Shown here: in pieces, positions 1 to 64,000 of the stretch
Layout of the letters: every line of letters begins with the position of its first letter
Position numbering within the stretch: position 1 is the first letter of the stretch
Virus record (IMG/VR): IMGVR_UViG_3300017971_000201
Coordinates: 32,001 to 96,000 of that record
Origin: a virus
Strand: one strand, 5' to 3'
DNA: 64,000 nucleotides
The notes under the pieces: generated by a model
What the model saw: the letters and a program-made list of their open reading frames with translations, nothing else
Told to the model about the DNA's origin: nothing
Databases searched by the model: none
Translations under genes and position numbers: made by a program

Positions 1-101
1 GTGGTGTGACAGTCGGCTGCGCCCTCGCGCCACGCGCTGTACAACTCCTCGATGAGGTGCTTCACCAGAGCCACAAGTTGCCTCTCGCGCTCGGCGGTCA
101 C
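1..101 (-). CDS. hypothetical protein (5' part; runs off window)
   Basis: GTG at 101 overlaps the TGA of the upstream gene (GTGA). Frame is open to the window edge: MTAERERQLVALVKHLIEELYSAW... Confidence 0.5.
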   Translation of the reverse strand, partial: MTAERERQLVALVKHLIEELYSAWREGAADCHT

Positions 102-709
102 GCCTCCTCCTCCTCCTCCTCCTCGCGCTCCCGAGACCGAACACGCAGCTTCGCGAGGAACGGGCCGATGATCGGATCGGTCTTGTTCTCGGCGGCGGCC
201 CTCAAGAGCAGCTCGACCATGCCGCCGGCGTCCTGAAAGGCGCGGACCGACGCCTCGGCCTCTTCGATCGATGCTCGCTGCGCGCACGAGGTGAGGAAGC
301 CGGACAGCCCGTTGCGGTATCGCTCGAAGGCCGCCTTGATAGCGTCTTCGCGGTCCTGGTCGGCGGCCTCAACATCGGTCCTGTTGACCATGCTGGTCTC
401 CAGGATCGACAGGAACTCGCGGATGAGGTTCATCCGCTCCTCCCCCGGAGGAACCGTCCACTCCTTCGGGAGGGTCTCCGCCTCCGGGTGGGGTTCCTTC
501 CAGATGAGACGGCCCTCGCGCATCGTGGCGTCGGCATCGGCGTTGAGCTTCTCGCACACCGACGAGATACCGGCCCGAGCCTCGTCGTCGAACTCGTAGA
601 TCGGCATCGGGCCGACCGCCAGATCGATGTTGGCAACCGAGTCGGCGACCAGCTGACCAGCCGCGTCGGGTGGGAGTGCGAGCAACTGTTCAGTCGTGTA
701 TGCGGCCAT
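98..709 (-). CDS. hypothetical protein
   Basis: ATG at 709 lies 1 nt after the VWA gene stop. Protein-like composition with an acidic poly-E tail. Confidence 0.7.
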   Translation of the reverse strand: MAAYTTEQLLALPPDAAGQLVADSVANIDLAVGPMPIYEFDDEARAGISSVCEKLNADADATMREGRLIWKEPHPEAETLPKEWTVPPGEERMNLIREFLSILETSMVNRTDVEAADQDREDAIKAAFERYRNGLSGFLTSCAQRASIEEAEASVRAFQDAGGMVELLLRAAAENKTDPIIGPFLAKLRVRSREREEEEEEEA

Positions 710-710
710 C

Positions 711-1982
711 CTAGTACTCCTCATCCTCGTCGCCCTTGTCGTCGGGAATCGAGATGTGGTCACCCCAGGTCGTGGTCGGCGGCTTGTAGTCGCCCGTGGT
801 GACCCAGAGGCACCCCTGCATGTTGACGGGCATCCCGTTGGGCACGTCGATCATGCCGTCGGTGAACGCGATCACCGCACCGTCGAACCCGTCTTCGTCG
901 AGCAGCTCGAAGGCCGGGCAGAAGTTCGACCCGCCGCCGCCCTTCACCTCGATCTCGCACGCCTCCTCGACGGTCATGTCCGTGTGGACCGCCGCGTCGC
1001 AGACGATCGCGCGTATCTCGCAGCCCATCTCGTCCATGATCCCCTGGGCCTCGGACATCCCGCGCCGGATCTCGCGCTGGCTCATGGAGCCGGAGCTGTC
1101 GAGCAGGAAGACCACGTCGGCGTAGCCGCCCGCGCACTGCGAGGGGAGGATCGTCCCCAGGGAGTAGGACCGGCGGTTCGGCCGCAGGAACGAGTAGTCT
1201 TCGCGACGCCCGTTCTCGCCGCACCACTTCCTGAGCAGCTCGGTCCAGTCGAGCTTCGGGTGAAGCAGCTCGTCGATGTAGCGGCGCAGGCCGGCCGGAA
1301 GCGTGCCCTTGCTCTTCGAGCGCTGCTCGTGGTGAGCCGCCGCCTCGGCGAGCGTCATCTTCCACTCGTTCTCGAGCTTCTTCTGCGCCGAGCGGTCGCC
1401 GCGCGCCGCCTTCTTGCCGTTGGGCGTGCCGGCCAGGTCGTCTCGGCAGTCGCCCCAGCCCTCTCCACCCGCGCCGTTCGTGTCGACGGTGATGGAGCCG
1501 CCACCCTTGCACTTGATCTCCGTCTTCCCGGAGCCGTTGTCGCCCTTCATGAGGTAGGCGTAGATCTCCTCCATCGACATCCCGTGGAACTTGGGGTCGA
1601 GGAGCGCCCCCTTGGGCAGCTCGATCTCGCCGCACGCCATCTCCTCGATCCAGAAGTTGAAGGAGAGGTCGTGGGCGATGTTGGCGAGCAGGTGGTGCCG
1701 AGTGCCCTTCCGCGCCCAGAACAGGAGGGCCGGGTGGAGCGCCTCGTGGGCGACCACGCCGGCGATCTCCTTGTCGGAGAGCGTGGCAAGGTACTCGACG
1801 CTGAAGATGGCCGTGCCGTCCCGGGAGATCCCGGCCGTCTTGATCCCGTCTTCGGGCCGCGCGGCGCGGGGAGCCATGTTCATGGCGATCCGACCCAGGA
1901 AGGGGAGGCGCGCGACGAGCCTCGTGCGCGCCTTCCCGATCACGTAGGTGACATCGATCGCTGGGGCTTCGGAGCCGCTCAC
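711..1982 (-). CDS. putative metallopeptidase + VWA domain protein (DUF2201-like)
   Basis: HEALH zincin motif with downstream NIAHD; MIDAS LLDSSGSM, GGGGS and FTDG motifs; GTG start overlaps the AAA gene stop. Confidence 0.85.
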   Translation of the reverse strand: MSGSEAPAIDVTYVIGKARTRLVARLPFLGRIAMNMAPRAARPEDGIKTAGISRDGTAIFSVEYLATLSDKEIAGVVAHEALHPALLFWARKGTRHHLLANIAHDLSFNFWIEEMACGEIELPKGALLDPKFHGMSMEEIYAYLMKGDNGSGKTEIKCKGGGSITVDTNGAGGEGWGDCRDDLAGTPNGKKAARGDRSAQKKLENEWKMTLAEAAAHHEQRSKSKGTLPAGLRRYIDELLHPKLDWTELLRKWCGENGRREDYSFLRPNRRSYSLGTILPSQCAGGYADVVFLLDSSGSMSQREIRRGMSEAQGIMDEMGCEIRAIVCDAAVHTDMTVEEACEIEVKGGGGSNFCPAFELLDEDGFDGAVIAFTDGMIDVPNGMPVNMQGCLWVTTGDYKPPTTTWGDHISIPDDKGDEDEEY

Positions 1983-3121
1983 TTGGTCGACTCCGCGAAG
2001 AACTTGAGGACCGCGAGAACCCTCGGATCCTTCTTGTTCTTGTCGGCGGCGTCCACCAGCTTCGAGACGTCGCCACCGTTGGCCTGGAAGACCGAAACAC
2101 CAGCCGCCACGCACTCACGGCTCTTCTGGGAGACGTGCGCCAGGGCGAGGAGGAGCTTGATGTAGATCTTCTTGTCCTTGTCCTGGTTCATGGCGGCGAA
2201 CTCGCCGAGCGCCGTGACGAGCGCGGCCAGCCGGTCGGGCTCCTCGGGCGGGTGAGGCATCGCCTTCTCGGGATCGTCGAGCACTGCCTTCGGGTTCGGC
2301 AGCTCCTTCTGGAGCTTCACGAAAGAGACGAACTCGGTCCCGACGCCGGACCCGACCAGCCCCTCGGCCACGGCGCGGAGCGGACCGAAGTCGCCCTTCC
2401 CGAACTTGAGCGCATCCTCGTAGAGGAGACCGAGGTTGTGCCAGCTCCGGGGGGTGGCGAACTGACCGTTCTCCTTGTCCGCCTGGTTCGGGAGCTGGGA
2501 GAAGAACGCGGGCTTCCACGTGAGGAAGCCGCCGACCACCGGGGGGAGGCTCTGGCTCGCGGCCCAGTACATCCACTCCTCCAGCTCGGGCTCCAGGCTG
2601 ACCAGGCAGACCCGGTTGCGGAGCGGGGAGGGCAGCTCGCGGGCGCCCGCCTTGTCGCTGGCCCGGTTGCCGGTGAGGATGATCCGCACGTTGGGGCTCA
2701 GCTCGAGGTCACCCATGCTGCGCTCCTGGACGAGCTGGAAGCAGGCCGTCTGGACGGCGCGCTGCGCCTGGGTGATGTCCTCGAGCACGAGGACCCCGTA
2801 GGGATCGGAGCCGTCCGGCCCAGCCCCTTTGGCGAGCTGGCCGAGGAACTTGGGCGGGCAGAAGTCGGTGAACCGCTGCTCGGTCTTGTCGAACGTGACC
2901 GTGACCATGAACGGGACACCGCTCATGTCTTCCGGGAGGTGGCCCGTCAGCTCCCGTCTGACGGTCAGACCAGTCGTGCCCACCTTGGCGGCGCGCGCCT
3001 GCTCGGCCGCCCCGATCGCCTGGGCGAGCGCCGACTTTCCGATGCCGGGCCGGCCCAGGAAGAACAGCGGCACGCTGGGTGGTAGAACGGCCGCTAAGTT
3101 GAGGATCTCGTTGAAGTTCAT
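1979..3121 (-). CDS. MoxR-like AAA+ ATPase
   Basis: Walker A GRPGIGKS, Walker B-like VLVLED, TGNR, SPLRNR and ATPRSW motifs; adjacent to a VWA gene. Confidence 0.85.
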   Translation of the reverse strand: MNFNEILNLAAVLPPSVPLFFLGRPGIGKSALAQAIGAAEQARAAKVGTTGLTVRRELTGHLPEDMSGVPFMVTVTFDKTEQRFTDFCPPKFLGQLAKGAGPDGSDPYGVLVLEDITQAQRAVQTACFQLVQERSMGDLELSPNVRIILTGNRASDKAGARELPSPLRNRVCLVSLEPELEEWMYWAASQSLPPVVGGFLTWKPAFFSQLPNQADKENGQFATPRSWHNLGLLYEDALKFGKGDFGPLRAVAEGLVGSGVGTEFVSFVKLQKELPNPKAVLDDPEKAMPHPPEEPDRLAALVTALGEFAAMNQDKDKKIYIKLLLALAHVSQKSRECVAAGVSVFQANGGDVSKLVDAADKNKKDPRVLAVLKFFAESTK

Positions 3122-3148
3122 ATCGCTGGTTGTCTCTCCTCTGCACTG

Positions 3149-3157
3149 GTTCTACCC
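3149..3157 (-). promoter_or_regulatory. GGGTAGAAC repeated -10-like element
   Basis: Copies at 3149(-), 9777(-), 14053(-), 14091(+, GGGTATAAC), 15113(+), 63615(-) and 63653(+), all upstream of gene starts. Confidence 0.6.
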
Positions 3158-3225
3158 GGGTCTCGGGCGCGCCTGTGCCAGATTCCGAAAGAGCTGAGGA
3201 GGCGATCCGTTTCGTCTCCTCACCC

Positions 3226-3254
3226 CTCCCAACAACTCAGCGATTCATTCTCAC
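3226..3254 (-). promoter_or_regulatory. bipartite motif GTGAGAA-N11-GTTGTTGRGAG, copy 1
   Basis: One of five copies, all with an 11-nt spacer. Confidence 0.7.
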
Positions 3255-3268
3255 GAGATTTCTGGAAA

Positions 3269-3886
3269 TCAGGTTCCGGCGCCCACCGTAGGGGCCTCCC
3301 GGGCCTCCCGGGTCCAGCAGACCGGGCAGCCGGCCGCGTACTCCGAGACCCCGCCCACCTTGATCTGGCCGACCTTGGGCTCCTTGCCGATGTAGACCGA
3401 CCGGGTGGCGGTGTTGAAGGATGCGCAGAACTGGCAGTCGGCCTTGCAGTCGATCCGATGGTCGGCGCAGGCCACGATCTTGGGCATCGAGTCGCCGAAC
3501 GGCTCGCCCTCGGAGGTGGCGGGACACCCGGAAACGACTACGTCCGCCCACTGGCGGATGCGCTGGATCGACGGCCAGAGCAGATCTTCGTCGTCCCAGA
3601 GAGATGGCTCGTCGATCCAGACGACGTCCGCGCCACAGCTGGAGGCGATGCTCTCGACATCGTCGGCCGACTCGGTATCGAGGCTGGGGAACTCGTCACC
3701 GTGCTTCGTGACGAGCGTCCCCAGGCGGTCGCCCTTCTCGGGGTTCTCGGGATCTGGCCGGATGGACCGCACCGGACGGATGAGGATGACCGTCTTTCCG
3801 AGACCCTGTAGACGCTGGCAGGTCAGGAGCGCCTTGGTGCTTTTCTCGGCGTGGGTCGGGCCGACGTAGGCGATGAGCAGCTTCAT
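3269..3886 (-). CDS. tdk: thymidine kinase (type II, divergent)
   Basis: GPTHAEKST P-loop variant, DVVWIDE, SG..ATSEGEPFG, and a Zn-lasso CQFC...VGGVSEYAAGCPVC. Confidence 0.8.
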   Translation of the reverse strand: MKLLIAYVGPTHAEKSTKALLTCQRLQGLGKTVILIRPVRSIRPDPENPEKGDRLGTLVTKHGDEFPSLDTESADDVESIASSCGADVVWIDEPSLWDDEDLLWPSIQRIRQWADVVVSGCPATSEGEPFGDSMPKIVACADHRIDCKADCQFCASFNTATRSVYIGKEPKVGQIKVGGVSEYAAGCPVCWTREAREAPTVGAGT

Positions 3887-4110
3887 TCCTCGATCCTCAC
3901 GTCAATGCCCCACACGCCCTTCTCCTCGTAGGGCTCGGAGAGGGCCTCGAACACCTGCCGTGACCCGTACAGGTGGTCCTCGGGGTCGTCCGTCTCGACC
4001 CGGAAGAGGTCGCCCATCGCCAGGTCGCGCATCCGCATCCGGCGCTCTTCCCGCTGGCCGTGCTCGTCATCGGCCACGAGGATGATCTGCCGCTTGGTCC
4101 GCGTCATCAC
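3883..4110 (-). CDS. hypothetical protein
   Basis: ORF coupled to both neighbours by 4-nt overlaps. Confidence 0.65.
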   Translation of the reverse strand: MMTRTKRQIILVADDEHGQREERRMRMRDLAMGDLFRVETDDPEDHLYGSRQVFEALSEPYEEKGVWGIDVRIEE

Positions 4111-4589
4111 GCGGCTTCCTCCTCAGTCTGCTCCTCTTCCTCGAGCCGGGCCTCTCGGGCGAGCATCTCGCGCATCCGGCGCCTGGCCGCCGCGTGGTTG
4201 ATCGGCCTGGAAGCGATCTTCTCCTCCGTCCCGTTGCCGTGGTCAGCTGGACGGCCCATGTTCTCGTCGATCGTGATGATCTCGAAGTTTGCTCCGCAGG
4301 CCGGCTTGTCCGGCACTCGCGTCACGACCAGCTCGCCCTCGTTGTCGTTGCTCCAGGGATCGGCGACCTGCAAGGCCCAGTGGACGACCTCGGTCTTGCC
4401 GCACTCGAGCACCTCATGATCGGTCTCGTAGGCGATCTCCTGCACGAAGTCGATGGCCTTCTCGGCCAAGTTGCGAGCGACCTGGCGGAAACCGACGAAG
4501 CGCTTGATCCGGCGCAGCTTCGGCCTCCTCGAAACACGGCGGTACGACAGCACGATGGGCACTGTCCCGCCTTGCACGACGTTCTCCAT
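4107..4589 (-). CDS. hypothetical protein
   Basis: ATG preceded by GGAGG; lies within the operon. Confidence 0.65.
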   Translation of the reverse strand: MENVVQGGTVPIVLSYRRVSRRPKLRRIKRFVGFRQVARNLAEKAIDFVQEIAYETDHEVLECGKTEVVHWALQVADPWSNDNEGELVVTRVPDKPACGANFEIITIDENMGRPADHGNGTEEKIASRPINHAAARRRMREMLAREARLEEEEQTEEEAA

Positions 4590-4597
4590 GTCGCCTC

Positions 4598-6403
4598 CTA
4601 CAGGCCGTTCCAGTCCTTGAGAAAGAGCCGCTCTTCGGCGGCGATCTTGTTGATCTCCTCGTTGAGGTTCTCCACGTCGCCGAACTCATTCCAGTCTACG
4701 CGGAGGACGCGAGTGTAGCGCGACATCACGTCGGCGAGCATCTCGTGCTTGTCATGGATGCGGCGGAGGTAGTCGAGGGGCACGCCGGCCTCCTCGGTGC
4801 GGGCGCGGCGTTTCATGCGGTCGTGGCAGGTCTTGGGGTCAGTCCGCAGGTAGACGATCACGTCAGGGTAGCGGACAAAGCGCTTCAGCGTCCCGAACGT
4901 ATCCTCGTAGATTCCCCACTCGGCCGACGTCATGTTGCCGTCCTCGAAGACGGTCCGGCCGAAGCAGCCATCGGCGAAGATCGTGCGGTCCTGCACGACA
5001 TCGACGCCGTTGTTCGTCAGCTCAGCCGCCAGGGTGTGCTGACGGAACCGAGCCTGGAGCGCGTGCATCTGGAACGTGAACCCCCAGCGCTTGGGGTCGG
5101 CGTAGTAGAGGCCGAGCAGCTCCTTGAAGCGTCCCTTGAGCGGCTCGAACAGGACGTGGGTCGGGCCATCGTAGCCGGTACGGAGTCGCGCGAGCATGTT
5201 GGCACACTCGGTGTTGTGCGTCACCTGGAAGTTCCCGAGCAGGAACCGGCCGTCCCCGTCGAGTGTGAAGCCGGCGTAATCGCCTCGACCCAACGGCTCG
5301 ACCGTGAAGCCGAATCGCAGCGGATTCTTCTTCTGCTTGCGTGGTTGGGGCTTCTTACGCTCGACGCGCATAGGCAGGAACGTCATGTCGCCAGAGATGG
5401 ACATTCGGTAGTAGGAGCGGTCGTAGCCCGGTACGGTCTTGATCGAACGCACAACCCGCAGTCCCAGAGAGCGCGCGACGAAGGTGATGTCGTCGGCGAG
5501 ATGCTCACCCCGCTGGATGATCTCGAAGGAGCCCTTGCACAGGTGCCCGTCCGTGTCGAGAAGCCCGGCCAGCAGCCTTGCTCTGATCTCGCGCGAACCG
5601 TACTTGCAGCGCGCGGGAATGCTGTAGCCGTAGTCCCGCTGCTCCGGCGCCATCAGATGCCGCAGCTTCTCCAGCAGCGGGTTGCCTTTCCCGTCGCGCA
5701 CGAGCCCGAACGTCGGGCAGCGGTCGGGATAGTCGTAGCGGCTCAGGCGGCACCCCTCGGTTGGAGCGAAGTCGCGCAGGTAGTCAATCAGCTCCTCGTC
5801 CGGGAACGTCAGCTGGACACCCTGGCTGAGATCCTTGCGACCATCCCCCAGCCAGAGGCCGATGAAGTAGGGGTCGATCTCCGGCTCGATCACCGGCGGG
5901 AAATCGACCGGAACGGTGAACAGCTTTTGTCTCTCACGCCACGTCTTGTCACGTGTCAGGAACTCGTTGAGTGGAATGTCGATGACCTCGTCCGTCAGCG
6001 TATCCACGACGGTCAGCACGTGTACGTCGTTGCAGATCCACGACGGCGCGCGTTTCGGCTTGATCTCGAACATGGGGCCGGTGCCGCGAGTCGTCGAGCG
6101 CACCTCGCGCGGCTGGCTGTCCGGCCCCATGAGCCGCTGGCCAACCTCGAGTCCACCGGCCTTGACGGTGTGACCATCGTAGAGCAGCACCGGCGTTTCC
6201 GGGTCCAGGCACTTCCCTGTACCGATGTTGGCCTCGATCCCAACGAAGAGACCGCGCCGCTCGCGAAGGTGGGGAAGGGCCTGCATGATCGCGTTCGTGT
6301 CGATCTCCTGAATCGCCTGCATCTGGGCCTGCACGTCGGCCTCCTCGTGTTCGTCGTCTTTGGGTTGGTTGGACATGCTGTTTCCGTCCGATCCGCCGGT
6401 CAT
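4598..6403 (-). CDS. deoxynucleoside kinase (dNK family) interrupted by an intein
   Basis: IEANIGTGK|T P-loop split by the intein; FEP, YYADPKRWGFTFQ, QDRTIFAD, PDVIVYL and RRARTEE motifs. Alternative start at 6376. Confidence 0.9.
   Translation of the reverse strand: MTGGSDGNSMSNQPKDDEHEEADVQAQMQAIQEIDTNAIMQALPHLRERRGLFVGIEANIGTGKCLDPETPVLLYDGHTVKAGGLEVGQRLMGPDSQPREVRSTTRGTGPMFEIKPKRAPSWICNDVHVLTVVDTLTDEVIDIPLNEFLTRDKTWRERQKLFTVPVDFPPVIEPEIDPYFIGLWLGDGRKDLSQGVQLTFPDEELIDYLRDFAPTEGCRLSRYDYPDRCPTFGLVRDGKGNPLLEKLRHLMAPEQRDYGYSIPARCKYGSREIRARLLAGLLDTDGHLCKGSFEIIQRGEHLADDITFVARSLGLRVVRSIKTVPGYDRSYYRMSISGDMTFLPMRVERKKPQPRKQKKNPLRFGFTVEPLGRGDYAGFTLDGDGRFLLGNFQVTHNTECANMLARLRTGYDGPTHVLFEPLKGRFKELLGLYYADPKRWGFTFQMHALQARFRQHTLAAELTNNGVDVVQDRTIFADGCFGRTVFEDGNMTSAEWGIYEDTFGTLKRFVRYPDVIVYLRTDPKTCHDRMKRRARTEEAGVPLDYLRRIHDKHEMLADVMSRYTRVLRVDWNEFGDVENLNEEINKIAAEERLFLKDWNGL
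5213..6211 (-). mobile_element. intein with LAGLIDADG homing endonuclease (333 aa)
   Basis: Starts CLDPETPV; block B CNDVHVL; LAGLIDADG motifs IGLWLGDG and LAGLLDTDG; ends VTHN followed by extein Thr. Confidence 0.92.
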
Positions 6404-6418
6404 ATACCATCCGCGTCT

Positions 6419-9004
6419 TTAGGCGTTGTCACCCCCGAGTAGCTCCGCAGCTGTGAAGCGCCGCAGGCACTTCATGCAGGTGGTCTTCTTGCCGCTCTCC
6501 TTCATCCGATCGACCACCTTGCGCGAGATGAGCTTGATCTCGCCCTTCTCCTTGCAGCCTGGACAGAAGTAGGCGCCCGAGGTCAGCGCTGACGGCTCTC
6601 GCGCGTCCAGGCGGGCGAGCCTCGCGCGCGCGATCTGGGCGTAGTCCTCATCCTTGTCGCAGGTCACGAACTGGAAGCCGAGCCTCTTCGCGGCCACTGG
6701 CGTCGAGCCCGTCCCGCAGAACGGATCAAGCACGACTCCGCCCTCCTGCGTGACGAGCCGGATGAGGTACTCCATTAACGCAAGCGGCTTCTGGGTCGGG
6801 TGGCTGATCACCTCGTCCTTGTGCTCGTCGTGCTCCTCGAAGCTGTCACCCTCATGGTTGAAGACCAGCTGACAGCGGCGGCAGTAGGACCAACGCTCCT
6901 TCGTCGCTGCCTTGGGCGTATAGAAGAAGCGGCAGCTAGCAGCGAGCTTTTCTTCTACGGTAAGCCCGCATGTAGGCGTTGTGTTCGGATGACGCGGATG
7001 GATCGTCAGAAAGAAGCGGCTTGCGCCTCCTGCGTCATCGAATCCGGTTCTTGGCTGTAAGGATCCCACGCGACCTTTACCGCTATCCGCGATAGCCGGA
7101 CTGGCCGAACGCCGGATGGCAATAGGATTGGTGGGTACGGTGCTCTGGCTGCGCCCACTCTGCCGATCAAGCTCGGCGACCGGACAGCCAGGCGCGCACT
7201 CGTACTCCTGGACCTCTTCCTTGCCATCGTCGTCGGCGTAGGTCTGATCTTCGCCGCGCTGAGTGCGAGCCTTCAGGTTGATCCGCTGGTCTGCACCATC
7301 CTCCGGCAGGTTGCGCTTCACCGCCGTTCCGGTGCGTACCCGCTTCGATCCGACCAGCTGGCACTCGTCAGTAGCACAATGAACGAACCATTTGCGCCAT
7401 CCAGCCGGAATCAGTTCACGGATAACTTCAAGGCGCGCACTTGGGCGCGTAGCCGTTTGTTCTCCGCCCGAATTCTTACAAGTTCTCGTTCCACCTTCCG
7501 GTGGTCCTTGCTGTGGTCTCTCCGATCCGTGACTTCCAGGTTCCTCGGCCGGTTGTCGTCCTTGATCCCGTTCCGGTGGTGAACGATCTCCGTACGCGCC
7601 AGCGGTCTGCCCAGCGTCATCGCGGCAACCGCCCTGTGCTCCAACACGTACTTGCCCTTCACCATCTTCCGAGCGAACGGTCGCAGCGGTTCTGGGAGCA
7701 CTTCGATCATCACGTGCAGGTAGCCGTTGCGGTCCTTGTATCTGCCGCCCTTCCACTGCGACGAATTCTCCCGCAGGAACTTGCCCGTCGCCGCGTCCGC
7801 CATCTTCTTGCGAGACGCTTTCGTGTGGCGTTTCCCTAGTCGGCTGAGGTTGGCCTTCGCATGGCACGCCCGCGAGCAGTACTTCCTTCGCCCGTTCCTC
7901 GCCCATGCCGGTGTGACCTCGAAACTCCGCCGGCAGTGCTTGCAGGTGATCTTCACCCACTGCACCTTGCGCTTCTTGCGGCGCGCTTGTCCAGCGCACG
8001 CCTGAGTACAGAAGCGTCGTTTCGCGAGCCGCGCCGGCATCCCGCGCATCAGCTCTCCGCAGTGCTCGCACGGCTTCGTCAACGCGGTAGTAGGCATAGA
8101 TCGTGGCACGCTGCTCCTCCGTCGCATCGGGTACGAGCGTGTACCAATCATACTCGATATGTGAGAGGATCACGTTCGATGGCCACCGTCCGTCCTTCGA
8201 CTCGCACGCGATGTTCTTGAAGCCGCCTTTGTGGCAGGGAGAGCCTCCCTTGCCCTTCGGGTAGCTCCAGCCTGGGTTCGGGCCGACGCGTGCCGCGTCG
8301 ATGTTCAGCGCGCCTGTTCCGTGTTCCAGAACGTGGTCGGCGTACCGGCCGTTGAACGGCTTGCGGGCCAGCACGATCGGCTCGTGCGCCGGCTTGAGAG
8401 CTGTTCCCCAGCCCTTCCATGCCGCACCTTCCTCGGTCGCCGGCTCATCCCGGATCGTCCGGCCGCCGCGCCTGTCCTTGCTCGAGATCCCCCTGTTGGT
8501 CGTGTGCTCACGCCGCCGGCCCTCGCCAGTGCGGACCTCGTCGTTCGCGAACTTGATCGCGTGCGAGTCCGAGCGGCCGGTCGTCAGCAGCGCGTCGATG
8601 CCCTTCGAGATGTTGTGCGACTTCGGGAAGCCGGTGCCTGTGAGCCAGTCGATCTGGTCGTAGACCTCGAAGCCGGCGAACCGGATCGCCATCACGCCCC
8701 AGTCGAATGTGCGCGTCCCGAAGAATGACATCAGCCAGGCGCCGGGCTTCAGGACACGGTAGACCTCGCGCCAGAGCGTCGGGCCGGGGACGAACCTGTC
8801 CCACTCGTTCTCCATGAAGCCGCCGCCGGCCGGCGCGAAATCCTCACCGGCGAGCCAGGCGCGCATGACCTCAGCTGGATCAGGCTGGTGGACGCCCAGG
8901 CCGTACGGGCTGTCGGTCACACAGGAGTCGATGCACTCGTCGGGGAGCTGCCGCAGGTACTCCGCAGCATCGCCAACCCCGACTGCATTCAGGTAAGACA
9001 CCAA
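6419..9004 (-). CDS. DNA amino-methyltransferase (N6-A/N4-C, beta class) with a large internal insertion
   Basis: Motif IV VTDSPYG precedes HPTQKP and motif I VLDPFCGTGST; conserved GFPKS, GWGTALKPAHEPI, GRWPSN and GGASRFF; C-terminal CxxC pair. Confidence 0.85.
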   Translation of the reverse strand: MVSYLNAVGVGDAAEYLRQLPDECIDSCVTDSPYGLGVHQPDPAEVMRAWLAGEDFAPAGGGFMENEWDRFVPGPTLWREVYRVLKPGAWLMSFFGTRTFDWGVMAIRFAGFEVYDQIDWLTGTGFPKSHNISKGIDALLTTGRSDSHAIKFANDEVRTGEGRRREHTTNRGISSKDRRGGRTIRDEPATEEGAAWKGWGTALKPAHEPIVLARKPFNGRYADHVLEHGTGALNIDAARVGPNPGWSYPKGKGGSPCHKGGFKNIACESKDGRWPSNVILSHIEYDWYTLVPDATEEQRATIYAYYRVDEAVRALRRADARDAGAARETTLLYSGVRWTSAPQEAQGAVGEDHLQALPAEFRGHTGMGEERAKEVLLAGVPCEGQPQPTRETPHESVSQEDGGRGDGQVPAGEFVAVEGRQIQGPQRLPARDDRSAPRTAATVRSEDGEGQVRVGAQGGCRDDAGQTAGAYGDRSPPERDQGRQPAEEPGSHGSERPQQGPPEGGTRTCKNSGGEQTATRPSARLEVIRELIPAGWRKWFVHCATDECQLVGSKRVRTGTAVKRNLPEDGADQRINLKARTQRGEDQTYADDDGKEEVQEYECAPGCPVAELDRQSGRSQSTVPTNPIAIRRSASPAIADSGKGRVGSLQPRTGFDDAGGASRFFLTIHPRHPNTTPTCGLTVEEKLAASCRFFYTPKAATKERWSYCRRCQLVFNHEGDSFEEHDEHKDEVISHPTQKPLALMEYLIRLVTQEGGVVLDPFCGTGSTPVAAKRLGFQFVTCDKDEDYAQIARARLARLDAREPSALTSGAYFCPGCKEKGEIKLISRKVVDRMKESGKKTTCMKCLRRFTAAELLGGDNA
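7411..8109 (-). CDS. HNH homing endonuclease nested out of frame in the methyltransferase
   Basis: CxxC zinc fingers, NUMOD3-like GKRHTKASRKKM, and EHRAV...VHHRNGIKDDNRPRNL; GGAGG lies 6 nt before GTG 8109 (alternative ATG at 8097). Confidence 0.85.
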   Translation of the reverse strand: MPRSMPTTALTKPCEHCGELMRGMPARLAKRRFCTQACAGQARRKKRKVQWVKITCKHCRRSFEVTPAWARNGRRKYCSRACHAKANLSRLGKRHTKASRKKMADAATGKFLRENSSQWKGGRYKDRNGYLHVMIEVLPEPLRPFARKMVKGKYVLEHRAVAAMTLGRPLARTEIVHHRNGIKDDNRPRNLEVTDRRDHSKDHRKVERELVRIRAENKRLRAQVRALKLSVN

Positions 9005-9021
9005 TGCCCCCGGCCCGTCGC

Positions 9022-9759
9022 TTACTCGCCGTCATCCCCCGGGCCAGAGTCTACCTCGTCCTTCAGACGTTGGGCGATTTCTTCGAGCTTCTCGCGCATC
9101 GAAGCGCAAGCCGCGTCAAACTCGTCGATTACACCATCGACGATCTCAGCCGCCTCGCCGATGACCGGAGCGCGCATCTCGCGGCGCAGCTCGGCCGCTC
9201 GCTGTCGGATCTCCTGGAGGACGCGCTCCTGAGCGCCGGACCGCAGCCGGTTGTAGGCTTCCTCGACCTTGTTGAGCTTCGTCTCGAGTTTCGCCATGCG
9301 CTTGATGGCGGCATCGGCCTTCTCGCGCTCGCCCTCGGCTAACGCCTTCCAGGCGTTGTCAACCGTCTCGAGAGCCTCCTGGGCGCGCGGAGGGTTCTTC
9401 GCCACCAGGGCCTCGCCCGACATCTGTACGGCGTCCACGAACCAGTCGGCCCTGACCCGGGCCGCGTCCTGGACGGCCGATGACCATCCATCACGCGCCT
9501 TGAGCACTGGAACGCCCCACACACGGCCCATCTCGTGCGCCTGCTTCGAGAAGTTGTGGGAGACGGCTATCGTACAGACGACGATCGCGTCGGCCGGCTG
9601 TGTGTCGAGCCGGCCCTTGCCTCCCTGTGTCTGCTGGTCGATCAGCTCGATGTCGAACGCGTTGCGTGCCCAGACGGGGATGTTCTTCTCCTTACCACCG
9701 ATCACGAGCACGCGGCGGCGTAACGGACCAGACGGCTGATCGCCGTTCCTGTTGGACAT
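9022..9759 (-). CDS. DUF2325-like domain + coiled-coil protein
   Basis: RVLVIGG...ADAIVVCTIAVSHN...GVPVLKAR pattern; GGAGG before ATG 9759; GGGTAGAAC at 9777-9785. Confidence 0.6.
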   Translation of the reverse strand: MSNRNGDQPSGPLRRRVLVIGGKEKNIPVWARNAFDIELIDQQTQGGKGRLDTQPADAIVVCTIAVSHNFSKQAHEMGRVWGVPVLKARDGWSSAVQDAARVRADWFVDAVQMSGEALVAKNPPRAQEALETVDNAWKALAEGEREKADAAIKRMAKLETKLNKVEEAYNRLRSGAQERVLQEIRQRAAELRREMRAPVIGEAAEIVDGVIDEFDAACASMREKLEEIAQRLKDEVDSGPGDDGE

Positions 9760-9779
9760 GGTGTCCTCCAAGGACCGTT

Positions 9780-10169
9780 CTACCCGGCGTCGGCCACATC
9801 TCGGCCAAGATCGGCCAGGGCCTCGACAGCATCAGCTGGCCAGCGCGGCTTGGTCTCGCGCGTCTTGAGCGTCGTATCGGTGACCTCGACGACCTCGGCT
9901 TCCCAGCCGTCCGAGACCAGGTGCTTGAACCTGTTGACGATCTTGGAGAACCGCCGCGCCCAGGGAACGCTGTCGAACTCCCACGCGTCGTCGATGTTGC
10001 ACGTCGTGTACCACGACCTGTCGGGCGTTATCCGACCATTCTTCCAAGAGCGCCCCGTCTCGGTGGCCGCAGCCCATACGCAGTTCAGGTCCCCGTCGTC
10101 GTCCATGCGCTGGAAGCGCAGGAGAATCCTGGTCGTTGCGCTGTCCTGGATGGTCTCGCGCTCGATCAT
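9780..10169 (-). CDS. hypothetical protein (paralogue of 10166-10663)
   Basis: ATGA overlap; ends ...DAVEALADLGRDVADAG. Confidence 0.65.
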   Translation of the reverse strand: MIERETIQDSATTRILLRFQRMDDDGDLNCVWAAATETGRSWKNGRITPDRSWYTTCNIDDAWEFDSVPWARRFSKIVNRFKHLVSDGWEAEVVEVTDTTLKTRETKPRWPADAVEALADLGRDVADAG

Positions 10170-10663
10170 GCGACCTCCGCTTCCTCCGCCTCCTTCATCT
10201 CCTCGGTCAGCACTGACAGGCCGACCTCGGCGAGAGCTGAGATCACGTCGAGCGGGTAGACGCGCCGGGCCGTGCGCCTGATCGTGCAGACGACCTCCAG
10301 CACCTCCAGCTTGTAGCACCACTTGAGGAGCTGCTTGGACCGGCCGACGATCTTCGAGTACTTGAGCGCTTCGCCAACGCTCTCGAACCGATGGGCAAGC
10401 AGGATGTTCTTCGTGTCGCCCCACTTCCGTCGCGGCCGATACTCGCCGCTGCGGGCGTCCCACCGCTCACCGTCGCTCTCGCTTTCCAGATAGACCATCT
10501 TGTTGATCCACTTGTAGAGAGGCTGGCCGGTCGTCTTCGACTTCAGGCGAACTCTGACGGTCCTGCCGTTCTTCTGCTTCTTCCGCGTCCTGCTGATTCT
10601 CGCCCGCTTGGTGTAACGCAGCACGAAGTACGACTCTCGCGCGTCGGTGATGACCTCAGCCAC
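10166..10663 (-). CDS. hypothetical protein
   Basis: GTG at 10663; shares NI..A..F.SV..A...SK and EV.EV motifs with the downstream gene. Confidence 0.65.
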   Translation of the reverse strand: MAEVITDARESYFVLRYTKRARISRTRKKQKNGRTVRVRLKSKTTGQPLYKWINKMVYLESESDGERWDARSGEYRPRRKWGDTKNILLAHRFESVGEALKYSKIVGRSKQLLKWCYKLEVLEVVCTIRRTARRVYPLDVISALAEVGLSVLTEEMKEAEEAEVA

Positions 10664-11045
10664 GCTTCTTCCCCTTCTCCGTTTCCGCGAGACGCTTGAC
10701 GATCCACTGGCAGACGTCACCGTTGTGGCGGTAGCAGTCGCCCGACTCGTGACGAAGGAGCAGATCGGCATCGCGCACGATCCCACCGTTCAGGTGCTCG
10801 CGCTTCGGATCGCGGATCTCTAGCAGCTTGCCCTTCCGGCCCTTGCCGGGCCATCGGAGCCGCGACCCCTGGACCTTTCGATCCGTGCTCGTAGTCCAGT
10901 TGCGCAGAGTCACGCGCAGGTCAGGCCGGGTCTTTCGGATGAACTTGACGAGCGTGGTGAGACGGGGCGGGATCGGTTTCTCATTGAACCCCGGCATCCA
11001 CTTGGCGCCGGCCTCGATCCGCTTGCGCAGATCCTCGTCGCTCAT
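10656..11045 (-). CDS. hypothetical basic protein
   Basis: ATG at 11045 with GGAGG and an ATGA overlap. Confidence 0.6.
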   Translation of the reverse strand: MSDEDLRKRIEAGAKWMPGFNEKPIPPRLTTLVKFIRKTRPDLRVTLRNWTTSTDRKVQGSRLRWPGKGRKGKLLEIRDPKREHLNGGIVRDADLLLRHESGDCYRHNGDVCQWIVKRLAETEKGKKRG

Positions 11046-11305
11046 GACGCCCTCCCTACGGTCGTCTCGAACAGGAACGGGAGCCCGTCGCAGCCAGCAT
11101 CCCAGACGTCCTGGGCAGTGAACGTCGCGGCCCACGCGTCCACGTAGACCGACCACGGGCCGAGGTGGTTGCCATCATCGGCCGCCACGTGCTCGGGCAC
11201 GAAGCGGACCGTCTGATCCTCCTCGACGAACACCAGGAATCCGTCGCCCCACTGCGGGTGCGTCGCGGTCATCAGGCCCCAGTCTTCGACGTGTCCCAGC
11301 TTCAC
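11042..11305 (-). CDS. hypothetical protein
   Basis: GTGA overlap with the phosphatase stop. Confidence 0.6.
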   Translation of the reverse strand: MKLGHVEDWGLMTATHPQWGDGFLVFVEEDQTVRFVPEHVAADDGNHLGPWSVYVDAWAATFTAQDVWDAGCDGLPFLFETTVGRAS

Positions 11306-12132
11306 GAGTAGCGCTCCCACGGCTCGAGCTGCCTGGCGTAGCGCCCGCGATTCCGCCCTCGACGCTCGCGCCGGAACAGCCGGCCCAGCTCGTCGTGGAA
11401 GCGGCGCGGATCGAAGGTCGTGTCCGAGTCGCGGGCCTGGTCGCCGTACGGGACCGTGATCGGCTCGAGCTGCTCGTCATCCTTCTCGTTGCTCACGATG
11501 ACCGCGTGGATCCGGCGGAAGCCTTCGCCGTCGATCCCGATCGCGTGCTCGTAGCGTGCGATCTCCCGGTGGCTCTCGTGCCCGAACACGATCGTGCCCC
11601 AGCGACCGTCGTAGACCTCGGCCCAGAACACGTCGCTCATCATGGTGCCAGGCAGCTCGTAGTAGCGGTCGTCGAGATAGCGCGTGCGGAGCATGTAGTC
11701 GCCGCCGATCTCGGGCGTCGCCATGTGCGGCGTGACCCCACCGTGGACGCAGAACAGGTCCAGCTCGTGGACCACGATGTATCGCGGGAGCGTCTCCATC
11801 CAGTCCAGCTCGGCTCGGGTGAGCTGCTGGTAGAGGCGGCGATCCTCGGGTGTCGGGATACGGTCGCGGCCCGGCTTGGGCACCCGCCGGCGGATCCGCA
11901 CGTAGGCATCCTCGTGGTTGCCGCTGATCACCTCGAGCGAGTGAAGCTCGCCGGACCTGGCTCGGAACTGCCAGGTCATCGCAATGCGGAGGCACGCCTT
12001 GGATTCAGGACCACGGTCGACCAGGTCGCCGAGCAGGATGATGCGGTCGACGCCTCGCTCTTCCAGCTCGCCGATCATCTCGGCCAGCTCGCGGGCGTGT
12101 CCGTGAACATCTCCTATGATCCCTACTCGCAC
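11302..12132 (-). CDS. metallophosphoesterase, PPP/ApaH-like Ser/Thr phosphatase
   Basis: GDVHG, GDLVDRG, GNHE, VHGG and FGH motifs. Confidence 0.9.
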   Translation of the reverse strand: MRVGIIGDVHGHARELAEMIGELEERGVDRIILLGDLVDRGPESKACLRIAMTWQFRARSGELHSLEVISGNHEDAYVRIRRRVPKPGRDRIPTPEDRRLYQQLTRAELDWMETLPRYIVVHELDLFCVHGGVTPHMATPEIGGDYMLRTRYLDDRYYELPGTMMSDVFWAEVYDGRWGTIVFGHESHREIARYEHAIGIDGEGFRRIHAVIVSNEKDDEQLEPITVPYGDQARDSDTTFDPRRFHDELGRLFRRERRGRNRGRYARQLEPWERYS

Positions 12133-12410
12133 TAGTCAGCCTCCTTCGCCATTGCGGCCAGCTCCTCGTCGGTCTTCCGCCGCCACGTCCGCTTCTCACG
12201 GATGTCGAGTCCCAGGTGCCGCCTCATGATGTAGAGGGCGCGCGTGGTGAGCTGGCTGGGGGTGTTGAGCACCGCGCTCCGGTCGGCCGGGAAGTACACG
12301 ATCGACCGCTCGCTGTTCGTGACGTAGACCTTGCGCTCGTCGATCTGGACGGTGTAGCCGGCCAGCTCGGCATCGCGCAGTAGCCGTTGGAACGGCTTGG
12401 TTAAGGTCAT
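12132..12410 (-). CDS. hypothetical protein
   Basis: Strong RBS GAGGAGG directly after bipartite motif copy 2. Confidence 0.65.
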   Translation of the reverse strand: MTLTKPFQRLLRDAELAGYTVQIDERKVYVTNSERSIVYFPADRSAVLNTPSQLTTRALYIMRRHLGLDIREKRTWRRKTDEELAAMAKEAD

Positions 12411-12425
12411 CTGTCCTCCTCATCT

Positions 12426-12454
12426 CTCTCAACAACCTCGCCGGCTGTTCTCAC
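12426..12454 (-). promoter_or_regulatory. bipartite motif copy 2
   Basis: GTGAGAA-CAGCCGGCGAG-GTTGTTGAGAG, followed by RBS and ATG 12410. Confidence 0.7.
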
Positions 12455-12714
12455 ACGCCAATCCTCGCTCCTCCGGCAAGTGCGGCGAGTCGCTCGATGG
12501 CGCTCACCTCGGTGATCTCGTCGGGCTGCGCCCAGTCGCGGAAGCCGTACTCGCCGCGCCAGCGCACGAGCACCGCCTCGCCCGGCCACGACGTGCGCAG
12601 CACCTTACCCCGCATCTTCCGCTGATCGTCGCTGAGGCTGTTGCCGAGGTCGTTCTCGAGCCACCGGACGATCGTGCCCTTCTCGAAGACGATCTCGTCC
12701 ATCGGGTCGCTCAC
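12451..12714 (-). CDS. small SH3/KOW-like protein
   Basis: GTGA overlap; FEKGTIVRW...GKV...VLVRW pattern; ends SAIERLAALAG. Confidence 0.55.
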   Translation of the reverse strand: MSDPMDEIVFEKGTIVRWLENDLGNSLSDDQRKMRGKVLRTSWPGEAVLVRWRGEYGFRDWAQPDEITEVSAIERLAALAGGARIGV

Positions 12715-13739
12715 GCGCTCACCTCGTGAAGCCGCTCGGCCAGGTTGGCGAGGTAGGAGCTGTCTTCGACCCGCTCGATCCAGTCGGCCGGCACGCCGCG
12801 CTCCTCGTCGAGACCCCACCAGGCCCCTGCGAGAGCGCCGGCGATGCAGCCGATCGAGTCGGAGTCGCCGACCGTGTTGGCGCCGTAGCGCACGGTCTCG
12901 ACGTACCCCTCGCCGCGCTCGTGGGCGAGCAGGAAGCAGTAGAGCGAGCTGGCCAGGGCCTCGTCGCCGTGCCAGCTCTCGCCGAGGCCGCCCTCGAACG
13001 TCTGGACATCCCAGGGCTCGACCTCGCCGTTCACCGTCGCCTCGACGGCCGCCGGCACGCGGTCGAGGAGCTGCCGCAGGTTCTCGTCCAGGTCGTCGCC
13101 CGCGAAGTGCGCCAGCGTGATCATGAGGTTCTCGGGCTCGACCTGGCCAGTCGCCAGAAGGTGGACGGCGAGCGCACCCAGCTGCGCGGCCTGCCACGCC
13201 GACGGGTGCCCGTGCGTGCAGATCGCCTGGGCCTTCGCGATCTCGAGGATCGTCTCGGGCTTGTCGTAGACCAGGCCGACCGGCGCGGTTCGCATCACGC
13301 CGCCGCAGCCCTTCGAGCGCTTGATGCCGCTCTCGAGCCAGTGAGCACCGCTCTCGAGGTTCCGGCAGCCGCCCATGCACGTGCTCCCGGGCGCGCGGCC
13401 AGACTGGTCGGAGCGCAGCCACATGATGAGGTGCCTCACCACGACCGGCATCACGAAGTGAGGATCGGACATGTCGGCCGTGCAGACCGGGTGCCCCAGC
13501 AGGCGCGCCTCAGCTCGCGCGCGCTTGACCTCGCCCGCCGCGTCGATCAGCCCCTCGGCGATGGCGATCGTCATGCACGTGTCGTCCGTGAAGTGGCCAT
13601 CAGTCTGGACCAGGTTGCGGATCCCCGCCTGACCGAACCGACGGCGGATCCCCTCCATCCCCATGAACTCGGTCGGCGCGCCGAGGGCGTCGCCGCACGC
13701 GAGTCCGTAGAGCACGGCCTTGATGGTGTTGAGGTGCAT
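12711..13739 (-). CDS. ADP-ribosylglycohydrolase (ARH/DraG family)
   Basis: GLACGDALG, FTDDT, GCGGVMRTAP, THGHP and GDSDSIGCIAG motifs. Confidence 0.92.
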   Translation of the reverse strand: MHLNTIKAVLYGLACGDALGAPTEFMGMEGIRRRFGQAGIRNLVQTDGHFTDDTCMTIAIAEGLIDAAGEVKRARAEARLLGHPVCTADMSDPHFVMPVVVRHLIMWLRSDQSGRAPGSTCMGGCRNLESGAHWLESGIKRSKGCGGVMRTAPVGLVYDKPETILEIAKAQAICTHGHPSAWQAAQLGALAVHLLATGQVEPENLMITLAHFAGDDLDENLRQLLDRVPAAVEATVNGEVEPWDVQTFEGGLGESWHGDEALASSLYCFLLAHERGEGYVETVRYGANTVGDSDSIGCIAGALAGAWWGLDEERGVPADWIERVEDSSYLANLAERLHEVSA

Positions 13740-14005
13740 CAGATCTCTCCGTTCCAGGCGAGGCAGTTCTCGCTGCCATCGCACGCTTCGAGTCCTTCGT
13801 TCATGCGCTCTCGCAGGTCCCGCCAGACCTCGACTGAGCACTCATCAGGGGCCTGTGAGGAGACCAGCTCGTGCACGCCGCTGTAGGCGAAGTGGAAGCC
13901 GTCGGGGGCGGTGACCGTGACCTCGATACCGTCCAGGTGACGGCCCTGATCGACCACGGCCCCGAGATCGGCGGCCATCTTCAGCACTCGCTGCTTGGGT
14001 GTCAC
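13739..14005 (-). CDS. hypothetical protein
   Basis: AAGGAGG then GTG 14005, after bipartite motif copy 3. Confidence 0.65.
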   Translation of the reverse strand: MTPKQRVLKMAADLGAVVDQGRHLDGIEVTVTAPDGFHFAYSGVHELVSSQAPDECSVEVWRDLRERMNEGLEACDGSENCLAWNGEI

Positions 14006-14022
14006 GCGATCCTCCTTCATCC

Positions 14023-14159
14023 CTCTCAACAACCTCACCTCCTGTTCTCACGGTTCTACCCAGGACCGGTCCGGCGCGGCCCGGAAGCCTGGGTATAACC
14101 CCTGATAGCCCAGCAACATCGGATTTCCGTGTGAGAACCGAGAGCGGAGTTGTTGGGAG
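14023..14159. promoter_or_regulatory. divergent control region with motif copies 3 (-) and 4 (+) and an inverted GGGTAGAAC/GGGTATAAC pair
   Basis: Motifs at 14023-14051(-), 14053-14061(-), 14091-14099(+) and 14131-14159(+), at a strand switch. Confidence 0.75.
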
Positions 14160-14177
14160 GGGTGAAGGAGGAGTCAA

Positions 14178-15026
14178 GTGGGACTCAAGAAGGTCAGCAA
14201 GAAGACGCTCGCGAAGAAGACGCTCACGGACGGGATCCAGGTCCCCTGGAACCTGTGCCTCGACTACCTGCTCGCCGGGCGGGCGGTCGTCACGCTCGTT
14301 GACGTTGCCACCACCAAGCGGCACACCTACTTCGTCTCCCGCGCCGTGGACGAGGTGAAACAGGACGACGGGACGACCAAGGAGATCGAGAAGGACCGCT
14401 GGTTCGTCCACGTGCTCCACGGCTCCGGCGTCAGCCGGCGCTACTCCTACATCGGCGTGATCGACGACGTGCACGGCGTCCGCCGGTTCCGCACCACGAA
14501 TGGGACCAAGACGGCCGCGACCGCCGAGAACATCAACCTGATCGGCGACACGACCAAGTGGCTCGTGGACGGCACCGACGCGTCCCACAAGATCAAGTTC
14601 TGGCACCGTGGCTTCTGCGCTCGCTGCTGCGCGGAGCTGACCGTGCCCGAGTCGATCGCGACCGGCTTCGGCCCGGTCTGCGCCGCCACGATGGGGATCG
14701 AGATGAAGAAGGTCGCGCCGAGCGCGATCGAGAAGCTCGCCGCGCTCTCGCCGGTCGAGGGCGAGGGCGAGCCGGCGCCGGTCGAGGAGGCGCCCAAGCC
14801 GATGGCCCAGGTGGTCAAGGACGCCTTCGACGCACTCGAGGTCGAGACGGACTGCGGACACGAGCCCGAGGCGCCCAAGGAGAAGGCCGCCAAGGTCGTC
14901 GAGCTGCCGGCCGCCGATCCGCTGCGGCCCGTGGCCGAGGCACTGGCCAGCATGAGCGTGGACGAGATCCACGCGTGGCTGAAGCAGCTCATGCCCGCCG
15001 CGCCGGCCAAGAAGGAGACGGCGTGA
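14178..15026 (+). CDS. DUF6011-like zinc-finger protein
   Basis: CARCCAELTVPESIATGFGPVC motif; RBS AAGGAGG before GTG. Confidence 0.7.
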   Translation: MGLKKVSKKTLAKKTLTDGIQVPWNLCLDYLLAGRAVVTLVDVATTKRHTYFVSRAVDEVKQDDGTTKEIEKDRWFVHVLHGSGVSRRYSYIGVIDDVHGVRRFRTTNGTKTAATAENINLIGDTTKWLVDGTDASHKIKFWHRGFCARCCAELTVPESIATGFGPVCAATMGIEMKKVAPSAIEKLAALSPVEGEGEPAPVEEAPKPMAQVVKDAFDALEVETDCGHEPEAPKEKAAKVVELPAADPLRPVAEALASMSVDEIHAWLKQLMPAAPAKKETA

Positions 15027-15143
15027 GCGCCGCTACAGGAACCACGCTGGGGCTCGTCCGCAAGGGAGGCGAGTCCCGGCCCGGAAGTCACCGCTACCAA
15101 CCTGAGAAGGCGGGGTAGAACCTACCCCAGGAGAGGATGTCCA

Positions 15144-15857
15144 GTGCCCAAGCTGCTCTTGACCAGCTACAAGTTCTACGACGCGATCGTGGGGCGGGTC
15201 AGCGCCGACCTGGCCGAATGGCTGCACGATCATGAGAAGAAGTGGAAGACCCAGGTTCGCTGGGATCTCCCCGACGACGACGCGAGCCGCGCCGAGGAAC
15301 TCGTGAGCGTCCTGTCGTCGCTCGCGGCCGATCCGAAGACGACCGGCAAGCGCGGGAAGGCCATCGACCGCCTGATCAGCGAGATCCGGGACGTGTACCC
15401 GGAGCCTGCGCCCGCTGCGGCGGCTGAGCCCGAGCTGGGCGAGGTGATCGAGGAGATCCTGAGCGGCAAGCGGGACGCCGGGATCCTGAGCGGCGATGGG
15501 GTCGACCCTGTCGCGCTCGATCCCGAGTCTCAGGCCCTCCTCGACGCCTCGATCGAGAACCTCCAGGCGGCCGGAATCGGCGTCGACTCGATCGAGATCC
15601 AGGCCGAGGATGGGACGACCATCCTCAAGGCCGAGGTTCCGAGCACGGCCGGCGACCAGGCGGCCTCCCAGGAGCCCGTGGAGGCGCCCCAGGCGCCCGA
15701 AGAGGTCGCGCAGGACTCGAAGGTCGAGCCGGCCGAGAAGGTCGCTCAGAAGGCCCCGCAGGCCGCTCCCGAGCCGGTCGCCCCCGCCGCGCCCCCGCCC
15801 CAGAAGCGGGCCGGCTACCTCCTCGCCGAGCTGTTCAACTCGCTCAACGGGGGTTAG
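15144..15857 (+). CDS. hypothetical acidic, Pro/Ala-rich protein
   Basis: GGGTAGAAC at 15113 and RBS upstream; coherent ORF. Confidence 0.65.
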   Translation: MPKLLLTSYKFYDAIVGRVSADLAEWLHDHEKKWKTQVRWDLPDDDASRAEELVSVLSSLAADPKTTGKRGKAIDRLISEIRDVYPEPAPAAAAEPELGEVIEEILSGKRDAGILSGDGVDPVALDPESQALLDASIENLQAAGIGVDSIEIQAEDGTTILKAEVPSTAGDQAASQEPVEAPQAPEEVAQDSKVEPAEKVAQKAPQAAPEPVAPAAPPPQKRAGYLLAELFNSLNGG

Positions 15858-15867
15858 GCGTAAACCA

Positions 15868-16443
15868 TTGATCTTCGAGAACTTGACGAGCTGGAACACC
15901 GAGGATCTGCGCCAGGTCTTGGACCTGGCGCTCTCCGTTGCCAACGACCGGGGCAAGAAGATCGTCCTCCGGGTGGACACCCCGATCGTGGCCCGCCACT
16001 ACACGGCCCGGAAGGGGCTGGTCGCGGCTACCTTCCACCGCGAGACCCGGTCGTGCATCCTCCGGCTCCGCCGGCCCGGCCGGGTGGAGGTCGAGGCCGT
16101 AGACGCGCTCGCGAGCATCGCGGACGGAGGGATCGGCCGGATGCCCCGCGCCATGGTCGAGTACATCTTCCTGGCCGGGGTTGCGCTGGCGACGGGCCGG
16201 TCCTACCGAGACGGCTGGCTCCAGTTCGCCGACCGGATCGGGCCGCCGCCTCCCGAGCTGGCCCACCTCCGGGTCCGCGCCTCGCGCACCAGACACCGGC
16301 GAGCGCCCGCGTGGCTCGGTCGCCAGCTGGAAGCGGCCGAGCGCGAGATGGCCCGCATCCACGATCGCTGGAAGAGCGAGGTCGGGTTCCAGCAGCAGAA
16401 GATCGACGCGATCAAGAAGAAGCTCGCCAGCGCCCAGGACTAA
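15868..16443 (+). CDS. hypothetical protein
   Basis: Probable TTG start at 15868; C-terminal coiled coil. Confidence 0.55.
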   Translation: MIFENLTSWNTEDLRQVLDLALSVANDRGKKIVLRVDTPIVARHYTARKGLVAATFHRETRSCILRLRRPGRVEVEAVDALASIADGGIGRMPRAMVEYIFLAGVALATGRSYRDGWLQFADRIGPPPPELAHLRVRASRTRHRRAPAWLGRQLEAAEREMARIHDRWKSEVGFQQQKIDAIKKKLASAQD

Positions 16444-16507
16444 GAGAGAACGCGAGCGCCCTCTCGAGCGCCCGCGTCCTCTGTGGGGTAAAGGTAGGTC
16501 AGTAGCC

Positions 16508-16543
16508 AAACGAGGGCGCCCCGCATACACGGGAACGCCCTCG
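16508..16543 (-). terminator. GC-rich hairpin, probable terminator between convergent operons
   Basis: Arms CGAGGGCG (16511-16518) and CGCCCTCG (16536-16543), followed by TTT on the minus strand. Confidence 0.55.
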
Positions 16544-16581
16544 TGAAAGGAGGTTCATAAAGCCGACTAGGAGGGCCGCCC

Positions 16582-17040
16582 CTAGTAGATGCCCTGGACC
16601 TTGGCGTTGGCGTTGGCTGCCGACGTGGCCGGGTGGCTGTGACGCCGGGCGGTGAGCCAGCCGTTCCAGGTCGCGCCCTCGACGGTGATGTTGCCCGCCG
16701 GGGACTTCATGTGGAGCTGGATCTGGTGCTCGCCCTGGATGAGGCGGACGGTACGCTCGAGGACGAGCGCGTCCTCCTGGTCGGCGACCGAGGGCATCGA
16801 CTTCCGCACCAGCCCATCGGTGAGCGGGGCCATGTCGATTCCGTCCACGAAGAAGGTGGCGTCGACCATGCCGTCTCCCGCGCTGTGGGACAGCGTGAGG
16901 AACGCCTTGAGGTCGATGAGCATCTCCTCTTCCTCGACGGTGAACTTGAGCGACGAGATGAGGCTCGCGCCCGTGGTGTAGTTGAACGCGGTGATGCCGG
17001 TAAGGACGACATCGGCAGTGATCGGAGCTTCGCCGAGCAT
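16582..17040 (-). CDS. hypothetical beta-rich (virion?) protein
   Basis: RBS GGGAGAG; last gene of the minus-strand module. Confidence 0.65.
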   Translation of the reverse strand: MLGEAPITADVVLTGITAFNYTTGASLISSLKFTVEEEEMLIDLKAFLTLSHSAGDGMVDATFFVDGIDMAPLTDGLVRKSMPSVADQEDALVLERTVRLIQGEHQIQLHMKSPAGNITVEGATWNGWLTARRHSHPATSAANANAKVQGIY

Positions 17041-17111
17041 GATTCTCTCCCTGTCTTCCTGTGTGCTTCTACGCTGTCGCGCGGAGGTTCAGTTCAGCTG
17101 GCCGGCCAGCC

Positions 17112-17684
17112 TTACGGCTTGCCGGTGTCGCCCTGGTTGAGGCCGAGCTTGTAGTTGGCCGTGATGACCTGGTCGTTGAGCGCGCCGCCGGAGTTGTTGT
17201 AGAGGGTCATGCGGATGAACTCGCCCTCGCGGAGTGTGATTCCGGGGAAGCTCCGCACGGAGGTCGCGACCACCGCGTGCGGCTCGCCCATCAGGTCGAG
17301 GAACGCGTCGCTCGCGGTCGGAAGCACGTCGGTGTCGAAGTTGACGATGTAGCGGATGTGCGCGATGTTCGTCGGTGCTCCCGTGGGGAACAGCGCGGTC
17401 TCCGCGCTTGCCACGGCCTTCTGGGCCGGCGGCAGCATCTTCATGATCTCGATCGTCCGGCAGTAGACGTTCGCGAGCTTCAGCGTGGCGGGCAGCTCGA
17501 CGGTGCAGTGCCCAGCGCTGTACTCGTCGCGAGCCGGCGGCGCGATCACGTGATCCGCGTTCTCCGCGTAGGGAACCGGCGCCGGATCGGTGGTCTGCGG
17601 ACGGGGAATGTCGAAGGTCGTCGCGGCAGTGTTCGGGAAGCTCGCCGTGACGGCCGTAGTCGCCTGAATCCTGGTAACGGTCAT
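17112..17684 (-). CDS. hypothetical protein, probably virion-associated
   Basis: AAGGAG RBS and its own near-consensus promoter upstream. Confidence 0.7.
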   Translation of the reverse strand: MTVTRIQATTAVTASFPNTAATTFDIPRPQTTDPAPVPYAENADHVIAPPARDEYSAGHCTVELPATLKLANVYCRTIEIMKMLPPAQKAVASAETALFPTGAPTNIAHIRYIVNFDTDVLPTASDAFLDLMGEPHAVVATSVRSFPGITLREGEFIRMTLYNNSGGALNDQVITANYKLGLNQGDTGKP

Positions 17685-17725
17685 CTCTTGCTCCTTGCGA
17701 GACGGAACCTCTACGTCAGGGTGAC

Positions 17726-17754
17726 ATTCTAGGCCCGTCGAGTTGGGGGGTCAA
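17726..17754 (-). promoter_or_regulatory. sigma70-type promoter TTGACC-N17-TAGAAT
   Basis: -35 at 17749-17754, -10 at 17726-17731, 17-nt spacer. Confidence 0.75.
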
Positions 17755-17802
17755 GCCGATTAGAACGTGTCCTTCTGTGCCTTCTGCGGGTTCTCTGCTG
17801 GT

Positions 17803-18915
17803 CTACACGGTGTACTCGAAAGCCGCAACCAGCTGACCGGCGAAGATGCTCGAGTAGGCTGCGGTCGCCCCGGAGGTACCTCCGGTAAGCGTCTCAGCAG
17901 CAGTGAACTGGCCGGATACGTCGACCACTCTCAAGAAACCGTCCTTCACAGCAGCAACAACAGCTGTCGCACCCGAGGTTTCTCCTGTGATCGTCTCCTG
18001 CTCTTGGAACGGGCCGTCGGTCACCTCACCATGATTGATCCTGGTACCGCGCCGGCCGTTGCTGTTCTCCACCGTCACAGCTACTGCGCCGTCCATGCCC
18101 GGAGTACCTAGAGTCGCCCTTGCCGCAGACGTACCGCCGAGGATTTCCTCCCCGTCCGACATATCACCTGAGAACGTGTCGCACCTGAGCGGGGCCGTCT
18201 CCTTCACGACAGCGGTCGACGACGAGGTCTGCCCGGTGACCGTCTCGTACTCCGAGAACGCTGGGATGGTCGGGTCGGCGTCGAGGTCGGCCGAAGCGCT
18301 CGACGTGCCGCCTGTGATTGTCTCCCCATCCTCGAAAGCGCCAGAGACGGCCTTCACCATGAGATAGCCCGACTCAACCTGCGTCACCTCGCCGGTGGCT
18401 GCGCTGGTGCCGCCCGTGATGTCCTCGCCGACCTGGAAGGGGCCGTCGGTGACGGTACCGTGAGACAGCTTCGTATGCTGGTCGACCACGTCCAGCTTGA
18501 TCTTCCCTGCTGGCGTGTCGACGGTGAGCTGGGTACCGCTGTCGACGCCCACGCCGGTCCCTGGAACGCCGTCGAACTTCACCACAGGGTCTTCTACGTC
18601 GAAGGCGTGCCCGTGGACGGTCACCTCGGTACCGCCAGCAGTACCGCCGCTCACGCTACCGCTGATCGAGTCGATCCTCGGCTTGGACTTGTTCTCGAAC
18701 TCGACGTTGCCGTCCTCCGAAGCCGGCATCCCGTCATCGCTCACGACGACCTCTCCGCCGCACACGTCGCACGGGAGCTTGATCGGGCTCGAGCTATTCG
18801 CGTTGTTCTTCCAGCTCTGGCAGAACCTCTCGCTGGTCAGATGCGGAGGCCGGGTCGCAGTGAGGAGCACCTTGCACCCGTAGAGACACGACAACTGGAT
18901 CTGGTCGACCGACAT
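17803..18915 (-). CDS. virion protein with IPT/TIG domain and F..GETITG.TS.A.A repeats
   Basis: N-terminal CxxC pairs; PRIDSIS..GGTAGGTEVTVHG TIG pattern; about 6 ETITGGTS repeats. Confidence 0.75.
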   Translation of the reverse strand: MSVDQIQLSCLYGCKVLLTATRPPHLTSERFCQSWKNNANSSSPIKLPCDVCGGEVVVSDDGMPASEDGNVEFENKSKPRIDSISGSVSGGTAGGTEVTVHGHAFDVEDPVVKFDGVPGTGVGVDSGTQLTVDTPAGKIKLDVVDQHTKLSHGTVTDGPFQVGEDITGGTSAATGEVTQVESGYLMVKAVSGAFEDGETITGGTSSASADLDADPTIPAFSEYETVTGQTSSSTAVVKETAPLRCDTFSGDMSDGEEILGGTSAARATLGTPGMDGAVAVTVENSNGRRGTRINHGEVTDGPFQEQETITGETSGATAVVAAVKDGFLRVVDVSGQFTAAETLTGGTSGATAAYSSIFAGQLVAAFEYTV

Positions 18916-18924
18916 CGCTACCTC

Positions 18925-20121
18925 CTAGACAGCCCGCCAAGTAGCGAGGCCGTTGACCCCAACTCTACCGGCCGCGCCAGCAGCGCCCGGGACCGCAGTC
19001 CCGCCAGACGTCCAAGCTGTGCCTCCGGCTCCACCGGTCCCGGCTGATCCTCCATTGGCGTGAACAAAGGATCCGTTCACATTCGTCGGCGTGCCCCTGT
19101 AGTAGACGTCCACCTTGCCGCCGCTCCCGCCGTTTCCACCGCCACCGCCACCGCCACCGACAGCATTGGCCGAGTCTGGACGTTGACCGGAGCCTCCTTG
19201 CGCGCCACCACCGGCGGCACCGCCGTCTGCCGAGACCCTGCCCGACCCCCCGATCGTAAGATCGCCGCCAACCCAGAGTTCAAGGAGTCCCCCGCCGGCT
19301 CCGCCAGAGCCTCCGCCTCCGCCCGAACCTGCGTTGAGCGAGGTGGGCGGCGTCGTACCGTTCGCGCCATTGCCGACGTTTGTTCCCGTCTGTTCGCTCG
19401 GGTTGAAAGTCCCGCCTGCCCCGCCGACGTAGTACCCGGCCGAGGGAAAGCCGCCTCCACCTCCACCACCTCCGGGACCGCCGGGACCGCCCTCCAAAAA
19501 CACGGCCGCCAACTTAGCAGACGCGAGATCGTCCAGCATATTGGCAAGGGCAGTGGGCAGCGTCGTGCCGACAGTGCCCTGCGAGCCCGGATTTGAGCCA
19601 TTCGATGTTGGCGGCTCAACGCCACCAGCACCGCCTGTCCCGGCGCCGGCCCCGTCCAACATGGAAGACCGACTAGAGCCATTTCCACCGGCACCGCCGT
19701 CACCGATATTCGTTACCGGCGTGCCGAAGTAGATGCTGCCACCACTACCGCCACCACTGCCGCCACTAGAGGCCGTTATTCTGTGGTAAGCGCCGCTTGA
19801 GTTCGCGCCGGGGAGGCCGTTATTACCGGGATGCGCCTGCGTGGCATCGCCACCAGTACCGCCATTGGCTCCCGGCCCGCCTCTCCCGTCAGCGTGGATC
19901 GCGCCGTTGATGGTGCAGTTCTCGCGGACACGCACCACCAGACGACGTCCAACCGCTGCGGTAATGGCGTAGGAGCCGGTCGACAGCGAATTGAAGTTCA
20001 GCTCGCCGTACTGGTCGACCATGTCCGTAACAAGCGTGACGTCCCCCAGCGAGCCGTCGCCAAAGTCGATCGGCGGGCTGATGTCAGCCTGGGTCGCAAG
20101 ATCGCCAATCCTAACTACCAT
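18925..20121 (-). CDS. glycine-rich tail/fibre-associated protein
   Basis: FGDGSLGDV start and long GGGGG tracts with I.A.GG spacers. Confidence 0.7.
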   Translation of the reverse strand: MVVRIGDLATQADISPPIDFGDGSLGDVTLVTDMVDQYGELNFNSLSTGSYAITAAVGRRLVVRVRENCTINGAIHADGRGGPGANGGTGGDATQAHPGNNGLPGANSSGAYHRITASSGGSGGGSGGSIYFGTPVTNIGDGGAGGNGSSRSSMLDGAGAGTGGAGGVEPPTSNGSNPGSQGTVGTTLPTALANMLDDLASAKLAAVFLEGGPGGPGGGGGGGGFPSAGYYVGGAGGTFNPSEQTGTNVGNGANGTTPPTSLNAGSGGGGGSGGAGGGLLELWVGGDLTIGGSGRVSADGGAAGGGAQGGSGQRPDSANAVGGGGGGGGNGGSGGKVDVYYRGTPTNVNGSFVHANGGSAGTGGAGGTAWTSGGTAVPGAAGAAGRVGVNGLATWRAV

Positions 20122-20142
20122 CTACCGCCCTCCAAGGGCTCG

Positions 20143-20733
20143 CTAGGCGTTGTACTCGTAACCGAAGTGCAGGACGTCCAGGTATTGACCGAGCAGATCA
20201 TTCACATGCCCGCCGAGCCTCTGGAATCCGAACTGGATGCGATCCCCCGCGCCGAAGGTGCCGGCAGTCAACTGCCTGATCGTCACCTTGGCGGGGCCAG
20301 TCGTGTTGTCGGCCACTGAGATGTCTGCGTCCGTCTGCGAGATCGCATTGACGGTCTTCGCCGAGACGTCGAAGACCTCGCCATCTGTTCGCAGCCTGAC
20401 CACGTTGTTCGGAGACGCAACCGCAGCTCCCGTGCGACAGAGCATGTAGATCGTGAGGTTGCCACCAACGTAGTTCCCTGGAACATCGAATTCGAAGAAC
20501 TGGCCGCTAGTAGAACCGTCTGGATAGCGCTGGGATCTGGTCCGGGTGCCCGACGTCACGGTCTGAGGCGCAGCGATTCCGCCGATGTCGTCGGTGAACT
20601 CGATCAGCCTGGAGTCCGTCGCCGTCCCACCGGACACAGAGTTCCCGGACTCGTCGGTCAGTACGTCAGCGTTCGTCAAGGGGACGGGTTCTCCGGTAAC
20701 CCGGTTCTTTCCGTAAGCAACAACGTCTGCCAT
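20143..20733 (-). CDS. hypothetical virion protein
   Basis: ATG 20733 lies 2 nt after the upstream stop; beta-sandwich-like sequence. Confidence 0.65.
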   Translation of the reverse strand: MADVVAYGKNRVTGEPVPLTNADVLTDESGNSVSGGTATDSRLIEFTDDIGGIAAPQTVTSGTRTRSQRYPDGSTSGQFFEFDVPGNYVGGNLTIYMLCRTGAAVASPNNVVRLRTDGEVFDVSAKTVNAISQTDADISVADNTTGPAKVTIRQLTAGTFGAGDRIQFGFQRLGGHVNDLLGQYLDVLHFGYEYNA

Positions 20734-20735
20734 GG

Positions 20736-22202
20736 CTAGAACACCAATCCGATGACGTGAGCGTCGAGCGTCAGGGTCGTTCCTGTCGCTCCTGTGTCGA
20801 TGCCGAGCTTGACGATCTGGCCGGCGGTGGCGATCTGGAACTTGCCTCCCGACGGGAATCGCCAAGCGTTCCCGACAGCCAGAAGGCCGGTGAGGATCTG
20901 CGAGGCGAAGATGTCATCCTCACCCGCAGCGATGCCAACGCCGGCCGTGGGCGGCGCAGTGATCGCGGTTGCTGTGGTCGGAACGAGAACGACATCGAAG
21001 ATGATCGCGGTCTTCCCTGCGGGAACGGTATACAGGCTCGTGACCGCCACTGCCTTGCCGTCGACCCCAGACACCAGCGCCAGGCGGCCGACCTGGTGAA
21101 GCGTGGCCAGGTTCCCGCTGGGATCGTGGGTCATCGTGACCCCGTCCACCTTGGTAGCGTGGCCGGTCGCGTTGACGGCCATGCCCTTGGTGCCGTCGAC
21201 CCTGGTCTTGATCCCGGCAGCCGCCACATCGATGCCGTTCGCGGTGTCCGGCTTGACCTTGAGGCCGCTCGCGTCGACATCCATGCCGAGGCTGGTGTTG
21301 ACCTTGACCTCGCCTACGCCCGCCGCGATGGCGAGGCCCTTGTCGGAGTCGGCGGTCCACTTGCCGATGGTGCCACCGCCCGAGGCTGAAGTGGCGATCG
21401 GGACCACGATGCCGATCTGGTTCCACTGGGTCGCGTCCGCGTCCCAGGCGTACTGCTCGTCCTCTGCCAGGACAAGATGCTGCTCGCCTGGCTCGAGGGT
21501 CGCGGTCGCCCGGCTGATCCCGAAGTTCCGGCTCCCAGGATCGCTCGAGGGAAGCGCGACCAGGGTCGTATTGCGGTAGTCCAGGTCGTTGGGAACCGTC
21601 CCGAAGTCGACGATCTGGCCGGCCGTCGTCGTTCCGTAGAGCCTGTCGTTGTCGCCGTCATCGGGAATGAGCTTGCGGATCAGCACCACGTCAGTGGCGA
21701 TGGCAGCCAGGTCCGTGTGAACGGCTGCCGCCCAGTACGAGGAGTCGGTCGTGATCTGCGAGGCGAGGTTCGCCAGAGAGGCGGCGGCGGAGCCGCCGAT
21801 CTGGACCTCGAACGGGAGCGTGGCCGTGGTCTTCCAGGTGAACGTCTCGGCCCCGTCTGTGTCGTTCTCGATGACGACCGTCTCGTTGTTGATCGGCAGG
21901 CCGGTGAGATAGAAGATGACGGCCGACTGGATCCCATCGTTGGCGCTGTCCAGCTGGCTCGAGCTGAGCAGGGCCTCCTTCCAGATACCGGTCGCGACAT
22001 CGTGCTTGTAGGCGACCTCCGCATCGCGGCCCGGATCGGGGAACTTGACGATCCTGTCCGCAGTGGCCGGCTCGTCCCAGTCCATGATGATCTTGCGAAC
22101 CGCCGCTGCATCTTGCAGATCGACGCTGGTCTGGAGCCTGGCGTTAGTGAGAGTCCGGTCGCTCTGGATGTCGAGGACTTGCTCAGTGGGGAAGGGCGGC
22201 AT
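20736..22202 (-). CDS. tail fibre-like protein
   Basis: Adenovirus/reovirus-shaft-like repeats (GLAIAAG.GEVKV, GMDVDASGLKVK, GIDVAAAGIKT); RBS; TATAAT at 22229-22234. Confidence 0.65.
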   Translation of the reverse strand: MPPFPTEQVLDIQSDRTLTNARLQTSVDLQDAAAVRKIIMDWDEPATADRIVKFPDPGRDAEVAYKHDVATGIWKEALLSSSQLDSANDGIQSAVIFYLTGLPINNETVVIENDTDGAETFTWKTTATLPFEVQIGGSAAASLANLASQITTDSSYWAAAVHTDLAAIATDVVLIRKLIPDDGDNDRLYGTTTAGQIVDFGTVPNDLDYRNTTLVALPSSDPGSRNFGISRATATLEPGEQHLVLAEDEQYAWDADATQWNQIGIVVPIATSASGGGTIGKWTADSDKGLAIAAGVGEVKVNTSLGMDVDASGLKVKPDTANGIDVAAAGIKTRVDGTKGMAVNATGHATKVDGVTMTHDPSGNLATLHQVGRLALVSGVDGKAVAVTSLYTVPAGKTAIIFDVVLVPTTATAITAPPTAGVGIAAGEDDIFASQILTGLLAVGNAWRFPSGGKFQIATAGQIVKLGIDTGATGTTLTLDAHVIGLVF

Positions 22203-22273
22203 CGCGTCTCCTCTTCCTACGAACCGGCATTATACAAAGCCGTCTGCCGAGCGCCTTTCCGTCAACCGAAGAG

Positions 22274-23158
22274 CTACAGCCAGTGCTCGTCCACCCAGTC
22301 GAGCGTCGGCCTCAGATCGAGATCATCGGCCTCCGCCAGCAGCTCGTCGATCTTCCCGGTCTCGTCCAGGTCCACCGGCTTCTGGAGCTGGGGTTGGATC
22401 CGGCGGAACCTGTCCCCCAGGATCCGCTCGGCCGACGTCGTGGCGGCCATGACCGGCGCGTCGAACACAGCCGGCATCAGGAGCCCAGGATCGAGCGCCC
22501 ACTGGTAGATCCCCCAGTCCATCCCGTCGGCTGCTTGGATCGCCGGCCTGAAGGCCCCGGTGCCCAGCGAGAGCATCACGACACTGTCGAGCCGGAGGCC
22601 CTTGATCTGGGTCTCCGTGATCGCGAACGGGGCTGGGTTGTTCGCGAACAGACCCCCATCGGCGTAGCAGCAGCCGTCGGGGCCGGTGAAGCCTGGGAGG
22701 TAGGTCGGGGCCGCCGCCGAAGCGAGCCCGACCTCCCATAGGGTCCAGCTGTCGTCATCCTTGTTGAAGAACTTGGGCCGCCACCTGGAGATGTTCAGCG
22801 CCGGAACGAGGATGTCCGCGCCGAGATCGCCGACGAGGGTGTCCCCGTATGAGCCCTTGAGCGCCCTCTTCAGCGGCTCAGCGGCGTAGTCGGCCCGCCG
22901 CAGCTCGTCGAGCGCGAACCGGTCCCAGAAGTCACGGTGCGAGAAGATGTGAGGCCCAGTGTCCTCGTACAGCTCGACGATGTCGTGAGCCGACAGGCCC
23001 TTTGCGAGCGCGAGCGCGAGGATCGAGCCTGTGGACGTGCCCGCGAACATGTCGGTCTTGGCAGCGAAGCCGGGACGAGCTTCGCCCAACCGCTCCACGA
23101 TCCGAGCGGAGAGGATGCCGCGAATGCCGCCACCATCGAAGCTGAGGATCCTATACAT
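22274..23158 (-). CDS. patatin-like phospholipase
   Basis: DGGGIRG, GTSTG nucleophile elbow, SAAAPTY and DGGLFANNP motifs. Confidence 0.92.
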   Translation of the reverse strand: MYRILSFDGGGIRGILSARIVERLGEARPGFAAKTDMFAGTSTGSILALALAKGLSAHDIVELYEDTGPHIFSHRDFWDRFALDELRRADYAAEPLKRALKGSYGDTLVGDLGADILVPALNISRWRPKFFNKDDDSWTLWEVGLASAAAPTYLPGFTGPDGCCYADGGLFANNPAPFAITETQIKGLRLDSVVMLSLGTGAFRPAIQAADGMDWGIYQWALDPGLLMPAVFDAPVMAATTSAERILGDRFRRIQPQLQKPVDLDETGKIDELLAEADDLDLRPTLDWVDEHWL

Positions 23159-23165
23159 CTGACTC

Positions 23166-24509
23166 CTACAAGGTGATGTTGTGGGCGACATCGTTGCCTG
23201 TACCGACGCTAATCTCAGTCGTGTGACCGGAGACTACGTTACCGACGCACGTGCAGTTGGTGGCCCCGGAGAGATCGATCCCCTTACCCGCTGCGCTGTT
23301 GTTCTTCACCTTGTTGTTGCTCACGACAGACCGATCGTCGGCAACGATCCCGTGCCCTCCGTTGTTCTCGACGCGATTGCCCTCGATCACGCAGTCGGGG
23401 TCATTGCCACACTGGATCCCAACACCCGTGTTCCCGATCACCTGGTTGTTCGCGAGCACGCCATCGTCGCCGCCCTGGATCCCGACACCTCCGTTCTCGC
23501 CGATCAGGCAGCCCTCGACGAGGTTGTACTGGCCGTCGTAGTCGATGCCGTCGCCACCGTTACGGCAGATCATCCCGGAAGCGATCAGGGTGGCCTTCGT
23601 GCCCGGCTCTGTGTTCGCCCCCTTGCCGTTGTTGTCACAGAACTGGCTGTCGGTGACGTTCGTCGCCTCGGTGGCCCCGTCGACCATCAGGCCGTCGCCA
23701 CCGTTCTGGACCGCGACACACTCGGCGAAGATGCACTTCTCACAGCCCGTGAGCTGGAACCCGTGGGACACACTGTTCTGCGCGTATCCCGCCTGAAGCT
23801 CGATCATCGTGCACGAGGTCAGCTTGACGCCGACACCGCCGACGTCCTCAGCACCACCGCCCAGCAGGAACGCGGCAGTGCAGTCGACCAGCTCTAACCC
23901 GTGCGACCCGTGCTTCTTGCTGACGATCTTCTCCAGCACAGCGTGCTGAATACCCCGCAGGTAGATGCCGACGCCGAGACCACCGACGACGATCAGGCTG
24001 CTGATCGTGAGACCGGCAAACATACCGCGAGCCTCGTAGGCGATCCCAGAGATTGCCCTGCCTCTGAAGGTCGACTGGAGTTCGAGGTGCGTGTCGTCGG
24101 TGATCGAGGCCACCAGATGGTACGCGGCGTGTAGCCGGATGAAGACGTAGTTCGTGCTGGGATCCGGGAGACTGGTGAAGCTCGTCCCGACACCGGTCAC
24201 CGTGGTCGATCCATTCGGGACCGAGACAGTGCCCGCCGTCTCCTTCGCCGCTCCGGCGTCGGCCTTGATCTGCGACGCGGTGCCGGCGAAGTAGATCAGC
24301 GTCTCGCCAGCCGTCTCCCCCTGGAGCACACCGCCTGAAGGCATGACGATGTCCGACGTCTCGACGTACGTGCCATTCTTGACGAAGACCGTTCGATTCC
24401 CCTCGGCGAACGCCTCGGCGATGCTCTCGTAGTCTCCCCTTCCATCCTTGGCAACAGTTGCATCGAACTGCCTGGTGGCCGGATGGTCCTTAACTGCTAC
24501 GCCGGTCAT
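23166..24509 (-). CDS. right-handed beta-helix (pectate-lyase-like) tail spike
   Basis: VAKDGRGDYESIAEA...VFVKNGTY start followed by many N.G.GI repeats. Confidence 0.8.
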   Translation of the reverse strand: MTGVAVKDHPATRQFDATVAKDGRGDYESIAEAFAEGNRTVFVKNGTYVETSDIVMPSGGVLQGETAGETLIYFAGTASQIKADAGAAKETAGTVSVPNGSTTVTGVGTSFTSLPDPSTNYVFIRLHAAYHLVASITDDTHLELQSTFRGRAISGIAYEARGMFAGLTISSLIVVGGLGVGIYLRGIQHAVLEKIVSKKHGSHGLELVDCTAAFLLGGGAEDVGGVGVKLTSCTMIELQAGYAQNSVSHGFQLTGCEKCIFAECVAVQNGGDGLMVDGATEATNVTDSQFCDNNGKGANTEPGTKATLIASGMICRNGGDGIDYDGQYNLVEGCLIGENGGVGIQGGDDGVLANNQVIGNTGVGIQCGNDPDCVIEGNRVENNGGHGIVADDRSVVSNNKVKNNSAAGKGIDLSGATNCTCVGNVVSGHTTEISVGTGNDVAHNITL

Positions 24510-24513
24510 GAAA

Positions 24514-25686
24514 CTACTCCACAGCCGCCGCCCAGATAGCGGCGCTTGTCGGCTGGGTCAGGGTACCAGCCGTCGCTGGCAGTGTCGTCCCAGCGGACGC
24601 CTCAAAGTAAAGCGGCCAGAACCCGCCAGAGCCGCTGCCGGTCGCCCTGAACGACGGCTGACTCGCATCGCAGATGAACGCGACCCAGTAGTAGCCACTC
24701 GTTGGCACGAGATAGGACGCAGTCAGCGGAACCGTGTTGGTCCCCGGCGTGTTCGTGTTCACCTGCGCCGTCTCAGCGACCTTCGTGTTCGGCGTCCCGG
24801 TTGGGCTCGTCGGGGTCGCCTGAGAGTAGAGACCAAGCCTGATGTACCTGGTCGTCGACCCGCCACCGACGACGTTGCACTTCATGTTGTTGATCGTGAT
24901 CCCGGCTGGGAGCCACACCCTGGCGTACTGGACAGTCGAGGTCGAGATCGAGCCGGCGGTCTGCACCACGCCACGACTGAACGTCGCCCATTCACCAGGC
25001 TGATCGACTGGGGACGGATTGAGCCAGTACCGGGAGAGTCTGGCGTCAGCCCGCGCCTTGGGAATCGCATTGGCTGCTGGAGTGGCAGTCGCAACTTCGT
25101 CAACGCCGTTGTGCTGGTGCGATGTCGCGTGCCCCGTCGGGGTCCTCGCGTCGCTCAGACGACTGTCGTTGCCAGCACACGATTGCTGCGCCCCAGTACC
25201 GAGGGTTCTGAGCGATCCCGTGGCGGCAGCAGCATCCACTGCCATAGCGTCTGTTCCACCAGGCTGATGGCGAGCTGCGTGCAGGGCGGCCGGAAACGTC
25301 CCTGTATTTGGCGCGAGATCGACATTCTGATCAGGCATAGCCAGCACACGCGTTGCGCCAGCGGCTACCGATCCAGCGTCCAGCCGGACGCGCTTTGTGG
25401 TAGTAACCGGATCCCGGACCAACTCGGTCGTGTCATCGACCGGGAAGGTCACGGGGGACTGAGCCGCTAGGCTCTGCTCCTTTGTCTGATCGTCCCCGTC
25501 GATGTTGAGGAGCAGGTCGTCGGCCGCTATGTACGACGCCACCTCCCGGTCGTTCTGTATTTCGGACACGCTCGCGTAGTCAGTGAGTGTGACCTGCCCA
25601 CTGGCCGGGATCTCCTGGTTCGGAACCGGGAGCTGTGTCAGCGCGAGCGCCCCAGCTGTCTGGTTCTTGCCGATGATCACACTCAT
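24514..25686 (-). CDS. tail fibre-like protein
   Basis: HAARHQPGGTD, GNDSRLSDARTPT and HATSHQHNGVDE fibre motifs; ATGA overlap. Confidence 0.7.
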   Translation of the reverse strand: MSVIIGKNQTAGALALTQLPVPNQEIPASGQVTLTDYASVSEIQNDREVASYIAADDLLLNIDGDDQTKEQSLAAQSPVTFPVDDTTELVRDPVTTTKRVRLDAGSVAAGATRVLAMPDQNVDLAPNTGTFPAALHAARHQPGGTDAMAVDAAAATGSLRTLGTGAQQSCAGNDSRLSDARTPTGHATSHQHNGVDEVATATPAANAIPKARADARLSRYWLNPSPVDQPGEWATFSRGVVQTAGSISTSTVQYARVWLPAGITINNMKCNVVGGGSTTRYIRLGLYSQATPTSPTGTPNTKVAETAQVNTNTPGTNTVPLTASYLVPTSGYYWVAFICDASQPSFRATGSGSGGFWPLYFEASAGTTLPATAGTLTQPTSAAIWAAAVE

Positions 25687-26525
25687 GCGCGCCACCTCAC
25701 CCGGACCCAGCCGTGTCCGTTAGTGGTCGTGTTGCCTCCGGCCTTGTTCCGCACGGCCAGAACTACGCCTTGATTGAAGTTCGAGTTCAGATTGCTGACA
25801 TGACCCGATAAGGCAGTCGAAATCAGCTCCGCACCCGTTGCCGCACCTCCGGCGACGACTTCGAAAGTCGCGCTGTCGGTATCCGCCCTGGTATAGCCCA
25901 GCGCGACGACGGTCCCGTTGAAGTAGGCCGGAAAGCCGTCTGTAGCGGAGAACGCCAATCCGTCGATTCCACGGTAGTAAGCGCCTGGCCCGACGTTGCC
26001 GTTTCTTCCGAAGTAGATGAGCCCTTCGACAGCGGACAGCCACTTCGCGCGAGTCGCGTCGTAGCGCATCTCCATGTCGAGAACCGTGTTGTAGTACTTC
26101 GCTCCGTTCGGCGGAGTACCGATACCGGTCGGGTCGGCCGTGAGCGCGCCGTAGTCTGGACGCGTGTCGTTGTCGGCCTTCTGCCAGACTGTTCCGTTGA
26201 AGATGGCCCAATCCCCGACGGTCCAGTTGTTGATCCCGTCTAGGTTCGTGGACCCGGCTACCGAGACGATGTAGTAGTCGCCCTGCGTGCCGACACCCGA
26301 CGCCAGAGCCGGCATGTTCGTGGCCGCATCCCATGTACCCTTGAAGACGATGCCGGACCATGAGGGCTGACCGACGGTCCATCCGCCGAGTCCGTTGCCC
26401 TTGATCACGTCGTCCAGGTTCGGGGCGTATCCGATCTCGGTGAACGGGTCGATCAGGATACCTGACGGGCTGGCCGGATCGACCGGCGTCCCGAAGACGC
26501 CTCCGGGCTTGTTGAGGGCGCTCAT
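25683..26525 (-). CDS. tail fibre-associated protein
   Basis: FKGTWDAATN.P...GDYYIVSVAG...W.VGDWAIFNGTVWQK module typical of phage fibres. Confidence 0.7.
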   Translation of the reverse strand: MSALNKPGGVFGTPVDPASPSGILIDPFTEIGYAPNLDDVIKGNGLGGWTVGQPSWSGIVFKGTWDAATNMPALASGVGTQGDYYIVSVAGSTNLDGINNWTVGDWAIFNGTVWQKADNDTRPDYGALTADPTGIGTPPNGAKYYNTVLDMEMRYDATRAKWLSAVEGLIYFGRNGNVGPGAYYRGIDGLAFSATDGFPAYFNGTVVALGYTRADTDSATFEVVAGGAATGAELISTALSGHVSNLNSNFNQGVVLAVRNKAGGNTTTNGHGWVRVRWRA

Positions 26526-27058
26526 GCGAAGTTGACTCCCAGCTCGTACAGAAACCAGCGCCCAACCAAGGTATCCGAGGCCGAGGCCGGGTTTCTGCTC
26601 AGGAGGAACTGAGCAGAATCGCCGGGGCTCAGGCTGAGCGCGGCCAGCGTTGTCGAGAACGACCAGCTCTGGGCCAGGTCGTTTGGAACATCGAGAAGAC
26701 CGAGGGCGCTCGGCCCGGCCCACGCGCCGGCTCCGACCCTCGCGTGCAGGCGCAGGACCACCTGGCCGCCGACCGCCGGGCTGTCCCCAGCTCGTCCCGG
26801 CATACGGAACACCGCTGTCGTCACTCCGGCCGGAATCTTGAGGCTCAGGCCGACACCGGACTCCCCGGAATCCGCGTAGGCGCGACCCAGCCCGGTGACC
26901 GAGTACGTGTCCGACACCACCGGAGCGGTGGCCGTGATCGGCCAGCTCCCCTCCGGTACCTGGAGCATGTCGGCGACGAAGATGCGCTCATTGCCCCATA
27001 CGCCCTGAAGGGGTCCGACCGTGAAACCACCGGGTCCTCGTTTTCCGAAGCCGCTCAC
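26522..27058 (-). CDS. hypothetical virion protein
   Basis: Coupled ORF within the operon. Confidence 0.6.
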   Translation of the reverse strand: MSGFGKRGPGGFTVGPLQGVWGNERIFVADMLQVPEGSWPITATAPVVSDTYSVTGLGRAYADSGESGVGLSLKIPAGVTTAVFRMPGRAGDSPAVGGQVVLRLHARVGAGAWAGPSALGLLDVPNDLAQSWSFSTTLAALSLSPGDSAQFLLSRNPASASDTLVGRWFLYELGVNFA

Positions 27059-27067
27059 TGGCTACCT

Positions 27068-27385
27068 CTACCAGGCCCAGAAACGGAAGGCCGCCCCGGG
27101 AGTGCCCTTCAGCCAGATCGCCTTGAGGCGCCTGAAGTCCTGGGTCAAGACCTCGCCGGTCTTGATGCGACCGTGGTCTGCGCCGCCGCCAGGATCGGCG
27201 GCGATTCGGAAGTAGATGTCGGATCCGGCGTCGTTCGCCAGCATGATCGAGTGGCTCGTGAACGGGTTGGACGTGTCGAGATCCTCGAACACCAGCTCGT
27301 TGTCGGCGTAGGCGCCAGCGCCCTGGATCGTGGTGTCCACGAAGTAGTTGTAGGAGCGAATGCTCGTCTCGCCTGTGCCTGCCAT
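27068..27385 (-). CDS. hypothetical virion protein
   Basis: Small beta-rich ORF within the operon. Confidence 0.6.
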   Translation of the reverse strand: MAGTGETSIRSYNYFVDTTIQGAGAYADNELVFEDLDTSNPFTSHSIMLANDAGSDIYFRIAADPGGGADHGRIKTGEVLTQDFRRLKAIWLKGTPGAAFRFWAW

Positions 27386-27400
27386 CACGCCCCCCGGGAG

Positions 27401-28147
27401 CTATTGCCCCAGCACCCTGTCGACGGTGCCTCTGTACCTGTAGTTGCGGCCGTCCTGCTCGAACGGCGTCCGGCCAATGTACTTGATCGACGACTGGCCC
27501 TTCCCCGCCGAGGAGTGCTGCACGATCTCATCGAAGGTGCATGAGACCTGGACCATGCGCGGATGGCCGTTCGGGAACCAGGACTCGTAGGTGATCGGCG
27601 CGCTCCGCAGGACCACCAGGATCGCGTCGTCGGTGCCGCCCAGCAGAGAGCCCTCGAGCACGAGCCAGAGCTTCTTGGGCGGGCTGGCTAACGAGTTGAG
27701 CCCGCTCGCCTGTGTGCCGTAGTCCGCCATCATGAACGAGCGCAGCCGCGAGAGCGCAGCTCGGATGTCCACCGTGTAGCGGTCCGATGGCATTAGCCCG
27801 ACGGCGGCCAAGTTCTGATTGATGTTGGCCTGACGGCTCAGGCCACCGCGCTCCTCTCCCATGTCCAGCTCAGCTGTGAACTGCGCCGTGAAAGTGATCT
27901 GCCGGCCGCTGCCGCCGATCCACTGAAGCAGCGGATGGCTCGCGCCCGGAACCTGCTTCTGCGCGTACTCGACGTTGTAGCTGTCGTCCAGAGACTCGGG
28001 CCAGTACTGGAAGACGAAGATCTCGTCGCCCGCACCGGCCGCGCCTGCCTTCTTGCTGCTCACCATCTCCGGGAACATGTAGGCCGCGCGCGGTGTCCGG
28101 TCACGGAAGATGCTCTGCGACTGGCTCAGACCCAGGTTGATCGACAT
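27401..28147 (-). CDS. tube-initiator / CIS-tube-like baseplate protein
   Basis: FQYWPESL...Y....VPGASHPLLQW.GG.GR.ITF, PPKK and P.MVQVSCTFDE motifs (gpU/Afp7-like). Confidence 0.7.
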   Translation of the reverse strand: MSINLGLSQSQSIFRDRTPRAAYMFPEMVSSKKAGAAGAGDEIFVFQYWPESLDDSYNVEYAQKQVPGASHPLLQWIGGSGRQITFTAQFTAELDMGEERGGLSRQANINQNLAAVGLMPSDRYTVDIRAALSRLRSFMMADYGTQASGLNSLASPPKKLWLVLEGSLLGGTDDAILVVLRSAPITYESWFPNGHPRMVQVSCTFDEIVQHSSAGKGQSSIKYIGRTPFEQDGRNYRYRGTVDRVLGQ

Positions 28148-28269
28148 AAGCCGAAGCTCCGTGTCCCATTATGCGGCCAGGGGCGGGAGAGCACCAGGAC
28201 GCACCCAAACAGCGAGGGACGACCCGGTACCCTGCGAGCCGCCCCAAGCTGTCCCAGATGGGATGTGTG

Positions 28270-28638
28270 CTACTCGGCCGCGCCGCCGGTCTCGGGGTCT
28301 CGAGCCAGGTCACCCAGCTTCGTGACCGCGTTGTTGATCTTGTACTCGCCCTTCGTGGCCTTCACGATCATCGGGATCATGAAGCGGACGCCCTTCTTGA
28401 GGATCGGGTCGACGAGGCTGTCCGGCAGCCACGGGATGTCGGTCTCGTCGATGACGTGGTCGAGGATCTTCTCGGCCGCCGCCGACTTCTCGGGGCCGGT
28501 CATGCCCCGCACTTCTTCGACGATCTCCATGACCTTCGGGACGATCTCGAAGATGTCCGTCCACTGCCAGCCGTCCTCGAACAGCTCGAGGACGTCCGCC
28601 GCGTGCTTCTGCACCTGCTCGATGGTGAACTCTGCCAT
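28270..28638 (-). CDS. hypothetical helical protein (possible lysis/membrane module)
   Basis: AAGGA before ATG 28638; M..VE....MTGPEKS motif. Confidence 0.6.
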   Translation of the reverse strand: MAEFTIEQVQKHAADVLELFEDGWQWTDIFEIVPKVMEIVEEVRGMTGPEKSAAAEKILDHVIDETDIPWLPDSLVDPILKKGVRFMIPMIVKATKGEYKINNAVTKLGDLARDPETGGAAE

Positions 28639-28657
28639 GATCCTGTCCTTGAGCCCG

Positions 28658-29182
28658 TCAGCTCTCAGAGGGTCCGTCGTCGTCGTCTCCGACGGCGCTG
28701 TCGAGAAAGGAGCCAGCTGCGCTGGCAAGACTCCCTCCTATGGCGCCCGCCGCGCCACCTGTGAGGGCATTGATCGCACCGGACACGAGCCCGGCCGTGA
28801 CGCCCTTGATGATGCTCATCGCGATGTCGCCGAGCGTGTCGAGGACGAGGTGCACGGTCTCCATCAGGAAGCTCGCGGCCTTCGCGTCCGCGACGACCTT
28901 CGATCCCAGGCCCAGCGTCTCCATCGCGCGGACCTTGGACTCGTAGACCTGTGCCCACTGACGGGCCAGGTTGGTGTCTGTCTGCATGAGGCACTTGATC
29001 TTGGCGTCGGCCGCGTCCTTGAACAGCTCCTCGAGCTTGTCCTTGTGGGACGACTCGACGAACTCACCGAACTTCGTCATGAAGTTCCCGCGAATCCGCT
29101 CGGCCGCCTCGACGAGCTTCGGCTCGGCGATGGCGATGATCTGCTCGTTCAGATCAGGGGTCGGCGCTGACTCGCCGCTCAC
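28658..29182 (-). CDS. hypothetical protein with hydrophobic Gly/Ala C-terminus
   Basis: GTGA overlap; amphipathic helices. Confidence 0.6.
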   Translation of the reverse strand: MSGESAPTPDLNEQIIAIAEPKLVEAAERIRGNFMTKFGEFVESSHKDKLEELFKDAADAKIKCLMQTDTNLARQWAQVYESKVRAMETLGLGSKVVADAKAASFLMETVHLVLDTLGDIAMSIIKGVTAGLVSGAINALTGGAAGAIGGSLASAAGSFLDSAVGDDDDGPSES

Positions 29183-29496
29183 TGGTCACCTCCGCCGTCG
29201 TCCGTCTTCTTCTCCTCGACGGCTCCCGTCAGGCAGTCGTCGCAGAGGGAGATCGTGGCGTCCACGACGTCCAGCCGGCCCTCCTTCAGCTCGGGGATGA
29301 TCGCCTCGGCTTCGACGGCCGCATCGAGCGCCTCCTCGTAGCCCGGCCGGATGTCCTTCTCCAGGTTGTCCTTGATCTTCTCGATCGACGCCACGTAGCT
29401 GTCGATGCTCACCTTCGTCACGGGGTGACGGTTGCACGCGCAGGCGCTCAGGAACAGAACGCCCACCATCACCGTCGCAGCGAGAACGCGTCTCAC
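29179..29496 (-). CDS. predicted lipoprotein
   Basis: RR + hydrophobic core + lipobox LSAC; RBS GGAGGAGG. Confidence 0.7.
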   Translation of the reverse strand: MRRVLAATVMVGVLFLSACACNRHPVTKVSIDSYVASIEKIKDNLEKDIRPGYEEALDAAVEAEAIIPELKEGRLDVVDATISLCDDCLTGAVEEKKTDDGGGDQ

Positions 29497-29539
29497 GTCT
29501 TCCTCCTCCCACAGCGGGCCGATTGTTGGGCCACGCGGC

Positions 29540-30142
29540 TTACGACACCGCCCAGCCGAGAACCTTGAAACGGATACCACGCGCCAGAGAGCCGGCGGCC
29601 GTGACGATTCCCAGAGCGCCTTGAGCTGGCACGATCAGAGTCTTCGTCGGGGTCTGGCCGTCTGTGAAGACCATCTCCCACTCGGGCTCTGGCGCGACCC
29701 ACGTAGCTGTACCCTGAAAGCAGATGACCTTGGTGCCATCCGGGATACCAGGCGCCGCGATCATGTACTCCAACTCCGTGCCCGGCGGTCTCGAGAGCAC
29801 CTGGTCGGCCTCGATCGGCTCGCCGTTGATGTAGTGCGTCGTCATCGGCTTGTCGACCAGCTCGCCGTCCACCACCATGCTCGCGCCGTAGACCACGCTA
29901 ACGTGGCTGTCGCACTGTCCCATCTCCGGCGGGCACGGACAGTCGTAGAGAACGTAGCCGACGATGTCTGGCCGACTAACGGCACGGCTCTTCCGCAGCG
30001 ACGTGGAGAGGCTGTTCTTGCAGTCTGGGTTGGAGAGACCGGGGCAACCTGGCGAGCAGTCACAGATCGGCCAGCCGCCAGGATTGTAAGTCTCCATGGA
30101 AGTCAGAGCACCGTCCGACAGGTATCCGAAGAAGTGCCTCAT
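29540..30142 (-). CDS. Cys-rich protein, possible tail-fibre assembly factor
   Basis: ATGA overlap with the fibre gene; CDCSPGC and DCPC clusters. Confidence 0.55.
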   Translation of the reverse strand: MRHFFGYLSDGALTSMETYNPGGWPICDCSPGCPGLSNPDCKNSLSTSLRKSRAVSRPDIVGYVLYDCPCPPEMGQCDSHVSVVYGASMVVDGELVDKPMTTHYINGEPIEADQVLSRPPGTELEYMIAAPGIPDGTKVICFQGTATWVAPEPEWEMVFTDGQTPTKTLIVPAQGALGIVTAAGSLARGIRFKVLGWAVS

Positions 30143-31983
30143 TCGCAGGCCCCCAACCACAGTTTGAAGTAGAGATTGCTGGCGGAGCCGATCAGCTGCC
30201 CGTCGATCCTGCCAGTACTAGATCCGACGCCGCTGAGATGGTCGATCCTGATCTCCCTACCGGGCTGCATTCCGCGTAGCCCCGCCAAACCGCCCCATAC
30301 GTGACGGATGGTGGAGATCGCCGGGGACACGAGACTGAAGTCGACCGTGTAGGACTTGGAGATCGTAGGCCCGGGGCCGACCCAGACGGAGTCCTTCTCG
30401 AATTCGTTGCAGGCTGTGAACCCGAGCCCGGCGTCCCCCTTCGGCCCGGTCGGGCCTGGGTTCGAGTCGGCGCCGCTCGGCCCCTTGGCGCCGAGCACAG
30501 AGACCTCGGCCACGCCCAGACCAGAGTCCGACGCCCCTCCGTAGACGAAGTTGAGCGTATGGAAGTCGTTACCGATCGATGTCCCATTGTTCTCCACCGA
30601 ACGGAGGGACCCGACCTTGCCGCCTGGAGCTGCGAGCAGCGCCTTGCCGGGGGTAGTCTCGGTCGCATCAGGGACAGGTGGCAGCTCGCCATTTCGCTTG
30701 AGGAACAGCCACCCATCGAAGATCGACTTGTCGGCGCGATAGAAGGCCGGAAAGAGGAACCTGATCGTACTATCGGCTGGCATCGAGTAGGCGCCGCCGG
30801 CGACCGTGAAGAAGGCCAGATTGAACCGGCGGTAGGGCGGATTGAGGACCGGAACAGCCGGCCCGCCCGGCGTGCCCCCCTGAAAGGCGGCCCCCAGGGT
30901 AGCGTTGTTCGCGTCGGCGATCTCAGCGACCTCGTACCATCTGTCGTCACCAGGCGGGCTCGTCGCCTTCACCAGGTCGCCCTCCTGGATGGAGGCGAAT
31001 GGGCTCCCAGTACCATCGACGGTCGTCGTGCCGTTGTAGAAGTTGATCGTGCCGGAGACGGCCCCAGAGGAGAACGAGAGCTTTCCGTACACCGGCTCTT
31101 GGGTAGTCGGGCTAACGACCCGCTGTCCGGTCGCGCCGTCCACGACGAAGCACAGGTTCCGTAGTGTGTCGGTGGGATCGGTGAGCGCCCCCTCGACCGA
31201 CTCCGTCCCTCCGGGCTCGATGTCGAGCAGCGGCGCCAGCTCGCGATTCGTGGCTGCGAACGAGCCGGACACGTTCGTCGAGGTCCCGACCACGCCGGCC
31301 ACGAGATTCCCGACAATGAGACTGAGCCGGTAGCCGAGCCGGTCGGCCATCGACGAGCCGATCAGGTCAGCCTCGATACGATCGGCCAGGCTCGCGTGGG
31401 GCGCGGGCGTCGTGTGTGTCGACAGCCGCGCATCCGTCACCTCGGCCCTCGTCGAGTTGCCGATCTCCAGGTCGGTGATCGCATCATCAGGCATGAACCC
31501 GGCCACCTGGCCTTCGAAGGCGATCGGAGGTTGGCGCGTGTCCGGGAAGTCGTAGGTGACCACGAGGTCGTCGCCGACCTTGTCCACCTTGCAGATCAGA
31601 ACCTCTTGCGGGCCGGAGGCGGTTGTAGATCTCGTCAGGATCTTGGCCTGAGTCGCGATCTTGTCCCGATAATCCGCTCGGGCGATCACGTAGACCGGGA
31701 ACGCGGTGTGGCCGTTGAAGTTCAGGTCCACGTCAGCTGCCGTGAACAGGTCGACGTTCATCTTCCTGGTTTGAGAGCCGACCGACAGCTTGGAGAAGTT
31801 GTGATTCGGGTCGACCGCCAGCACCAGGATGTCGGACCCGGGCGTCGTCTGGGGGATGAATCCCAGGTACACGCCGCGCGGCAGGGCGAGAGCGCGAGCA
31901 TTGACTGCCTCGCCGACGAGCGGCTCCTGGAAGCGAGCCTTCACGAACTCTTCGGTAAAGGCGTATGTCGGGAAGCTCGTCAT
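30139..31983 (-). CDS. tail fibre protein, paralogue 3
   Basis: PRGVYLGF, SMADRLG, WYEVAEI, FHTLNF and collagen GPT repeats. Confidence 0.75.
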   Translation of the reverse strand: MTSFPTYAFTEEFVKARFQEPLVGEAVNARALALPRGVYLGFIPQTTPGSDILVLAVDPNHNFSKLSVGSQTRKMNVDLFTAADVDLNFNGHTAFPVYVIARADYRDKIATQAKILTRSTTASGPQEVLICKVDKVGDDLVVTYDFPDTRQPPIAFEGQVAGFMPDDAITDLEIGNSTRAEVTDARLSTHTTPAPHASLADRIEADLIGSSMADRLGYRLSLIVGNLVAGVVGTSTNVSGSFAATNRELAPLLDIEPGGTESVEGALTDPTDTLRNLCFVVDGATGQRVVSPTTQEPVYGKLSFSSGAVSGTINFYNGTTTVDGTGSPFASIQEGDLVKATSPPGDDRWYEVAEIADANNATLGAAFQGGTPGGPAVPVLNPPYRRFNLAFFTVAGGAYSMPADSTIRFLFPAFYRADKSIFDGWLFLKRNGELPPVPDATETTPGKALLAAPGGKVGSLRSVENNGTSIGNDFHTLNFVYGGASDSGLGVAEVSVLGAKGPSGADSNPGPTGPKGDAGLGFTACNEFEKDSVWVGPGPTISKSYTVDFSLVSPAISTIRHVWGGLAGLRGMQPGREIRIDHLSGVGSSTGRIDGQLIGSASNLYFKLWLGACE

Positions 31984-33959
31984 TACGCACCAGCCGAGGA
32001 GAGGAACAGCTTGAGCCTGGTGTCTCCGGCGATAGTGATGTCAATTTGGCCGGTGGTCGTTCCCGAGCCGGTGATGTCGATGATCTCGATCTCATCGAAA
32101 GGGGCGCTGTAGAAGTTCTGCTCGTCCCACGAGGCAAAGCCGCCGCAAAGGGCTCTGATGGTATGACCCATGCCAGCCGAGAAGCTGTGAGAGTTCAGCG
32201 GACCCGGGTTGTAGCCAGAGGACGGGTACCAACCACTCCCAGCCCACGGTGTGATCTGGGTGAAGCCATCGCCAATTGGACCTGTTGGTCCGGGAGCGCC
32301 TGTGACACCCGGGTCACCAGTCGGCCCAGTCTGGCCGATCTCGCCGACCGTCACCTCGCCATCGCCGGTCTCGACGACCTGTCCGCCGCCGTCGCGGAAG
32401 TTGACCGTGTGGAACGGGCCGCCGGCGAGAGGAGAGCCGGCATTCTGGATGTTGATCGCTCCCAGCTTCGCGCCCGCCTGAGACAAGAGGACGCGGCCCG
32501 GCTGCGTGGTAGAGGCGTCCGGCAGCGGCGGCTTGCCGCCTGGCATGTGGTGGATGAGGCGCTGATCGGCCATGCCGGTCTCAAGCGGAACGAAGGCCGG
32601 GAAAATGAACCGGATGGTTGTCGCCGCATCGGCCTCCGCATCGACCTCAACGCCGAGGATCTTCTTCAGCTCCAGTGTCCAGCGACGCGATGTCAGGCCG
32701 CCCGACGAGGCGTTCGGCCCCTGGTACTCGTCGGCCAGCTCGATCAGCTCGTCCGAGAAGATCGTCGCGATCTCGTAGTAGAGCCCATCGGCTCCGAGTA
32801 TCGTGTCGCCCTCCTCCAGCTCGCCCTGCGCCTGACCGCCGGCGATCGTGACGGTCTTCTGTGCGTTCGAGAAGGTGTAAACACCGGTGAGCGTTGCCTC
32901 TACAGGACCGGTCACACGACCGAAGATGACACGCCTGGTGTCGATTCCATCGAGTAGCCGATAGCCGGTCGTGGCGTCCAGCACGATCGAGATGTTGCGC
33001 ACGTCGTCGTTGGGCGACGAGATGGCCCCGCGCGCGCCCTCGGCTCCCTGCCCGTCGAGGGTGATCTCGGGCTTGTGATCCCGGTTGACCTCCGAGAACG
33101 AGCCGGAGACGTTGACCGACGTGTCGCCGGCCTCGATCAGGTAGTCGTTGCTTCGCAGCACCACCAGGACGAAGCCGAGCCTGCCGCCCATCGATGGAGC
33201 GCTCTGGTCGGCCTCGAGCCGCTCGGAGAGCGTGTCGTAGACGGTGGAGTCCAGCCCGATCCGAGCTGCGGCCATCTCGTTGACGATCTCGACAGCGGTC
33301 TCAAGATCTTCGACTGAGCCGGCGGGCATGAAGCCGAATTCGACGCCGTCGTAGGCCAGCGGCGCGTCCCGCAGCATGTCCAAAGGGTGCGTGTGGCCGG
33401 ACGCCGTCTGTACGACGCCGGCCACGACCGTGTGGAAGTGGCCATCATCGGTAGAGGAGGTACCGTTGAGACTGGCGTCCAACTCGACCGTGTGGGTGTG
33501 GCCGAAGCGCAACACGAGCCTGTAGGAGATCGTCATCGCCCCGGCGTTTCCGGTCACGACACAGATCAGCGTCTCGTCGAAGGCCACCGGTCCAGCTGAC
33601 CTGGTGATGATCTCGGCCGATGTCTGCGCTGACCCGTCGGCTGTGTACGAAGCTCGGGCGATCACGTGGATCGGGAAGTCACCGGGGGGCTGTCCGGTGA
33701 AGTCCAGGGAGACGTTCGAGTCCAGCGCGACGGTCAAGTTGCCAGGGTCGTCTTGTGAGGCCGTCTTGAGGAGTGAGAACCCCTCGGCAGGGTCGGTCAC
33801 CAGGTTGAGCACCGGCGAGGCCACGGTCGGCGTGAAGCCGACGTAGACGCCCTTCGGCATCCCGCCGAACTTCTGGACCAGAGGGGCCGACTGCCACTGG
33901 TCGGAGTAACCGAGCAGTGCGTTGCCCAGGGTGAAGTACTCGACGGGGTAGATGGCCAT
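31983..33959 (-). CDS. tail fibre protein, paralogue 2 (His-rich insert)
   Basis: PKGVYVGF, SMGGRLG, YYEIATI, FHTVNF and collagen repeats. Confidence 0.75.
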   Translation of the reverse strand: MAIYPVEYFTLGNALLGYSDQWQSAPLVQKFGGMPKGVYVGFTPTVASPVLNLVTDPAEGFSLLKTASQDDPGNLTVALDSNVSLDFTGQPPGDFPIHVIARASYTADGSAQTSAEIITRSAGPVAFDETLICVVTGNAGAMTISYRLVLRFGHTHTVELDASLNGTSSTDDGHFHTVVAGVVQTASGHTHPLDMLRDAPLAYDGVEFGFMPAGSVEDLETAVEIVNEMAAARIGLDSTVYDTLSERLEADQSAPSMGGRLGFVLVVLRSNDYLIEAGDTSVNVSGSFSEVNRDHKPEITLDGQGAEGARGAISSPNDDVRNISIVLDATTGYRLLDGIDTRRVIFGRVTGPVEATLTGVYTFSNAQKTVTIAGGQAQGELEEGDTILGADGLYYEIATIFSDELIELADEYQGPNASSGGLTSRRWTLELKKILGVEVDAEADAATTIRFIFPAFVPLETGMADQRLIHHMPGGKPPLPDASTTQPGRVLLSQAGAKLGAINIQNAGSPLAGGPFHTVNFRDGGGQVVETGDGEVTVGEIGQTGPTGDPGVTGAPGPTGPIGDGFTQITPWAGSGWYPSSGYNPGPLNSHSFSAGMGHTIRALCGGFASWDEQNFYSAPFDEIEIIDITGSGTTTGQIDITIAGDTRLKLFLSSAGA

Positions 33960-36151
33960 CAGTCAAGTCCTCCAGCGTTGAAGAGGAATCTGATGCCGGC
34001 GACGTTTGGCGAACCAAGGGGTACATAGCCGGTCACACGGAGCGTCGTGCTCGAGATCTTCTCGAGTAGCACGATCTCGAATCGGTCATCCCCGCTGTTG
34101 TGGTTCGGGTTCCACTTGGAGATGCCAGTGGTAGCGAACAAGATGTCCGACATGCTGTGAGTAGCACCGAAGTCCCACGTCTTGGTCCAGGTGGTACCTG
34201 GCAGGTATGGAGAGGTTCCTTGCGGAATGTTCGGCGTCTCCGGGAGCGCGTAGGTGCCATCGCCGGACGACTTCTCGAATCCCGGCCCCTGGGGTCCCTT
34301 CGATCCTGTCGGTCCTGTCGGACCGCCGGACGCGTCTGGTCCGGTTGGCCCCGTCGGTCCTCTCTGCGTGATGTTGGCGACGCCGCCTCCGGTGGTGTAA
34401 GCGCCGAGGAAATTGAGCGTGTGGTAGTAGCCATCCGGCAGCGGGTTGCCGGTGTCCTCGATCGAGTTGATCGCCCCGGCCTTTCCGTCCACGGCGTTCG
34501 GGGCCACAAGCGCCCGGCCCGACAGCGATGTGGTCGCATCGATGACAGGCTCGGCGTCGGCATTCTTGAAGAGGTAGGGCAGATAGTCGAACTGGGACAC
34601 CTGCATCGTATCCCAAACCGGAAAGAAGAAACGAAGAGTAGGCCCTCCCTCCAGCGCCAATGCGGTTTCAGTAGCGATGCCGGCGCGAACGTAGAAGGAC
34701 AGCGTGAACCGCCGCCGCAGCAATCCGGCCGAAGCGCCGGAGGTAGCGGCAGATGTCGAGAGCTGGATCTCGGTGGGCACCGTGTCATAGGCGGCGACCA
34801 CCGTAGAGCCCGCCCCGAGATTGACCGTAACTCCGGTCATTGCCCCGGTCGCGTAGCTGATCGTCCCGGGAGCTGTCAACGCGGTGCTCGTGAGGTTCCC
34901 GGCTCCGTCATCGATGATCGTATCTGCGCCAACACCGTCCACGACGACGTCGATCACGACGGTTCCCGGAGTAATCGCTGTTGGGTTCGAGAGCGGGGTC
35001 GTCGAAAGATCGTGAGGAGCCGGCGCACCGCCGATCGTCGCGAGCAGCTCGCCGGTCACAGACTGAGGAATCGCGGCGACCTCGTAGTAGTCATCGACCG
35101 TGTCCTGCACGATGTCGCCGACTTCAACCTGGTTCGGGAAGTCTGTGCCAGCTCCGCTGACACGATCGCTCGTGGCCACGAAGGTGAGCGTGCCGGTCAG
35201 CGCCACCTCGGAGAGCGTCAGCCGCCCATAGGCCGCCACTCTGGAGGCGTTCTGGATCCTCCGCTCGGTTGTGGTGTCGATGACCATACAGACGTTGCGC
35301 TCGGAGTCCGACAGCGCACCGGCGGGGACCACAGCTGGGAGCGTCCCACCGGTGATCGCGCCATCTCGCTCCTCGGAAGCGAACCCCTGGATGTTCTCGA
35401 CCGGCGTATTCGACCGGTAGAGGGCGGAGAAGGACCGGCTTACGTTGATGCTGCCTGTGGGGGCCGACGGCAGCGTAATGTCCTCGCTGACGATCGTCCG
35501 CAGTTCCTTCCCGAGCCGATCGGCAATGGCCGGCCCGGCGGCGTCGGCGTCGAGGCGCTCGCGCAGACTCGGGTGCGTGAATCCGGTCAGGTCGGTCCGG
35601 GCGTTCTCGACCTCCTGCACCAGCGAGACGGCCGCGATGAGATCCTCGACCGACCCAGACTGCATGAAGCCATATCCCAACGGCGCGCTGGCGTAGGCGA
35701 AGGGACTGCTCCGATCGCTCGGCTGGTCGATGGAGATCGTGTTGGCGGCCGTCACGACACCGAGTCGAATCACCGTCCGCTCGTTGATCGCTCCGACAGG
35801 CTGCGTAACGATCTGAGCCGAGAACGCGCTGCCGATTGCACCGGCCGCTGTGAGAACCACGTCAGCCGGATAGGACGAGTGACCGGTGAAGTCGAGCGTG
35901 ATCACCTCGGTTGTCACGACATCGAGCGCGACCATGGGATCATCGGACGACGTGAGCCGGGCCTGGGAGACGCCATAGACCGGGTCTGGGGCGAGGGTCA
36001 GGATGTTGTTCTCGAAGGTGGGGATGAAGCCGTAGTAGACGCCGCGCGGGATCCCGAGGAAGCTCCGGTTCGCGGCCTCGGAGACATAGCGCTCCCCATG
36101 TCGGAACTTCACGTTCTGCTTGTCGACCGTGATCGTCGGGAAGACAGCCAC
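33959..36151 (-). CDS. tail fibre protein, paralogue 1 (sheath-like insert)
   Basis: GTG 36151; PRGVYYGF, AIADRLG, YYEVAAI, YHTLNF and collagen repeats. Confidence 0.75.
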   Translation of the reverse strand: MAVFPTITVDKQNVKFRHGERYVSEAANRSFLGIPRGVYYGFIPTFENNILTLAPDPVYGVSQARLTSSDDPMVALDVVTTEVITLDFTGHSSYPADVVLTAAGAIGSAFSAQIVTQPVGAINERTVIRLGVVTAANTISIDQPSDRSSPFAYASAPLGYGFMQSGSVEDLIAAVSLVQEVENARTDLTGFTHPSLRERLDADAAGPAIADRLGKELRTIVSEDITLPSAPTGSINVSRSFSALYRSNTPVENIQGFASEERDGAITGGTLPAVVPAGALSDSERNVCMVIDTTTERRIQNASRVAAYGRLTLSEVALTGTLTFVATSDRVSGAGTDFPNQVEVGDIVQDTVDDYYEVAAIPQSVTGELLATIGGAPAPHDLSTTPLSNPTAITPGTVVIDVVVDGVGADTIIDDGAGNLTSTALTAPGTISYATGAMTGVTVNLGAGSTVVAAYDTVPTEIQLSTSAATSGASAGLLRRRFTLSFYVRAGIATETALALEGGPTLRFFFPVWDTMQVSQFDYLPYLFKNADAEPVIDATTSLSGRALVAPNAVDGKAGAINSIEDTGNPLPDGYYHTLNFLGAYTTGGGVANITQRGPTGPTGPDASGGPTGPTGSKGPQGPGFEKSSGDGTYALPETPNIPQGTSPYLPGTTWTKTWDFGATHSMSDILFATTGISKWNPNHNSGDDRFEIVLLEKISSTTLRVTGYVPLGSPNVAGIRFLFNAGGLD

Positions 36152-36423
36152 TACGGCACCACCTCGCCCACCCTCGCGTCGCTCCCCTCCACGCCCCTGG
36201 TACCGGCGCTGAGGGTCGATCCGGTGCCGACGGCGAAGTACTCGGTCAACAGACCGGGGATCTTCTGCTCGCGAGACACGGCCGTCGGATCCTCCGGCTC
36301 GACAGGCGTGATCTCGAACGACTGGCCGAACCATCCGCCGGTGAAGATGAACGTAGGCTCGTAATCATCATCAGCCGGCGTAGGACCGTCCCATCCGAAC
36401 GTGTAGACCCGCCTGGTCGTCAC
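36151..36423 (-). CDS. hypothetical protein
   Basis: Coupled to neighbours on both sides. Confidence 0.6.
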   Translation of the reverse strand: MTTRRVYTFGWDGPTPADDDYEPTFIFTGGWFGQSFEITPVEPEDPTAVSREQKIPGLLTEYFAVGTGSTLSAGTRGVEGSDARVGEVVP

Positions 36424-36887
36424 AGCGGTGTGCGCTCCGTATCGTTGTCGATGTTGGTGAACAAGGGAGCGCTGTTCGCGTTGTTGCGGTACTCATAGCG
36501 GTTGCCCATTGTCCTGACGACTCGCCCGGAGGCAGCCGCGTTCGCTCGGGCGAGAGCCGCCTGCACGGTGATCGAGCCATCCACGCCGTCGGTCAGAACG
36601 ACGAACAGGGCCGCCACAAACACCTCGGACGTCCGGTTGTACGAGCCGGAGACGATCGTGTGTCCGGCGTCGTCGTACACGGTATAGACGACCGTCACGA
36701 AGTCCTCGGCCGGCATGGCTTCCGTGTCGACCGTGTAGAGGCCCGTGGCACGATGGACGAGATCCACGGTGGTCAGGTGCCCACCAGACGCTCCGTAGAT
36801 GTCCGCCTGTGGGTACTTCGTCGTGACCCCATCCGGGAGCTGCAACGACAACGGAAGCGTGTCGCCTTGCCTGATCAGGGTGCTCAT
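36420..36887 (-). CDS. hypothetical virion protein (Ig-like)
   Basis: RBS GGAGGAG; IRQGDT start. Confidence 0.65.
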   Translation of the reverse strand: MSTLIRQGDTLPLSLQLPDGVTTKYPQADIYGASGGHLTTVDLVHRATGLYTVDTEAMPAEDFVTVVYTVYDDAGHTIVSGSYNRTSEVFVAALFVVLTDGVDGSITVQAALARANAAASGRVVRTMGNRYEYRNNANSAPLFTNIDNDTERTPL

Positions 36888-36943
36888 TCAGCTCCTCCTG
36901 TGACCGAACTTACCACCATCTGCCGACGGAACGCCCCATCTTC

Positions 36944-38347
36944 CTAGACGCCGGAGATCCGCGAGACGATCCGCATGTTCATGTTGGGATAGGTGCCCGT
37001 TAGGTCCGCCCATGCGTCCCAGAAGAACTGGTAGCTGTTGCCGGCCGGGGTCGTGGCAAGCTGCTCGTTGCCATCGTCGCCGTCCCCTTGTGTCATCGGA
37101 AGCCACTCGTCGCCATCGACCGAGTACTCGCCGAAGATGTCTACCGGTCGCGAGCTAGCATCCCGGACGTCGTAGTCGATCTCGACCCGGCCATCCCACG
37201 GCTGAGCGACGCCAGTGATGGACGTCGTCGGTTGGAGGTTCGTGAACGTCCGCAGCGCCCCGAACCGCTCGTCCGGCGGCATCACCCGGTGGGCAAAGGT
37301 AGCCCGGACGTCGATCTCCGACACGCCATCCCACGTAGCCAGCTGAGTGGAGCTGCTACTGTGGACCAGGATGTTCTGGACCTCGTTGACGCGGCGCCGG
37401 TCATCCTGGAAGAGCGTGAAGCCGCCGTCCGAGATGCTCTGGATCGCCGAGGGGAGCAGACCGGTGGTCACGTCTGTGAAGGTGAAGACCGGGAAGGCTG
37501 CCGAATTGGTCTTGACCAGCTTCGAGCCGAGCGCGGCCGAGTAGAGGATACACAGCTCGTCGATCTTGTTGACGAACAGCAACGCCGGCGGTGCGTCCGG
37601 CACGATCGTGAGCGGCCCCAGGCTGGGGATCCCGGTAGCTGGGAGCTTGTTCCAGGCCGGCGGGGTAACAGGAGCCGTTGGCTGCCACGCGGCGTCGAGC
37701 TGGTAGAGGGACAGCGCTGACCCTGGCTTCAGGAAGTAGAGGCCGTTGTTCCAGAACGCGAACGAGCCGACGGTCGCATCTTGGCCGTCGAGGTTACCGT
37801 CGTCGCCGTCGTCGAAGGCGCCGCCCATCGTGTTGGTGATCGGGTTGTAGTAGATGACCCCGCTCGCCGTGGCGTACCAGATGACCTGCCGCCAAGCGAT
37901 CGAGGTGCAGCCTTCGGAGACAGTCGGCTGGACCGGAGCGCCGATCGGCACCGGAGCGTTCCATGTCGCGCCATCGACCGTCCGTTTCACGAGAAGACCG
38001 TCCACGCTGGCGGAGTTCTGGCGCCACACGCTCATCACGAGGTAGTCCTGAACGACCTCTAGGCTGATCGGAACGACGGTCCCGGACACAGGTGGGAGAG
38101 CGGCCGATGGGATGTCGGACCACGTCCCGCTCTGGTAGACCGCGACACGTGCCTCGCCAGATGTGTGGATGTAGAGCAGGTAGGGATCGCCCTGGTAGAC
38201 AGCGATGTTGTTCCTGGTTCGGTTCGGGTACGCTGTCGACGTGACGGCTCCCGAGATCGCGGCACCGACGTCGGTCACGACGTTGTTGATCGTGTCGACC
38301 GTGACGACCTTGCCGGTGTCCCGCCTGAACGCTAGCGCCTTGGCCAT
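36944..38347 (-). CDS. hypothetical virion protein (beta-propeller-like + C-terminal Ig-like)
   Basis: RBS AAGGAGAG; KRTVDGATW Asp-box-like and EYSVDGDEW motifs. Confidence 0.65.
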   Translation of the reverse strand: MAKALAFRRDTGKVVTVDTINNVVTDVGAAISGAVTSTAYPNRTRNNIAVYQGDPYLLYIHTSGEARVAVYQSGTWSDIPSAALPPVSGTVVPISLEVVQDYLVMSVWRQNSASVDGLLVKRTVDGATWNAPVPIGAPVQPTVSEGCTSIAWRQVIWYATASGVIYYNPITNTMGGAFDDGDDGNLDGQDATVGSFAFWNNGLYFLKPGSALSLYQLDAAWQPTAPVTPPAWNKLPATGIPSLGPLTIVPDAPPALLFVNKIDELCILYSAALGSKLVKTNSAAFPVFTFTDVTTGLLPSAIQSISDGGFTLFQDDRRRVNEVQNILVHSSSSTQLATWDGVSEIDVRATFAHRVMPPDERFGALRTFTNLQPTTSITGVAQPWDGRVEIDYDVRDASSRPVDIFGEYSVDGDEWLPMTQGDGDDGNEQLATTPAGNSYQFFWDAWADLTGTYPNMNMRIVSRISGV

Positions 38348-38348
38348 G

Positions 38349-38534
38349 CTAGCTCTCCTTTTCCGAGAGAGCCCCAAGAAGGTCAATCGCACTCGGCTCG
38401 TAGAGCATCGCGTGCCTGACCCTCTGGTACTCTTCCTCGCTGAGACCGACGACGTTCCTCGCGAGCCACTCCGGCGACACGAACTGCCTCATCTTCTCGG
38501 CCCACAGCAGTCTCAGTTCCAGTGTCCTGCTCAT
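38349..38534 (-). CDS. small hypothetical protein
   Basis: ATGA overlap; 61 aa, ending SAIDLLGALSEKES. Confidence 0.55.
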   Translation of the reverse strand: MSRTLELRLLWAEKMRQFVSPEWLARNVVGLSEEEYQRVRHAMLYEPSAIDLLGALSEKES

Positions 38535-39460
38535 ACCGTGTCCGCCACCACGGTCCCGATCCACGTCTGACTCGCTGCGGTCAACAGCGAAACGATCGGG
38601 CCGTCCATCCACATGCCGGCGGCGTAGTTGCCGGCATCGATGTCCTGCACCCACGTCTGGCTCGAGCCGCGCAGTCCATCGAAGACGATCCTGTCGATCT
38701 CCACGTAGATCGGCTTGAACCGCAGCAGCCGTTCGGCCAGGCGCGAGGCTACATCCGCGTCGAAGTCCTGTGACGGGTTGGCCGTCGGGTAGAAGATCAG
38801 CCGCAGGAAGTGGGACCGCTTCTCGTCCTTGATGCCCAGGTACTTGGGCCACAGCGCAAAGCGGTCGTTGTACTCCGCGTCGAGGGGAACCGAGTCGGTG
38901 ACCTCGCTGTTGAAGTATGGGACGAACACGGTCGGATCGACCGGAGTCAGCGCGGCGCTGGGATCAGCGCTCTCGGCCCAGAGGGGAATGATCTCGACCA
39001 GGAGATCCTCGAAGGCGGCGAGGATCGTGTAGCCCAGATCCGTTCCCTTGTGCAGGAACAGCTGGGCCGCGTTGAGAACCTCCGAGCGCTGAAGCCGCTC
39101 GTTCTTCGCGGGATCGAGCGTGATGCCCACGTTGTAGGCCAGCATCGGGAGCTGGTCGATCGGGCAGGTGACCGCGTCCCACAGGCTCGGGAAGATCACC
39201 CACTTGGCCAGCAGCTCGTTCAGGAGCGGCTTGACGGCCTCGAGAATGCCACGGAGCGGCTCGGGAACATCGCTGCCGAGACCGTCCTCGTCCCGCATGT
39301 CATCGGGGAGGATCCGCCAGGTGACCTCCTCGGCCCAGTCGCCGCGCCCGAAACCGACGTTGAACGGGTACGGGCCGCCGCCTGGGACGCTGAACAGCGC
39401 GCCGCCATGCGGGTGCCCGAAGGGGTTGTGCCCGAAGCCGATTCTCGACGGCTTGCCCAT
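38531..39460 (-). CDS. baseplate wedge protein (P2 gpI / T4 gp7-like)
   Basis: DAVTCPIDQLPMLAYNVG...QR....A..LF..KGT motif; RFKPIYV. Confidence 0.8.
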   Translation of the reverse strand: MGKPSRIGFGHNPFGHPHGGALFSVPGGGPYPFNVGFGRGDWAEEVTWRILPDDMRDEDGLGSDVPEPLRGILEAVKPLLNELLAKWVIFPSLWDAVTCPIDQLPMLAYNVGITLDPAKNERLQRSEVLNAAQLFLHKGTDLGYTILAAFEDLLVEIIPLWAESADPSAALTPVDPTVFVPYFNSEVTDSVPLDAEYNDRFALWPKYLGIKDEKRSHFLRLIFYPTANPSQDFDADVASRLAERLLRFKPIYVEIDRIVFDGLRGSSQTWVQDIDAGNYAAGMWMDGPIVSLLTAASQTWIGTVVADTV

Positions 39461-40444
39461 TTAGACGTTGATCCTCCTGTGAGCTACAAAGACCTCGCCC
39501 ACCCCGGTCGGGGTCACGAGCGTGACGAAGCCGGTCCCGGTGTCGAGCGTGTAGTCGTCGGGATCGACCAGGATGGCGCCACCACGGAACAGGTCCACGT
39601 CGTCCAGCACCGGGGCGGTCACGAGCATGTCGAGCAGTGCCGTGGCCGGGGCCGGCTTGATCACGAGCGGAGTGAGGTGCGAGTGGCCCAGCACGAGCGA
39701 GATCGGGTCACGGGTCTCACGCAGGATAACGAAGCGCTCACTCCCGTGGACCGTCGCGATGACGAGGTTCACGATCCCGGTCCCCAGGTTGACCGAGTAG
39801 TCGTCGGGCGCGGCGATGAGCTGCCCGTTCCGGTAGACGTCCACCCGGACCAGATCCGGGGCGGTAATGCCGGCGTCGAGCGCAGAGACGCCGGCCGAGG
39901 ACGGCTGGATGACGAGCGCAGGCTCGTGCTGGTGAAGCGGAAGCAGCGACTCGGGGAACAGGCCGCCGCCGAACAGCTCACCCTCCTGGCCGTCCTTGAG
40001 GCTGAGGCCGTTCTGGAAGTAGAGCTTGTCCCCCACCCGGGCGCAGAACAGCCGCAGATCCGGGAGCCGCGTCCCCTCGAGATAGATCCGGTTGCTGCGG
40101 TAGAGCGTCAGCTCCGTCCTCGTGCTAAGCGCGCGCGGAAGGATGAAGAACAGCACCTCCCCGTCTTGCAGCTCCGCCGATGCTCCGCCGGCGATGTAAG
40201 CCTCGAACGTGGTAGAGAACCCGGTGACCTCGATGTCGTGGGTCCAGTAAACCAGCCCGTTCGGCGGCGCTCCGGTGGTGTCCCACCCGACCGTGCCGGC
40301 GGAGAGGAACTGGAGCTGGCTGTTCTCGGCATTGCTGTAGCCGATGGCGTCCACGGCCAGCGACCCGTCACGGGACGTTTCGTAGTAGGGCTCCTCGAAC
40401 TCCGAGGGGACCGGTATCGAAAGACGCGGGGTGAGATCGGCCAT
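39461..40444 (-). CDS. baseplate/fibre-attachment protein
   Basis: TPRLSIPVP start; two tandem V.VYRNG....PDDY.V..GTG.V.L repeats. Confidence 0.65.
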   Translation of the reverse strand: MADLTPRLSIPVPSEFEEPYYETSRDGSLAVDAIGYSNAENSQLQFLSAGTVGWDTTGAPPNGLVYWTHDIEVTGFSTTFEAYIAGGASAELQDGEVLFFILPRALSTRTELTLYRSNRIYLEGTRLPDLRLFCARVGDKLYFQNGLSLKDGQEGELFGGGLFPESLLPLHQHEPALVIQPSSAGVSALDAGITAPDLVRVDVYRNGQLIAAPDDYSVNLGTGIVNLVIATVHGSERFVILRETRDPISLVLGHSHLTPLVIKPAPATALLDMLVTAPVLDDVDLFRGGAILVDPDDYTLDTGTGFVTLVTPTGVGEVFVAHRRINV

Positions 40445-40454
40445 CTCGTCTCTC

Positions 40455-42071
40455 CTACTGCACCGTGACCGCCGGGATCTCGCCCATGGTGATCACCTCG
40501 AAGTCCTCGATCTCCAGGTCGCCGAAGCTGTTGACCCGGCCCAGCGACTCGGTATCGCCGGTGATGGCGGCGTGGCTCCAGTCCACCCCGGTGATGCTGT
40601 TGATCAGCTGGTAGATGTCGCTGATGCGGATCGACGTCCCGTAGGCCCTGCCCAGAAGCTCGCTCTCGAGCTGGGACCGAACCTCGGCCGCCACAGTCTC
40701 CTTCTGCTCCTGGCTGGCATAGTCCTCGGTCGTCGTGATCGACACCGTCAGGTCGACCGAGAGGAGGTTGACGGAGCCGTCGGTGACGTGGACCTTGGCT
40801 GTGCTGACTGCCTTCTCGTCGAGGAACGCTTCCAGCGCCTCGGCCAGGCCGACCGGAGCAGTCACGTATCGTCCGACGTCGTCCTCGGCGAGGATCTGGG
40901 CCAGGATGATCTCCGTCTGGCCGTTCGAGGCCAAGACCCGGTCCCAGTAGTTGTAGAGCCGGTCGATGGTGTCCTGCGGGACGCCGGCGTTCGTCATCTC
41001 CTCGAGAATCGTGAGGGCCTCGGCGTCCTGCTCCACGCCCCTGGGCGTGGTCGCGCGCCCAATCGCCACACTGCCCCAGGTCGGGTCGGAGAAGGAGTTG
41101 ATCCAGCCGTCCAGGTCGTCCTGGGTGACCGCGCGCTGGGCTGACTGGAAGACCAGGCGCGCGTTCACCTTGATCGAGTTGATCGTCTCCCGGTCGGACC
41201 CCGGCGTGGAGGGCTCGTCGTGTGTCAGGGTCGCCTCGACCAGCGTCGTGCCGGCCACGATGGGTTCCATGAAGGCTGTCACCGTGTTTGCCGGAACGGA
41301 ACCGCTGGTACCGCTGGTCACGAAGAACCGCCAGCGCAGCTCGGCGTCCTTCAGGGGGATGTTCCCAGCGATTCCGTCGCCGAGCACCGCGCGCGGCGGC
41401 GAGAACCCGTACTGAAACTCGAACTGGTTGGTCTGCTCGAACTCCAGGAAGCGGCTTTCGTCCCACTCGACGTTGGACACCCAGAGCTGTGGACTATCCT
41501 GGGCGATCGAGAACCCGTCTGGGACGTTGGTGATCGTGAAGGTCTGTGCCGGCTCGCCGGTGGACACGAAGACCGACTCGAGCGACTCTCCCTGCCGAGC
41601 GTCGAACTCCTTGGGACCCGACTCTCCGACGTCGAAGATGGTCTCGTCTACGACCTCGAAGATCAGACCGCTCGGCCCCTGGAGCTTGCGGCCCTTCTCG
41701 ATCGTGAACCGGCTCGGGGCCGGGGCGGCTAACGTCATCGTGATACGCACGGCTGGAGGAACAGCCGCCGCCGGCTTGTAGCCCAGCTGGCGGGCGATCG
41801 TGACAGCCGCAGCTCGCAGGCGCACATCGCGCAGGTTGGTGTCGTCCGCCTGCCGATCCCCGTACCAGTTCATTGTGGAGAGGCCGAAGGCGAACATCTC
41901 GATCAGGACGATGCCCTGCTCGGAGGCCACGATGTTGCTCGCCACCTCGTCCCCGAAGCGGAGCTGGAGGAACGAGATGATCTCGTCGCGGTTGGTCTCG
42001 AAGTCCTTGCCGAAGAGGCCGGACCGAACCAAGTCCCGCGCGGTCGCGCTCAGCGAAATGCCGTTGCTCAT
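40455..42071 (-). CDS. baseplate J-like wedge protein (T4 gp6-like)
   Basis: KDFE, IARQLGYKP, LGDGIAGNIP, GSDRETINSIK and QRAVT.DD motifs. Confidence 0.9.
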   Translation of the reverse strand: MSNGISLSATARDLVRSGLFGKDFETNRDEIISFLQLRFGDEVASNIVASEQGIVLIEMFAFGLSTMNWYGDRQADDTNLRDVRLRAAAVTIARQLGYKPAAAVPPAVRITMTLAAPAPSRFTIEKGRKLQGPSGLIFEVVDETIFDVGESGPKEFDARQGESLESVFVSTGEPAQTFTITNVPDGFSIAQDSPQLWVSNVEWDESRFLEFEQTNQFEFQYGFSPPRAVLGDGIAGNIPLKDAELRWRFFVTSGTSGSVPANTVTAFMEPIVAGTTLVEATLTHDEPSTPGSDRETINSIKVNARLVFQSAQRAVTQDDLDGWINSFSDPTWGSVAIGRATTPRGVEQDAEALTILEEMTNAGVPQDTIDRLYNYWDRVLASNGQTEIILAQILAEDDVGRYVTAPVGLAEALEAFLDEKAVSTAKVHVTDGSVNLLSVDLTVSITTTEDYASQEQKETVAAEVRSQLESELLGRAYGTSIRISDIYQLINSITGVDWSHAAITGDTESLGRVNSFGDLEIEDFEVITMGEIPAVTVQ

Positions 42072-42448
42072 CGTGCCCCCGCCGCGTCGAACGGAATCTG
42101 GGTCCGCCTGGCGTCACCGATCGACCCTCGCTGGCGCCAGACGACTTCGAGCACGATTCTACTGTCTTGGCTCGATACGAGAATCTCGTCCACCACGACT
42201 CGGGGCTCCCACTGCTCGATCGCCCGCCTGGCCTCCACCTTCGCTCGCAACACTGTAGACCGGGACAGGTTGGAGAACAGGAGCCTCTTGAGCCCGGATC
42301 CGAACAGCGGCCGGCGCACGCGCTCCCCGATTCCCGTCTTGAGGATCGTCTTGATCGAGATCTCCAGAAGGGCGAGATCGGTGGCCGCCTCCGGGTAGCC
42401 CCTGGACGTGAATCGGATCGGTCCGTAGAGCCCCTTGATCGTGGCCAT
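42068..42448 (-). CDS. baseplate gp25/GpW-like protein
   Basis: SIKTILKTGIGERVRRPLFGSGL...AIEQWEPRV. Confidence 0.9.
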   Translation of the reverse strand: MATIKGLYGPIRFTSRGYPEAATDLALLEISIKTILKTGIGERVRRPLFGSGLKRLLFSNLSRSTVLRAKVEARRAIEQWEPRVVVDEILVSSQDSRIVLEVVWRQRGSIGDARRTQIPFDAAGAR

Positions 42449-43740
42449 CAGTTGCCCCTCAGCGCGGCGGTGGACATGGCGGCCGGCACGACCGGCTGAA
42501 TCGGCTTACCGGTAGGTCCGCCAGCGTTGCCGTTCAGATGAGTGTGGTTCTCCAGGTAATCGAAGAAGCGCTCATCGACGAGACGGTACTTGACCCCGAG
42601 CGTCCCCACCAAGCAGGTCCCAGGCCCGAGCGACGAGTTGAGCTGGATTCCCGCACCGGTAACGATCCACGGACCGATGGACGTGTGAAGCACTCCAGCG
42701 TCCTGCGATGTTCTGACACCGGCGAACGTCTCGTTCGCGGCGCCACCGCCGGTGATCTGGGTCGGCGCCCCGCCAGAACTCACCATTGTCAGACCTGAGC
42801 CGGTGAGCGACAGCAGACCTGCGGCCGTCACGGTCGCGGCGCCGCCGGCCGTCACGTTAGCCGCACCCCCGGCCTGCACGTTGACCAGCGCCGGCGCCGT
42901 CACACTCACGCCGGCTGGCGACAGGTTGACGATGTTGCCGTTCGCGTCCTGCACGTTGATCGAGGCCGGCGAATCGATGAACTCGGCCTTCTGCTGGCCG
43001 ACTGTCTGGACGGTGATCTTGCTGGGATTCGTGTCGATCCTGATCGTGCTGCCGTTCACGAGTTGGATGACGATGTTGTCCTGAGCGTCGCTGATCTTGA
43101 TGAAGTGGCCCTTCGCCGACTTGTGCTCGATCGCCTCCTGGCCGGTGATGTCGATCCAGCTGGAGGTGTGGCCCTTGAACGAGGAGACGACGATCTGCTC
43201 CTCGTTGGTCTTGTCGGAGAGGAGCACCTGGTGGTGCCGGGTCGCCGCAGTACCGGCTCCGCCCTGCGCCCCGGTCCACAGTTCGACCTTCTGTTCGTTG
43301 TCCTTGTCCTCGAACAAGAGCCCGTGGCCGGCCTTCGTCTTGATCCCGCGCTTCGTGGGCTCGCCGCCCTGGGTCGCGAACTCCTGCGGCACCTGGGAGC
43401 CGGCCGCGCTCCTATCCTGGTTCCGGTTCCCCCACCAGGACCCAGAGAACATGGGCACACGAAGGTCGCCGCGATCGAACCAGACCCAGACCTTGTCGTC
43501 CTTGTTGGGAGGGAAGAAGCTCCCCTTGTCTGGGCCGGCGAAGTCGGAGCTGGGATACGCCCAGAGACTCAGCTCGCCCTTGCGGCCGGTTACCTGCTCG
43601 CAGCTGACCTTGACACGTCCCTGCCCCTGCGGATCCTCCGTGTTCACCACAGTCGCCTGATACTTCGAGTAGTGCCGGCCTGTGGCGTACTCCATGCCGT
43701 GCGAGCGAATATTCTTGATGAAACGGAAGAACGGTCCCAT
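42448..43740 (-). CDS. baseplate spike (gpV / gp5 / VgrG OB-fold + beta-helix)
   Basis: ATVVNTEDPQGQGRVKV, FFPP..DKVWVWFDRGD..P, TKAGH.L.FED, and a terminal HTH metal-binding tip. Confidence 0.9.
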   Translation of the reverse strand: MGPFFRFIKNIRSHGMEYATGRHYSKYQATVVNTEDPQGQGRVKVSCEQVTGRKGELSLWAYPSSDFAGPDKGSFFPPNKDDKVWVWFDRGDLRVPMFSGSWWGNRNQDRSAAGSQVPQEFATQGGEPTKRGIKTKAGHGLLFEDKDNEQKVELWTGAQGGAGTAATRHHQVLLSDKTNEEQIVVSSFKGHTSSWIDITGQEAIEHKSAKGHFIKISDAQDNIVIQLVNGSTIRIDTNPSKITVQTVGQQKAEFIDSPASINVQDANGNIVNLSPAGVSVTAPALVNVQAGGAANVTAGGAATVTAAGLLSLTGSGLTMVSSGGAPTQITGGGAANETFAGVRTSQDAGVLHTSIGPWIVTGAGIQLNSSLGPGTCLVGTLGVKYRLVDERFFDYLENHTHLNGNAGGPTGKPIQPVVPAAMSTAALRGN

Positions 43741-45254
43741 CACACCGCCGCCTCTGTATCTGGTTCGACTCCCTCGCCGGAACCAGATCTGGTTGGAGGG
43801 GACTTGCCTCCAGTAAGCGGGACCTTCCCCCGCCCCACGTTCTTGTCGCCGCTGGCCGATTCCCTGACGAGTTCCAGGTCGGTCTCGTAGCCGTCCATCC
43901 CGATCCGGTGAACAGCTTTGATGATTCGATAGGCCCCGCTGAAAATAGAACTTCCGCACTCCACGTTTACGATCATCATCGGAACCAGGTGCGGGTGGCC
44001 GAGAACCGTAGCAGTAGCCTTCGTATTCATCCAGGTATTGGCATCCCGAACCAGACGCTTGGCGTTCTCATCCCGATTTGGCGCACCGTGGGGAGATCCG
44101 ACCACCTTCCCGGTGTCGTTAGGGCCGAAAGCCGGTTGCGAAACCACCTGGGTAGATTCGTCTACCTGGTAGGTGAGACCATCCGCGTTCGCCGCACCAG
44201 CCTGGTTCAACGAGCCGGTGTGCACCTCGTCAGCCATCAACAACGGGTCGTGCTTCTCCGAGCTTGTCTCTCCCGTATCCGGGTCGGCATGGAGATGAAT
44301 TATGCCCCTACCAGCTGGTGTAGAGAACATCGTCTCCTCTGCCCTCGTGGAGAACGCTGTCATGGGAAGATGTCGATCGCTGACCGGCTGCTGCATGAAC
44401 ACCAGCGTGTAGGACGCCTCCTCCCCTTTGATCTTGTTCATGTCGCCGACGATCACTTTGTCGCCGAGCACGTAAAACGAACACCTGTTCTCGTCGCAGA
44501 TTCGCCTGAAGAGCAGCCAGTCGCATTCATTTTGCTCAAGAAGCTCTGGCTCCGACTTGTTGAGCGGTCGTTGCGCTCTCAGCGGTGAATCGGCCGAGAC
44601 CATCGCCTCATCCACTGTCTGCTTGGTCTTACTTGCAATATGGCGCAGAATGCTGAGATCGGTCGGGAACGTACCGTCGACCGTCGCTTTCGACGCGGCG
44701 TTCTTGGATCGCGCGTAACTTTCTGTCGGCTGGCGCTCAATCCCACTGTTGGCGAACAGATCAACTCCCCTGATCGTGATCCGAATGTCGGTGCTCGACA
44801 TCTCCAGACCCGGCTTCATAATCGAGAAGATGTGAGTGTCGCTGGTGAGCCTCTTCCCGTAACTATTGCTCGGGAGCCACCCCCACTCGATCACCATGAC
44901 ACCATTCCTCTGGATCACTCGATCGTCGACGATCATGACGGCATCGGCGAATGGTGGTTCTATCGTGACCGATGCCTGAGAAAAAGCACCGCCCTCCATC
45001 GTGATTTCGATTGACGGCGAGAAGCTACGCATCGTGTTGCTGTAGTCGAATACCCCAGTAATGGTCCCACTTTTCGTCGCCCCAGTAGACTCTGGAATAG
45101 GTTGTGACTCATTACCGCCAACCTGCTCACCATCGACGTTGACGTTCCCCTCGAGCTGCTCCACGGTGAGGAACTTCAGCGTAAAGAACGGCGCAAAGAA
45201 GTCGCCCGCTCCCTCTGCGCCGGCAAACGGACTGGAGAGGCCCTTTTTGCCCAC
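43740..45254 (-). CDS. baseplate hub (gpD / gp27-like)
   Basis: QNECDW.LF.R, GHPHLVP and FSGAYRI.KAVH.I..GYET motifs; position upstream of the spike gene. Confidence 0.8.
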   Translation of the reverse strand: MGKKGLSSPFAGAEGAGDFFAPFFTLKFLTVEQLEGNVNVDGEQVGGNESQPIPESTGATKSGTITGVFDYSNTMRSFSPSIEITMEGGAFSQASVTIEPPFADAVMIVDDRVIQRNGVMVIEWGWLPSNSYGKRLTSDTHIFSIMKPGLEMSSTDIRITIRGVDLFANSGIERQPTESYARSKNAASKATVDGTFPTDLSILRHIASKTKQTVDEAMVSADSPLRAQRPLNKSEPELLEQNECDWLLFRRICDENRCSFYVLGDKVIVGDMNKIKGEEASYTLVFMQQPVSDRHLPMTAFSTRAEETMFSTPAGRGIIHLHADPDTGETSSEKHDPLLMADEVHTGSLNQAGAANADGLTYQVDESTQVVSQPAFGPNDTGKVVGSPHGAPNRDENAKRLVRDANTWMNTKATATVLGHPHLVPMMIVNVECGSSIFSGAYRIIKAVHRIGMDGYETDLELVRESASGDKNVGRGKVPLTGGKSPPTRSGSGEGVEPDTEAAV

Positions 45255-45562
45255 TAGAGGAGTCCTCGCTCACCGAGACTGAGCCTAGTTGGGATCTGGA
45301 TGCGCATCCCCGGAACGAAGTCGTTCGGCCAGAGCCGCATGTCGTTGCGGAGCATGATGAGGTGGCCGGTCGCGTCGTCGCCCAGCTCCTCGTAGGCGAG
45401 ACTGTCCGGCCGATCGAGGTAGTGAACGATGTACTCGTGGTCGTCCAGGTGCGCCCCGACAGCTGGTGGCCTGGTCTTGTCCCACCAGATCGCCTCCTCG
45501 TACTTGACGAGGGTAGCGAAGCGAAGCGGACCCCTCTGGTTTCGTCTGATCGGACTCGCCAT
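45254..45562 (-). CDS. LysM-like baseplate protein (gpX / gp53-like)
   Basis: Y.V...DRPDSLAYE.LGD...IM.RN...PG..IQIP pattern. Confidence 0.8.
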   Translation of the reverse strand: MASPIRRNQRGPLRFATLVKYEEAIWWDKTRPPAVGAHLDDHEYIVHYLDRPDSLAYEELGDDATGHLIMLRNDMRLWPNDFVPGMRIQIPTRLSLGERGLL

Positions 45563-48500
45563 TACCCGGTCCCCGCTCCTGCTTCTTCAGCCGATGCTCT
45601 TCTAGCTACCTCTTGCTCGAAGGCGCCGCCCACACCACGGAAGCTGATGTTCAGCTTCACCTTCTGGTCGCCTCCTCCGCGACCCTCGAGCTGGTTGACA
45701 ACCGACCTCCAGACCTCCGCCGGAATGGCCCCAGCGCCAGCCCCGCCGGCCTTGTCGGCCACATCGCCCGCCGCGCTCCTGGCCTCCCGAGCACGCATGG
45801 CCTCTTCCATACCGCGCTGTCGGGCCTCCTCGAGCTTCGTCTGCGCCTCCTCGAAGGAGATCTCGCCTTTCGAGACGCCCCTGGTCAACGTGCGGAGCGA
45901 GGTCTCCATGTGCTTGCGGAGCGCTGACTCTGCCCCACGGAGCTGAGACTCATCGAAGCCACCAGACTCCTTTGCCTGACGTTGCAACTCCACGATGGCG
46001 CTCTCGACAGCGCTCTTGTGTTCGCCGAGGAACCTCTTGGCCTCTTCCTTGCGCTGTTTTGTCACATGAAGCGTCTGCTCAAGTTGGGACTGCTCCGCTT
46101 GGTACCTAGCCTCGGCAAGCTGTGACGCCCTCTCGCGTTCGTCCATGTCGGTTTGAAGTTGTTGAATGCGCCTGTCCACCGCCTCGGTTCGTTCCGCTCG
46201 CTCGGCCGCGCCCGTCTTCTTGATCGTCTTGATCAAGTCCTCGTAGCCTGCGGATTGCTCCTCATGAGACTTTCTCGCTGTAGCGGCCGTAGCAGCCAGC
46301 GCGTTGCCCACTCCGGCAACCGCGTTCTCCGCCTTGGTGATCCCGGATACGATCGAGGCCGCCGTATCGCTTACGCTGGCGAACGGCTCGACGAGCTGCT
46401 TCACCGTAGCCAGGGCGTCGGAGATCATCGGCGTCAGCGCGCCGGTGATGCCGGCCAGGACTTCCAGAATGGTGGCCTTCATCCCGGAGAACGATGTGCT
46501 GATCTCGGACGCGATCATCACGCCGGCGACGCGCGCCTTCTCCTGGAGCCAGCTCCAGGCATTGACTCCGGCCTCCTTCAGCAGCTCCCAACCGATGATG
46601 ATCCGGTCGATGGTGTTGAGAACGCCGACCGCGATCTCCGTGGCGCCGACGACGAATACCTCCTCCACCTCGCTCCAGAGGAGGTGCGCCTGGGCAAACC
46701 AGTTGGCGAACCCGGTGTCGAAGGCATCTCGGAACTCGGGGAAGAACTTGTCGGCGAGCCAACCGGGAATGCCCAGCAGGACGTTGTCGAAGAAGCTGGC
46801 GACAGTGACGACCGCCGCTTCCAAGCCGCCTCGGAACTTCTCGACACCGGTTGCATCAGGATCAGAGAGCGTCTCACTCATCCGATCCATGCCGTCCATG
46901 ACGGCGTAGATACCAGAGACAACGAGACCGATCGGCCCCAACATCCTGAAGAAGAGCGGACCGACCTTGCTCAGTGCTCCGGCGATCCTGGGGAAGCGGC
47001 CGAGCACCTTGCCCAGCGGGCCGAACACCTTACCGAGTATGCGCAGCTTGCCGAAGGTCGCCGCCGCGCCCCCGGCCACGCTCAGCAGCCCACCGAACAC
47101 CGTGCTCAGGAGCAGGACACCCTTGCCGACCGCGCCCAGGACGGGAGTGATCACTTCCCCCCACGCCCTGATCTCATCGCTCTCGATGAGGGCCTGGACC
47201 TGCATGTTGAAGCTGGCGAGCGCGTCCTTCGCGCCGCCGAACGTCTCTTTCAGCACCTCAGTCAGGCCGGTCTGCGTGAGGAACGCGATGCCGAGCTGCT
47301 TGACGTTGAACCACATCTTCTGTAGTTCTTTCGTCGTATCGAGCATCCCGTCCGTTAGTTCCTTGAAGGACTGGGTTCCGGCGGCGGCGCCAAGCGCGCG
47401 TCGTCTCTCAGCCTCCGCGTGCGCATCGACCAGCTTGAGGTAGTCCTTCTCGTACTCGATCGCGCGCATGAGTTCTTCGGGAAGCTCGTCGCGAAGTTGC
47501 TCCATGAACCTGTCGTGAACGTACTGGTCTGGAAGCCGGTCAAGCTCGTAGCGCATCCGTTCCACGAACGCCAGCGGCTCCTTCTGCGCGTCTGCCATGA
47601 TGCGAGCGCCCTCGTCGAGATTGATACCGATCATCATCATCGACTGGGCAAGCGGGTCGAAGTCGTCCTCGAGACCAAGGAACACACGCCTGTGCGTCCG
47701 CGTGGCCTTGGCGAAGCGCTCGAATGTCCGCTGGGCAGCCTGTACAGCCTCAGCCATCGTCTTGCCGAACGCCTTGGCGTAAACGCCAGCCGTCTGGGAG
47801 ACGCTCTTGACGATCCCAGCGCCAGAGCCGACGACCGCCTTACCGAACTGGACCGTGGCGCTCATCGCCTCGTCGATCACCCCAGGGAGCTGCTCCATCA
47901 TCCCCGGCATTCGGAACGCCGTCTGGAACTTGGTGGCGTCGTCGAGGGCTCCGACCATCGATCCGCCGAACGACCTCATGTTGGCATCGGCCTTGGCGAT
48001 CTCCTGGCCGCTCACGCCGTAGAGATCGTTGAGGGCGATGAACGCCTGTTGCTGGCCCTCGGACAGCTCGGTCAGGGAGACGCCGGCCGCCGCCAATCCC
48101 TGGGTCATTCTGGTCACTTCGCCGATGCTGAACTGGGTCGTACCGACCAGCTGGAGCATCTCACTGCGGAGTTGGTAAGCCTCCTCGCGGCCTTGGCCGA
48201 AGCCGGCCGACATCTTCCGGGACGCGTCCTCCAGCTCGACGAACACGTCGCCCTCTCGGCCCATGAACTCGAGGCGCTCGATACTCTCGGCGACCCCGCT
48301 GATGGCCTCGCCGCTCTCCTTCAGCTCGCGGCCGAGCGCGGAGAACACAGGTGACCCGGCCGAGGCGGCCTTGAGCAGCTCCCTGAACGAGCTGACCGTC
48401 TTGGTAGCCCCGAGCGCAACACGCTCGAGCCCGTTCATGTTCTCCCACGTCATCGTGGTGAACCGTCCCTGCTCATCGCGGATCTGGCTCATCCACTTGG

Positions 48501-48807
48501 GGAGCTTCTTGAGATCGGTGCCGACGAGACCGAGCGATTGGCTGAGCAGCCTGGCGGACGCTTCGAACTTGGTGAAGGCGATGTCCGTGTCGGTGACCCT
48601 GATGGTCAGATCCTCGCTGCTCTCGGCCGCCTCCTCGAGCGAGGGGACGACGGAGCCGCCGACTAACGCATGGTCAAGCCCGTCGGCGGCCTTCGTCGCC
48701 CCCTCGGTCGACTCGGCTAACGAGACCAGCGCGGCGTCGACCGACTGCACAGCCTTCGTCGCGTGGTCAACGACCGTGAGGCCGATTCCCAGGTTGTATA
48801 TCTCCAC
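45562..48807 (-). CDS. tail tape measure protein
   Basis: 1081 aa, helical and Ala/Gly-rich with a central hydrophobic region; lies between chaperone and baseplate genes. Confidence 0.85.
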   Translation of the reverse strand: MEIYNLGIGLTVVDHATKAVQSVDAALVSLAESTEGATKAADGLDHALVGGSVVPSLEEAAESSEDLTIRVTDTDIAFTKFEASARLLSQSLGLVGTDLKKLPKWMSQIRDEQGRFTTMTWENMNGLERVALGATKTVSSFRELLKAASAGSPVFSALGRELKESGEAISGVAESIERLEFMGREGDVFVELEDASRKMSAGFGQGREEAYQLRSEMLQLVGTTQFSIGEVTRMTQGLAAAGVSLTELSEGQQQAFIALNDLYGVSGQEIAKADANMRSFGGSMVGALDDATKFQTAFRMPGMMEQLPGVIDEAMSATVQFGKAVVGSGAGIVKSVSQTAGVYAKAFGKTMAEAVQAAQRTFERFAKATRTHRRVFLGLEDDFDPLAQSMMMIGINLDEGARIMADAQKEPLAFVERMRYELDRLPDQYVHDRFMEQLRDELPEELMRAIEYEKDYLKLVDAHAEAERRRALGAAAGTQSFKELTDGMLDTTKELQKMWFNVKQLGIAFLTQTGLTEVLKETFGGAKDALASFNMQVQALIESDEIRAWGEVITPVLGAVGKGVLLLSTVFGGLLSVAGGAAATFGKLRILGKVFGPLGKVLGRFPRIAGALSKVGPLFFRMLGPIGLVVSGIYAVMDGMDRMSETLSDPDATGVEKFRGGLEAAVVTVASFFDNVLLGIPGWLADKFFPEFRDAFDTGFANWFAQAHLLWSEVEEVFVVGATEIAVGVLNTIDRIIIGWELLKEAGVNAWSWLQEKARVAGVMIASEISTSFSGMKATILEVLAGITGALTPMISDALATVKQLVEPFASVSDTAASIVSGITKAENAVAGVGNALAATAATARKSHEEQSAGYEDLIKTIKKTGAAERAERTEAVDRRIQQLQTDMDERERASQLAEARYQAEQSQLEQTLHVTKQRKEEAKRFLGEHKSAVESAIVELQRQAKESGGFDESQLRGAESALRKHMETSLRTLTRGVSKGEISFEEAQTKLEEARQRGMEEAMRAREARSAAGDVADKAGGAGAGAIPAEVWRSVVNQLEGRGGGDQKVKLNISFRGVGGAFEQEVARRASAEEAGAGTG

Positions 48808-48810
48808 GCC

Positions 48811-49149
48811 TTAGACCCCCAGGGCAGCTCCACTAGATGGCCGCTCGGCAATCGGCCGACCGACGTGTGGGCTCAGGCCAGTAGAGTAGGTTACCTGGCG
48901 TTGAGTCCCGCCGCCGCCCGACTTACGCGCTCGGACTATCTCCTCTCGTATTTTCACCAACCGATGCCTTCGTGACGAGGGCATTTGCATGATGTCCTCG
49001 TAGGGCTGATTGTAGGCTTCCATGAGGAACACGATGTCGTGCTCCAGGTTGGATCGGGAACCGAGAGGCAGGAACGCATGGAAGCGCGGTCCTACAACCA
49101 GTTCAGCGCCTCGGCCGTAACAGGCTCGGCTCCCGTGTTCGAGAAAAAA
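48811..49149 (-). CDS. tail assembly chaperone C-terminal extension (-1 frameshift product)
   Basis: The -1 frame is open from the slippery T TTT TTC (49149-49143) to the stop at 48811; LEHDIVFLMEAYNQPYEDIMQMPSSRR. Confidence 0.7.
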   Translation of the reverse strand, partial: FFLEHGSRACYGRGAELVVGPRFHAFLPLGSRSNLEHDIVFLMEAYNQPYEDIMQMPSSRRHRLVKIREEIVRARKSGGGGTQRQVTYSTGLSPHVGRPIAERPSSGAALGV

Positions 49150-49991
49150 GCCTGCCCCAGGTCGAGCGGGAACTCGAACTCGCAGGTGCAGAGACGGCCA
49201 GAACAGCTGACCTGAACGCTCGTGTCCACGTCGGCCTCCATCGCGTTGTAGACCTCGCGGAGGTGGTTCCGGTCGTCCTTGGGTAGCGCCTTCACCAGCT
49301 CCAGGTCTCGCTGCGGATCGCCGAGCGTGATCATCTGCTTCTGCTTCTGCGGAGGCTGGCCGTCAGCCCCGGGAACTTCGGTTTCGATCTCGAGCTGCTC
49401 GAGCCTGGCCAGGATCGCGTAGGACCGCAGATCTTTCTGGTTCAGGCTGAGGCCCGTGAGCTTCTCCTCGTGACCGGCCGTCAGCACGCGCACGATCGCC
49501 TTCCGGCCGGATCGACGGAGCGTGACCTCGACCCGCCGCTTCCCGACCCTGTCCTCGGGAACATCGGTCATCTTGATCGTCCGCAGGTCGAGCTGCTTGT
49601 TCTTGTTCATGTGGCCGCAGCGCGGGCACGGGCGCTCGAACTTGTAGATGTCGCCTACCGAGCACCGGCGGAGGAAGATCCGCATGGCGAGCCGATCGGA
49701 CGACGTGATCGGCAGACCGACCGGCAGTGTGTCTCCGATGATCGCCTTGATCTTCTCCGGGTCGGTGACGTCGCCGATCTTCTCGCAGCAGGCCGAGAGG
49801 AACATGGTCGTCCTCTCGTGAACGAGAAGCTCGTCATCGTCCATGACGTCTTCCTCGTAGCCCTTCATCTCCCGGAGAATGACGGTCTTGTGGACCTTGC
49901 CCTGCTCGTCCACGTAGCCGCAGGGGAGCCGGTACTGCCCCCTGCCCTTGCCGAACACTTCCACCCCTGGAACATCAACGATCCCTGGCAC
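49092..49991 (-). CDS. tail assembly chaperone / T4 gp26-like protein
   Basis: LPCGYVD, LREMKGYEED, DR....FLRR.SVG, CPRCG, and C-terminal C..C..LDLG..FF. Confidence 0.8.
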   Translation of the reverse strand: MPGIVDVPGVEVFGKGRGQYRLPCGYVDEQGKVHKTVILREMKGYEEDVMDDDELLVHERTTMFLSACCEKIGDVTDPEKIKAIIGDTLPVGLPITSSDRLAMRIFLRRCSVGDIYKFERPCPRCGHMNKNKQLDLRTIKMTDVPEDRVGKRRVEVTLRRSGRKAIVRVLTAGHEEKLTGLSLNQKDLRSYAILARLEQLEIETEVPGADGQPPQKQKQMITLGDPQRDLELVKALPKDDRNHLREVYNAMEADVDTSVQVSCSGRLCTCEFEFPLDLGQAFFSNTGAEPVTAEALNWL

Positions 49992-50477
49992 CTATGCCTC
50001 CTTCTCGAGCGCGTACCTCGCCAAGCGCTCGACGATCTCTGGATCCTCGGCCAGCACCTTGAGACCGTCGGCGACGGTCCATCCCCAACGCTGGCAGAAG
50101 GTGAACAGCCTGTCGTGGGCCTCGCTCGAGATCGCCACCCGAACGACGTCCGTGCCCTCCCCTCCGTTGCCCCTGTGGGCCACGTAGGAGCGCAGGAGAG
50201 CCTCGATCACGGCAGAGATGGTCCCGTGCCCCTCCTCCTTGATTTTGGCCTCCAGAGCGCCCCGGAGGACGTGTGAGAGCTGCATGTTGGTCCGCCGGCC
50301 GGCCGGGTGCTCTCGCGCGGGCGCTGGCAGGCGTCGGTCCCCATCGAGCCACTCCAGCACGACCTGGCGGATGACCTCGGTCTGTGAGCGGCCCGTCTCC
50401 TCGCAGTAGGCCGCGAGGGTGTCGTCTAAGTCTTCTGGTATGACGAAGTTAAGACGCGGCTTCAGGATGGCTTCCAT
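49992..50477 (-). CDS. triple ribbon-helix-helix DNA-binding protein
   Basis: Three RHH-like units beginning RLNFVIPEDL, RTNMQLSHVL and VRVAISSEAH. Confidence 0.7.
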   Translation of the reverse strand: MEAILKPRLNFVIPEDLDDTLAAYCEETGRSQTEVIRQVVLEWLDGDRRLPAPAREHPAGRRTNMQLSHVLRGALEAKIKEEGHGTISAVIEALLRSYVAHRGNGGEGTDVVRVAISSEAHDRLFTFCQRWGWTVADGLKVLAEDPEIVERLARYALEKEA

Positions 50478-50538
50478 GAGGGGATTCTCCTCACTTGAGG
50501 AGGCATTCTGCCTCATGGAACCTGAAGGCGCAACCCCT

Positions 50539-51066
50539 CTACACCTGGGGCACGGGCAGCGGCAGGATCTCGACCCGCTCGACCGAGAGGGTCAGCTCCT
50601 CCATCACGACCTCGGAGCCGGAGGCGTCCAGGTCGGTCGCCGGCCGCCATGTGGACGGGATGCAGTCACGCAGCCAGAGCATCCGCTGTGGAATCCGCTT
50701 CTGGTTCCGGGTCTGGACGACGATGAGACTCCGCCGGGGCGCGACGCGGCCCCAGACGACCTGCTGGAACCAGAGCCACATGTCGAGGTTCGTGTTGAAG
50801 ACCGCGAAGCGGATCGTGCACTCGCCGCCAGCGACGTAGCCCTGCGGCACGTGGTGCGTGAACGGCCAGTTCCCCTCGCGGATGTCCTTCATGTCCACTG
50901 TCATCTCGGGGATCGAGATCGACTGGAAGCCGACGTAGCTCCCGTTGTTGATCGCGCTCTGGACGGCCTTGACCGGAAACGCGGTGGGGAAGACGCCGGC
51001 AACGGGAACATCCAGCAACGCGAAGTTGTGGCTCAGGAGCGGATCACTGTTCACCGATCTAGCCAT
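50539..51066 (-). CDS. tail tube-like protein 2 (T4 gp19 family)
   Basis: DPLLSHNF, GFQSIS.PE, IREGN, CIPS.W....LDASGSEVVMEELTL; TAGGAT 6 nt before the ATG. Confidence 0.85.
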   Translation of the reverse strand: MARSVNSDPLLSHNFALLDVPVAGVFPTAFPVKAVQSAINNGSYVGFQSISIPEMTVDMKDIREGNWPFTHHVPQGYVAGGECTIRFAVFNTNLDMWLWFQQVVWGRVAPRRSLIVVQTRNQKRIPQRMLWLRDCIPSTWRPATDLDASGSEVVMEELTLSVERVEILPLPVPQV

Positions 51067-51075
51067 GGCGCCATC

Positions 51076-52935
51076 CTACCGCGTCTTGAGCTTGCGCCGC
51101 TTCCCCTTCTTCGGCCGGATGCCCAGACCGCCGAGCACCTTCTTCTTGAGGTGCTCGGGCGCTCCAGCCAGCTGAGCCTCGAGCCACGCCTTGCCCTTTG
51201 GGTTCTCGAGCGGCTTCGCCAGGATCCGCGTGGCGAACCGGTGCATCCTCGGCTCGATCTCGGTGCGGAACTCGACGCTGCTCGTGTCGTACGTCCCCTT
51301 GTTCTCGATCTCGTAGTAGCGGTGACCGAACTTCTGCTTGTAGACCTGGGCGGCCTTCGCCACCGCCTTGTGCGAGGCGACCACATCTGCGTCAGGAACC
51401 GTCCGTCCCCGTGCTTGGTTGCGGGCGCGGGCAACGTCGAGAGGGGTGACCACCATCACCATGGAGCAGTCGTAGCCGAGGTCTTCGAGCGCCCTCTTGC
51501 CTTTCAGGATGTAGGTGGGGTTCTTGGCGGTGCCATCGACGACCATGCCGAGCCGCCCGCGCGCGAATTGCTCGCGCTGATTCATCATCGTGTACCACGA
51601 GCGGTCGTGCAGCTCCTTCCCGATCGATGGGAACTTGGGGTTGTCAGTCGGTAACTGGAAGGCCGTCTTGAGATCGATGCCCTTCTGCCGTACGCGCCAG
51701 GCGAAGATCTCGTCCATGCTCAGCGCCTTGAGCCCGAAGGCTGCGCCGAGCTGGCTGCCGAGCTTCCCGAACATCGTGCCGGCGGTGAAGCTCTTGCCCG
51801 AGTTGTGGTGGACGGCTCCCTCGGCCACGTAGTTCGCCCAGCGCGGCACGGTCAGGTCGTAGTAGACCCCCTCACCCGCTGGCTTGATCGTCCGCACTCG
51901 TTTCCACATGCTATGATAACGGCATGACGCCACAGCAGCTTGATGAGATGGAGCGCCTCTACCAAGAGGGCTGGAACTCGGTCCAGCTCGGTCTTCGCTA
52001 CGACCGAACGCCGCCGACGATCCGCTACCACCTACGGAAGCGCGGTGCGACGGTGCGCTCCCGTGGAGAGGCGAACCGGCTCCGCGCCCCGAGCGCGCGC
52101 TGTCAGGTAGACGAAGCGAAACTGCGCGAGCTTCACGGTCGGGGTCTGAGAACGAGGGAGATCGGGTCTGCTCTTGGTGTAAGCGCGGAGACTGTTCGCC
52201 GCCGCCTGCGAGACCTGGGCATCGCTCGCCACCAGCGCGGAGCGCCTGGGGAGCGGAATCGTCACTGGCAGGGGGGCCGCATCGTGGACGACGATGGCTA
52301 CGTGCTCGTCCACCGACCGGATCACCCGTTTGCGACGAAGGCCGGCTACATGCGCGAGCACCGGCTGGTGATGGAGGCGCACCTGGGTCGCTACCTTGAT
52401 CCGTCTGAGGTTGTCCACCACGCAGACAAGAACCCGCAGAACAATGCGCCGTCGAACCTGAAGCTCTACGCGACGAACGCAGAGCATCTTCGGGACGAAC
52501 AGACCGGAGTTCCGAAGAACGTGTCACCGGAAGGTCGCCGCAGGCTGCAAGCCGCTGGTCGCAAGAGTGGCGCAACTCGGAGAGCGAAAGCCAGCCGGAA
52601 GGCGTCAGGAAGCGGTGCTCGTCAGTCACGGTGACGCGCGACCCGTCCTCCAGCTCGATCTCGTGCAGCTCCGCCACACCCTTCACAAACGGCGCGTTGC
52701 ACTCGACCGGCTCGAACCCATCCGGTGTCAGTGCAAGTACGGTGATCGGCCCTCCGCGCTCGGCCAGCGCGTCTACGCGCTCCTCCAGTCCCGTACGCGG
52801 ATCGAGGATCTTCGTGTGCGGCGCGATGCAGCCCATACCGCCGCCGAGGAAGATCACCTTGAGGATGTGCGGATCGAAGACGCCTTCGTGCAGGCTCCGG
52901 GCAGCTGCCGGAACGATCCGCTCGAACAGGCACAC
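51076..52935 (-). CDS. P-loop kinase (AAA_33/zeta-toxin-like) interrupted by an intein
   Basis: KVIFLGGGMG|SGKS, GRLGMVVDGT and GYD.SMV.V.TPLDVARARN..RGRTVP; GTG 52935. Confidence 0.8.
   Translation of the reverse strand: MCLFERIVPAAARSLHEGVFDPHILKVIFLGGGMGCIAPHTKILDPRTGLEERVDALAERGGPITVLALTPDGFEPVECNAPFVKGVAELHEIELEDGSRVTVTDEHRFLTPSGWLSLSELRHSCDQRLAACGDLPVTRSSELRSVRPEDALRSSRRASGSTAHCSAGSCLRGGQPQTDQGSDPGAPPSPAGARACSRPSSQTGDPVGGRARSHRRPRCGPPASDDSAPQALRAGGERCPGLAGGGEQSPRLHQEQTRSPSFSDPDREARAVSLRLPDSARSGRGAGSPLHGSAPSHRASVGGSGSSAAFGRSEDRAGPSSSPLGRGAPSHQAAVASCRYHSMWKRVRTIKPAGEGVYYDLTVPRWANYVAEGAVHHNSGKSFTAGTMFGKLGSQLGAAFGLKALSMDEIFAWRVRQKGIDLKTAFQLPTDNPKFPSIGKELHDRSWYTMMNQREQFARGRLGMVVDGTAKNPTYILKGKRALEDLGYDCSMVMVVTPLDVARARNQARGRTVPDADVVASHKAVAKAAQVYKQKFGHRYYEIENKGTYDTSSVEFRTEIEPRMHRFATRILAKPLENPKGKAWLEAQLAGAPEHLKKKVLGGLGIRPKKGKRRKLKTR
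51909..51917 (+). promoter_or_regulatory. extended -10 (TGcTATGAT) for a leaderless HNH mRNA
   Basis: Lies 6 nt before ATG 51924; no RBS present. Confidence 0.6.
51924..52634 (+). CDS. HNH homing endonuclease, antisense within the intein
   Basis: Two HTH repeats, WQGG...DGYV, and YMREHRLVMEAHLGRYL...VVHHADKNPQNNAPSNL. Confidence 0.88.
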   Translation: MTPQQLDEMERLYQEGWNSVQLGLRYDRTPPTIRYHLRKRGATVRSRGEANRLRAPSARCQVDEAKLRELHGRGLRTREIGSALGVSAETVRRRLRDLGIARHQRGAPGERNRHWQGGRIVDDDGYVLVHRPDHPFATKAGYMREHRLVMEAHLGRYLDPSEVVHHADKNPQNNAPSNLKLYATNAEHLRDEQTGVPKNVSPEGRRRLQAAGRKSGATRRAKASRKASGSGARQSR

Positions 52936-52936
52936 G

Positions 52937-53470
52937 CTAGTACAGGTTCTTGCCGCGCTGCTTGTCCGCCGCGTCGGCACAGGACTCCGCAGCCTTGGCC
53001 GCCGCACGGAGCGACGAGACCAGAGCCTTGTGCTTGGGCTCCATCTTGGAGAGTCCGGGGTCCTTCCAGCGCTTCTTCTCGGCCCACATCCGCTCGCATG
53101 TCGTGGCCGCATCCTCGAGCGCGTACTGGAGATCGCGCTTGTTGATGTAGCGACGGGGCATCATGCCCATCATCTCGTGGAGAGGGTTGCGGCCGTCGTC
53201 CTGATCCTGTTCCTGCTCGGTCAGGCCGGCCAGCTTGTCGAACTGTCCCATCGTGTCCTCCTGGGCGCCCTTACCCTTCATGCGAACGATGGCAAAGCCC
53301 GCCCTCTTGAGGGCACTTCGGATCGCGAGCACCTTGTCGTACGGCTTGGTGAACTTCTCACCATGCTGCAAAGCCTTCAGGAGAGCGGCGTCCACCTCCT
53401 TGCGCTTGGCGATCTTCTCGCCCGCGTTCTTGGCCTCAACCAGTCCCGCCCTCTCGTCGAAGTGCCCCAC
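52937..53470 (-). CDS. hypothetical protein, possible head-internal protein
   Basis: RBS GAGGAG; two M-G-x-F-D-x-x-AGL-x-E units. Confidence 0.65.
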   Translation of the reverse strand: MGHFDERAGLVEAKNAGEKIAKRKEVDAALLKALQHGEKFTKPYDKVLAIRSALKRAGFAIVRMKGKGAQEDTMGQFDKLAGLTEQEQDQDDGRNPLHEMMGMMPRRYINKRDLQYALEDAATTCERMWAEKKRWKDPGLSKMEPKHKALVSSLRAAAKAAESCADAADKQRGKNLY

Positions 53471-53485
53471 CGCCGCTCCTCTACG

Positions 53486-53746
53486 TCATCCCTGGATGGC
53501 CTGGTCAAGGTGATCAATGGCCGTACTCACCGCACCTCTGGCTCGCATCGCTTTGTGCACGCGACGATCGAGCGATTGGCGTGCGCCAGGCTTGGCGACC
53601 TTGAGCTGCTTGCGGACCAGGGCCTCGATCGTCTTCAGCCTGTCGCCAATTCCCTCCAGCGAGGACTTGGCCGACATGAGCGAGGACACCGCCGCCTCGG
53701 CTTCCACAAGCGACTCATCCTCGATCACGCGATCGAACAGGCTCAT
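53486..53746 (-). CDS. hypothetical coiled-coil protein, possible head-internal protein
   Basis: MSLFDRVIEDESLVE start. Confidence 0.65.
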   Translation of the reverse strand: MSLFDRVIEDESLVEAEAAVSSLMSAKSSLEGIGDRLKTIEALVRKQLKVAKPGARQSLDRRVHKAMRARGAVSTAIDHLDQAIQG

Positions 53747-53786
53747 AATCTTTCTCTCGGTTGATTGGTCTGCGCTGACCCCGCGC

Positions 53787-54272
53787 TTACGCGGAGATGA
53801 TCTCGACCTCCAGCTCCTCGAGAGTGAGCGTCAGCTCTTGGAGCGCGACCTCGGAACCGGTAGCGTCCTTGTCGGCCATCGGCTTGACCGTGGACGGCCA
53901 GCACTCGCGCAGGCGCATGATCCGGGAGGGCGACCCGTCGATCCCGAACTCGTCGGTGATGTGGAACTCCATGATCATCAGGTCGGAGCGGTAGGTCTCC
54001 GCTGAACCGTTGATCACGTCGATGATCCACTTGTAGAAGTCGGACTCCCGCTGGACCGTGCCCTTCATCAGCTGGCACTCGCCGACGGTCTGGATGCCGG
54101 GGAACTTCCGGGTCCAGCGGTACACGCCCTCGCGGTACTCCGCCGGATCGATGCTGACCTCGGGGGTCGAGACCGTGGAGAACCCGGCGACGGGGTCGAG
54201 ATGCCCGCCGGCCGGGTCCACGACGTGGAACCTGTAGTTCAAATACGGATCTGTACTTGCAGCGCGGGCCAT
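53787..54272 (-). CDS. major tail tube protein (T4 gp19 family)
   Basis: DPYLNYRFHV, AGFS.VS.PE, EYREG, RKFPG, CWPS and DATGSEVALQELTL..E. Confidence 0.92.
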   Translation of the reverse strand: MARAASTDPYLNYRFHVVDPAGGHLDPVAGFSTVSTPEVSIDPAEYREGVYRWTRKFPGIQTVGECQLMKGTVQRESDFYKWIIDVINGSAETYRSDLMIMEFHITDEFGIDGSPSRIMRLRECWPSTVKPMADKDATGSEVALQELTLTLEELEVEIISA

Positions 54273-55171
54273 TAGCTCACCCTCCGTGCGTTGGTCTTGT
54301 CGAGGATACCTTGTCGATCGCGAAGCTCACGGTAGGTAAAGCCAAGCGAATTGAGCTTCCGTTCGTCCCAGATGGAGAACGGCAGGCTTGGATGGTCCTG
54401 CGTGAAGGCTTCGATCAGGCGATCCTGAGTCTTAGTCCGCCGACCCTTCACATCGATGAGGTTGACCAGCGCGCCGTCATCGTCATAGACCCAGAAATCA
54501 GGCGTGTACCTGCGAGGCTTGCCGGACCGGGTTCGCAAACTGTCGAGGTCGTAGCTGGTCACCTCGTAGATCCAGGTCAGCGCTTGCTGATCGAGCCACC
54601 AGGCCGCGAGCACCTCCCACGAGGATCGCATCAGGAACTCGCGGCCGAGCCTGTCGGTGAACGACCACTTCTTCCCGCGATGGTTGAACCCCTGCGGCCG
54701 GAGCCTGGCTCCAACCCGATGCAGCAAGAGATTGATGCCGGTAAGCGACATCCTGTAGTACTTGGCAAGCTCGGTGGTCGTGCGTCCTGCCGCATAAGCG
54801 GCGGCGATCTCGCGCTCCTTCGCGTCCGACCACCGCTTGTTCCGGTGGCCGGTCGCATCGCGCTCAACGCCAGCAGCGCGCAGCGTGTCGTAGACGCAGT
54901 CCTGCCCAACACCCAGTGCTGCCGCGATCTTAGGACCGCTCTCGCCCGATTGGTAGCGGCGTACGACCTCCGACCGCCGCTTCTTATCGAACTTGACGTG
55001 CCCCATGTTCTTCCGCAGCCGCTTGAGGCCCAGCTTCGAGGCCCGCGTCCGAACAGCCATAGGAGATCGACCTGGCAGCCGGTCAGCGCACCACGACGGA
55101 CCGTGGTCGGGGTACGAGGCGCGAAGCACCTCGTCCTCCTCCCTCGTCCATCTGGACGCTGCACGAGCCAT
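54272..55171 (-). CDS. free-standing PD-(D/E)xK homing endonuclease with HTH repeats
   Basis: Myb-like WTREEDEVL and HTH repeats, then MRSSWE...WIYE...YTPDF...IDVKG. Confidence 0.8.
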   Translation of the reverse strand: MARAASRWTREEDEVLRASYPDHGPSWCADRLPGRSPMAVRTRASKLGLKRLRKNMGHVKFDKKRRSEVVRRYQSGESGPKIAAALGVGQDCVYDTLRAAGVERDATGHRNKRWSDAKEREIAAAYAAGRTTTELAKYYRMSLTGINLLLHRVGARLRPQGFNHRGKKWSFTDRLGREFLMRSSWEVLAAWWLDQQALTWIYEVTSYDLDSLRTRSGKPRRYTPDFWVYDDDGALVNLIDVKGRRTKTQDRLIEAFTQDHPSLPFSIWDERKLNSLGFTYRELRDRQGILDKTNARRVS

Positions 55172-55199
55172 GTCTGTCTCCTATCCTTGCCCGACCCGC

Positions 55200-57962
55200 C
55201 TACGAGATCTGCGTGCCGACCGGCTGCTGGAGGGTGAAGATGATGAACTCCGCCGGCGTGCCGGGGTTGAACCCGATGTCGATGATCGCCTTGCCATCGG
55301 CCACGGTCGCGGCGTTGTTGTTCGTGGCGTTGCACGTCACGAAGAACGCCTCGGCCTCGGTCTCGCCGGCGAAGTAGCCGAGACGGAACAGCGAGCCGTA
55401 GTAGCCCTTGAGGGCGGTCTCGATCTTCGCCCACAACGGCGGCCCGTTGTTCTCGAACACAGCCCACTGGAGGTTGAGGCTGGTCGCGTACATCAGGAAC
55501 ATGTGCAGCGTGCGCGCGTTGATGTATCGCCAGCGCCTCTCTCGCGAGAGACTGCGAACCCCCCAGACGGCGATCCCGGTCGCGTCGCTCGAGATGATCG
55601 GGTTGATCCTCGACTGGTAGAGGTTGTCCCGGTCGGTCTTCTCCAGCACGAACTCGGCGGCGACGACGCCGACCGCGTTGAGCGCGCCGTCCTCGACACC
55701 ACCGGGGGCCTTCCCGACGTTCTTGACGTTCGCCGTGCGAGCGTAGACGCCGGCCACGAGCGGCGACACCGGCACCAGCTCGACCCGATCGGTGAGCGGG
55801 TTGACGAAGTAGATGTTGGGGTAGTACATCGCCCCGATCTTCTCGTCCCACGCCTGGTCGACCTGGATGTACTTGATCGCCTCGCTCACGGTCGTGCCGT
55901 TGGCGTAGCACATGATCAGGTAGCGCAGGTCCGGCCGGTTCTTGGCGAACTGGACCATGTCGAACTGCACGAATTCCGAGCCCTCGAAGTCCGGCACCAC
56001 GACGTTGAGGGGCTCCTCGACCAGGTCGAGGGCGTAGATCCCCTGCTTGCTGGACTCCAAGGCGGCGGCCGAGATGTCCGCGCGGGTGACGGCCGTGCCG
56101 TTGACACCGCCGGACATCTGCCACTCCGCCGAGTCGGCGAGCCCGGTGTAGTTGCCCAGGATGGCGGTGCCGGCCGTCGGCGCGCTGTCCCAGGTCAGGT
56201 CCCAGGCGCCGGTGTCGTAGTCGATCGTGTTGGCACCGGCCGCGTCCACGTCTCCGACCAGGTTGCCGAGCCCATCGTCGGTCGCGACCTGGCCCGACTG
56301 GTAGTCGGCGTCGATCGTGGTCGTGTTCCTCGGGGCCACGAGCGTGGTGAGGGCGATGATCCCGGTGACGTAGTCGACCGAGCCAGCTGCACCAGCGACA
56401 CCGCCCAGCTCGGTCAGGTCTCCGGCCACGTCGCCGTTCACGATCCCGAGCGGAACGTAGTCCACCAGGATGTCCGTGCTGCCGATCGGAGCCACCGAGG
56501 CTTCGAAGTCGATCAGGCCGCTCTGGGTCGGGTTGGACACGTCGTCCACCAGGTCGATCGTGTTCGTGCCCACGCCGAGCGCGCCCGCGAGAGCGACTCC
56601 CTGCTCCAGGTTGTCCGTGCCGGCCGCCTTGGTGATGATCGCCGACGCGTTGTAGGTCGCGATGACCGTGCTGGTGAGCACCAGCCCGCCGCCCAGCGAT
56701 CCGGTCACGAGCCCGGTCATGGCACCGGTGACGTAGTTGATGGTCCCGCCGCCCGGCATGGCCAGGGGGTTCACCAGGTTGCCGAGCCCGTCGTCGAGGA
56801 TGACCTGCGCGCCGTCGTCCACGGTCGTCACCGCGATGGCGACAGTGCCGGGGTGAACCGGCGTGCCGGTCAGCGGTGCCGTGCTGAGGTCGTAGTTGCC
56901 ACCCGGCGACGACGCGACCAGCGTCTCCGGCGAAGGACCGGCCACGATCGCGTAGCGGAGCTGGAAGACCGTGTTCTCCCGGTAGACGGGAGCGGTCAGC
57001 GCGCCAGCCGCGATCTGGAAGGACGTGTCGGCTCCGTTGACCGTGCCGAGCGCGAACGGGCCGCTGCCGAGGTTGTCGAACTGGTTGCTGACCTTGGCGT
57101 AGAACAGCCGCAGGCTGCCGTCGAGCACCGGCGTCGTCGGGAGCGTCATCGCGAACGATGTCTCGATCCCGTCGACCGCCGGTGTTGGCGTCTGGCCCTC
57201 GTCGTCCTGCTGGGCATCGGCCGCGACGATCCGCAGCGTGTTGTCCAGGCAGGCGCCGGCCGAGAGCGTCCCCGAGAACTGCGTGTCGATGCCGTTGACC
57301 GATCCGCCGGCCACCAGCACCTCGTCCTCCTCGTATGAGGGGAGCAACCCGCTCGGCGTGCCGCCCGCGCCTTCGGTGATCTCCACCAGCTGGGAGGGCC
57401 GCCGGGGATCGGTGAGGACGGTGGTGACGTAGTCGGCCGCGTCCGGGTCGGTGAACTGGACCGCCTCGTAGGTCTCCTCGGAGACGAGGATCGAGGCGTC
57501 GAACTCCGAAGGACGGAGGACGAGCAGGTCGAACTTCCCCCACTGCTCGGCGCCGGCCGTCCGGTCGAGGAAGTTGCGGTTCCCTCGGATGTGGATCCGG
57601 GTCGTGTTCCCCCAGGTCCCCTCACCCTTCATGGTGAAGGTCCACTTGGTGGGGCCAGGCGACGCGTCGATGTTCGCCCACGCCGAGATGGCATCGGACG
57701 GAACCACACGGACGATGTAGGCCCGCTGTCCACCGTTCCCGAAGAAGCCCTGGATCCCGATCGGGACCAGACCTAATGACGAGATCTGGCCGAAGACCCG
57801 CTCGAACTCGACGGTCGAGCGGACCTCGACCGGCGTGTTGCTCGGTCCCTCGTCGGTCCATCCGACGAACGCCGCCTTCGCGGGAGAGATGCCCTCGGGG
57901 GCACGAGACGGCTCCTTCTCGAAGCCGTAGACACCTGGGCTGAGGATTTCGAGTTGGGCCAC
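55200..57962 (-). CDS. contractile tail sheath protein
   Basis: SPGVYGFE, AFVG.T..GP, FFGNGG.RAYIVRV, KAPGG, RINPI, VWGVRSL, WRYINAR, WAVFENN and PAEFIIF. Confidence 0.95.
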   Translation of the reverse strand: MAQLEILSPGVYGFEKEPSRAPEGISPAKAAFVGWTDEGPSNTPVEVRSTVEFERVFGQISSLGLVPIGIQGFFGNGGQRAYIVRVVPSDAISAWANIDASPGPTKWTFTMKGEGTWGNTTRIHIRGNRNFLDRTAGAEQWGKFDLLVLRPSEFDASILVSEETYEAVQFTDPDAADYVTTVLTDPRRPSQLVEITEGAGGTPSGLLPSYEEDEVLVAGGSVNGIDTQFSGTLSAGACLDNTLRIVAADAQQDDEGQTPTPAVDGIETSFAMTLPTTPVLDGSLRLFYAKVSNQFDNLGSGPFALGTVNGADTSFQIAAGALTAPVYRENTVFQLRYAIVAGPSPETLVASSPGGNYDLSTAPLTGTPVHPGTVAIAVTTVDDGAQVILDDGLGNLVNPLAMPGGGTINYVTGAMTGLVTGSLGGGLVLTSTVIATYNASAIITKAAGTDNLEQGVALAGALGVGTNTIDLVDDVSNPTQSGLIDFEASVAPIGSTDILVDYVPLGIVNGDVAGDLTELGGVAGAAGSVDYVTGIIALTTLVAPRNTTTIDADYQSGQVATDDGLGNLVGDVDAAGANTIDYDTGAWDLTWDSAPTAGTAILGNYTGLADSAEWQMSGGVNGTAVTRADISAAALESSKQGIYALDLVEEPLNVVVPDFEGSEFVQFDMVQFAKNRPDLRYLIMCYANGTTVSEAIKYIQVDQAWDEKIGAMYYPNIYFVNPLTDRVELVPVSPLVAGVYARTANVKNVGKAPGGVEDGALNAVGVVAAEFVLEKTDRDNLYQSRINPIISSDATGIAVWGVRSLSRERRWRYINARTLHMFLMYATSLNLQWAVFENNGPPLWAKIETALKGYYGSLFRLGYFAGETEAEAFFVTCNATNNNAATVADGKAIIDIGFNPGTPAEFIIFTLQQPVGTQIS

Positions 57963-58004
57963 GGCGCTCTCCTAAGCTCTCTCTTGGCTGGTTGCGGACC
58001 GAGC

Positions 58005-58319
58005 CTACTTGGGCTCGTCGTCGAGGATCGCGATGGGAGTGTCATCCGCCCGCGCCGGCTTCGGCTTGGGCGACGGGGTCTTCTTGGGGGCCGGGAGTGG
58101 CCTCGGCTTGACGGCGGTCGCCACCTTCGTCGCCCGCAGGGCATTGGCCTCGCGATCCGACAGCTGACGGAGCCGCTTCGCTCGCAGCCCGCGCACGACG
58201 CCCTTGTTCGAGGGACTGGCCTCGAAGATCTGGCCGGGCCGATGTGCCTTCGTCACGCCTCCGGGAAAGTCCACCATCCACGGACCGCGCCCGGTGACCT
58301 GGTAGTACTGAGTCCTCAT
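58005..58319 (-). CDS. hypothetical basic protein
   Basis: ATGA overlap; upstream of the sheath gene. Confidence 0.6.
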   Translation of the reverse strand: MRTQYYQVTGRGPWMVDFPGGVTKAHRPGQIFEASPSNKGVVRGLRAKRLRQLSDREANALRATKVATAVKPRPLPAPKKTPSPKPKPARADDTPIAILDDEPK

Positions 58320-59110
58320 TCGTCACTCCCTATGGCGGTAACCCGCTTCATCGGCTGTCCGTCGCCGTAGAGGCCGCCGCCTCCCGGATCGGGACCAGGG
58401 TTGTTCGGATCAACCGGCTCGATTGGATCAGGCTGCGTTCCTCCGACGAATCCCGGGACGACCGTGGGCACCTTGTCGAGCGTCAGTTCCCCTTCGACGC
58501 GAAGTGACAGGCTGAGCCCACACACCCGATCGACGAGCGAGTTGATCTCCGTGAGATCCGCTGTCCCCTCCTGAAACGTATGGTAGACGCGCTCGACTCC
58601 GAGGCCGTCGACCACCGTGACTTCACCATAGAGAGGATACCGAACCATCACCATCTGGAGAAGCACCTGGGCGACAGTCCGGTGCCGGCTCCAGCACTCG
58701 ACCGTGTACGTGAAGTCGTAGGGCCACTCCCGCTCCTTGATCTCGTAGTGAGACCAGCCGAGATCTTGGCCAACCGAGATCCGTACGGCACCTTCGGCCG
58801 GCAGGCGGTAAGAGAGCGTCGGCGACCAGACGCGCTGCTGGGATGGTGTCACGTCGTCGCGAATGACGAGAACGCAGGGAAGCTCCCACTCCTGGTCGGT
58901 GGGCTCCGACTGCTTGAACCCGACTAACGCGCGCTCGATCTTGATCGGCGCGTCGTTGCTGTTCGCGGGCTCAACGAAGACGCCGTCGAGCGGTAGGTAG
59001 TACTGATTCTTCTCCGCGTCGAGCTGCGCGCCGAGACCCTCAACGATCCCCTGATCGTAATCGATCAGGTCGATGTGGCCGGTCCGGTGTCCGAACTCGA
59101 GCGACGGCAT
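58316..59110 (-). CDS. tail terminator / sheath-stabiliser-like protein
   Basis: LP.V...RDD and PYDFTYTVECWS motifs; position between neck and sheath; TAGAAT 6 nt before the ATG. Confidence 0.6.
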   Translation of the reverse strand: MPSLEFGHRTGHIDLIDYDQGIVEGLGAQLDAEKNQYYLPLDGVFVEPANSNDAPIKIERALVGFKQSEPTDQEWELPCVLVIRDDVTPSQQRVWSPTLSYRLPAEGAVRISVGQDLGWSHYEIKEREWPYDFTYTVECWSRHRTVAQVLLQMVMVRYPLYGEVTVVDGLGVERVYHTFQEGTADLTEINSLVDRVCGLSLSLRVEGELTLDKVPTVVPGFVGGTQPDPIEPVDPNNPGPDPGGGGLYGDGQPMKRVTAIGSDE

Positions 59111-59149
59111 GGGCACATTCTACGGTGGAGGGCCGCTGGCCGCCATAAA

Positions 59150-59908
59150 CTACAGCCAGCTCTCGTCCCGTCGTTTCTCCAGCCGCTTTCGCAGGCTATC
59201 GGCCAGTTTGTCCACCTCATCCAGCCGACCGCCGGCCAGCGCTTCCCTGATCTCTCGGCCAGCATTGGCAACCCACGCCGGGGCCTGGTTCTTCGCCGAT
59301 CTGGCCGTCTTCAGCCAGTGCGGAACTCGCGGGAACCCGCCCAGACCGTGCTCCAGACGCATCTGGAGGAACACGAGATCGATGAAGACCTTGCCGTTGA
59401 TCGAGGGCTTCACACCGTCGGTCACCGTCGCGCCGAGCTGCGTGATCTTGTTCACGACGTCAGCGTAGACCTCGCGTAGACGTCGGCGATGACCGTCCAT
59501 CTCGGTTACGGAAGCCGGCCGAACCTCGGCCTCAGCTGGGATACCACCCGAGACTGGCGGAAGCATGTCCACGGTCCACGGATTGTGCTTCGCCAGCTCG
59601 GCCGCGATCGGGCTCGATCCACCGATCTTGATCTGAGTGCTCTCGGCCGGGACCGTGGTGAGTGTCGTCCTCGAAAGTCCGGCGATGGCCCACTCGTCCT
59701 TGCTGTCGATCTCGAGGTACTGGATCGCATCACGGTAGAGATCGAGCCACTTCTCGCCTCTCGGGATCCGCTTTCTCACATCCTCCTGAATGCCCTGGGC
59801 GATGGCGCGACCCGCGACCGTGCCCGCAGCTCGGACGCGCTTCATCACGTCTCGCTGGAGGTTCTTGGGTAGCTTCCCTGTCGTCGTAACCTTAATGAAC
59901 TTAGCCAT
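59150..59908 (-). CDS. neck/tail-completion protein
   Basis: RLEHGLGG.PRVPHW motif resembles HK97 gp10-like tail completion proteins; genomic position fits. Confidence 0.5.
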   Translation of the reverse strand: MAKFIKVTTTGKLPKNLQRDVMKRVRAAGTVAGRAIAQGIQEDVRKRIPRGEKWLDLYRDAIQYLEIDSKDEWAIAGLSRTTLTTVPAESTQIKIGGSSPIAAELAKHNPWTVDMLPPVSGGIPAEAEVRPASVTEMDGHRRRLREVYADVVNKITQLGATVTDGVKPSINGKVFIDLVFLQMRLEHGLGGFPRVPHWLKTARSAKNQAPAWVANAGREIREALAGGRLDEVDKLADSLRKRLEKRRDESWL

Positions 59909-60697
59909 TTACGCTCTCGGCGGCGGCGAGTCCGGCGAGAGGTCACCAGGCGTTGTATCGCCAGTCGACCCGTCCGGCGGCGACTCTGAGAGCTTCCGCT
60001 CGGCGATCTTGCGCTGCGGCTCGTACTTGGAGGACTTCACGAGGATCATCTTGTAGGCGGTGAAGAAGCCGTCGCCGCCGAACCGGCCTCCCTCGCTGTC
60101 TCGGTCGACGTCCTCCACGTCCATGTACATGTCGAGCCCTTTGGTGAAGCGGACGACGTCGCCAGGACGCGGCTGGAGGTTCCATTCCCGGTCGCACAGC
60201 ACTCGCGCGAGGTAGAAGTCGCACCGGCGGACGTAGATCACGCCGCGCTCGTCTGGCTCCTGCTCGTGCTCGACGTTGTCCACTCGCCCGCGAACGAGGA
60301 TCGGCTGCATGTAGGGCCAGTCAGGCTGGATCTCCCGCTTGGCGGAGTCGATCCGGCTCTTGATGATCACGCGCTCGCCGTAGAGCGCGAGACCGGCGTG
60401 CTTCTTCCTGGCGAACGGATCGTCGGGCTGTGTCTCCGGCGTCGCGAGCTTGCTCCGGTGGCCCGCGTTCGACAGCGGGTGATCGCCATCGATCCGCCTG
60501 TTCTGATCCTCGAGCACGTAGTAGTAGGCGTTCACCCCGCGCAGGCGAGTGAGCTGGCGCGAGATGAAGTCGGCGTACGCCTTGTTGCGCGTGCCGTAGA
60601 ACGTGTCGGGAACACCAGCCACGCCGCTGGTGCCGGGGAGGGCCTTGAACTGGCCGTACTCGTAATCCGGTGGGGTGGGCGGTCGCACATCAGCCAC
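59909..60697 (-). CDS. head closure / neck protein (T4 gp14-like)
   Basis: G....YYV, LYGE and PRPGDVVRF motifs; genomic position fits. Confidence 0.6.
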   Translation of the reverse strand: MADVRPPTPPDYEYGQFKALPGTSGVAGVPDTFYGTRNKAYADFISRQLTRLRGVNAYYYVLEDQNRRIDGDHPLSNAGHRSKLATPETQPDDPFARKKHAGLALYGERVIIKSRIDSAKREIQPDWPYMQPILVRGRVDNVEHEQEPDERGVIYVRRCDFYLARVLCDREWNLQPRPGDVVRFTKGLDMYMDVEDVDRDSEGGRFGGDGFFTAYKMILVKSSKYEPQRKIAERKLSESPPDGSTGDTTPGDLSPDSPPPRA

Positions 60698-61148
60698 GGT
60701 TCACCTCCCGCCAGCTCTGCGAGTACTTCTCGGGCGCGTCCTCGTAGAGCCCCCTGGCCCAACCGCGCAGCTTCCTGGCCTTGACCGTGAACTTGACGAT
60801 CGGAGGAGGCCGCTTGCCGCCCCGCCGCTTCCTGTGCCGGAGCGGCTGCCGCTCACGCATGAACATCTCGCGCTCTCGCTGCTTCCCCCTGTGGGTCAGC
60901 TGAACGCGGCTCTCGTCCCGACCATGCGGCTTGATCCGGGCCTCGGAGCCGTCCCGCTTGGGTCCGGCCGTGAGCAGGCCCCACGTGACGACGTTGAACG
61001 CCTTGATGAAGTCGTCCTCGGTCGGATCGTTGCCAGACGCCTCACGCATGATGTGCGAGTACATCCCCGAGATCACCAGCGGCGGGAGGCTGTCAGGGTC
61101 TCGGATCGCGACGTAGGGGTCGAACTTCTTCTGCGGTTCGTGGGCCAT
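60690..61148 (-). CDS. hypothetical protein
   Basis: Coupled ORF between neck genes. Confidence 0.6.
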   Translation of the reverse strand: MAHEPQKKFDPYVAIRDPDSLPPLVISGMYSHIMREASGNDPTEDDFIKAFNVVTWGLLTAGPKRDGSEARIKPHGRDESRVQLTHRGKQREREMFMRERQPLRHRKRRGGKRPPPIVKFTVKARKLRGWARGLYEDAPEKYSQSWREVNRG

Positions 61149-61151
61149 CGG

Positions 61152-61988
61152 CTACCCGGTGATGATCGGAACGGCGCGCTTCCAGTTGAGGATGTCCTGG
61201 TTGAGCTTCTCGATGAGCGTCTCGGCGTTGGACATGAGGTCGGTGCCGTTCATGGTCCGGTCACCGGCGATCGACGGCCACGAGTCGACGGTCATGCGGA
61301 TGTTCCCCAGCGTGCCCATCGCCTCGGCCAGGAGTTTCCGGCGGAAGAAGCCGGACTCTTGCGGGTCGAGCTGGCGAGCATCGACGGTCCACGTGTGCAC
61401 GGTCACCAGCGCGGTGGTCAGCCCGGAGCTGACGGATGATGGTGGCGGCATGATCTCGAGAGTGCGCGTTTCCTTCGTCCACTCCCAGTCCCGGTCGGTC
61501 GAGAAGATCCGGCCAATCTCCTCGAGATACTGGAGACGCTGCACGAGGTCCGAGTAGGGCAGCGGCGCGACGTTCGGGTTCGTCCACTGGCCGAACAGGA
61601 GGCTGAAGTAGGTGTAGCTGAACTGGTCGGCGTCGAGCGTCGGCAGCTGGTAGTTCGGGTAGTCGACCCGGATCACCTCGATGACGTCGGGCGGCATGAG
61701 GTAAGAGGTCTGCCCGTTGGCCAAGGGAATCTGGAGCACCTTCTTGACACCGACTCGTTCAGCGTACCAGCGCCGGGTCTCGTCCATGCAGTCGTCGTAG
61801 TGCGTCTCGCCTGGCGGGAACGGCTGGTCGGTGAGCGGGTCGATGTCGCCGGGCGAGGTCAGCTCGATGTCGATGATGCCTCCGCCGAGCTTGCGAAGCA
61901 CCCATCGCCAGTGCTCCTCCTCGCTCTTCCCCTGGCCGGAGATCGCCGGGAGGTCATCTGGTGCAGGAGGCTCGGGCGCTACGGTCAT
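61152..61988 (-). CDS. neck / head-tail adaptor (T4 gp13-like)
   Basis: LRKLGGGIIDIELT, L.I.PPP, LG.IR and MNG.DL..A motifs. Confidence 0.75.
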   Translation of the reverse strand: MTVAPEPPAPDDLPAISGQGKSEEEHWRWVLRKLGGGIIDIELTSPGDIDPLTDQPFPPGETHYDDCMDETRRWYAERVGVKKVLQIPLANGQTSYLMPPDVIEVIRVDYPNYQLPTLDADQFSYTYFSLLFGQWTNPNVAPLPYSDLVQRLQYLEEIGRIFSTDRDWEWTKETRTLEIMPPPSSVSSGLTTALVTVHTWTVDARQLDPQESGFFRRKLLAEAMGTLGNIRMTVDSWPSIAGDRTMNGTDLMSNAETLIEKLNQDILNWKRAVPIITG

Positions 61989-62061
61989 GGCTGCTCCTGG
62001 GTCCACCACCATCCTAACGTGCGGCGCAGAGCTAGACCACAGAGCTACTTAGGGAAAACCT

Positions 62062-62090
62062 GTGAGAACGGGCAGTGGGGTTGTTGAGAG
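62062..62090 (+). promoter_or_regulatory. bipartite motif copy 5
   Basis: GTGAGAA-CGGGCAGTGGG-GTTGTTGAGAG, followed by AAGGAG and ATG 62107. Confidence 0.7.
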
Positions 62091-62106
62091 GGTAGAAGGA
62101 GAGAAC

Positions 62107-62394
62107 ATGACCCTCACAGACCCCAACCTGATCGAGATCCGCGACCTGTGCGCGGACCTCGCAGACGACCGCACTGGGGCTGACTGCCACGGTCTCGTCT
62201 TTCACATCAACAGGTGGCTGTTCGTGGACAACCGGTGCGTTGGCAGGCTCTTTCTCCGCACCATCGGCCGCGCCGCCGCCAAGCACCGCTCGCGCACCTT
62301 CAAGCTGACCGGTCGCGTACCGGTCGCGGAGAGGATCGCCAAGGCTGCCCACAAGATCACCGAGGAGACCAAGGGGACGATCAGTGAAGGGTAA
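62107..62394 (+). CDS. hypothetical protein
   Basis: RBS and repeated motif upstream. Confidence 0.65.
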   Translation: MTLTDPNLIEIRDLCADLADDRTGADCHGLVFHINRWLFVDNRCVGRLFLRTIGRAAAKHRSRTFKLTGRVPVAERIAKAAHKITEETKGTISEG

Positions 62395-62587
62395 GAGGGC
62401 AAGCTACCACGAGGCAGTCGCCTGGATCAGCCACAACGACGAGGCTGGCAGCGACGACGCCCTCAACATGGAGTGGGTCTCATGCTACGTGACGGTCTGC
62501 TTGATCGCCGACATCTTCGGTAAGACGTCAGAGGAGGTCGCGAAGGCCGTGATCCGTCACCGCAAGAAGTGGAAGGCGAATGACTGA
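62384..62587 (+). CDS. hypothetical protein
   Basis: Y.EAV.WI..ND...VTV.LIADIFGK small phage-type ORF. Confidence 0.65.
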   Translation: MKGKRASYHEAVAWISHNDEAGSDDALNMEWVSCYVTVCLIADIFGKTSEEVAKAVIRHRKKWKAND

Positions 62588-63233
62588 CCGAGACATCCTG
62601 AAGACGATCCGCTCGGCAAGGAAGTGGATCGCCCACTACAAGCCGTTCCACAAGGAGCCGAGCTGCGCGAAGAAGCTGCGCTCGTGGCGGCGTAGGCTGA
62701 GGATCACGCTGGCCGAGGCCGATGCCCGCCAGCTCGACGTACCTCCCGACCCCTACGCTCCACCACCGCCTCCGCCACCTCCGCCGCCGCCCCCCACGGA
62801 GGAAGAGATCAAGGCGAAGCACCTGGCCGAGCTGCGCGGCACCCGCTTCCTGGCCGACTGGTCGGTCTGCAAGGGGACGACCGCCTGGGCCGCCTGGGGC
62901 AGCTCCGGCTGGTCGGCCGTCACGATCATCACCCCGGCCCGCGTCTGGGCCACGGCGAAGCGCGTAGACGCCCGATCTGGCGAGCCCGTGACCAAGAAGA
63001 CGGCCCACGTGCGAATGGACCGCCTGGTGCGCCGAGACGCGTCCCTGGGCGGCAAGGACAAGCCGGCCCTGCTCCCGAGCGAGGTCTTCCCGGAGGAGGA
63101 AGACGAGGAGACCGAGCCGGCCGAACCCGAGCCCATCGATGAGCGGGACCCGGAGGTTACCGAGGCCGTGCAGAAGCGTCTGCCGGCACTGCTCGACATG
63201 ATCGACGACGACGCGACGGTCGACGACTGGTAG
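62580..63233 (+). CDS. hypothetical protein with poly-Pro linker
   Basis: Coupled ORF containing a run of about 12 Pro. Confidence 0.65.
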   Translation: MTDRDILKTIRSARKWIAHYKPFHKEPSCAKKLRSWRRRLRITLAEADARQLDVPPDPYAPPPPPPPPPPPPTEEEIKAKHLAELRGTRFLADWSVCKGTTAWAAWGSSGWSAVTIITPARVWATAKRVDARSGEPVTKKTAHVRMDRLVRRDASLGGKDKPALLPSEVFPEEEDEETEPAEPEPIDERDPEVTEAVQKRLPALLDMIDDDATVDDW

Positions 63234-63596
63234 TTAGCAGTCCGCGAGTCGACCGAGCCCGGTCACCGGGTCAGTGATCTCTAGTTCATAAAACGGCACG
63301 ATCGGGTCGCCGCCGCCGCGAACCCAACGGAGACGAGCGCAGATCATCTCGTCATCTTCGTTGAAGAAGATGTCCTCCACCTGTCCAAGACGGCCTGATC
63401 GGTCGGTCACCAGGTCGCCGGGATAGATGTGCTCGTGCTCGTGGGCACCGGTACCGCCGGTGGCCGCAGTCATGCGGTGCTGGCCGTCCATCAGCAGTCC
63501 ACCGGGAGTCATATGCGAGGAAGTCGACCAATTCCCCAGCTTGAGACGCTCCTTGTAGATGGCTACGACCAGTGGATGAGGCTCCCTGCTAGACAT
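63234..63596 (-). CDS. hypothetical protein (DGQHR fragment + SH3-like)
   Basis: RBS GAGGAG; LLMDGQHRM and PGDLV...GQV motifs. Confidence 0.6.
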   Translation of the reverse strand: MSSREPHPLVVAIYKERLKLGNWSTSSHMTPGGLLMDGQHRMTAATGGTGAHEHEHIYPGDLVTDRSGRLGQVEDIFFNEDDEMICARLRWVRGGGDPIVPFYELEITDPVTGLGRLADC

Positions 63597-63614
63597 TTGA
63601 TTCTCCTCGGGTCA

Positions 63615-63661
63615 GTTCTACCCGGGTCTTCCGACAGTCGGAGCTGAACCCTGGGTAGAAC
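63615..63661. promoter_or_regulatory. divergent GGGTAGAAC pair
   Basis: 63615-63623(-) and 63653-63661(+), 29 bp apart, between divergent genes. Confidence 0.7.
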
Positions 63662-63667
63662 GTCACC

Positions 63668-64000
63668 ATGAGCGAGCTGGAAATCGGTACCGAGGTCTAC
63701 TGGCACGACAAGAACGGCGTCCGCCAGCGCGGCCGGGTCTGCGCTGACGGCGCCTCTCAGGTGGTCCGGCCCTACGACGCGATCGGCCGGCTCCAGCTCG
63801 AGAAGCACGTGCCCGTCAGCCCGCTCATGAAACTCGCGTCAGGTGTCGATCAGCTGGCGGAACTGGCTCCGATCGTCATGCACCTGTCCCACCTGATCGA
63901 GCAGTACGAGGGTGGCCGTGGCGCCCCCAAGTCGACCTACTGCGGCGACTGGAAGATCGACATCAGCACCAGGCCGTGGACGCTCCACAGTCCGAAGACC
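63668..64000 (+). CDS. hypothetical SH3-like protein (runs off window)
   Basis: ATG 6 nt after TAGAAC; MSELEIGTEVYWHDKNG...SGVDQLAELAP... Confidence 0.6.
   Translation, partial: MSELEIGTEVYWHDKNGVRQRGRVCADGASQVVRPYDAIGRLQLEKHVPVSPLMKLASGVDQLAELAPIVMHLSHLIEQYEGGRGAPKSTYCGDWKIDISTRPWTLHSPKT

Follow-up and report, generated by a model that had tools for sequence, protein, structure and literature searches.

The window, the 64,000-nt stretch of giant-phage DNA analysed here, carries on its minus strand a DNA methyltransferase (methylase) gene with an in-frame insert, and within the insert a second gene is hidden on the same strand but in a shifted frame. The features of the locus are as follows:

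6419..9004, minus strand: putative beta-class N6/N4 DNA methyltransferase open reading frame (ORF), 861 codons, stop-free.
7367..8158, minus strand: inserted element, 264 codons in the methylase frame (residues 283-546), placed by codon alignment with the relative L033.
8110..8158, minus strand: N-terminal edge of the insert (N-edge), about 16 codons read in the methylase frame only, then about 10 that overlap the HNH start; contains the HNH ribosome-binding site (RBS).
8114..8120, minus strand: Shine-Dalgarno-like GGAGGAG within methylase codons, 4-6 nt ahead of GTG 8109.
7411..8109, minus strand: +1-frame gene for an HNH homing endonuclease, 232 codons and a TGA stop; the longest ORF, from ATG 8151, gives 246 aa.
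7445..8053, minus strand: spacer as read in the methylase frame (approximately residues 318-520), hydrophilic, with many G, A, R, E, Q and P residues, and predicted to be disordered.
7367..7435, minus strand: C-terminal edge (C-edge), residues 524-546, the last 15 codons past the HNH stop; continues into the zinc-ribbon hairpin of the methylase.
6932..7018, minus strand: remnant of a second hidden-HNH element, 29 extra codons with a 9-nt direct repeat at both sides.

The 861-aa ORF (6419..9004) and, in its +1 frame, the 246-aa ORF (7411..8151) are both present on the minus strand, and the observation made in a preliminary description of this DNA is confirmed. The methylase ORF matches PF01555 on either side of the insert (Pfam, 97 bits) and PHROG 67 (1.5e-56). 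Motif IV is at about residue 31 and motif I at about residue 762, with the insert between them, as had been described. The catalytic motifs are all intact; motif IV has the variant form Asp-Ser-Pro-Tyr, which the insert-free relatives P0002 and P0003 also have. AlphaFold2 models the methylase core with pLDDT values of 80-98, and the Foldseek matches of this model are CcrM, M.BceJIV, M1.HpyAVI, M.RsrI and M.PvuII; the stretch just upstream of the insertion site is poorly modelled (pLDDT 37-48). By motif order, the modelled SAM-binding fold and the intact motifs, the host is assigned to the beta-class N6-adenine/N4-cytosine methyltransferases. Downstream of the methylase, a neighbouring kinase gene encodes Hint and LAGLIDADG domains (Pfam).

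The boundaries of the insert are fixed by a relative phage, L033 (275 kb; methylase 77% identical), in which the site is empty. Alignment with this insertion-free homolog, a check that the preliminary description had proposed, places the insert at 8158..7367, and the earlier estimate of 7380-8157 is right within a few codons. At 792 nt, the insert is a multiple of three in length and is stop-free in the methylase frame; it nets 262 codons, with two codons of the L033 empty allele replaced. It is flanked by the zinc-ribbon ligands His282 and Cys548, both of which are invariant in the methylase. The same site is occupied in other phages (L009-L011, L046-L056 and L126) and in two further elements compared as proteins only (P0017 and P0057), and is empty in L035; DNA near-identical to the window is not found in the phage collection. 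The occupied methylases are 33-40% identical to one another and the HNH proteins of the same elements 40-60%. As read from these sequences, the distribution among relatives is patchy and mobile.

The +1 frame encodes the zinc-finger/NUMOD3/HNH protein that had been recognized from the sequence, with matches to PF13392 (HNH_3, 34.7 bits, cut-off 24.8), to HNH families of PHROG (E down to 1e-19) and, weakly, to NUMOD3. The protein has Cys4 zinc-finger repeats in its N-terminal part and the HNH_3 core in its C-terminal part; His177, His178, Asn180, Asn190, His199 and His203 are invariant, as are four cysteines (alignment A5). A PDB sequence search returns a weak zinc-finger match only. Close relatives of this HNH protein are free-standing genes, and it shares 33% identity (2e-14) with the hidden HNH that phage ShiLan encodes. 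Nearly the whole insert is HNH gene, with the GTG at insert nucleotide 50 and the TGA 44 nt from the end. Between relatives, the HNH frame has a pN/pS of 0.45-0.57, and the gene is under purifying selection.

The most likely start of the HNH gene, as judged from sequence, is GTG 8109 (232 aa) and not ATG 8151 (246 aa). The preliminary description had read the methylase codons GAG GAG as the RBS; GGAGGAG (8120..8114) does precede a start, but that start is GTG 8109 instead of ATG 8151. In L009 and L046, the position aligned with this start carries an ATG with GGAGG six nt ahead of it, and GGAG is found 6-9 nt ahead of the predicted HNH start in 12/12 distinct elements, the count being limited to those in which this start could be placed. 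In L010 and L011, stops close the HNH frame just upstream of the start. It is unlikely that HNH is reached by programmed +1 frameshifting, because RBS-preceded starts are conserved and the frame is closed upstream in L010 and L011. An internal promoter for the HNH gene of the window was also considered and dropped. A sigma-70 scan of 7200..9300 found nothing; TATGAT (8152..8147, and again at 51912), previously suggested as a shared promoter, occurs three times in the window versus five by chance; and the recurrent phage box GGTAGAAC has its only exact copy at 9784..9777, before the upstream gene, with none ahead of HNH.

The methylase frame remains open across the HNH gene through selection on HNH synonymous codon choice, and not by chance, the possibility that the preliminary description had raised. 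Synonymous permutation of the HNH codons yields a mean of 4.7-5.4 methylase-frame stops, with P(0) = 0.001-0.003. All of the distinct same-site elements (12 relatives and the window, 13/13) are stop-free, compared to about 84 stops expected in sum. The G+C content of the HNH gene ranges from 0.41 to 0.62 over these elements, and those of low G+C, for which about 10 stops are expected each, have none. A motif-anchored search for the site, in which an open frame was not a requirement, recovers 13 loci, all open (11 distinct, none with a stop), and the rule also extends to elements whose genomic surroundings are unrelated. The codons themselves carry the signature, as those ending in T make up 0/63 of the HNH codons before an AA/AG/GA codon versus 17/169 of the others (Fisher p = 0.008). 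Of the 247-codon stretches in the remaining long ORFs of the window, just 2% are stop-free in the same relative frame; this control uses non-overlapping ORFs, since shadow ORFs inflate open frames. Selection for a hydrophilic spacer was rejected, as the hydrophobic content of the methylase frame equals that of the permuted controls and only stop avoidance is detectable.

The methylase-frame pN/pS of the spacer is 1.15-1.43, its identity between relatives is 18-37%, and its pLDDT in the AlphaFold2 model is 27-40. The spacer drifts in the methylase frame while selection holds the HNH frame, and it is stop-free only because HNH codons avoid stops.

The edges of the insert differ from this spacer in the structure prediction of the 861-aa product, another of the checks proposed at the outset, which gives pLDDT values of 80-98 for the core, 70-88 for the edges and 27-40 for the middle. 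The N-edge is predicted to form a strand (284-290) followed by the start of a helix (296-323), with a pLDDT of 70-87, and its conserved residues are specified by different codons in 3/6 cases in one pair of relatives and 6/9 in another. The C-edge (pLDDT 71-88) is modelled with strands at 524-528 and 540-547 and is conserved in the window, L010, L011, L052, L054, L126, P0017 and P0057; between L010 and L011, it differs at 5, 5 and 14 sites at methylase codon positions 1, 2 and 3, respectively. The suggestion that the edges are folded protein is partly supported, by these third-position changes and by the model of the window but not by that of L010, in which AlphaFold2 gives the edges a pLDDT below 56. 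Conservation of the N-edge may be due in part to the RBS rather than to protein folding and, in L010, also to a promoter, as an 11/12 sigma-70 match lies inside the N-edge of this relative.

Translation straight through the insert, rather than its splicing out, is most likely from these sequence comparisons because selection keeps the methylase frame stop-free across HNH. It is very improbable that the HNH gene resides in an unrecognised self-splicing intron, either group I-like or of a new class, which the mRNA loses by splicing. While phage group I introns often carry HNH genes and divergent introns can escape covariance models, the covariance search finds no match to the group I/II intron families of Rfam in the window (E<=10), and no intron family is detected in L009, L010, L011 and L035 (E<=1). 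The HNH ORF leaves only 49 nt before it and 44 nt after it for a ribozyme, and the insert RNA folds no better than shuffles (z -0.57). An intron, moreover, has no need of a length divisible by three or of 13/13 stop-free host frames, and it leaves the protein-level conservation of the edges, with its third-position changes, unexplained. For the related insertion of ShiLan, the authors were unable to exclude an intron fully (PMC11855218, section 3.5). Splicing at the protein level finds as little footing, in agreement with the reported lack of intein termini: the 861-aa protein has no Hint domain by the Pfam search that found one in the kinase, and among relatives neither a conserved nucleophile nor a His-Asn is found at the insert ends. 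Relatives differ in the first insert residue, and one is without the Cys after the insert.

A translated insert could still kill the methylase, with the frame held open for another cause such as polarity on the kinase or a harmful truncated protein. Phages can often do without their methylases, two paired zinc ligands are separated by the insert and the region before the site is the poorly modelled one. This reading is nonetheless unlikely. The catalytic motifs are intact, and the pN/pS of the methylase parts compared to the empty allele of L033 is 0.28 (N-terminal) and 0.18 (C-terminal), although this purifying selection may be largely older than the insertion. In addition, the open-frame rule spans unrelated genomic contexts, and conserved edges in the methylase frame are hard to square with a useless product.

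A second element in the same gene bears on how such inserts are tolerated. The 29 extra codons at 7018..6932 correspond to both ends of an intact hidden-HNH insertion in L035, which at this second site has about 216 extra codons and, in a different frame, an HNH ORF of 192 aa (L035 3781..4359); neither the remnant nor the intact insertion is present in L033. The in-frame persistence of a decayed element shows that the gene can accommodate such inserts in what is translated.

The locus is thus best read as a non-splicing, read-through homing-endonuclease cassette inside a conserved methylase gene, to which we assign a probability of roughly 0.8. The preliminary proposal of a non-splicing homing element is supported by the empty allele, the selection on HNH, the open frames and the lack of intron and intein signatures. 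In the proposed mechanism, the operon mRNA would be translated twice. Ribosomes from the methylase start would cross the insert to make a methylase of about 95 kDa, from the surface of which some 200 disordered, hydrophilic residues would loop out. The folded edges, probably together with zinc binding by His282 and Cys548, would clamp the ends of the loop together; this zinc clasp cannot be general because B-type relatives have no zinc ribbon. Ribosomes from GTG 8109 would make the 232-aa HNH enzyme, which in co-infection would cut alleles that have no insert, close to the conserved motif immediately before the site, and repair of the cut allele from the occupied one would copy the cassette in. 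The empty and occupied alleles among relatives and the patchy distribution lend this homing step indirect support.

Recurrence of this HNH family inside methylase genes also invites the view that the cassette is domesticated, with HNH and methylase now cooperating as a nuclease-protection pair or an anti-defence module and no homing at present. A nuclease linked to a modification enzyme resembles the logic of restriction-modification, an idea raised for ShiLan (PMC11855218). Such cooperation is very improbable. The element is patchy among close relatives (L033 and L035 are empty at the site), a decayed copy is present at the other site and the close HNH relatives are free-standing, a combination that points to the gain-decay-loss cycle of selfish homing genes and not to a fixed function.

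The nearest known system is the ShiLan domain, an in-frame insert of the mycobacteriophage gp65-type DNA methylase that conceals an out-of-frame HNH. It was described in two purely computational studies, the second of which proposed the read-through design (Gosselin et al. 2023, PMC9957025; Arsenault et al. 2025, PMC11855218). The two share the PF01555 host family (the window methylase is about 35% identical to the ShiLan methylase clade), a stop-free in-frame insert, a homologous HNH encoded out of frame on the same strand, a lack of intron and intein signatures and a patchy distribution. The analogy drawn in the preliminary description stands for the kind of element, but not for its site and frame. 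By alignment with ShiLan gp65 and Cr-LKS3 g59, the ShiLan site (Trp-Gly-Thr-Ala-Leu-Lys-Pro) is about 70 residues upstream of that of the window, and ShiLan-site elements are found separately (L015, L016, L022, L023, P0010 and P0013). HNH is in the +1 frame in the window and +2 in ShiLan; it starts 50 nt into the window insert, compared to a GTG 18 nt in for ShiLan, and stops 44 nt before the end of the insert, compared to within the last four bases. The first 11 or so residues of the ShiLan insert repeat downstream host sequence; 8158..7367 has no such repeat, while a 9-nt repeat of the ShiLan type flanks the decayed element at 7018..6932. The RBS is clear and conserved in the window lineage, whereas none is reported for ShiLan, for which leaderless initiation is proposed. 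An open host frame has a P of about 0.001 per element in the phase of the window; in the ShiLan-type frame P(0) is 0.3-0.9, as expected by chance. On sequence comparison, the window lineage is separate from ShiLan, widespread and at another site, while the kind of element was already published for mycobacteriophages in 2023-2025.

Other homing systems share only parts of this arrangement. I-HmuI of Bacillus phage SPO1 is a group I intron-encoded HNH endonuclease and likewise has an HNH with DNA-binding repeats aimed at conserved phage coding sequence; it depends on RNA splicing with the host frame not kept open, and no ribozyme is detected in the window insert. The Seg/Mob enzymes of T4 are free-standing homing endonucleases. 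Genes of this free-standing type also persist without splicing in or beside an important gene, but they lie between genes, split the host into two polypeptides or occur with a spare copy, whereas the window host is one chain with a loop. Inteins with out-of-frame or antisense homing endonucleases are similar in that the in-frame insert is overprinted by the endonuclease gene and, when translated in the host frame, amounts to a mere linker (bioRxiv 10.1101/2025.01.02.630785). These inteins retain the Hint blocks needed for splicing and excise themselves at the protein level; the window insert is without Hint.

The prevailing view is that homing endonucleases persist in essential or conserved genes only by means of self-splicing introns or inteins. 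The ShiLan studies proposed a splicing-free alternative, in a setting where a host frame open beyond chance was not demonstrable (PMC9957025, PMC11855218). In the phase of the window lineage the open host frame is improbable, yet it is found in every distinct element, which is direct evidence, of a population-genetic kind, for translation of the insert. As an experimental system, the lineage further provides alleles in three natural states, empty (L033), occupied (window) and decayed (7018..6932), with a defined RBS and start of the nuclease as a further asset. The predicted loop-out architecture could guide the engineering of large enzyme insertions, and over-long methylase ORFs call for care in annotation, as a second gene may hide in them. 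We consider it somewhat better than an even chance that the locus exemplifies a third general strategy, additional to introns and inteins, by which homing endonucleases inhabit protein-coding genes. Evolved adaptor edges, joined in the present case by a zinc-ligand pair of the host, would tie together the ends of a translated, disordered spacer, the host enzyme would continue to work and the HNH codons would be shaped by the need for an open host frame. The lineage of the window, inserted after Gly-Arg-Trp-Pro-x-Asn with a +1 HNH and its own RBS, would then represent a distinct and widespread family of these elements in phages of marine, freshwater and sediment samples.

The overprinting of an HNH gene on an in-frame insert is described in mycobacteriophage methylases as the ShiLan domain (PMC9957025, PMC11855218), and thus the element of the window is a new lineage of a kind already in print. 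The sequence comes from an uncultured giant phage, represented by a 160-kb genome fragment in which homing elements are abundant. The features relevant to the element are:

9004..6419, minus strand: methylase ORF of 861 codons, with PF01555 (N6/N4 DNA methylase) matches flanking a central gap
8151..7411, minus strand: HNH ORF, 246 codons in its longest form, overlapping the methylase ORF in its +1 frame
7018..6932, minus strand: element remnant of 29 extra in-frame methylase codons, bounded by a 9-nt direct repeat
4598-6403, minus strand: deoxynucleoside kinase, next downstream of the methylase, with a Hint and LAGLIDADG intein in the P-loop region

In the long ORF, methylase motif IV is at about residue 31 and motif I at about residue 762. 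The short ORF encodes an HNH_3 endonuclease, with weak matches to NUMOD3 and zinc-finger repeats and matches to PHROG HNH families down to 1e-19. With both ORFs present, PF01555 on either side and the HNH_3 match, the hidden +1-frame HNH proposed in the preliminary description is borne out. A second HNH paralogue occurs in the window at 52251-52466 (plus strand; 37% identity over 80 residues), and two more are found elsewhere in the 160-kb record. The kinase orthologue of the syntenic relative L035 (5735..6565, 276 aa) has no intein.

Alignment with insertion-free homologues, as the preliminary description had proposed, fixes the boundaries of the insert. The closest such homologues are P0002 (77%) and P0003 (73%), the former encoded by L033, a related 275-kb viral contig. 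In a codon alignment with L033, the extra block spans residues 283-546 (8158..7367; 264 codons), for a net gain of 262 codons, since the insert takes the place of two codons of the empty allele; L033 also differs in the five codons directly before the insertion site. The insertion point falls between methylase His282 and Cys548. These two residues, like Cys603 and Cys607, are fully or nearly invariant across the methylase family, and the four look like the putative ligand set of a zinc ribbon.

When viral, metagenome and genome contigs were searched with the HNH as query, 184 loci had an HNH homologue on the strand searched; in 29 of these, the HNH is nested in a longer ORF that runs in another frame. 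In 13 loci (11 distinct), the HNH start is preceded at a distance of 27-40 codons by a conserved Gly-Arg-Trp-Pro-x-Asn motif; L053 and L047 joined the same-site set by other criteria. In all motif-bearing loci, as in the window, the methylase frame is the HNH frame + 2. The host methylases at this site are only 33-40% identical to that of the window, the HNHs are 40-60% identical, and most members of the methylase family are free of the insert; this patchy distribution fits a mobile element. In L009, where the closest HNH relative (60% identical) resides, the methylase ORF (2715-4886) looks rearranged: it begins only at the middle motifs, the third insertion site holds a copied N-terminal methylase segment and a further methylase start is found downstream (6389-6691). 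Tblastn with an insert-free methylase reveals more gaps, of 150-985 nt, at other positions in related methylase genes (L007 4278-5263, L005, L017, L039 and L040), which suggest additional insertion sites in the gene family. Out-of-frame HNH relatives also reside in long ORFs that are missing the three methylase-site motifs (L071, L072, L077, L104, L115, L119 and L198); these long ORFs may represent different host genes or different sites.

Splicing of the insert as RNA would make it an ordinary intron. No match to any intron family, the group I models suggested earlier included, was obtained at E<=10 for the window or at E<=1 for four relatives (L009, L010, L011 and L035). The folding energy of the insert RNA is like that of shuffled sequences (z -0.57), and only 49 + 44 nt of the insert lie outside the HNH ORF. 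For splicing at the protein level, neither a Hint domain in the methylase nor a conserved terminal nucleophile at the insert ends is present. These results, with a frame that is stop-free in 13 of 13 elements and an HNH under selection, favor the non-splicing homing element of the preliminary description.

In the overlapping region, pN/pS is 0.45-0.57 for the HNH frame and 1.15-1.43 for the methylase frame, in which identity is only 18-37%. Judged from these sequence comparisons, the HNH gene is evidently functional, and the spacer in the host frame appears unconstrained except for stop avoidance; spacer hydrophilicity is not above that of controls with permuted window HNH codons. The edges of the insert show the opposite pattern. 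The C-edges of the same-site relatives L010 and L011 differ at 5, 5 and 14 sites in methylase codon positions 1, 2 and 3, respectively, many conserved edge residues are encoded by differing codons, and stops close the HNH frame throughout the N-edge of both relatives. Therefore, the edges move together with the element as sequence that codes in the host frame.

An AlphaFold2 model of the 861-aa protein, built from 62 aligned sequences, has a confident methylase core (pLDDT 80-98) that matches CcrM, M.BceJIV, M1.HpyAVI, M.RsrI and M.PvuII. At the N-edge, the model has a strand at 284-290 followed by a helix that begins at residue 296 (pLDDT 70-87), residues 318-520 have a pLDDT of 27-40, and the C-edge forms a strand-helix-strand (pLDDT 71-88) that continues into the zinc-ribbon hairpin. 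The earlier impression that the edges are folded is thus matched by the window's model and not by that of the L010 protein, in which the edges fall below a pLDDT of 56. Hypothetically, the two edges might pair with each other.

The HNH ORF stands as first described; its start most likely does not. An ATG in the relatives L009 and L046, with GGAGG six nt before it, aligns exactly with GTG 8109 of the window, which is preceded by GGAGGAG (8120..8114), and GGAG is found 6-9 nt before the predicted start in 12/12 distinct relatives with a placeable start. Based on the aligned starts and conserved GGAG, GTG 8109 is the more probable start than ATG 8151, and the likely product is a 232-aa protein (8109..7411) made via internal initiation. 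The TATGAT promoter proposed earlier is dropped, as no HNH promoter is detected in the window. An exact copy of the recurrent GGTAGAAC box of the phage is located at 9784..9777 (minus strand), 6 nt before the gene 9771..9022 that is immediately upstream of the methylase, which suggests that the methylase and the kinase share one transcript with this gene. With this box ahead of the upstream gene and no HNH promoter seen, the HNH is probably transcribed as part of the operon mRNA. Other same-site members may have a separate HNH transcript: the N-edge of L010 contains a near-perfect sigma-70 promoter match (2949-2977; 11/12, extended -10), which precedes the HNH start and the associated AAGGAG by ~24 nt. 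The N-edge may, thus, double as the nuclease promoter in some hosts.

The 29 codons at 7018..6932 match the two ends of a ~216-codon insertion in L035, and L033 is empty at this position; so the 29 codons are, by this comparison, an in-frame deletion remnant of a hidden-HNH element. The L035 insertion is at a third site of the methylase (2501-4864), between duplicated Arg-Phe-Phe, and hides an intact 192-aa HNH (3781..4359) in the +2 frame, the ShiLan-type phase; as in the ShiLan design, the HNH stop is a few bases before the end of the insert. Thus, empty, occupied and in-frame-deleted states are seen among L033, L035 and the window, as would be expected for a homing cycle and for inserts obliged to stay translatable.

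The HNHs of phage ShiLan and the window are true but distant homologues (33% identity, 2e-14), and their methylases belong to one broad family (~35% identity). By contrast, the inserts of ShiLan gp65 and Cylindrospermopsis phage Cr-LKS3 g59 are ~70 residues upstream of the window's site, the HNH is in the +2 frame in ShiLan and the +1 frame in the window, the start and stop positions within the insert differ, and the window insert, unlike the ShiLan domain, has no repeat of downstream host sequence. The ShiLan methylase (L001 693-3575 and 3715-3966) appears split, with its last ~60 residues, motif I included, matching the separate small gene gp67 and not gp65.

The methylase frame across the HNH is open by more than chance. 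When synonymous codons are permuted within the HNH gene, leaving protein and codon composition unchanged, 4.7-5.4 stops are expected in the methylase frame of the window (P(0) = 0.001-0.003) and 3.3-10 in each of 12 other distinct same-site elements (HNH-gene G+C 0.41-0.62). Over the 13 elements, ~84 stops are expected and none is observed, which overturns the initial concern that the frames are open by chance. A motif-anchored search that allowed closed frames found no counter-example (13/13 loci open, 11 distinct), and only 2% of 247-codon stretches from the other long ORFs of the window are stop-free in the same relative frame. The mechanism of stop avoidance is visible in the HNH codons: 0/63 of those that precede an AA, AG or GA codon end in T, compared with 17/169 of the others (p = 0.008). 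In the ShiLan-type phase, chance alone would be expected to leave the host frame open (P(0) = 0.3-0.9); therefore, the lineage of the window provides statistical evidence that was out of reach in the published cases, and support for read-through is stronger here than in those cases.

Follow-up and report, generated by a model that had tools for sequence, protein, structure and literature searches.

An antisense HTH-HTH-HNH homing-endonuclease gene within a predicted intein of a jumbo-phage P-loop kinase

Endonucleases encoded on the strand opposite an intein have already been described for the LAGLIDADG and VSR-like families (bioRxiv 10.1101/2025.01.02.630785). An antisense LAGLIDADG gene in the Synechocystis DnaX intein is credited to Gorbalenya 1998 (Nucleic Acids Res 26:1741, as cited in bioRxiv 10.1101/2025.01.02.630785), and inteins in actinophage minor-capsid genes likewise carry antisense LAGLIDADG endonucleases (bioRxiv 10.1101/2025.01.02.630785). 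HNH endonucleases in inteins are given there only as in-frame (bioRxiv 10.1101/2025.01.02.630785). The in-frame HNH inteins are attributed to Dalgaard et al. 1997, as cited in PMC5050341 and bioRxiv 10.1101/2025.01.02.630785, and a literature search found no paper on an antisense HNH endonuclease in an intein. An antisense endonuclease in an intein is not unprecedented, and the locus described here represents an HNH-type form of this rare arrangement, known since 1998. It falls outside the described LAGLIDADG and VSR-like subtypes because its nuclease belongs to HNH_3 and HNH enzymes were previously listed only in frame.

The window, the whole stretch of DNA analysed, comprises 64,000 nucleotides of virus record IMGVR_UViG_3300017971_000201 (positions 32,001 to 96,000). 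The features of the locus are collected in Table 1, and every element of the preliminary description is found where it had been placed. They are read here as a composite selfish element, in which a class-1 mini-intein probably carries a reverse-oriented, free-standing-type HTH-HTH-HNH homing gene in its endonuclease slot; the probability of this reading is put at about 0.8. A blastn comparison of the locus with 50,697 GenBank phages gave no match.

Table 1. Features of the intein-bearing kinase locus in window coordinates
Feature	Position	Strand	Description
Host kinase precursor gene	51076..52935	-	AAA_33/zeta-toxin-like P-loop kinase; ORF and translation
N-extein coding part	52831..52935	-	Ends ...FLGGGMG, first half of the Walker A loop
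Intein N-lobe, residues 1-100	52531..52830	-	Cys1, block A, block B TDEH (52615-52626)
Intein-frame linker, residues 101-305	51916..52530	-	Low-complexity, predicted disordered, antisense to the HNH gene, stop-free
Intein C-lobe, residues 306-343	51802..51915	-	Block F YDLTV, block G HHN; then +1 Ser of SGKS
C-extein (241 aa and stop)	51076..51801	-	Begins SGKS
HTH-HTH-HNH homing-endonuclease gene (236 aa)	51924..52634	+	Pfam HNH_3, PHROG HNH families
Putative extended -10 element TGcTATGAT (TGCTATGAT)	51909..51917	+	6 nt before the HNH start codon, at leaderless spacing

The open reading frame that holds the host gene spans 51076-53112 on the minus strand and reads ...FLGGGMG/C...AVHHN/SGKS, the slashes marking the intein boundaries. 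The GTG at 52935 is the likely start of the gene; it lies one base past the stop codon of the upstream gene, and the N-termini of two related alleles, L007 and L033, agree with it. The precursor then consists of a 35-aa N-extein, the 343-aa intein, and a 241-aa C-extein followed by the stop codon. The C-extein is 86% identical to that of an intein-free allele, L004, which scores above the Pfam cut-offs (33.4 bits for AAA_33 and 31.2 bits for Zeta_toxin), whereas the interrupted precursor scores slightly under them (26.0 vs 27 bits). The host protein appears from these matches to be an AAA_33/zeta-like kinase of a jumbo phage, split in its Walker A loop.

The intein, which occupies 51802-52830 on the minus strand and divides the P-loop as GGMG/SGKS, has the residues expected of a splicing element: Cys1, the TDEH of block B, the YDLTV of block F, the terminal HN and the +1 Ser. 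Residues C1, T6, H72, D325, V328, H342 and N343 are invariant among 12 related inteins (alignment A4). An AF2 model places residues 1-100 and 305-343 at a pLDDT above 90, and a Foldseek search with this model retrieves the Mtu RecA mini-intein (E 6e-7) and the Npu DnaB intein (TM 0.86). The intervening linker (residues ~101-305) is of another character: it consists to 70% of S, R, G, A and P, has no Pfam match at E<=1, and is predicted to be without secondary structure at a pLDDT of ~42. The insertion is exact, because the intein-free alleles of relatives (L004-L007) read GGGMGSGKS without a break. The preliminary description had reported a 343-aa intein with intact splicing blocks and a middle part without a recognisable nuclease, and both observations hold. 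The element appears to be a class-1 intein with a Hint fold, and splicing is predicted. A broken host gene that had simply received a free-standing endonuclease was considered and rejected, the splicing blocks being intact and the frame open.

The plus-strand gene sits in the endonuclease slot of the intein, between Hint blocks B and F, and its last ~40 codons overlap block B. The GC3 phase switches to the plus frame across it. Its product matches Pfam HNH_3 at 37.8 bits (cut-off 24.8) and the PHROG HNH endonuclease families (best 4e-26); Pfam HTH families match below their cut-offs. The AF2 model of the protein (mean pLDDT 87.6) folds into two three-helix HTH modules and an HNH core, corresponding to residues ~3-53, ~64-97 and ~119-194, and the core exceeds a pLDDT of 90. 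Foldseek aligns the model with I-HmuI (PDB 1u3e) with a probability of 1.0 over 79 columns (E 0.049). E-values of the whole model against the PDB are weak throughout, probably because its three domains are loosely connected, and a profile search of PDB sequences with the protein gave HTH repeat proteins as the only matches. Among 48 HNH homologues, H146, N174, N178 and H188 are invariant. The protein has both an HNH_3 motif with its conserved His, Asn and His and separate DNA-binding modules, in agreement with the complete HTH-HTH-HNH protein proposed earlier for this strand. Profile matches had been envisaged for both frames, and here the outcome is divided: HNH_3 clears its cut-off, whereas Intein_splicing, at 35.3 bits, stays slightly under its gathering cut-off of 35.8. 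The phage has further HNH genes at other sites.

Both strands are open across the 711 nt of the HNH gene, with no stop codon in the host frame. Codon position 1 of one frame pairs with position 1 of the other, and the junctions NTC-A, NTT-A and NCT-A are host-frame stops. This is the geometry claimed at the outset, in which the intein frame is not the codon-aligned antisense frame and NTC-A would create a TGA. The gene contains 31 risk codons and 45 codons that start with A, and no stop-making junction between them. Synonymous permutation of the gene yields a mean of 4.5 host-frame stops and a P(0) of ~0.003, against an observed count of zero. In the shuffles the frame is thus not usually open by chance, and the dual-coded reading withstands a refuting test that the first reading had set for it. 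A chance opening would imply that the host frame is open merely as stop-poor, GC-rich DNA, under no dual-coding constraint. The GC content of the window (64.7%) accords with this, as do two relatives that are singly non-significant in the shuffles (L015, P=0.06; L034, P=0.11). Elsewhere in the window, however, 42 genes hold 0.041 stops per codon in this antisense phase, which corresponds to ~10 expected at the HNH gene, and their longest open run is 147 codons, compared with 237 here. The phase is also open in relatives with a GC content of 0.32-0.45, and the 25 related loci together contain 0 stops in it where shuffles predict 135. The shuffles and the low-GC relatives led to the rejection of chance openness, whose probability is close to nil. 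The HNH gene keeps the host frame open by avoiding NTC, NTT and NCT before A-starting codons.

The differences between relatives indicate which of the two frames is held by its amino acids. In the HNH frame they affect 0.57-0.66 of sites at codon position 3 and 0.22-0.36 at position 2, and the pattern is reversed where the tail of the HNH gene overlaps block B. Among relatives, position 2 of the linker codons is the most variable site. These comparisons show that purifying selection holds the amino acids of the HNH frame and not those of the intein-frame linker; across the HNH gene, selection on the host frame acts only against stop codons.

The region upstream of the HNH gene has a promoter-like motif. 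The preliminary description had noted TGcTATGAT exactly 6 nt before the ATG and taken it for a putative leaderless promoter. The element is present (TGCTATGAT) and is the sole TGNTATRAT in the 64 kb on either strand. Comparison with relatives lends support to the leaderless assignment: five of them (L014, L017, L038, L039 and L048) share with the window a -10 box placed exactly at -12 to -7, with no Shine-Dalgarno sequence. In other relatives the -10 box lies ~35 nt upstream and is accompanied by a Shine-Dalgarno sequence. A -10 box matching at least 5 of 6 positions precedes the HNH gene in 15 of the 25 loci, against 7.4% in controls, a comparison in which the 25 loci are not independent and the antisense intein frame places its own constraint on the upstream sequence. 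In L033, an allele with a deletion in the HNH gene, the A at -11 is mutated. A generic scan for sigma-70 promoters and terminators over 51400-53200 found nothing, including no full -35/-10 promoter, and the putative promoter therefore consists of a -10 box only. From such a promoter, the HNH gene would be transcribed independently of the host gene, and the timing of homing would be decoupled from host expression.

The arrangement recurs far beyond this phage. An antisense position inside an open host frame, in the same phase, is shared by all of the ten closest HNH loci in IMG/VR and by 17 of the 19 best from GTDB genomes; these host frames are 464-1877 aa long and have a GC content of 0.32-0.70. 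The hosts of the 25 related loci (GC 0.32-0.70) include terminases and helicases, and the same HNH family is found in inteins at several different P-loop positions. The layout of an antisense HNH gene in an intein is a real and widespread one, and it is under selection.

Close relatives of the kinase gene provide alleles without the intein (L004-L007) and one without a complete nuclease, both of which the preliminary description had looked to as informative. In the latter, L033, an in-frame deletion has removed 94 codons of the HNH core, while the intein and its site are those of the window. Between the window and L033, nucleotide identity is 83.5% in the intein and 72.8% in the C-extein, and each of the two host alleles has an intein-free allele as a closer relative than the other intein-bearing one. 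The higher conservation of the intein relative to its host gene is consistent with homing and subsequent decay. Together with the separation of intein-bearing alleles by intein-free ones, this conservation points to recent mobility.

The same alleles bear on the rival view of a silent relic, in which a free-standing endonuclease gene once entered a mini-intein and has since ceased to be expressed or active, so that what persists is an intein with a junk spacer held open by selection on the host gene. Decay does occur: L033 has lost the HNH core, and two further loci, L043 and L044, combine a broken HNH frame with an open host frame. The plus-strand frame is nevertheless intact in the window and in 25 relatives. 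Its third codon positions change far more than its second positions, its four catalytic-core residues are invariant in the 48 homologues, a -10 box is enriched upstream, and the interleaving of intein-bearing with intein-free alleles, with an intein more conserved than the extein, argues for recent mobility. A silent relic is accordingly an unlikely description of this gene.

A second possibility is that the HNH enzyme is active but cuts elsewhere, the intein serving as a safe harbour in which the gene at most hitch-hikes. The pairwise identities of Hint and HNH sequences are only weakly correlated (rho 0.30, p 0.08), the same HNH family occupies inteins at several P-loop positions, and the phage carries other HNH genes elsewhere, all of which would suit such an arrangement. 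It is hard to reconcile with the finding that the closest HNH relatives are almost always within inteins and always in the same phase, or with the window and L033, which share the intein and an HNH remnant at one kinase site while their exteins differ. This explanation is considered improbable. Still further from likely is a mainly regulatory role, in which DNA binding by the HTH-HTH region, or the antisense transcript, modulates the kinase or the late tail operon. The two HTH modules and the expected convergence of transcription with the late operon would permit it, but the catalytic HNH residues are invariant, relatives in the family are annotated as, and behave as, phage homing endonucleases, and the degenerate allele L033 lost its HNH core and not its HTH part.

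The preferred reading, a mini-intein with a reverse-oriented homing gene in its endonuclease slot, suggests the following cycle. A late tail-module transcript would be translated into a 619-aa precursor, whose two Hint lobes would fold around the disordered linker of ~200 aa and remove it by splicing; the product would be a 276-aa kinase with GGGMGSGKS restored. Transcription of the HNH gene would start at its own -10 promoter on the opposite strand and would here probably yield a leaderless mRNA. In co-infections the HNH protein would nick or cut kinase alleles that lack the intein, in or close to the P-loop codons, and recombinational repair would copy intein and nuclease together. Once the allele is fixed the nuclease could decay, as in L033, leaving a mini-intein behind.

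A broader proposal is offered tentatively, at somewhat less than even odds. The Hint domain and the antisense HTH-HNH gene may form one ancient, monophyletic two-strand mobile element, always in the same codon phase, that moves among the Walker A codons of P-loop NTPases unrelated to one another (terminases, giant helicases and kinases) in many phyla of bacteria and archaea. Its nuclease would be expressed from its own, often leaderless, promoter, so that homing could take place before, and independently of, late expression of the host gene. If true, the element would be a living intermediate in the origin of bifunctional inteins by invasion of a mini-intein by a free-standing endonuclease.

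The locus is a clean natural example of a 700-base stretch that encodes one protein on each strand, with selection of a different kind acting on each frame, and it suggests that a homing endonuclease need not belong to the intein polypeptide. It bears on how inteins and nucleases first became associated, with splicing first and a free-standing nuclease later. To the known examples it adds a new host gene, three stages of the homing cycle in close relatives (empty allele, full element and nuclease-deleted element) and comparative evidence for a putative promoter of the nuclease's own. At such loci gene callers cut the host gene short or overlook the nuclease, so that many environmental phages have mis-annotated terminases, helicases and kinases. 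The compact HTH-HNH nucleases, which putatively recognise P-loop coding DNA, are also candidate site-specific nickases.

Several known systems come close to the locus. Like the antisense-LAGLIDADG inteins, it has a complete endonuclease gene opposite the intein in the endonuclease slot, an open host frame whose in-frame peptide lacks recognisable structure, and evidence of continued invasion. It differs from them in its nuclease, which is of the HTH-HTH-HNH type (Pfam HNH_3, I-HmuI-like), in its host site, a kinase P-loop, and in belonging to a large family that spans many phyla, keeps always to one phase and bears signatures of its own promoter. With the fractured genes that carry a split intein (2009, PMC2677866) it shares a free-standing-type endonuclease as a separate gene inside the intein coding region, a likeness that supports an origin of inteins in which splicing came first and the nuclease invaded later. 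In those genes, however, the intein is split and the host gene lies in two parts, whereas here the nuclease family is different and the intein is contiguous because the antisense gene is kept stop-free in the host frame. Canonical bifunctional inteins such as PI-SceI resemble this element in their Hint fold, in the insertion of the endonuclease between blocks B and F, in their preference for P-loops and in the homing cycle presumed for them. In those inteins, however, the nuclease forms one polypeptide with the intein and depends on translation of the host gene for its synthesis, whereas the nuclease of the present element is a distinct protein encoded on the other strand. Finally, the free-standing or intron-encoded phage HNH enzymes of the I-HmuI type (PDB 1u3e) have the same combination of an HNH_3 core with helix-turn-helix DNA-binding modules. 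In the present protein these modules are N-terminal, so that the domain order differs, and the gene is nested antisense within an intein, where the host frame constrains its choice of codons.

The preliminary description, a kinase P-loop split by a 343-aa intein whose opposite strand encodes a complete HTH-HTH-HNH protein, is confirmed, and its interpretation is supported in every testable part. In the search for intein-free alleles, four IMG/VR relatives with the same gene order proved to have an uninterrupted GGGMGSGKS; extein identity is 86% in three of them and 60% in the fourth. The element has thus been inserted exactly and in frame into the Walker A loop. An intein-free kinase homologue passes the Pfam cut-offs of both AAA_33 and Zeta_toxin. 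GTG 52935, the most likely precursor start, lies one base past the stop codon of the preceding gene and is consistent with the N-termini found in relatives. For Pfam Intein_splicing, the insert has an E of 1.3e-8 (35.3 bits; cut-off 35.8). Its splicing blocks are intact: when 12 related inteins are aligned, C1, T6, H72 (of TDEH), D325, V328, H342, and N343 are invariant. In an AlphaFold2 model, residues 1–100 and 305–343 have pLDDT >90, and this confident part resembles the mini-inteins of Mtu RecA, Npu DnaB, and Ssp DnaB (E as low as 6e-7, TM as high as 0.86); the intein is predicted to splice. Residues 103–301 have pLDDT of ~42 and lack secondary structure. As described, no nuclease is recognizable in this middle part, where a Pfam search at E≤1 finds nothing and Ser, Arg, Gly, Ala, and Pro make up 70% of the residues.

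The antisense 236-aa ORF scores 37.8 bits for HNH_3 (cut-off 24.8), and its matches to PHROG HNH-endonuclease families reach 4e-26. A model built on a 48-sequence alignment (mean pLDDT 87.6) begins with two helix-turn-helix modules; the beta-beta-alpha HNH core that comes after them aligns with the homing endonuclease I-HmuI. H146, N174, N178, and H188 are invariant in the 48 homologues, and the protein would be expected to cleave DNA. The gene occupies exactly the slot of the endonuclease domain in canonical inteins: its ATG lies six host-frame codons ahead of the C-terminal Hint lobe, and its final ~40 codons overlap intein block B. Given this overlap, the conserved C-terminal tail (…SGSGAR.SR) in the HNH ORFs merely mirrors TVTDEHRF on the opposite strand; its conservation is due to the intein rather than the nuclease.

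The openness of both strands is more than chance. GC by codon phase switches to the plus-strand frame exactly across the HNH gene. HNH codon position 1 pairs with host-frame position 1, so that NTC, NTT, or NCT before an A-starting codon creates a host-frame stop. There are 31 codons of these types in the gene and 45 that start with A, yet not one stop-making junction. Synonymous codon permutation within it yields a mean of 4.5 host-frame stops (P(0)=0.003), which confirms that this frame is not usually open by chance. In the same antisense phase, 42 other window genes show 0.041 stops per codon and a longest open stretch of 147 codons, a rate that predicts ~10 stops over the 237 codons of the HNH locus. 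When two homologous loci are compared with the window, HNH codon position 3, which is host-frame position 2, differs at 57–66% of sites and HNH position 2 at 22–36%, a difference that indicates purifying selection on the HNH protein and a variable host-frame linker; the pattern is reversed in the tail overlapping block B. The linker peptide, judging from these substitutions, may change freely provided that it stays free of stops.

The arrangement recurs widely. A search with the intein N-lobe found related, insert-free mini-inteins in terminase P-loops (L009, L012) and large inteins of a giant methylase-helicase with a homologous antisense HNH gene (L010, L011). With an HNH profile, the ten closest IMG/VR loci are all antisense, in one phase, inside open host frames of 816–1877 aa, and the HNH genes that match more distantly are free-standing. 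In one-per-species GTDB genomes, 17 of the 19 best matches are likewise embedded, with GC of 0.32–0.70 and on contigs assigned to many phyla. Over 25 loci, synonymous permutation predicts 135 host-frame stops and none occurs. All insertions lie within or beside Walker A loops (G-x-G|[ST]-G-K, or after G-K). A database search gives 226 homologues at E≤1e-10. Gene callers usually cut the host gene short at such loci: in L034, from Logan contigs, the Terminase_6 call stops at 2998 and the antisense HNH is called at 3001–3693, so automatic annotation shortens host genes at these inteins. The L034 protein is present on at least 24 Logan contigs.

Coordinates of the features at the intein locus and related sites
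Feature	Location	Strand	Details
Kinase precursor ORF	window 51076–53112	minus	likeliest start GTG 52935
N-extein	kinase ORF	minus	35 aa, ends FLGGGMG
Intein	kinase ORF	minus	343 aa, Cys first, HHN last
C-extein	kinase ORF	minus	241 aa, begins SGKS
HTH-HTH-HNH ORF	window 51924–52634	plus	236 aa
Conserved HNH tail	window 52512–52631	plus	
Putative −10 element	window 51909–51917	plus	TGCTATGAT, ends 6 nt ahead of HNH ATG
Tail sheath gene	window 55203–57971		neighbour of kinase locus
T4 gp19-like tube genes (two)	window 53787–54272 and 50539–51066		neighbours of kinase locus
HTH_23 ORF	window 54272–55171	minus	299 aa
Methyltransferase ORF	window 6419–9004	minus	861 aa
Zn-finger/HNH_3 ORF	window 7411–8151	minus	246 aa
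L033 intein	L033 1173–1919	minus	249 aa, frame open
L033 HTH remnant	L033 1295–1723	plus	142 aa, frame open
L034 terminase locus	L034 1517–3693		

The HNH gene had also been assigned a putative leaderless promoter, and this claim gains support from relatives. Neither strand of the window has a TGNTATRAT other than TGCTATGAT, and the ATG lacks a Shine-Dalgarno sequence ahead of it. A TATAAT match of at least 5/6 is present within 50 nt upstream in 15 of 25 embedded loci, compared with 7.4% of control positions. In one class (the window, L014, L017, L038, L039, and L048), the box lies exactly at −12 to −7 without a Shine-Dalgarno sequence, the spacing of leaderless mRNAs; in the other, it lies ~35 nt upstream with one. 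The nuclease-deleted allele, L033, has the A at −11 altered. Against this, a generic −35/−10 scan found no promoter at the locus. As consensus evidence, the recurrent box supports a putative promoter belonging to the HNH gene itself, from which the nuclease might be expressed with timing decoupled from that of its host gene.

The HNH of the window has its closest relative on L033, a 2.2-kb metagenome contig where this intein interrupts the kinase at an identical site. In L033, 94 codons between two LRD triplets are deleted in frame, and the HNH core is lost with them. By its sequence, this allele is a decay intermediate between the full element and a mini-intein. DNA identity between the window and L033 is 83.5% in the intein and 72.8% in the C-extein. 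Extein identities are 86% for the window and L004, 73.5% for L033 and L007, and 66% for the window and L033; each extein is thus closer to an intein-free allele (L004, L007) than to the other. Such a pattern is consistent with an element that spread horizontally and whose nuclease then decayed. In L043 and L044, two Acidobacteria MAG contigs, the HNH frame is broken at ~2501–3067, with only 17 codons open at the start of the match, and the antisense host frame is open for ~1500 aa; both are probably still-splicing inteins with a decayed nuclease.

The source virus record spans 159,664 bp (CheckV completeness 58%), of which the window is bases 32001–96000, with a GC content of 64.7%. A 275-kb contig carries a close relative, which makes this a jumbo phage. 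The intein locus lies in the tail module, where the minus strand holds nearly all genes. Between tail sheath and tube genes is an ORF that combines HTH_23 with a C-terminal part weakly resembling DUF1064; sheath and tube adjoin without it in L004, and L007 has a different ORF there (1409–2509), which by eye resembles GIY-YIG. For free-standing genes of homing-endonuclease-like type, the tail module seems to be a hot spot. Elsewhere, a DNA methyltransferase ORF has a ~260-codon low-complexity insertion, another frame of which encodes a Zn-finger/HNH_3 protein (Pfam HNH_3, E 1.4e-8). This second nested nuclease is on the same strand, out of frame, and no obvious intein blocks border the insertion. 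A third HNH_3-like match in the phage record (L003, G000:C1:21076-21249, plus strand), outside the window, has 52% identity over the HNH core within a 191-aa open frame.

The arrangement is known, though rarely described. Antisense nucleases are not mentioned in Dassa 2009 or Kelley 2016. Gorbalenya (1998) and Gogarten (2002) reported inteins with an antisense LAGLIDADG endonuclease, according to a survey of inteins in actinophages (bioRxiv 2025, 10.1101/2025.01.02.630785). Next to these LAGLIDADG cases, the present element is a new, HNH form of the arrangement in a new host gene.

Follow-up and report, generated by a model that had tools for sequence, protein, structure and literature searches.

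The closest described systems to the locus considered here are perhaps the yeast WHO elements at FBA1, in which a nuclease gene is accompanied by a replaced gene end that confers resistance, the displaced fragment of the original gene acting as a homology arm (Coughlan et al., 2020, PMC7282813). At the WHO6 site, one third of synonymous changes gave resistance (bioRxiv 10.64898/2026.08.13.744650). Endonuclease ORFs of fungal mitochondria are likewise reported, as summarised in PMC4019555 and PMC7902536, to bring a replacement C-terminus, in atp6 of Allomyces macrogynus, rps3 of Ophiostoma and atp6 and cox2 of Phlebia radiata. The free-standing Seg and Mob nucleases of T4, the subject of 'intronless homing', are found in intergenic positions or divide a gene so that two polypeptides result, and some T4-like free-standing nucleases are under translational control by RBS-sequestering hairpins (reviewed in PMC2988022). 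In collaborative homing, a free-standing nuclease cuts at the insertion site of an adjoining ORF-less group I intron (PMC10448857), examples being cyanophage psbA with F-CphI, T3/T7-like phages and the ICP1 terminase (PMC10448857, PMC6083498). Published examples of the splicing-free homing design have so far been confined to yeast and fungal genes, and there to the opposite gene end from the one considered here.

We think it likely that the locus described below, which lies in a 64,000-nucleotide stretch of viral DNA (the window), represents an 899-base homing cassette that replaces a gene start, situated after base 19 of the tail-tube coding sequence. The cassette consists of the endonuclease body, a new RBS and a respelled copy of tube codons 1–7, and the genes run on the minus strand in the order sheath, nuclease, tube (Table 1). 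The nuclease ORF (55171..54272) opens with ATG GCT CGT GCA GCG TCC and the tube ORF (54272..53787) with ATG GCC CGC GCT GCA AGT, then ACA; both encode MARAAS, with all 5 codons after ATG, or 7 of the 15 bases, different. This pairing, pointed out in the original prediction together with the TAATG overlap, the GGAGG in the nuclease 3' end and the RBS after the sheath, is borne out by the sequence. At the left junction of the insertion, the displaced tube start now forms the first 19 bases of the nuclease ORF, and the whole stranded start, comprising spacer, RBS, ATG and five codons, is fused in frame to the nuclease, with AGGAG (55182..55178) placed 6 nt before the nuclease ATG and 17 nt past the sheath stop (55202..55200). 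At the other end, the tube restarts by way of the TAATG overlap from the cassette's own RBS, GGAGGG, which is 7 nt ahead of the tube ATG and has no counterpart upstream of the tube in empty sites. No splicing element surrounds the nuclease: an Rfam intron was absent from 53500-55400 and a Hint/intein domain from a Pfam search, the nuclease ends at a stop codon of its own and the tube ORF runs without a break. Neither a sigma-70-like promoter nor an intrinsic terminator was found in 53600-55500. Chance identity of the two starts was considered and rejected, because MARAAS is the sole N-terminal hexamer occurring twice among the 557 window ATG starts with at least 60 open codons, and its two copies are in neighbouring genes. 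The same pairing recurs in other lineages, each with a lineage-specific peptide.

Table 1. Features of the nuclease–tube locus, in window coordinates.
Feature	Position	Strand	Basis
Tail sheath gene, 920 aa	55200..57962	minus	Pfam Phage_sheath_1/1C and PHROG 23 tail sheath, E 1.7e-45
Original sheath–tube spacer with the tube's original RBS	55172..55199	minus	Alignable with the L002-L004 empty-site spacer
Displaced original tube start, ATG + 5 codons + 1 base	55153..55171	minus	19/19 bases identical to the L002-L004 tube start
Predicted mRNA hairpin	55045..55199	minus	Inverted repeat I1; folding against shuffles
Free-standing homing-endonuclease-like gene, 299 aa	54272..55171	minus	Open frame
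Three helical DNA-binding modules, aa 7-152	54716..55153	minus	Myb/SANT-like, then HTH_23, then a third HTH
PD-(D/E)xK nuclease domain, T7 endonuclease I-like, aa 165-283	54323..54679	minus	Profile and Foldseek
Catalytic E186	54614-54616	minus	
Catalytic D225	54497-54499	minus	
Catalytic D240	54452-54454	minus	
Catalytic K242	54446-54448	minus	
New tube RBS GGAGGG, within nuclease 3' end	54280..54285	minus	Read from sequence
TAATG stop/start overlap, coupling nuclease and tube	54270..54274	minus	Read from sequence; same overlap in L009
Replacement tube start, ATG + codons 2-7 (MARAAST)	54252..54272	minus	Right end of inserted cassette
Tail tube gene, 161 aa, intact, uninterrupted	53787..54272	minus	Pfam Phage_T4_gp19, E 7.6e-16

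The phage carrying this locus is termed a jumbo phage, and its relatives are metagenomic contigs throughout, with no isolate or host among them. All 7 tube relatives in IMG/VR (L002-L008) are without the nuclease, the sheath being followed directly by the tube, as had been predicted of nuclease-free relatives. The closest of them (L002-L004), with 97% amino acid identity to the window tube, open this gene with ATG GCT CGT GCA GCG TCC A, which is the nuclease-side spelling rather than that of the window tube, and the match between the left junction and these empty sites stops after TCC A. The idea that the nuclease had taken over the old RBS and start of the tube also held, the spacer and RBS being homologous to the sheath–tube spacer of the empty sites. 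Close relatives hold a precise empty site (L002-L004, L007), and the nuclease is patchily distributed: nuclease-free L002 is nearer to the window than nuclease-bearing L009, and L015, with the nuclease, shares 94% tube identity with L007, which is without it and has an intact sheath–tube junction. The sheath gene, whose product in the window has 88% amino acid identity to the L002 sheath, makes up the left homology flank. For the nuclease, dS between the window and L009 amounts to 0.93, compared with 0.45 for both flanking genes, a twofold difference that hints at a separate history of the nuclease. A co-conversion tract was not seen in this pair, the two being no more alike near the nuclease than farther off.

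The recoded stretch had been taken as codons 2-6 of the tube. Those five codons are indeed recoded, but the change extends into codon 7, which is ACA in the window tube and ACT in the empty-site relatives. Over codons 2-7, the window tube differs from L002 at 8 of 18 bases and in 6 of 6 codons, compared to 36 of 465 bases and 34 of 155 codons (22%) in the remaining gene, an excess with P of 2.8e-5 by bases and 1.1e-4 by codons. In L009 and L015, 4 of 6 codons of the tube start differ (P 0.07 and 0.05, respectively). The nuclease-side copy, by comparison, has changed in 0 of 5 codons in the window and 1 of 5 in L009. Its identity to L002 is not significant by itself, since synonymous divergence between the window and L002 is about 30%. 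Let us assume, however, that the cassette is as described and that the respelling has no function, immunity coming from the split site and the codons reflecting drift or the allele of a distant donor. We consider this possible, if rather doubtful. The high background of synonymous change (pS 0.30) is in its favour, and so is the range of respelling among lineages, from 1/12 to 7/15 bases; outside the window it is from 1/12 to 6/18 bases (1/12 in L014, 2/17 in L017). The window tube start differs by only 3 bases from the allele of L005 type (CGC GCT GCA AGC) but by 8 from L002, and the switch of serine from TCC to AGT would be imported more easily than evolved in place. Against a functionless respelling, change in all 6 codons far exceeds the background (P 1e-4), the asymmetry is consistent because it is the nuclease-side copy that stays unchanged in the window and nearly so in L009, and single synonymous changes often give resistance in WHO6. 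As respelling is slight in other lineages, it is not a fixed requirement of the design, and in part it may reflect age or a donor-lineage allele. Within the gene-start-replacing cassette, recoding rather than insertion as such may destroy the cut site.

The fold of the nuclease is predicted with confidence, its AlphaFold2 model having a mean pLDDT of 91. In the DNA-binding region, Pfam finds HTH_23 (E 1.7e-7) with weak matches to Myb and HTH_58, and Foldseek finds Myb (1h88) and the Tc3 bipartite domain (1u78) at probabilities of 0.96-0.99. The family profile aligns to T7 endonuclease I (1m0d) with an E of only 0.009, all four catalytic positions being matched (SSWE, TPDF, IDVKG), and these residues, E186, D225, D240 and K242, are invariant or nearly so in 44 homologues. 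The DUF1064 score of 20.5 bits is below the curated Pfam cutoff of 24.7, and two homologues (P0016 and P0024) have precomputed Phage_endo_I matches. The domain carries the motif of the T7 endonuclease I/DUF1064 branch of PD-(D/E)xK nucleases (PF05367, PF06356), with a restriction-endonuclease-like fold, at a score short of the Pfam threshold. Foldseek also aligns the nuclease to TnsA (1t0f/1f1z, probability 0.97-0.99); in searches with the whole protein, matches were at the level of domains only, had low global TM-scores and did not include T7 endonuclease I. The intact catalytic residues and the sequence-reading DNA-binding modules of this protein are what is expected of a free-standing phage homing endonuclease.

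T7 endonuclease I is a junction resolvase and not a homing enzyme. A likeness to it in the catalytic domain might therefore speak for a domesticated phage gene, either a resolvase or a nuclease that excludes competitors, inherited vertically and lost in some lineages, and the purifying selection on the nuclease (dN/dS 0.22, measured against the 74%-identical homologue in L009) and its translational coupling within a late tail operon would suit such a gene. We regard this as improbable, considering that precise loss would have to rebuild an intact tube start exactly, that three sequence-reading HTH modules typify site-specific homing enzymes and not resolvases, that dS of the nuclease is double the flanking-gene value, and that each of the 12 homologues looked up is found at a tube start, in phages that differ widely and with an ORF-less group I intron alongside in several of them. 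Competitor exclusion and homing are, in any case, not mutually exclusive.

These 12 homologues come from protein databases, which were the source of nuclease relatives throughout; a blastn search with the locus in 50,697 phage records gave no match, tblastn gave only a 30% match to the endonucleases of BcepSauron and BcepSaruman, and an IMG/VR pattern search with the nuclease returned no relative. In each of the 12 cases, a PF06841 tube gene, tube 1 or its paralogue, comes directly after the nuclease, tying the family, which numbers 6,127 hits, to tube-gene starts in many phage lineages. At least 8 of the 12 nucleases, plus that of the window, share the first 5-7 residues of the tube, and the shared peptides follow the local tube: MARAAS, MARAAAT, MARAA, MARAAST, MARAV, MARSA and (V)ARSI. 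Homologues in other tube genes open with the peptide of the tube in question (MARAAAT, MARSAT, MARSIT, MARAV). MARAAS on homologues at unrelated loci would have spoken against the original prediction; the nucleases of L011, L016 and L020, which lie outside the tube start, instead open with MKLSKD, VGKASK and MQKRW. In L019 and L020, a stopped or decayed tube-start stub precedes the nuclease's own start, and these stubs mark the same break region independently of in-frame fusion.

These observations bear on whether the shared N-terminus could be a functional signal for both proteins, in translation initiation or targeting, and not a relic of insertion. Tube proteins of the clade do conserve MAR(A/S)xx(T/S)DP, and many lineages of the nuclease retain the peptide in frame. 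In the empty sites, on the other hand, the upstream copy is seen to be the original tube start with its spacer and RBS; in L019 and L020 it is only a stopped or decayed stub while the nucleases start differently, and the nucleases of L011 and L016 are without the peptide. A signal of this kind is extremely unlikely as an explanation, and the idea that it is required was rejected on account of the stubs and the peptide-free homologues.

Across lineages, the junction position ranges from base 14 to base 21 of the tube. Such variation is unlike the fixed-length staggered cut expected from transposon-like insertion with target-site duplication. The fold matches to TnsA and to Tc3/mariner-type DNA-binding domains might suggest such insertion, as might L014, in which the two start copies, RBS region included, are nearly identical, like a fresh duplication. 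Pfam, however, shows no transposase or integrase domain in or beside the element, and the gene is always at one type of site, the tube start. We judge the transposon reading very unlikely, and it was dropped because the element ends are without terminal inverted repeats.

Returning to the homing cassette, we infer that the element actively homes, and we can envisage the following course of events. In a mixed infection, the nuclease would cut the uninterrupted tube start of nuclease-free relatives, at about bases 15-35, and the cassette-bearing genome would serve as the template for break repair, with the displaced start and sheath end as homology arm on the left and the tube body from codon 8 onwards on the right. 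In this way nuclease and replacement start would pass to the recipient, without RNA or protein splicing. A cassette-bearing genome would be immune because the insert splits the target and the regenerated half is respelled, and the respelling might also abolish a direct repeat through which the nuclease could be deleted or bypassed. The captured start was formerly a strong one of a late structural gene, and nuclease translation from it is probably held down by a stable hairpin in which this start and its RBS are buried. This predicted hairpin pairs the nuclease RBS and start (55167-55184) with nuclease codons ~33-38 (55059-55076) and has an MFE of -87.3 kcal/mol in the window (z -5.45, equalled by 0 of 200 shuffles). 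The same long-range helix is found in L009 (z -4.0); z is -4.0 to -3.5 in L009, L010 and L012 and -5.4 in L015, and no such hairpin is present at the empty site of L002 (z +0.28). Overall, the original prediction is largely supported.

How does this element compare with the systems described at the outset? Like WHO ('weird HO'), it is a splicing-free element combining a nuclease gene with a replacement host-gene end; the displaced original end lies beyond the nuclease and is able to serve as a homology arm (55153-55171 in the window), and the replaced end has diverged far beyond the remainder of the gene (6/6 against 34/155 codons). In contrast to WHO at the 3' end, the window element is at the 5' end, in mirror image, and its displaced piece, 19 coding bases plus RBS, is reused as the translation start of the nuclease and is not a dead fragment. 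It is built from PD-(D/E)xK and HTH modules, in place of the intein-derived LAGLIDADG and zinc finger of WHO, and homology to HO/VDE (LAGLIDADG, zinc finger) was not found; its host is a phage and not a yeast chromosome. The window element is thus a mechanistic analogue of WHO and not a family member. With the fungal mitochondrial ORFs, as these are summarised, it shares an endonuclease ORF in a coding region, fused in frame to host-gene codons, and a duplicate or foreign gene end that keeps the host gene whole. The examples covered by those summaries differ in being at the 3' end of organellar genes, in encoding LAGLIDADG or GIY-YIG enzymes and in being described without capture of an RBS or start codon.

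Among phage systems, the T4 Seg and Mob nucleases resemble it as free-standing nucleases beside a conserved gene, patchy among relatives, with overlap and coupling to the neighbour gene. Unlike the T7-endonuclease-I-like enzyme of the window they are GIY-YIG or HNH nucleases, and takeover of a start with a respelled replacement is described for none of them in PMC2988022. The likeness to collaborative homing is seen in the relatives of the window nuclease: in L012/L013, L019 and L020 the tube gene directly behind the nuclease is interrupted at codons 9-12 by an ORF-less group I intron (Rfam RF00028, 62-78 bits), the arrangement published as collaborative homing, whereas the window has no intron. 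In the window the respelled start appears to replace the intron as the target-altering device. T4 mobA, in the work of Bonocora et al. in PNAS in 2011, is said to travel with the gene 60 bypass cassette, which alters the target in an essential gene. There, too, a short sequence accompanying the nuclease changes the target while the protein stays functional; that cassette, however, splits the gene and needs translational bypassing, whereas in the window the gene is whole and the changes are synonymous only.

These comparisons lead us to a broader proposal, towards which we lean with somewhat more confidence than doubt. We propose a distinct, recurrent class of phage homing elements, neither introns, inteins nor intergenic, that enter the first codons of essential genes; the displaced start would become the translation start of the nuclease, held in check by an RBS-sequestering hairpin, as well as the left homology arm, and the replacement start would be resistant. 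One T7-endonuclease-I-like family specialised on tube starts would then switch between means of protecting its own genome: respelling of the start, a group I intron some codons farther on, or the two together. If true, this family would offer a natural series on the route by which ORF-less introns and free-standing nucleases become partners. Irrespective of this proposal, the finding of three layouts (respelled start, stub, ORF-less group I intron) at a single target bears on the origin of collaborative-homing pairs. A homing nuclease inside an essential phage gene that dispenses with splicing by a start swap, with precise empty sites and many independent lineages, would extend the mechanism of WHO and the fungal mitochondrial elements to phages, to gene 5' ends and to another superfamily of nucleases. 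As enzymes, the members of the family are candidates for modular nucleases with long sites and a cutting domain of the T7 endonuclease I type.

Lastly, a few points concern annotation. Duplicated and respelled gene starts around a nuclease point to the element and also to where it is likely to cut, and short tube gene calls beside such nucleases often conceal introns. The P0004 contig, whose locus we compared through its near twin L012, carries two nucleases, one ending in MARAASTDL and the other ahead of tube 2.

The virus record, 159.7 kb long at a CheckV completeness of 58%, is therefore from a jumbo T4-like phage; its G+C is ~65%. The original prediction held that the nuclease and the tail tube both begin MARAAS in different codons, and direct reading bears this out, with ATG GCT CGT GCA GCG TCC opening the nuclease ORF and ATG GCC CGC GCT GCA AGT ACA the tube. 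The nuclease stop overlaps the tube start as TAATG, GGAGGG lies inside the nuclease ORF 7 nt 5' of that start, and MARAAS is the sole N-terminal hexamer occurring twice among the 557 candidate starts of the window; the shared peptide, the overlap and this uniqueness together confirm the observation.

Coordinates of features in the window and on related phage contigs (L numbers)
Feature	Location	Strand	Remarks
Tail sheath	window 55200-57962	minus	PHROG 23, E 1.7e-45
Nuclease ORF, 299 aa	window 54272-55171	minus	between sheath and tube
Tail tube	window 53787-54272	minus	Pfam Phage_T4_gp19, E 7.6e-16
Region between tube and kinase genes	window 52937-53746	minus	length differs from L002
Kinase gene, AAA_33/zeta-toxin-like	window 51076-53112	minus	with intein (Intein_splicing)
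HNH endonuclease ORF of kinase intein	window 51924-52634	plus	opposite strand to kinase
Second tube paralogue, 175 aa	window 50539-51066	minus	starts MARSVNSDP
Family nucleases	L015:862-1911, L015:4001-4903		one ahead of each tube paralogue
GIY-YIG (LEM-3-type) endonuclease	L017:3918-5045		directly downstream of tube
Stub of tube start	L019:2473-2502		nine codons, then stop
Stub of tube start	L020:2455-2490		decayed, without ATG
Group I intron	L012:4859-5142		RF00028, tube gene
Group I intron	L013:2571-2854		RF00028, tube gene
Group I intron	L019:3400-3680		RF00028, tube gene
Group I intron	L020:3412-3698		RF00028, tube gene

Querying IMG/VR with the window tube protein gave seven tube relatives, on metagenomic contigs like all relatives compared here: L002-L004, which are 97% identical to it, and the more distant L005-L008 (71-76%). 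The tube follows the sheath with nothing between in 7/7, and in L002-L004 it starts ATG GCT CGT GCA GCG TCC ACT GAT CCG, as had been predicted for nuclease-free relatives. The first 19 bases of the nuclease match this start exactly, the spacer and RBS ahead of it can be aligned with the sheath-tube spacer and RBS of the same three contigs, and right-hand homology restarts at GAT CCG, tube codon 8; the left match and the right homology therefore define an 899-base insertion after tube coding base 19. Its last 21 bases encode MARAAST in other codons. Compared with L002, window tube codons 2-7 differ in 6/6 codons and 8/18 bases, against 34/155 codons and 36/465 bases in the remainder of the gene (excess P 1.1e-4 for codons, 2.8e-5 for bases). 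The nuclease-side copy differs in 0/5 codons, which alone is not significant because background synonymous divergence is ~30%. Among sites with the nuclease, respelling is strong in the window only, and borderline in L009 (P 0.07) and L015 (P 0.05), and L014 and L017 show almost none; for this reason, and because the window's respelled start is close to the L005-type allele, origin in a donor lineage or simple age may explain part of it.

With E up to 1e-3 allowed, a family search by domain profile gave 6,127 representatives, and a PF06841 tube gene lies immediately downstream in 12/12 members whose genomic place was looked up. The N-terminal residues of these nucleases follow those of the local tube: both begin MARAAS in L009, MARAAAT in L010 and MARAAST in L012/L013, while nuclease and tube read MARAA and MARAAAT in L015, MARAVE and MARAVD in L017, MARAAL and MARAAS in L021 and, at tube paralogues, MARSAT and MARSAN in L014 and (V)ARSIT and MARSIS at the second L015 nuclease. 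The junction always falls in tube coding bases 14-21. The captured peptide is absent from the L011 and L016 nucleases; in L019 and L020 a stub remains and the nuclease has its own start. The L019 nuclease GTG abuts the stub's stop codon, which suggests, from sequence, translation by reinitiation. Distribution is patchy, nuclease-free L002 being closer to the window than nuclease-bearing L009, and the L015 (filled) and L007 (empty) tubes being 94% identical. Against its L009 homologue (74% identical, dN/dS 0.22) the nuclease has a dS of 0.93; for the tube and sheath genes on either side, compared between the same two genomes, the value is half as high (0.45), a hint that the nuclease has had a history of its own. 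As in L015, each tube paralogue on the contig of homologue P0004 is preceded by a family nuclease; the two in L015 each begin with their own tube's peptide (MARAA.. and (V)ARSIT..). The window's second paralogue has no nuclease in front; its L014 and L015 relatives have one there.

In Pfam the window nuclease matches HTH_23 (E 1.7e-7), with weaker Myb and HTH matches and a sub-threshold DUF1064 match. A C-terminal profile built from seven homologues matched T7 endonuclease I (1m0d) at E 0.009, aligning four catalytic positions, E186, D225, D240 and K242 (SSWE, TPDF, IDVKG), invariant or nearly so across 44 homologues. The AlphaFold2 model is confident (pLDDT 91), and at the level of domains Foldseek matches it to TnsA (probability 0.97-0.99), to Myb and to the Tc3 bipartite DNA-binding domain.

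A very stable hairpin (-87.3 kcal/mol, z -5.45) is predicted for the 155 nt at the 5' end of the nuclease mRNA; in it the captured RBS and start pair with nuclease codons about 33-38. Filled sites in L009, L010, L015, L012 and L021 gave z -4.0, -3.6, -5.4, -3.5 and -2.5; the L002 empty site with the same RBS gave z +0.28 and the window's new tube start z -1.2. Hairpins that sequester the RBS are known to control T4 homing nucleases (PMC2988022). The one here probably damps translation of the nuclease, which begins at a captured strong late start.

The window layout is a 5' mirror image of the yeast WHO ('weird HO') elements, in which a nuclease gene is accompanied by a substitute end of FBA1 that confers resistance, and the fragment so displaced serves as a recombination arm (PMC7282813). 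The phage nuclease would cut tube starts of nuclease-free genomes; repair would use the sheath end and displaced start as left arm and the tube body as right, and the recipient would acquire the nuclease with the replacement tube start. Since one third of synonymous changes in the WHO6 site conferred resistance (bioRxiv 10.64898/2026.08.13.744650), respelling plausibly prevents self-cleavage; it would also eliminate a direct repeat able to delete or bypass the nuclease. Reviews of phage homing cover free-standing nucleases between genes, insertions that split a gene, and collaborative homing; start capture with a replacement start is absent from them (PMC10448857, PMC2988022). Replacement of 3' gene ends is published for WHO elements (PMC7282813) and fungal mitochondrial atp6, rps3 and cox2 (PMC4019555, PMC7902536); no phage counterpart was found in the literature searched, most subscription journals being outside its scope.

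Just behind the nuclease, at tube codons 9-12, an ORF-less group I intron occurs in L012/L013, L019 and L020 (69, 62 and 78 bits; Rfam gathering score 50), and another appears to begin at the L016 contig end; Rfam gave none at the window's tube locus. A P1 wobble pair places the L012 5' splice site after base 25, and the predicted joined product reads MARAASTDFYLNF, a peptide encoded intron-free in L021. Gene callers truncate or over-extend tube genes at intron-bearing loci (122-216 aa). The layout matches collaborative homing, where a free-standing nuclease makes its cut at the place of intron insertion (PMC10448857), and because of this likeness it suggests that the family cuts the tube start around bases 15-35.

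In L017 the tube gene is flanked by two unrelated nucleases, PD-(D/E)xK upstream and GIY-YIG downstream. In the window, the region between tube and kinase genes has an additional 86-aa ORF relative to L002, and another ORF there is longer (177 aa) and repeats the motif MG(H/Q)FD..AGL internally; the kinase orthologues of L002 (328 aa) and L009 (273 aa) are without the intein insert.
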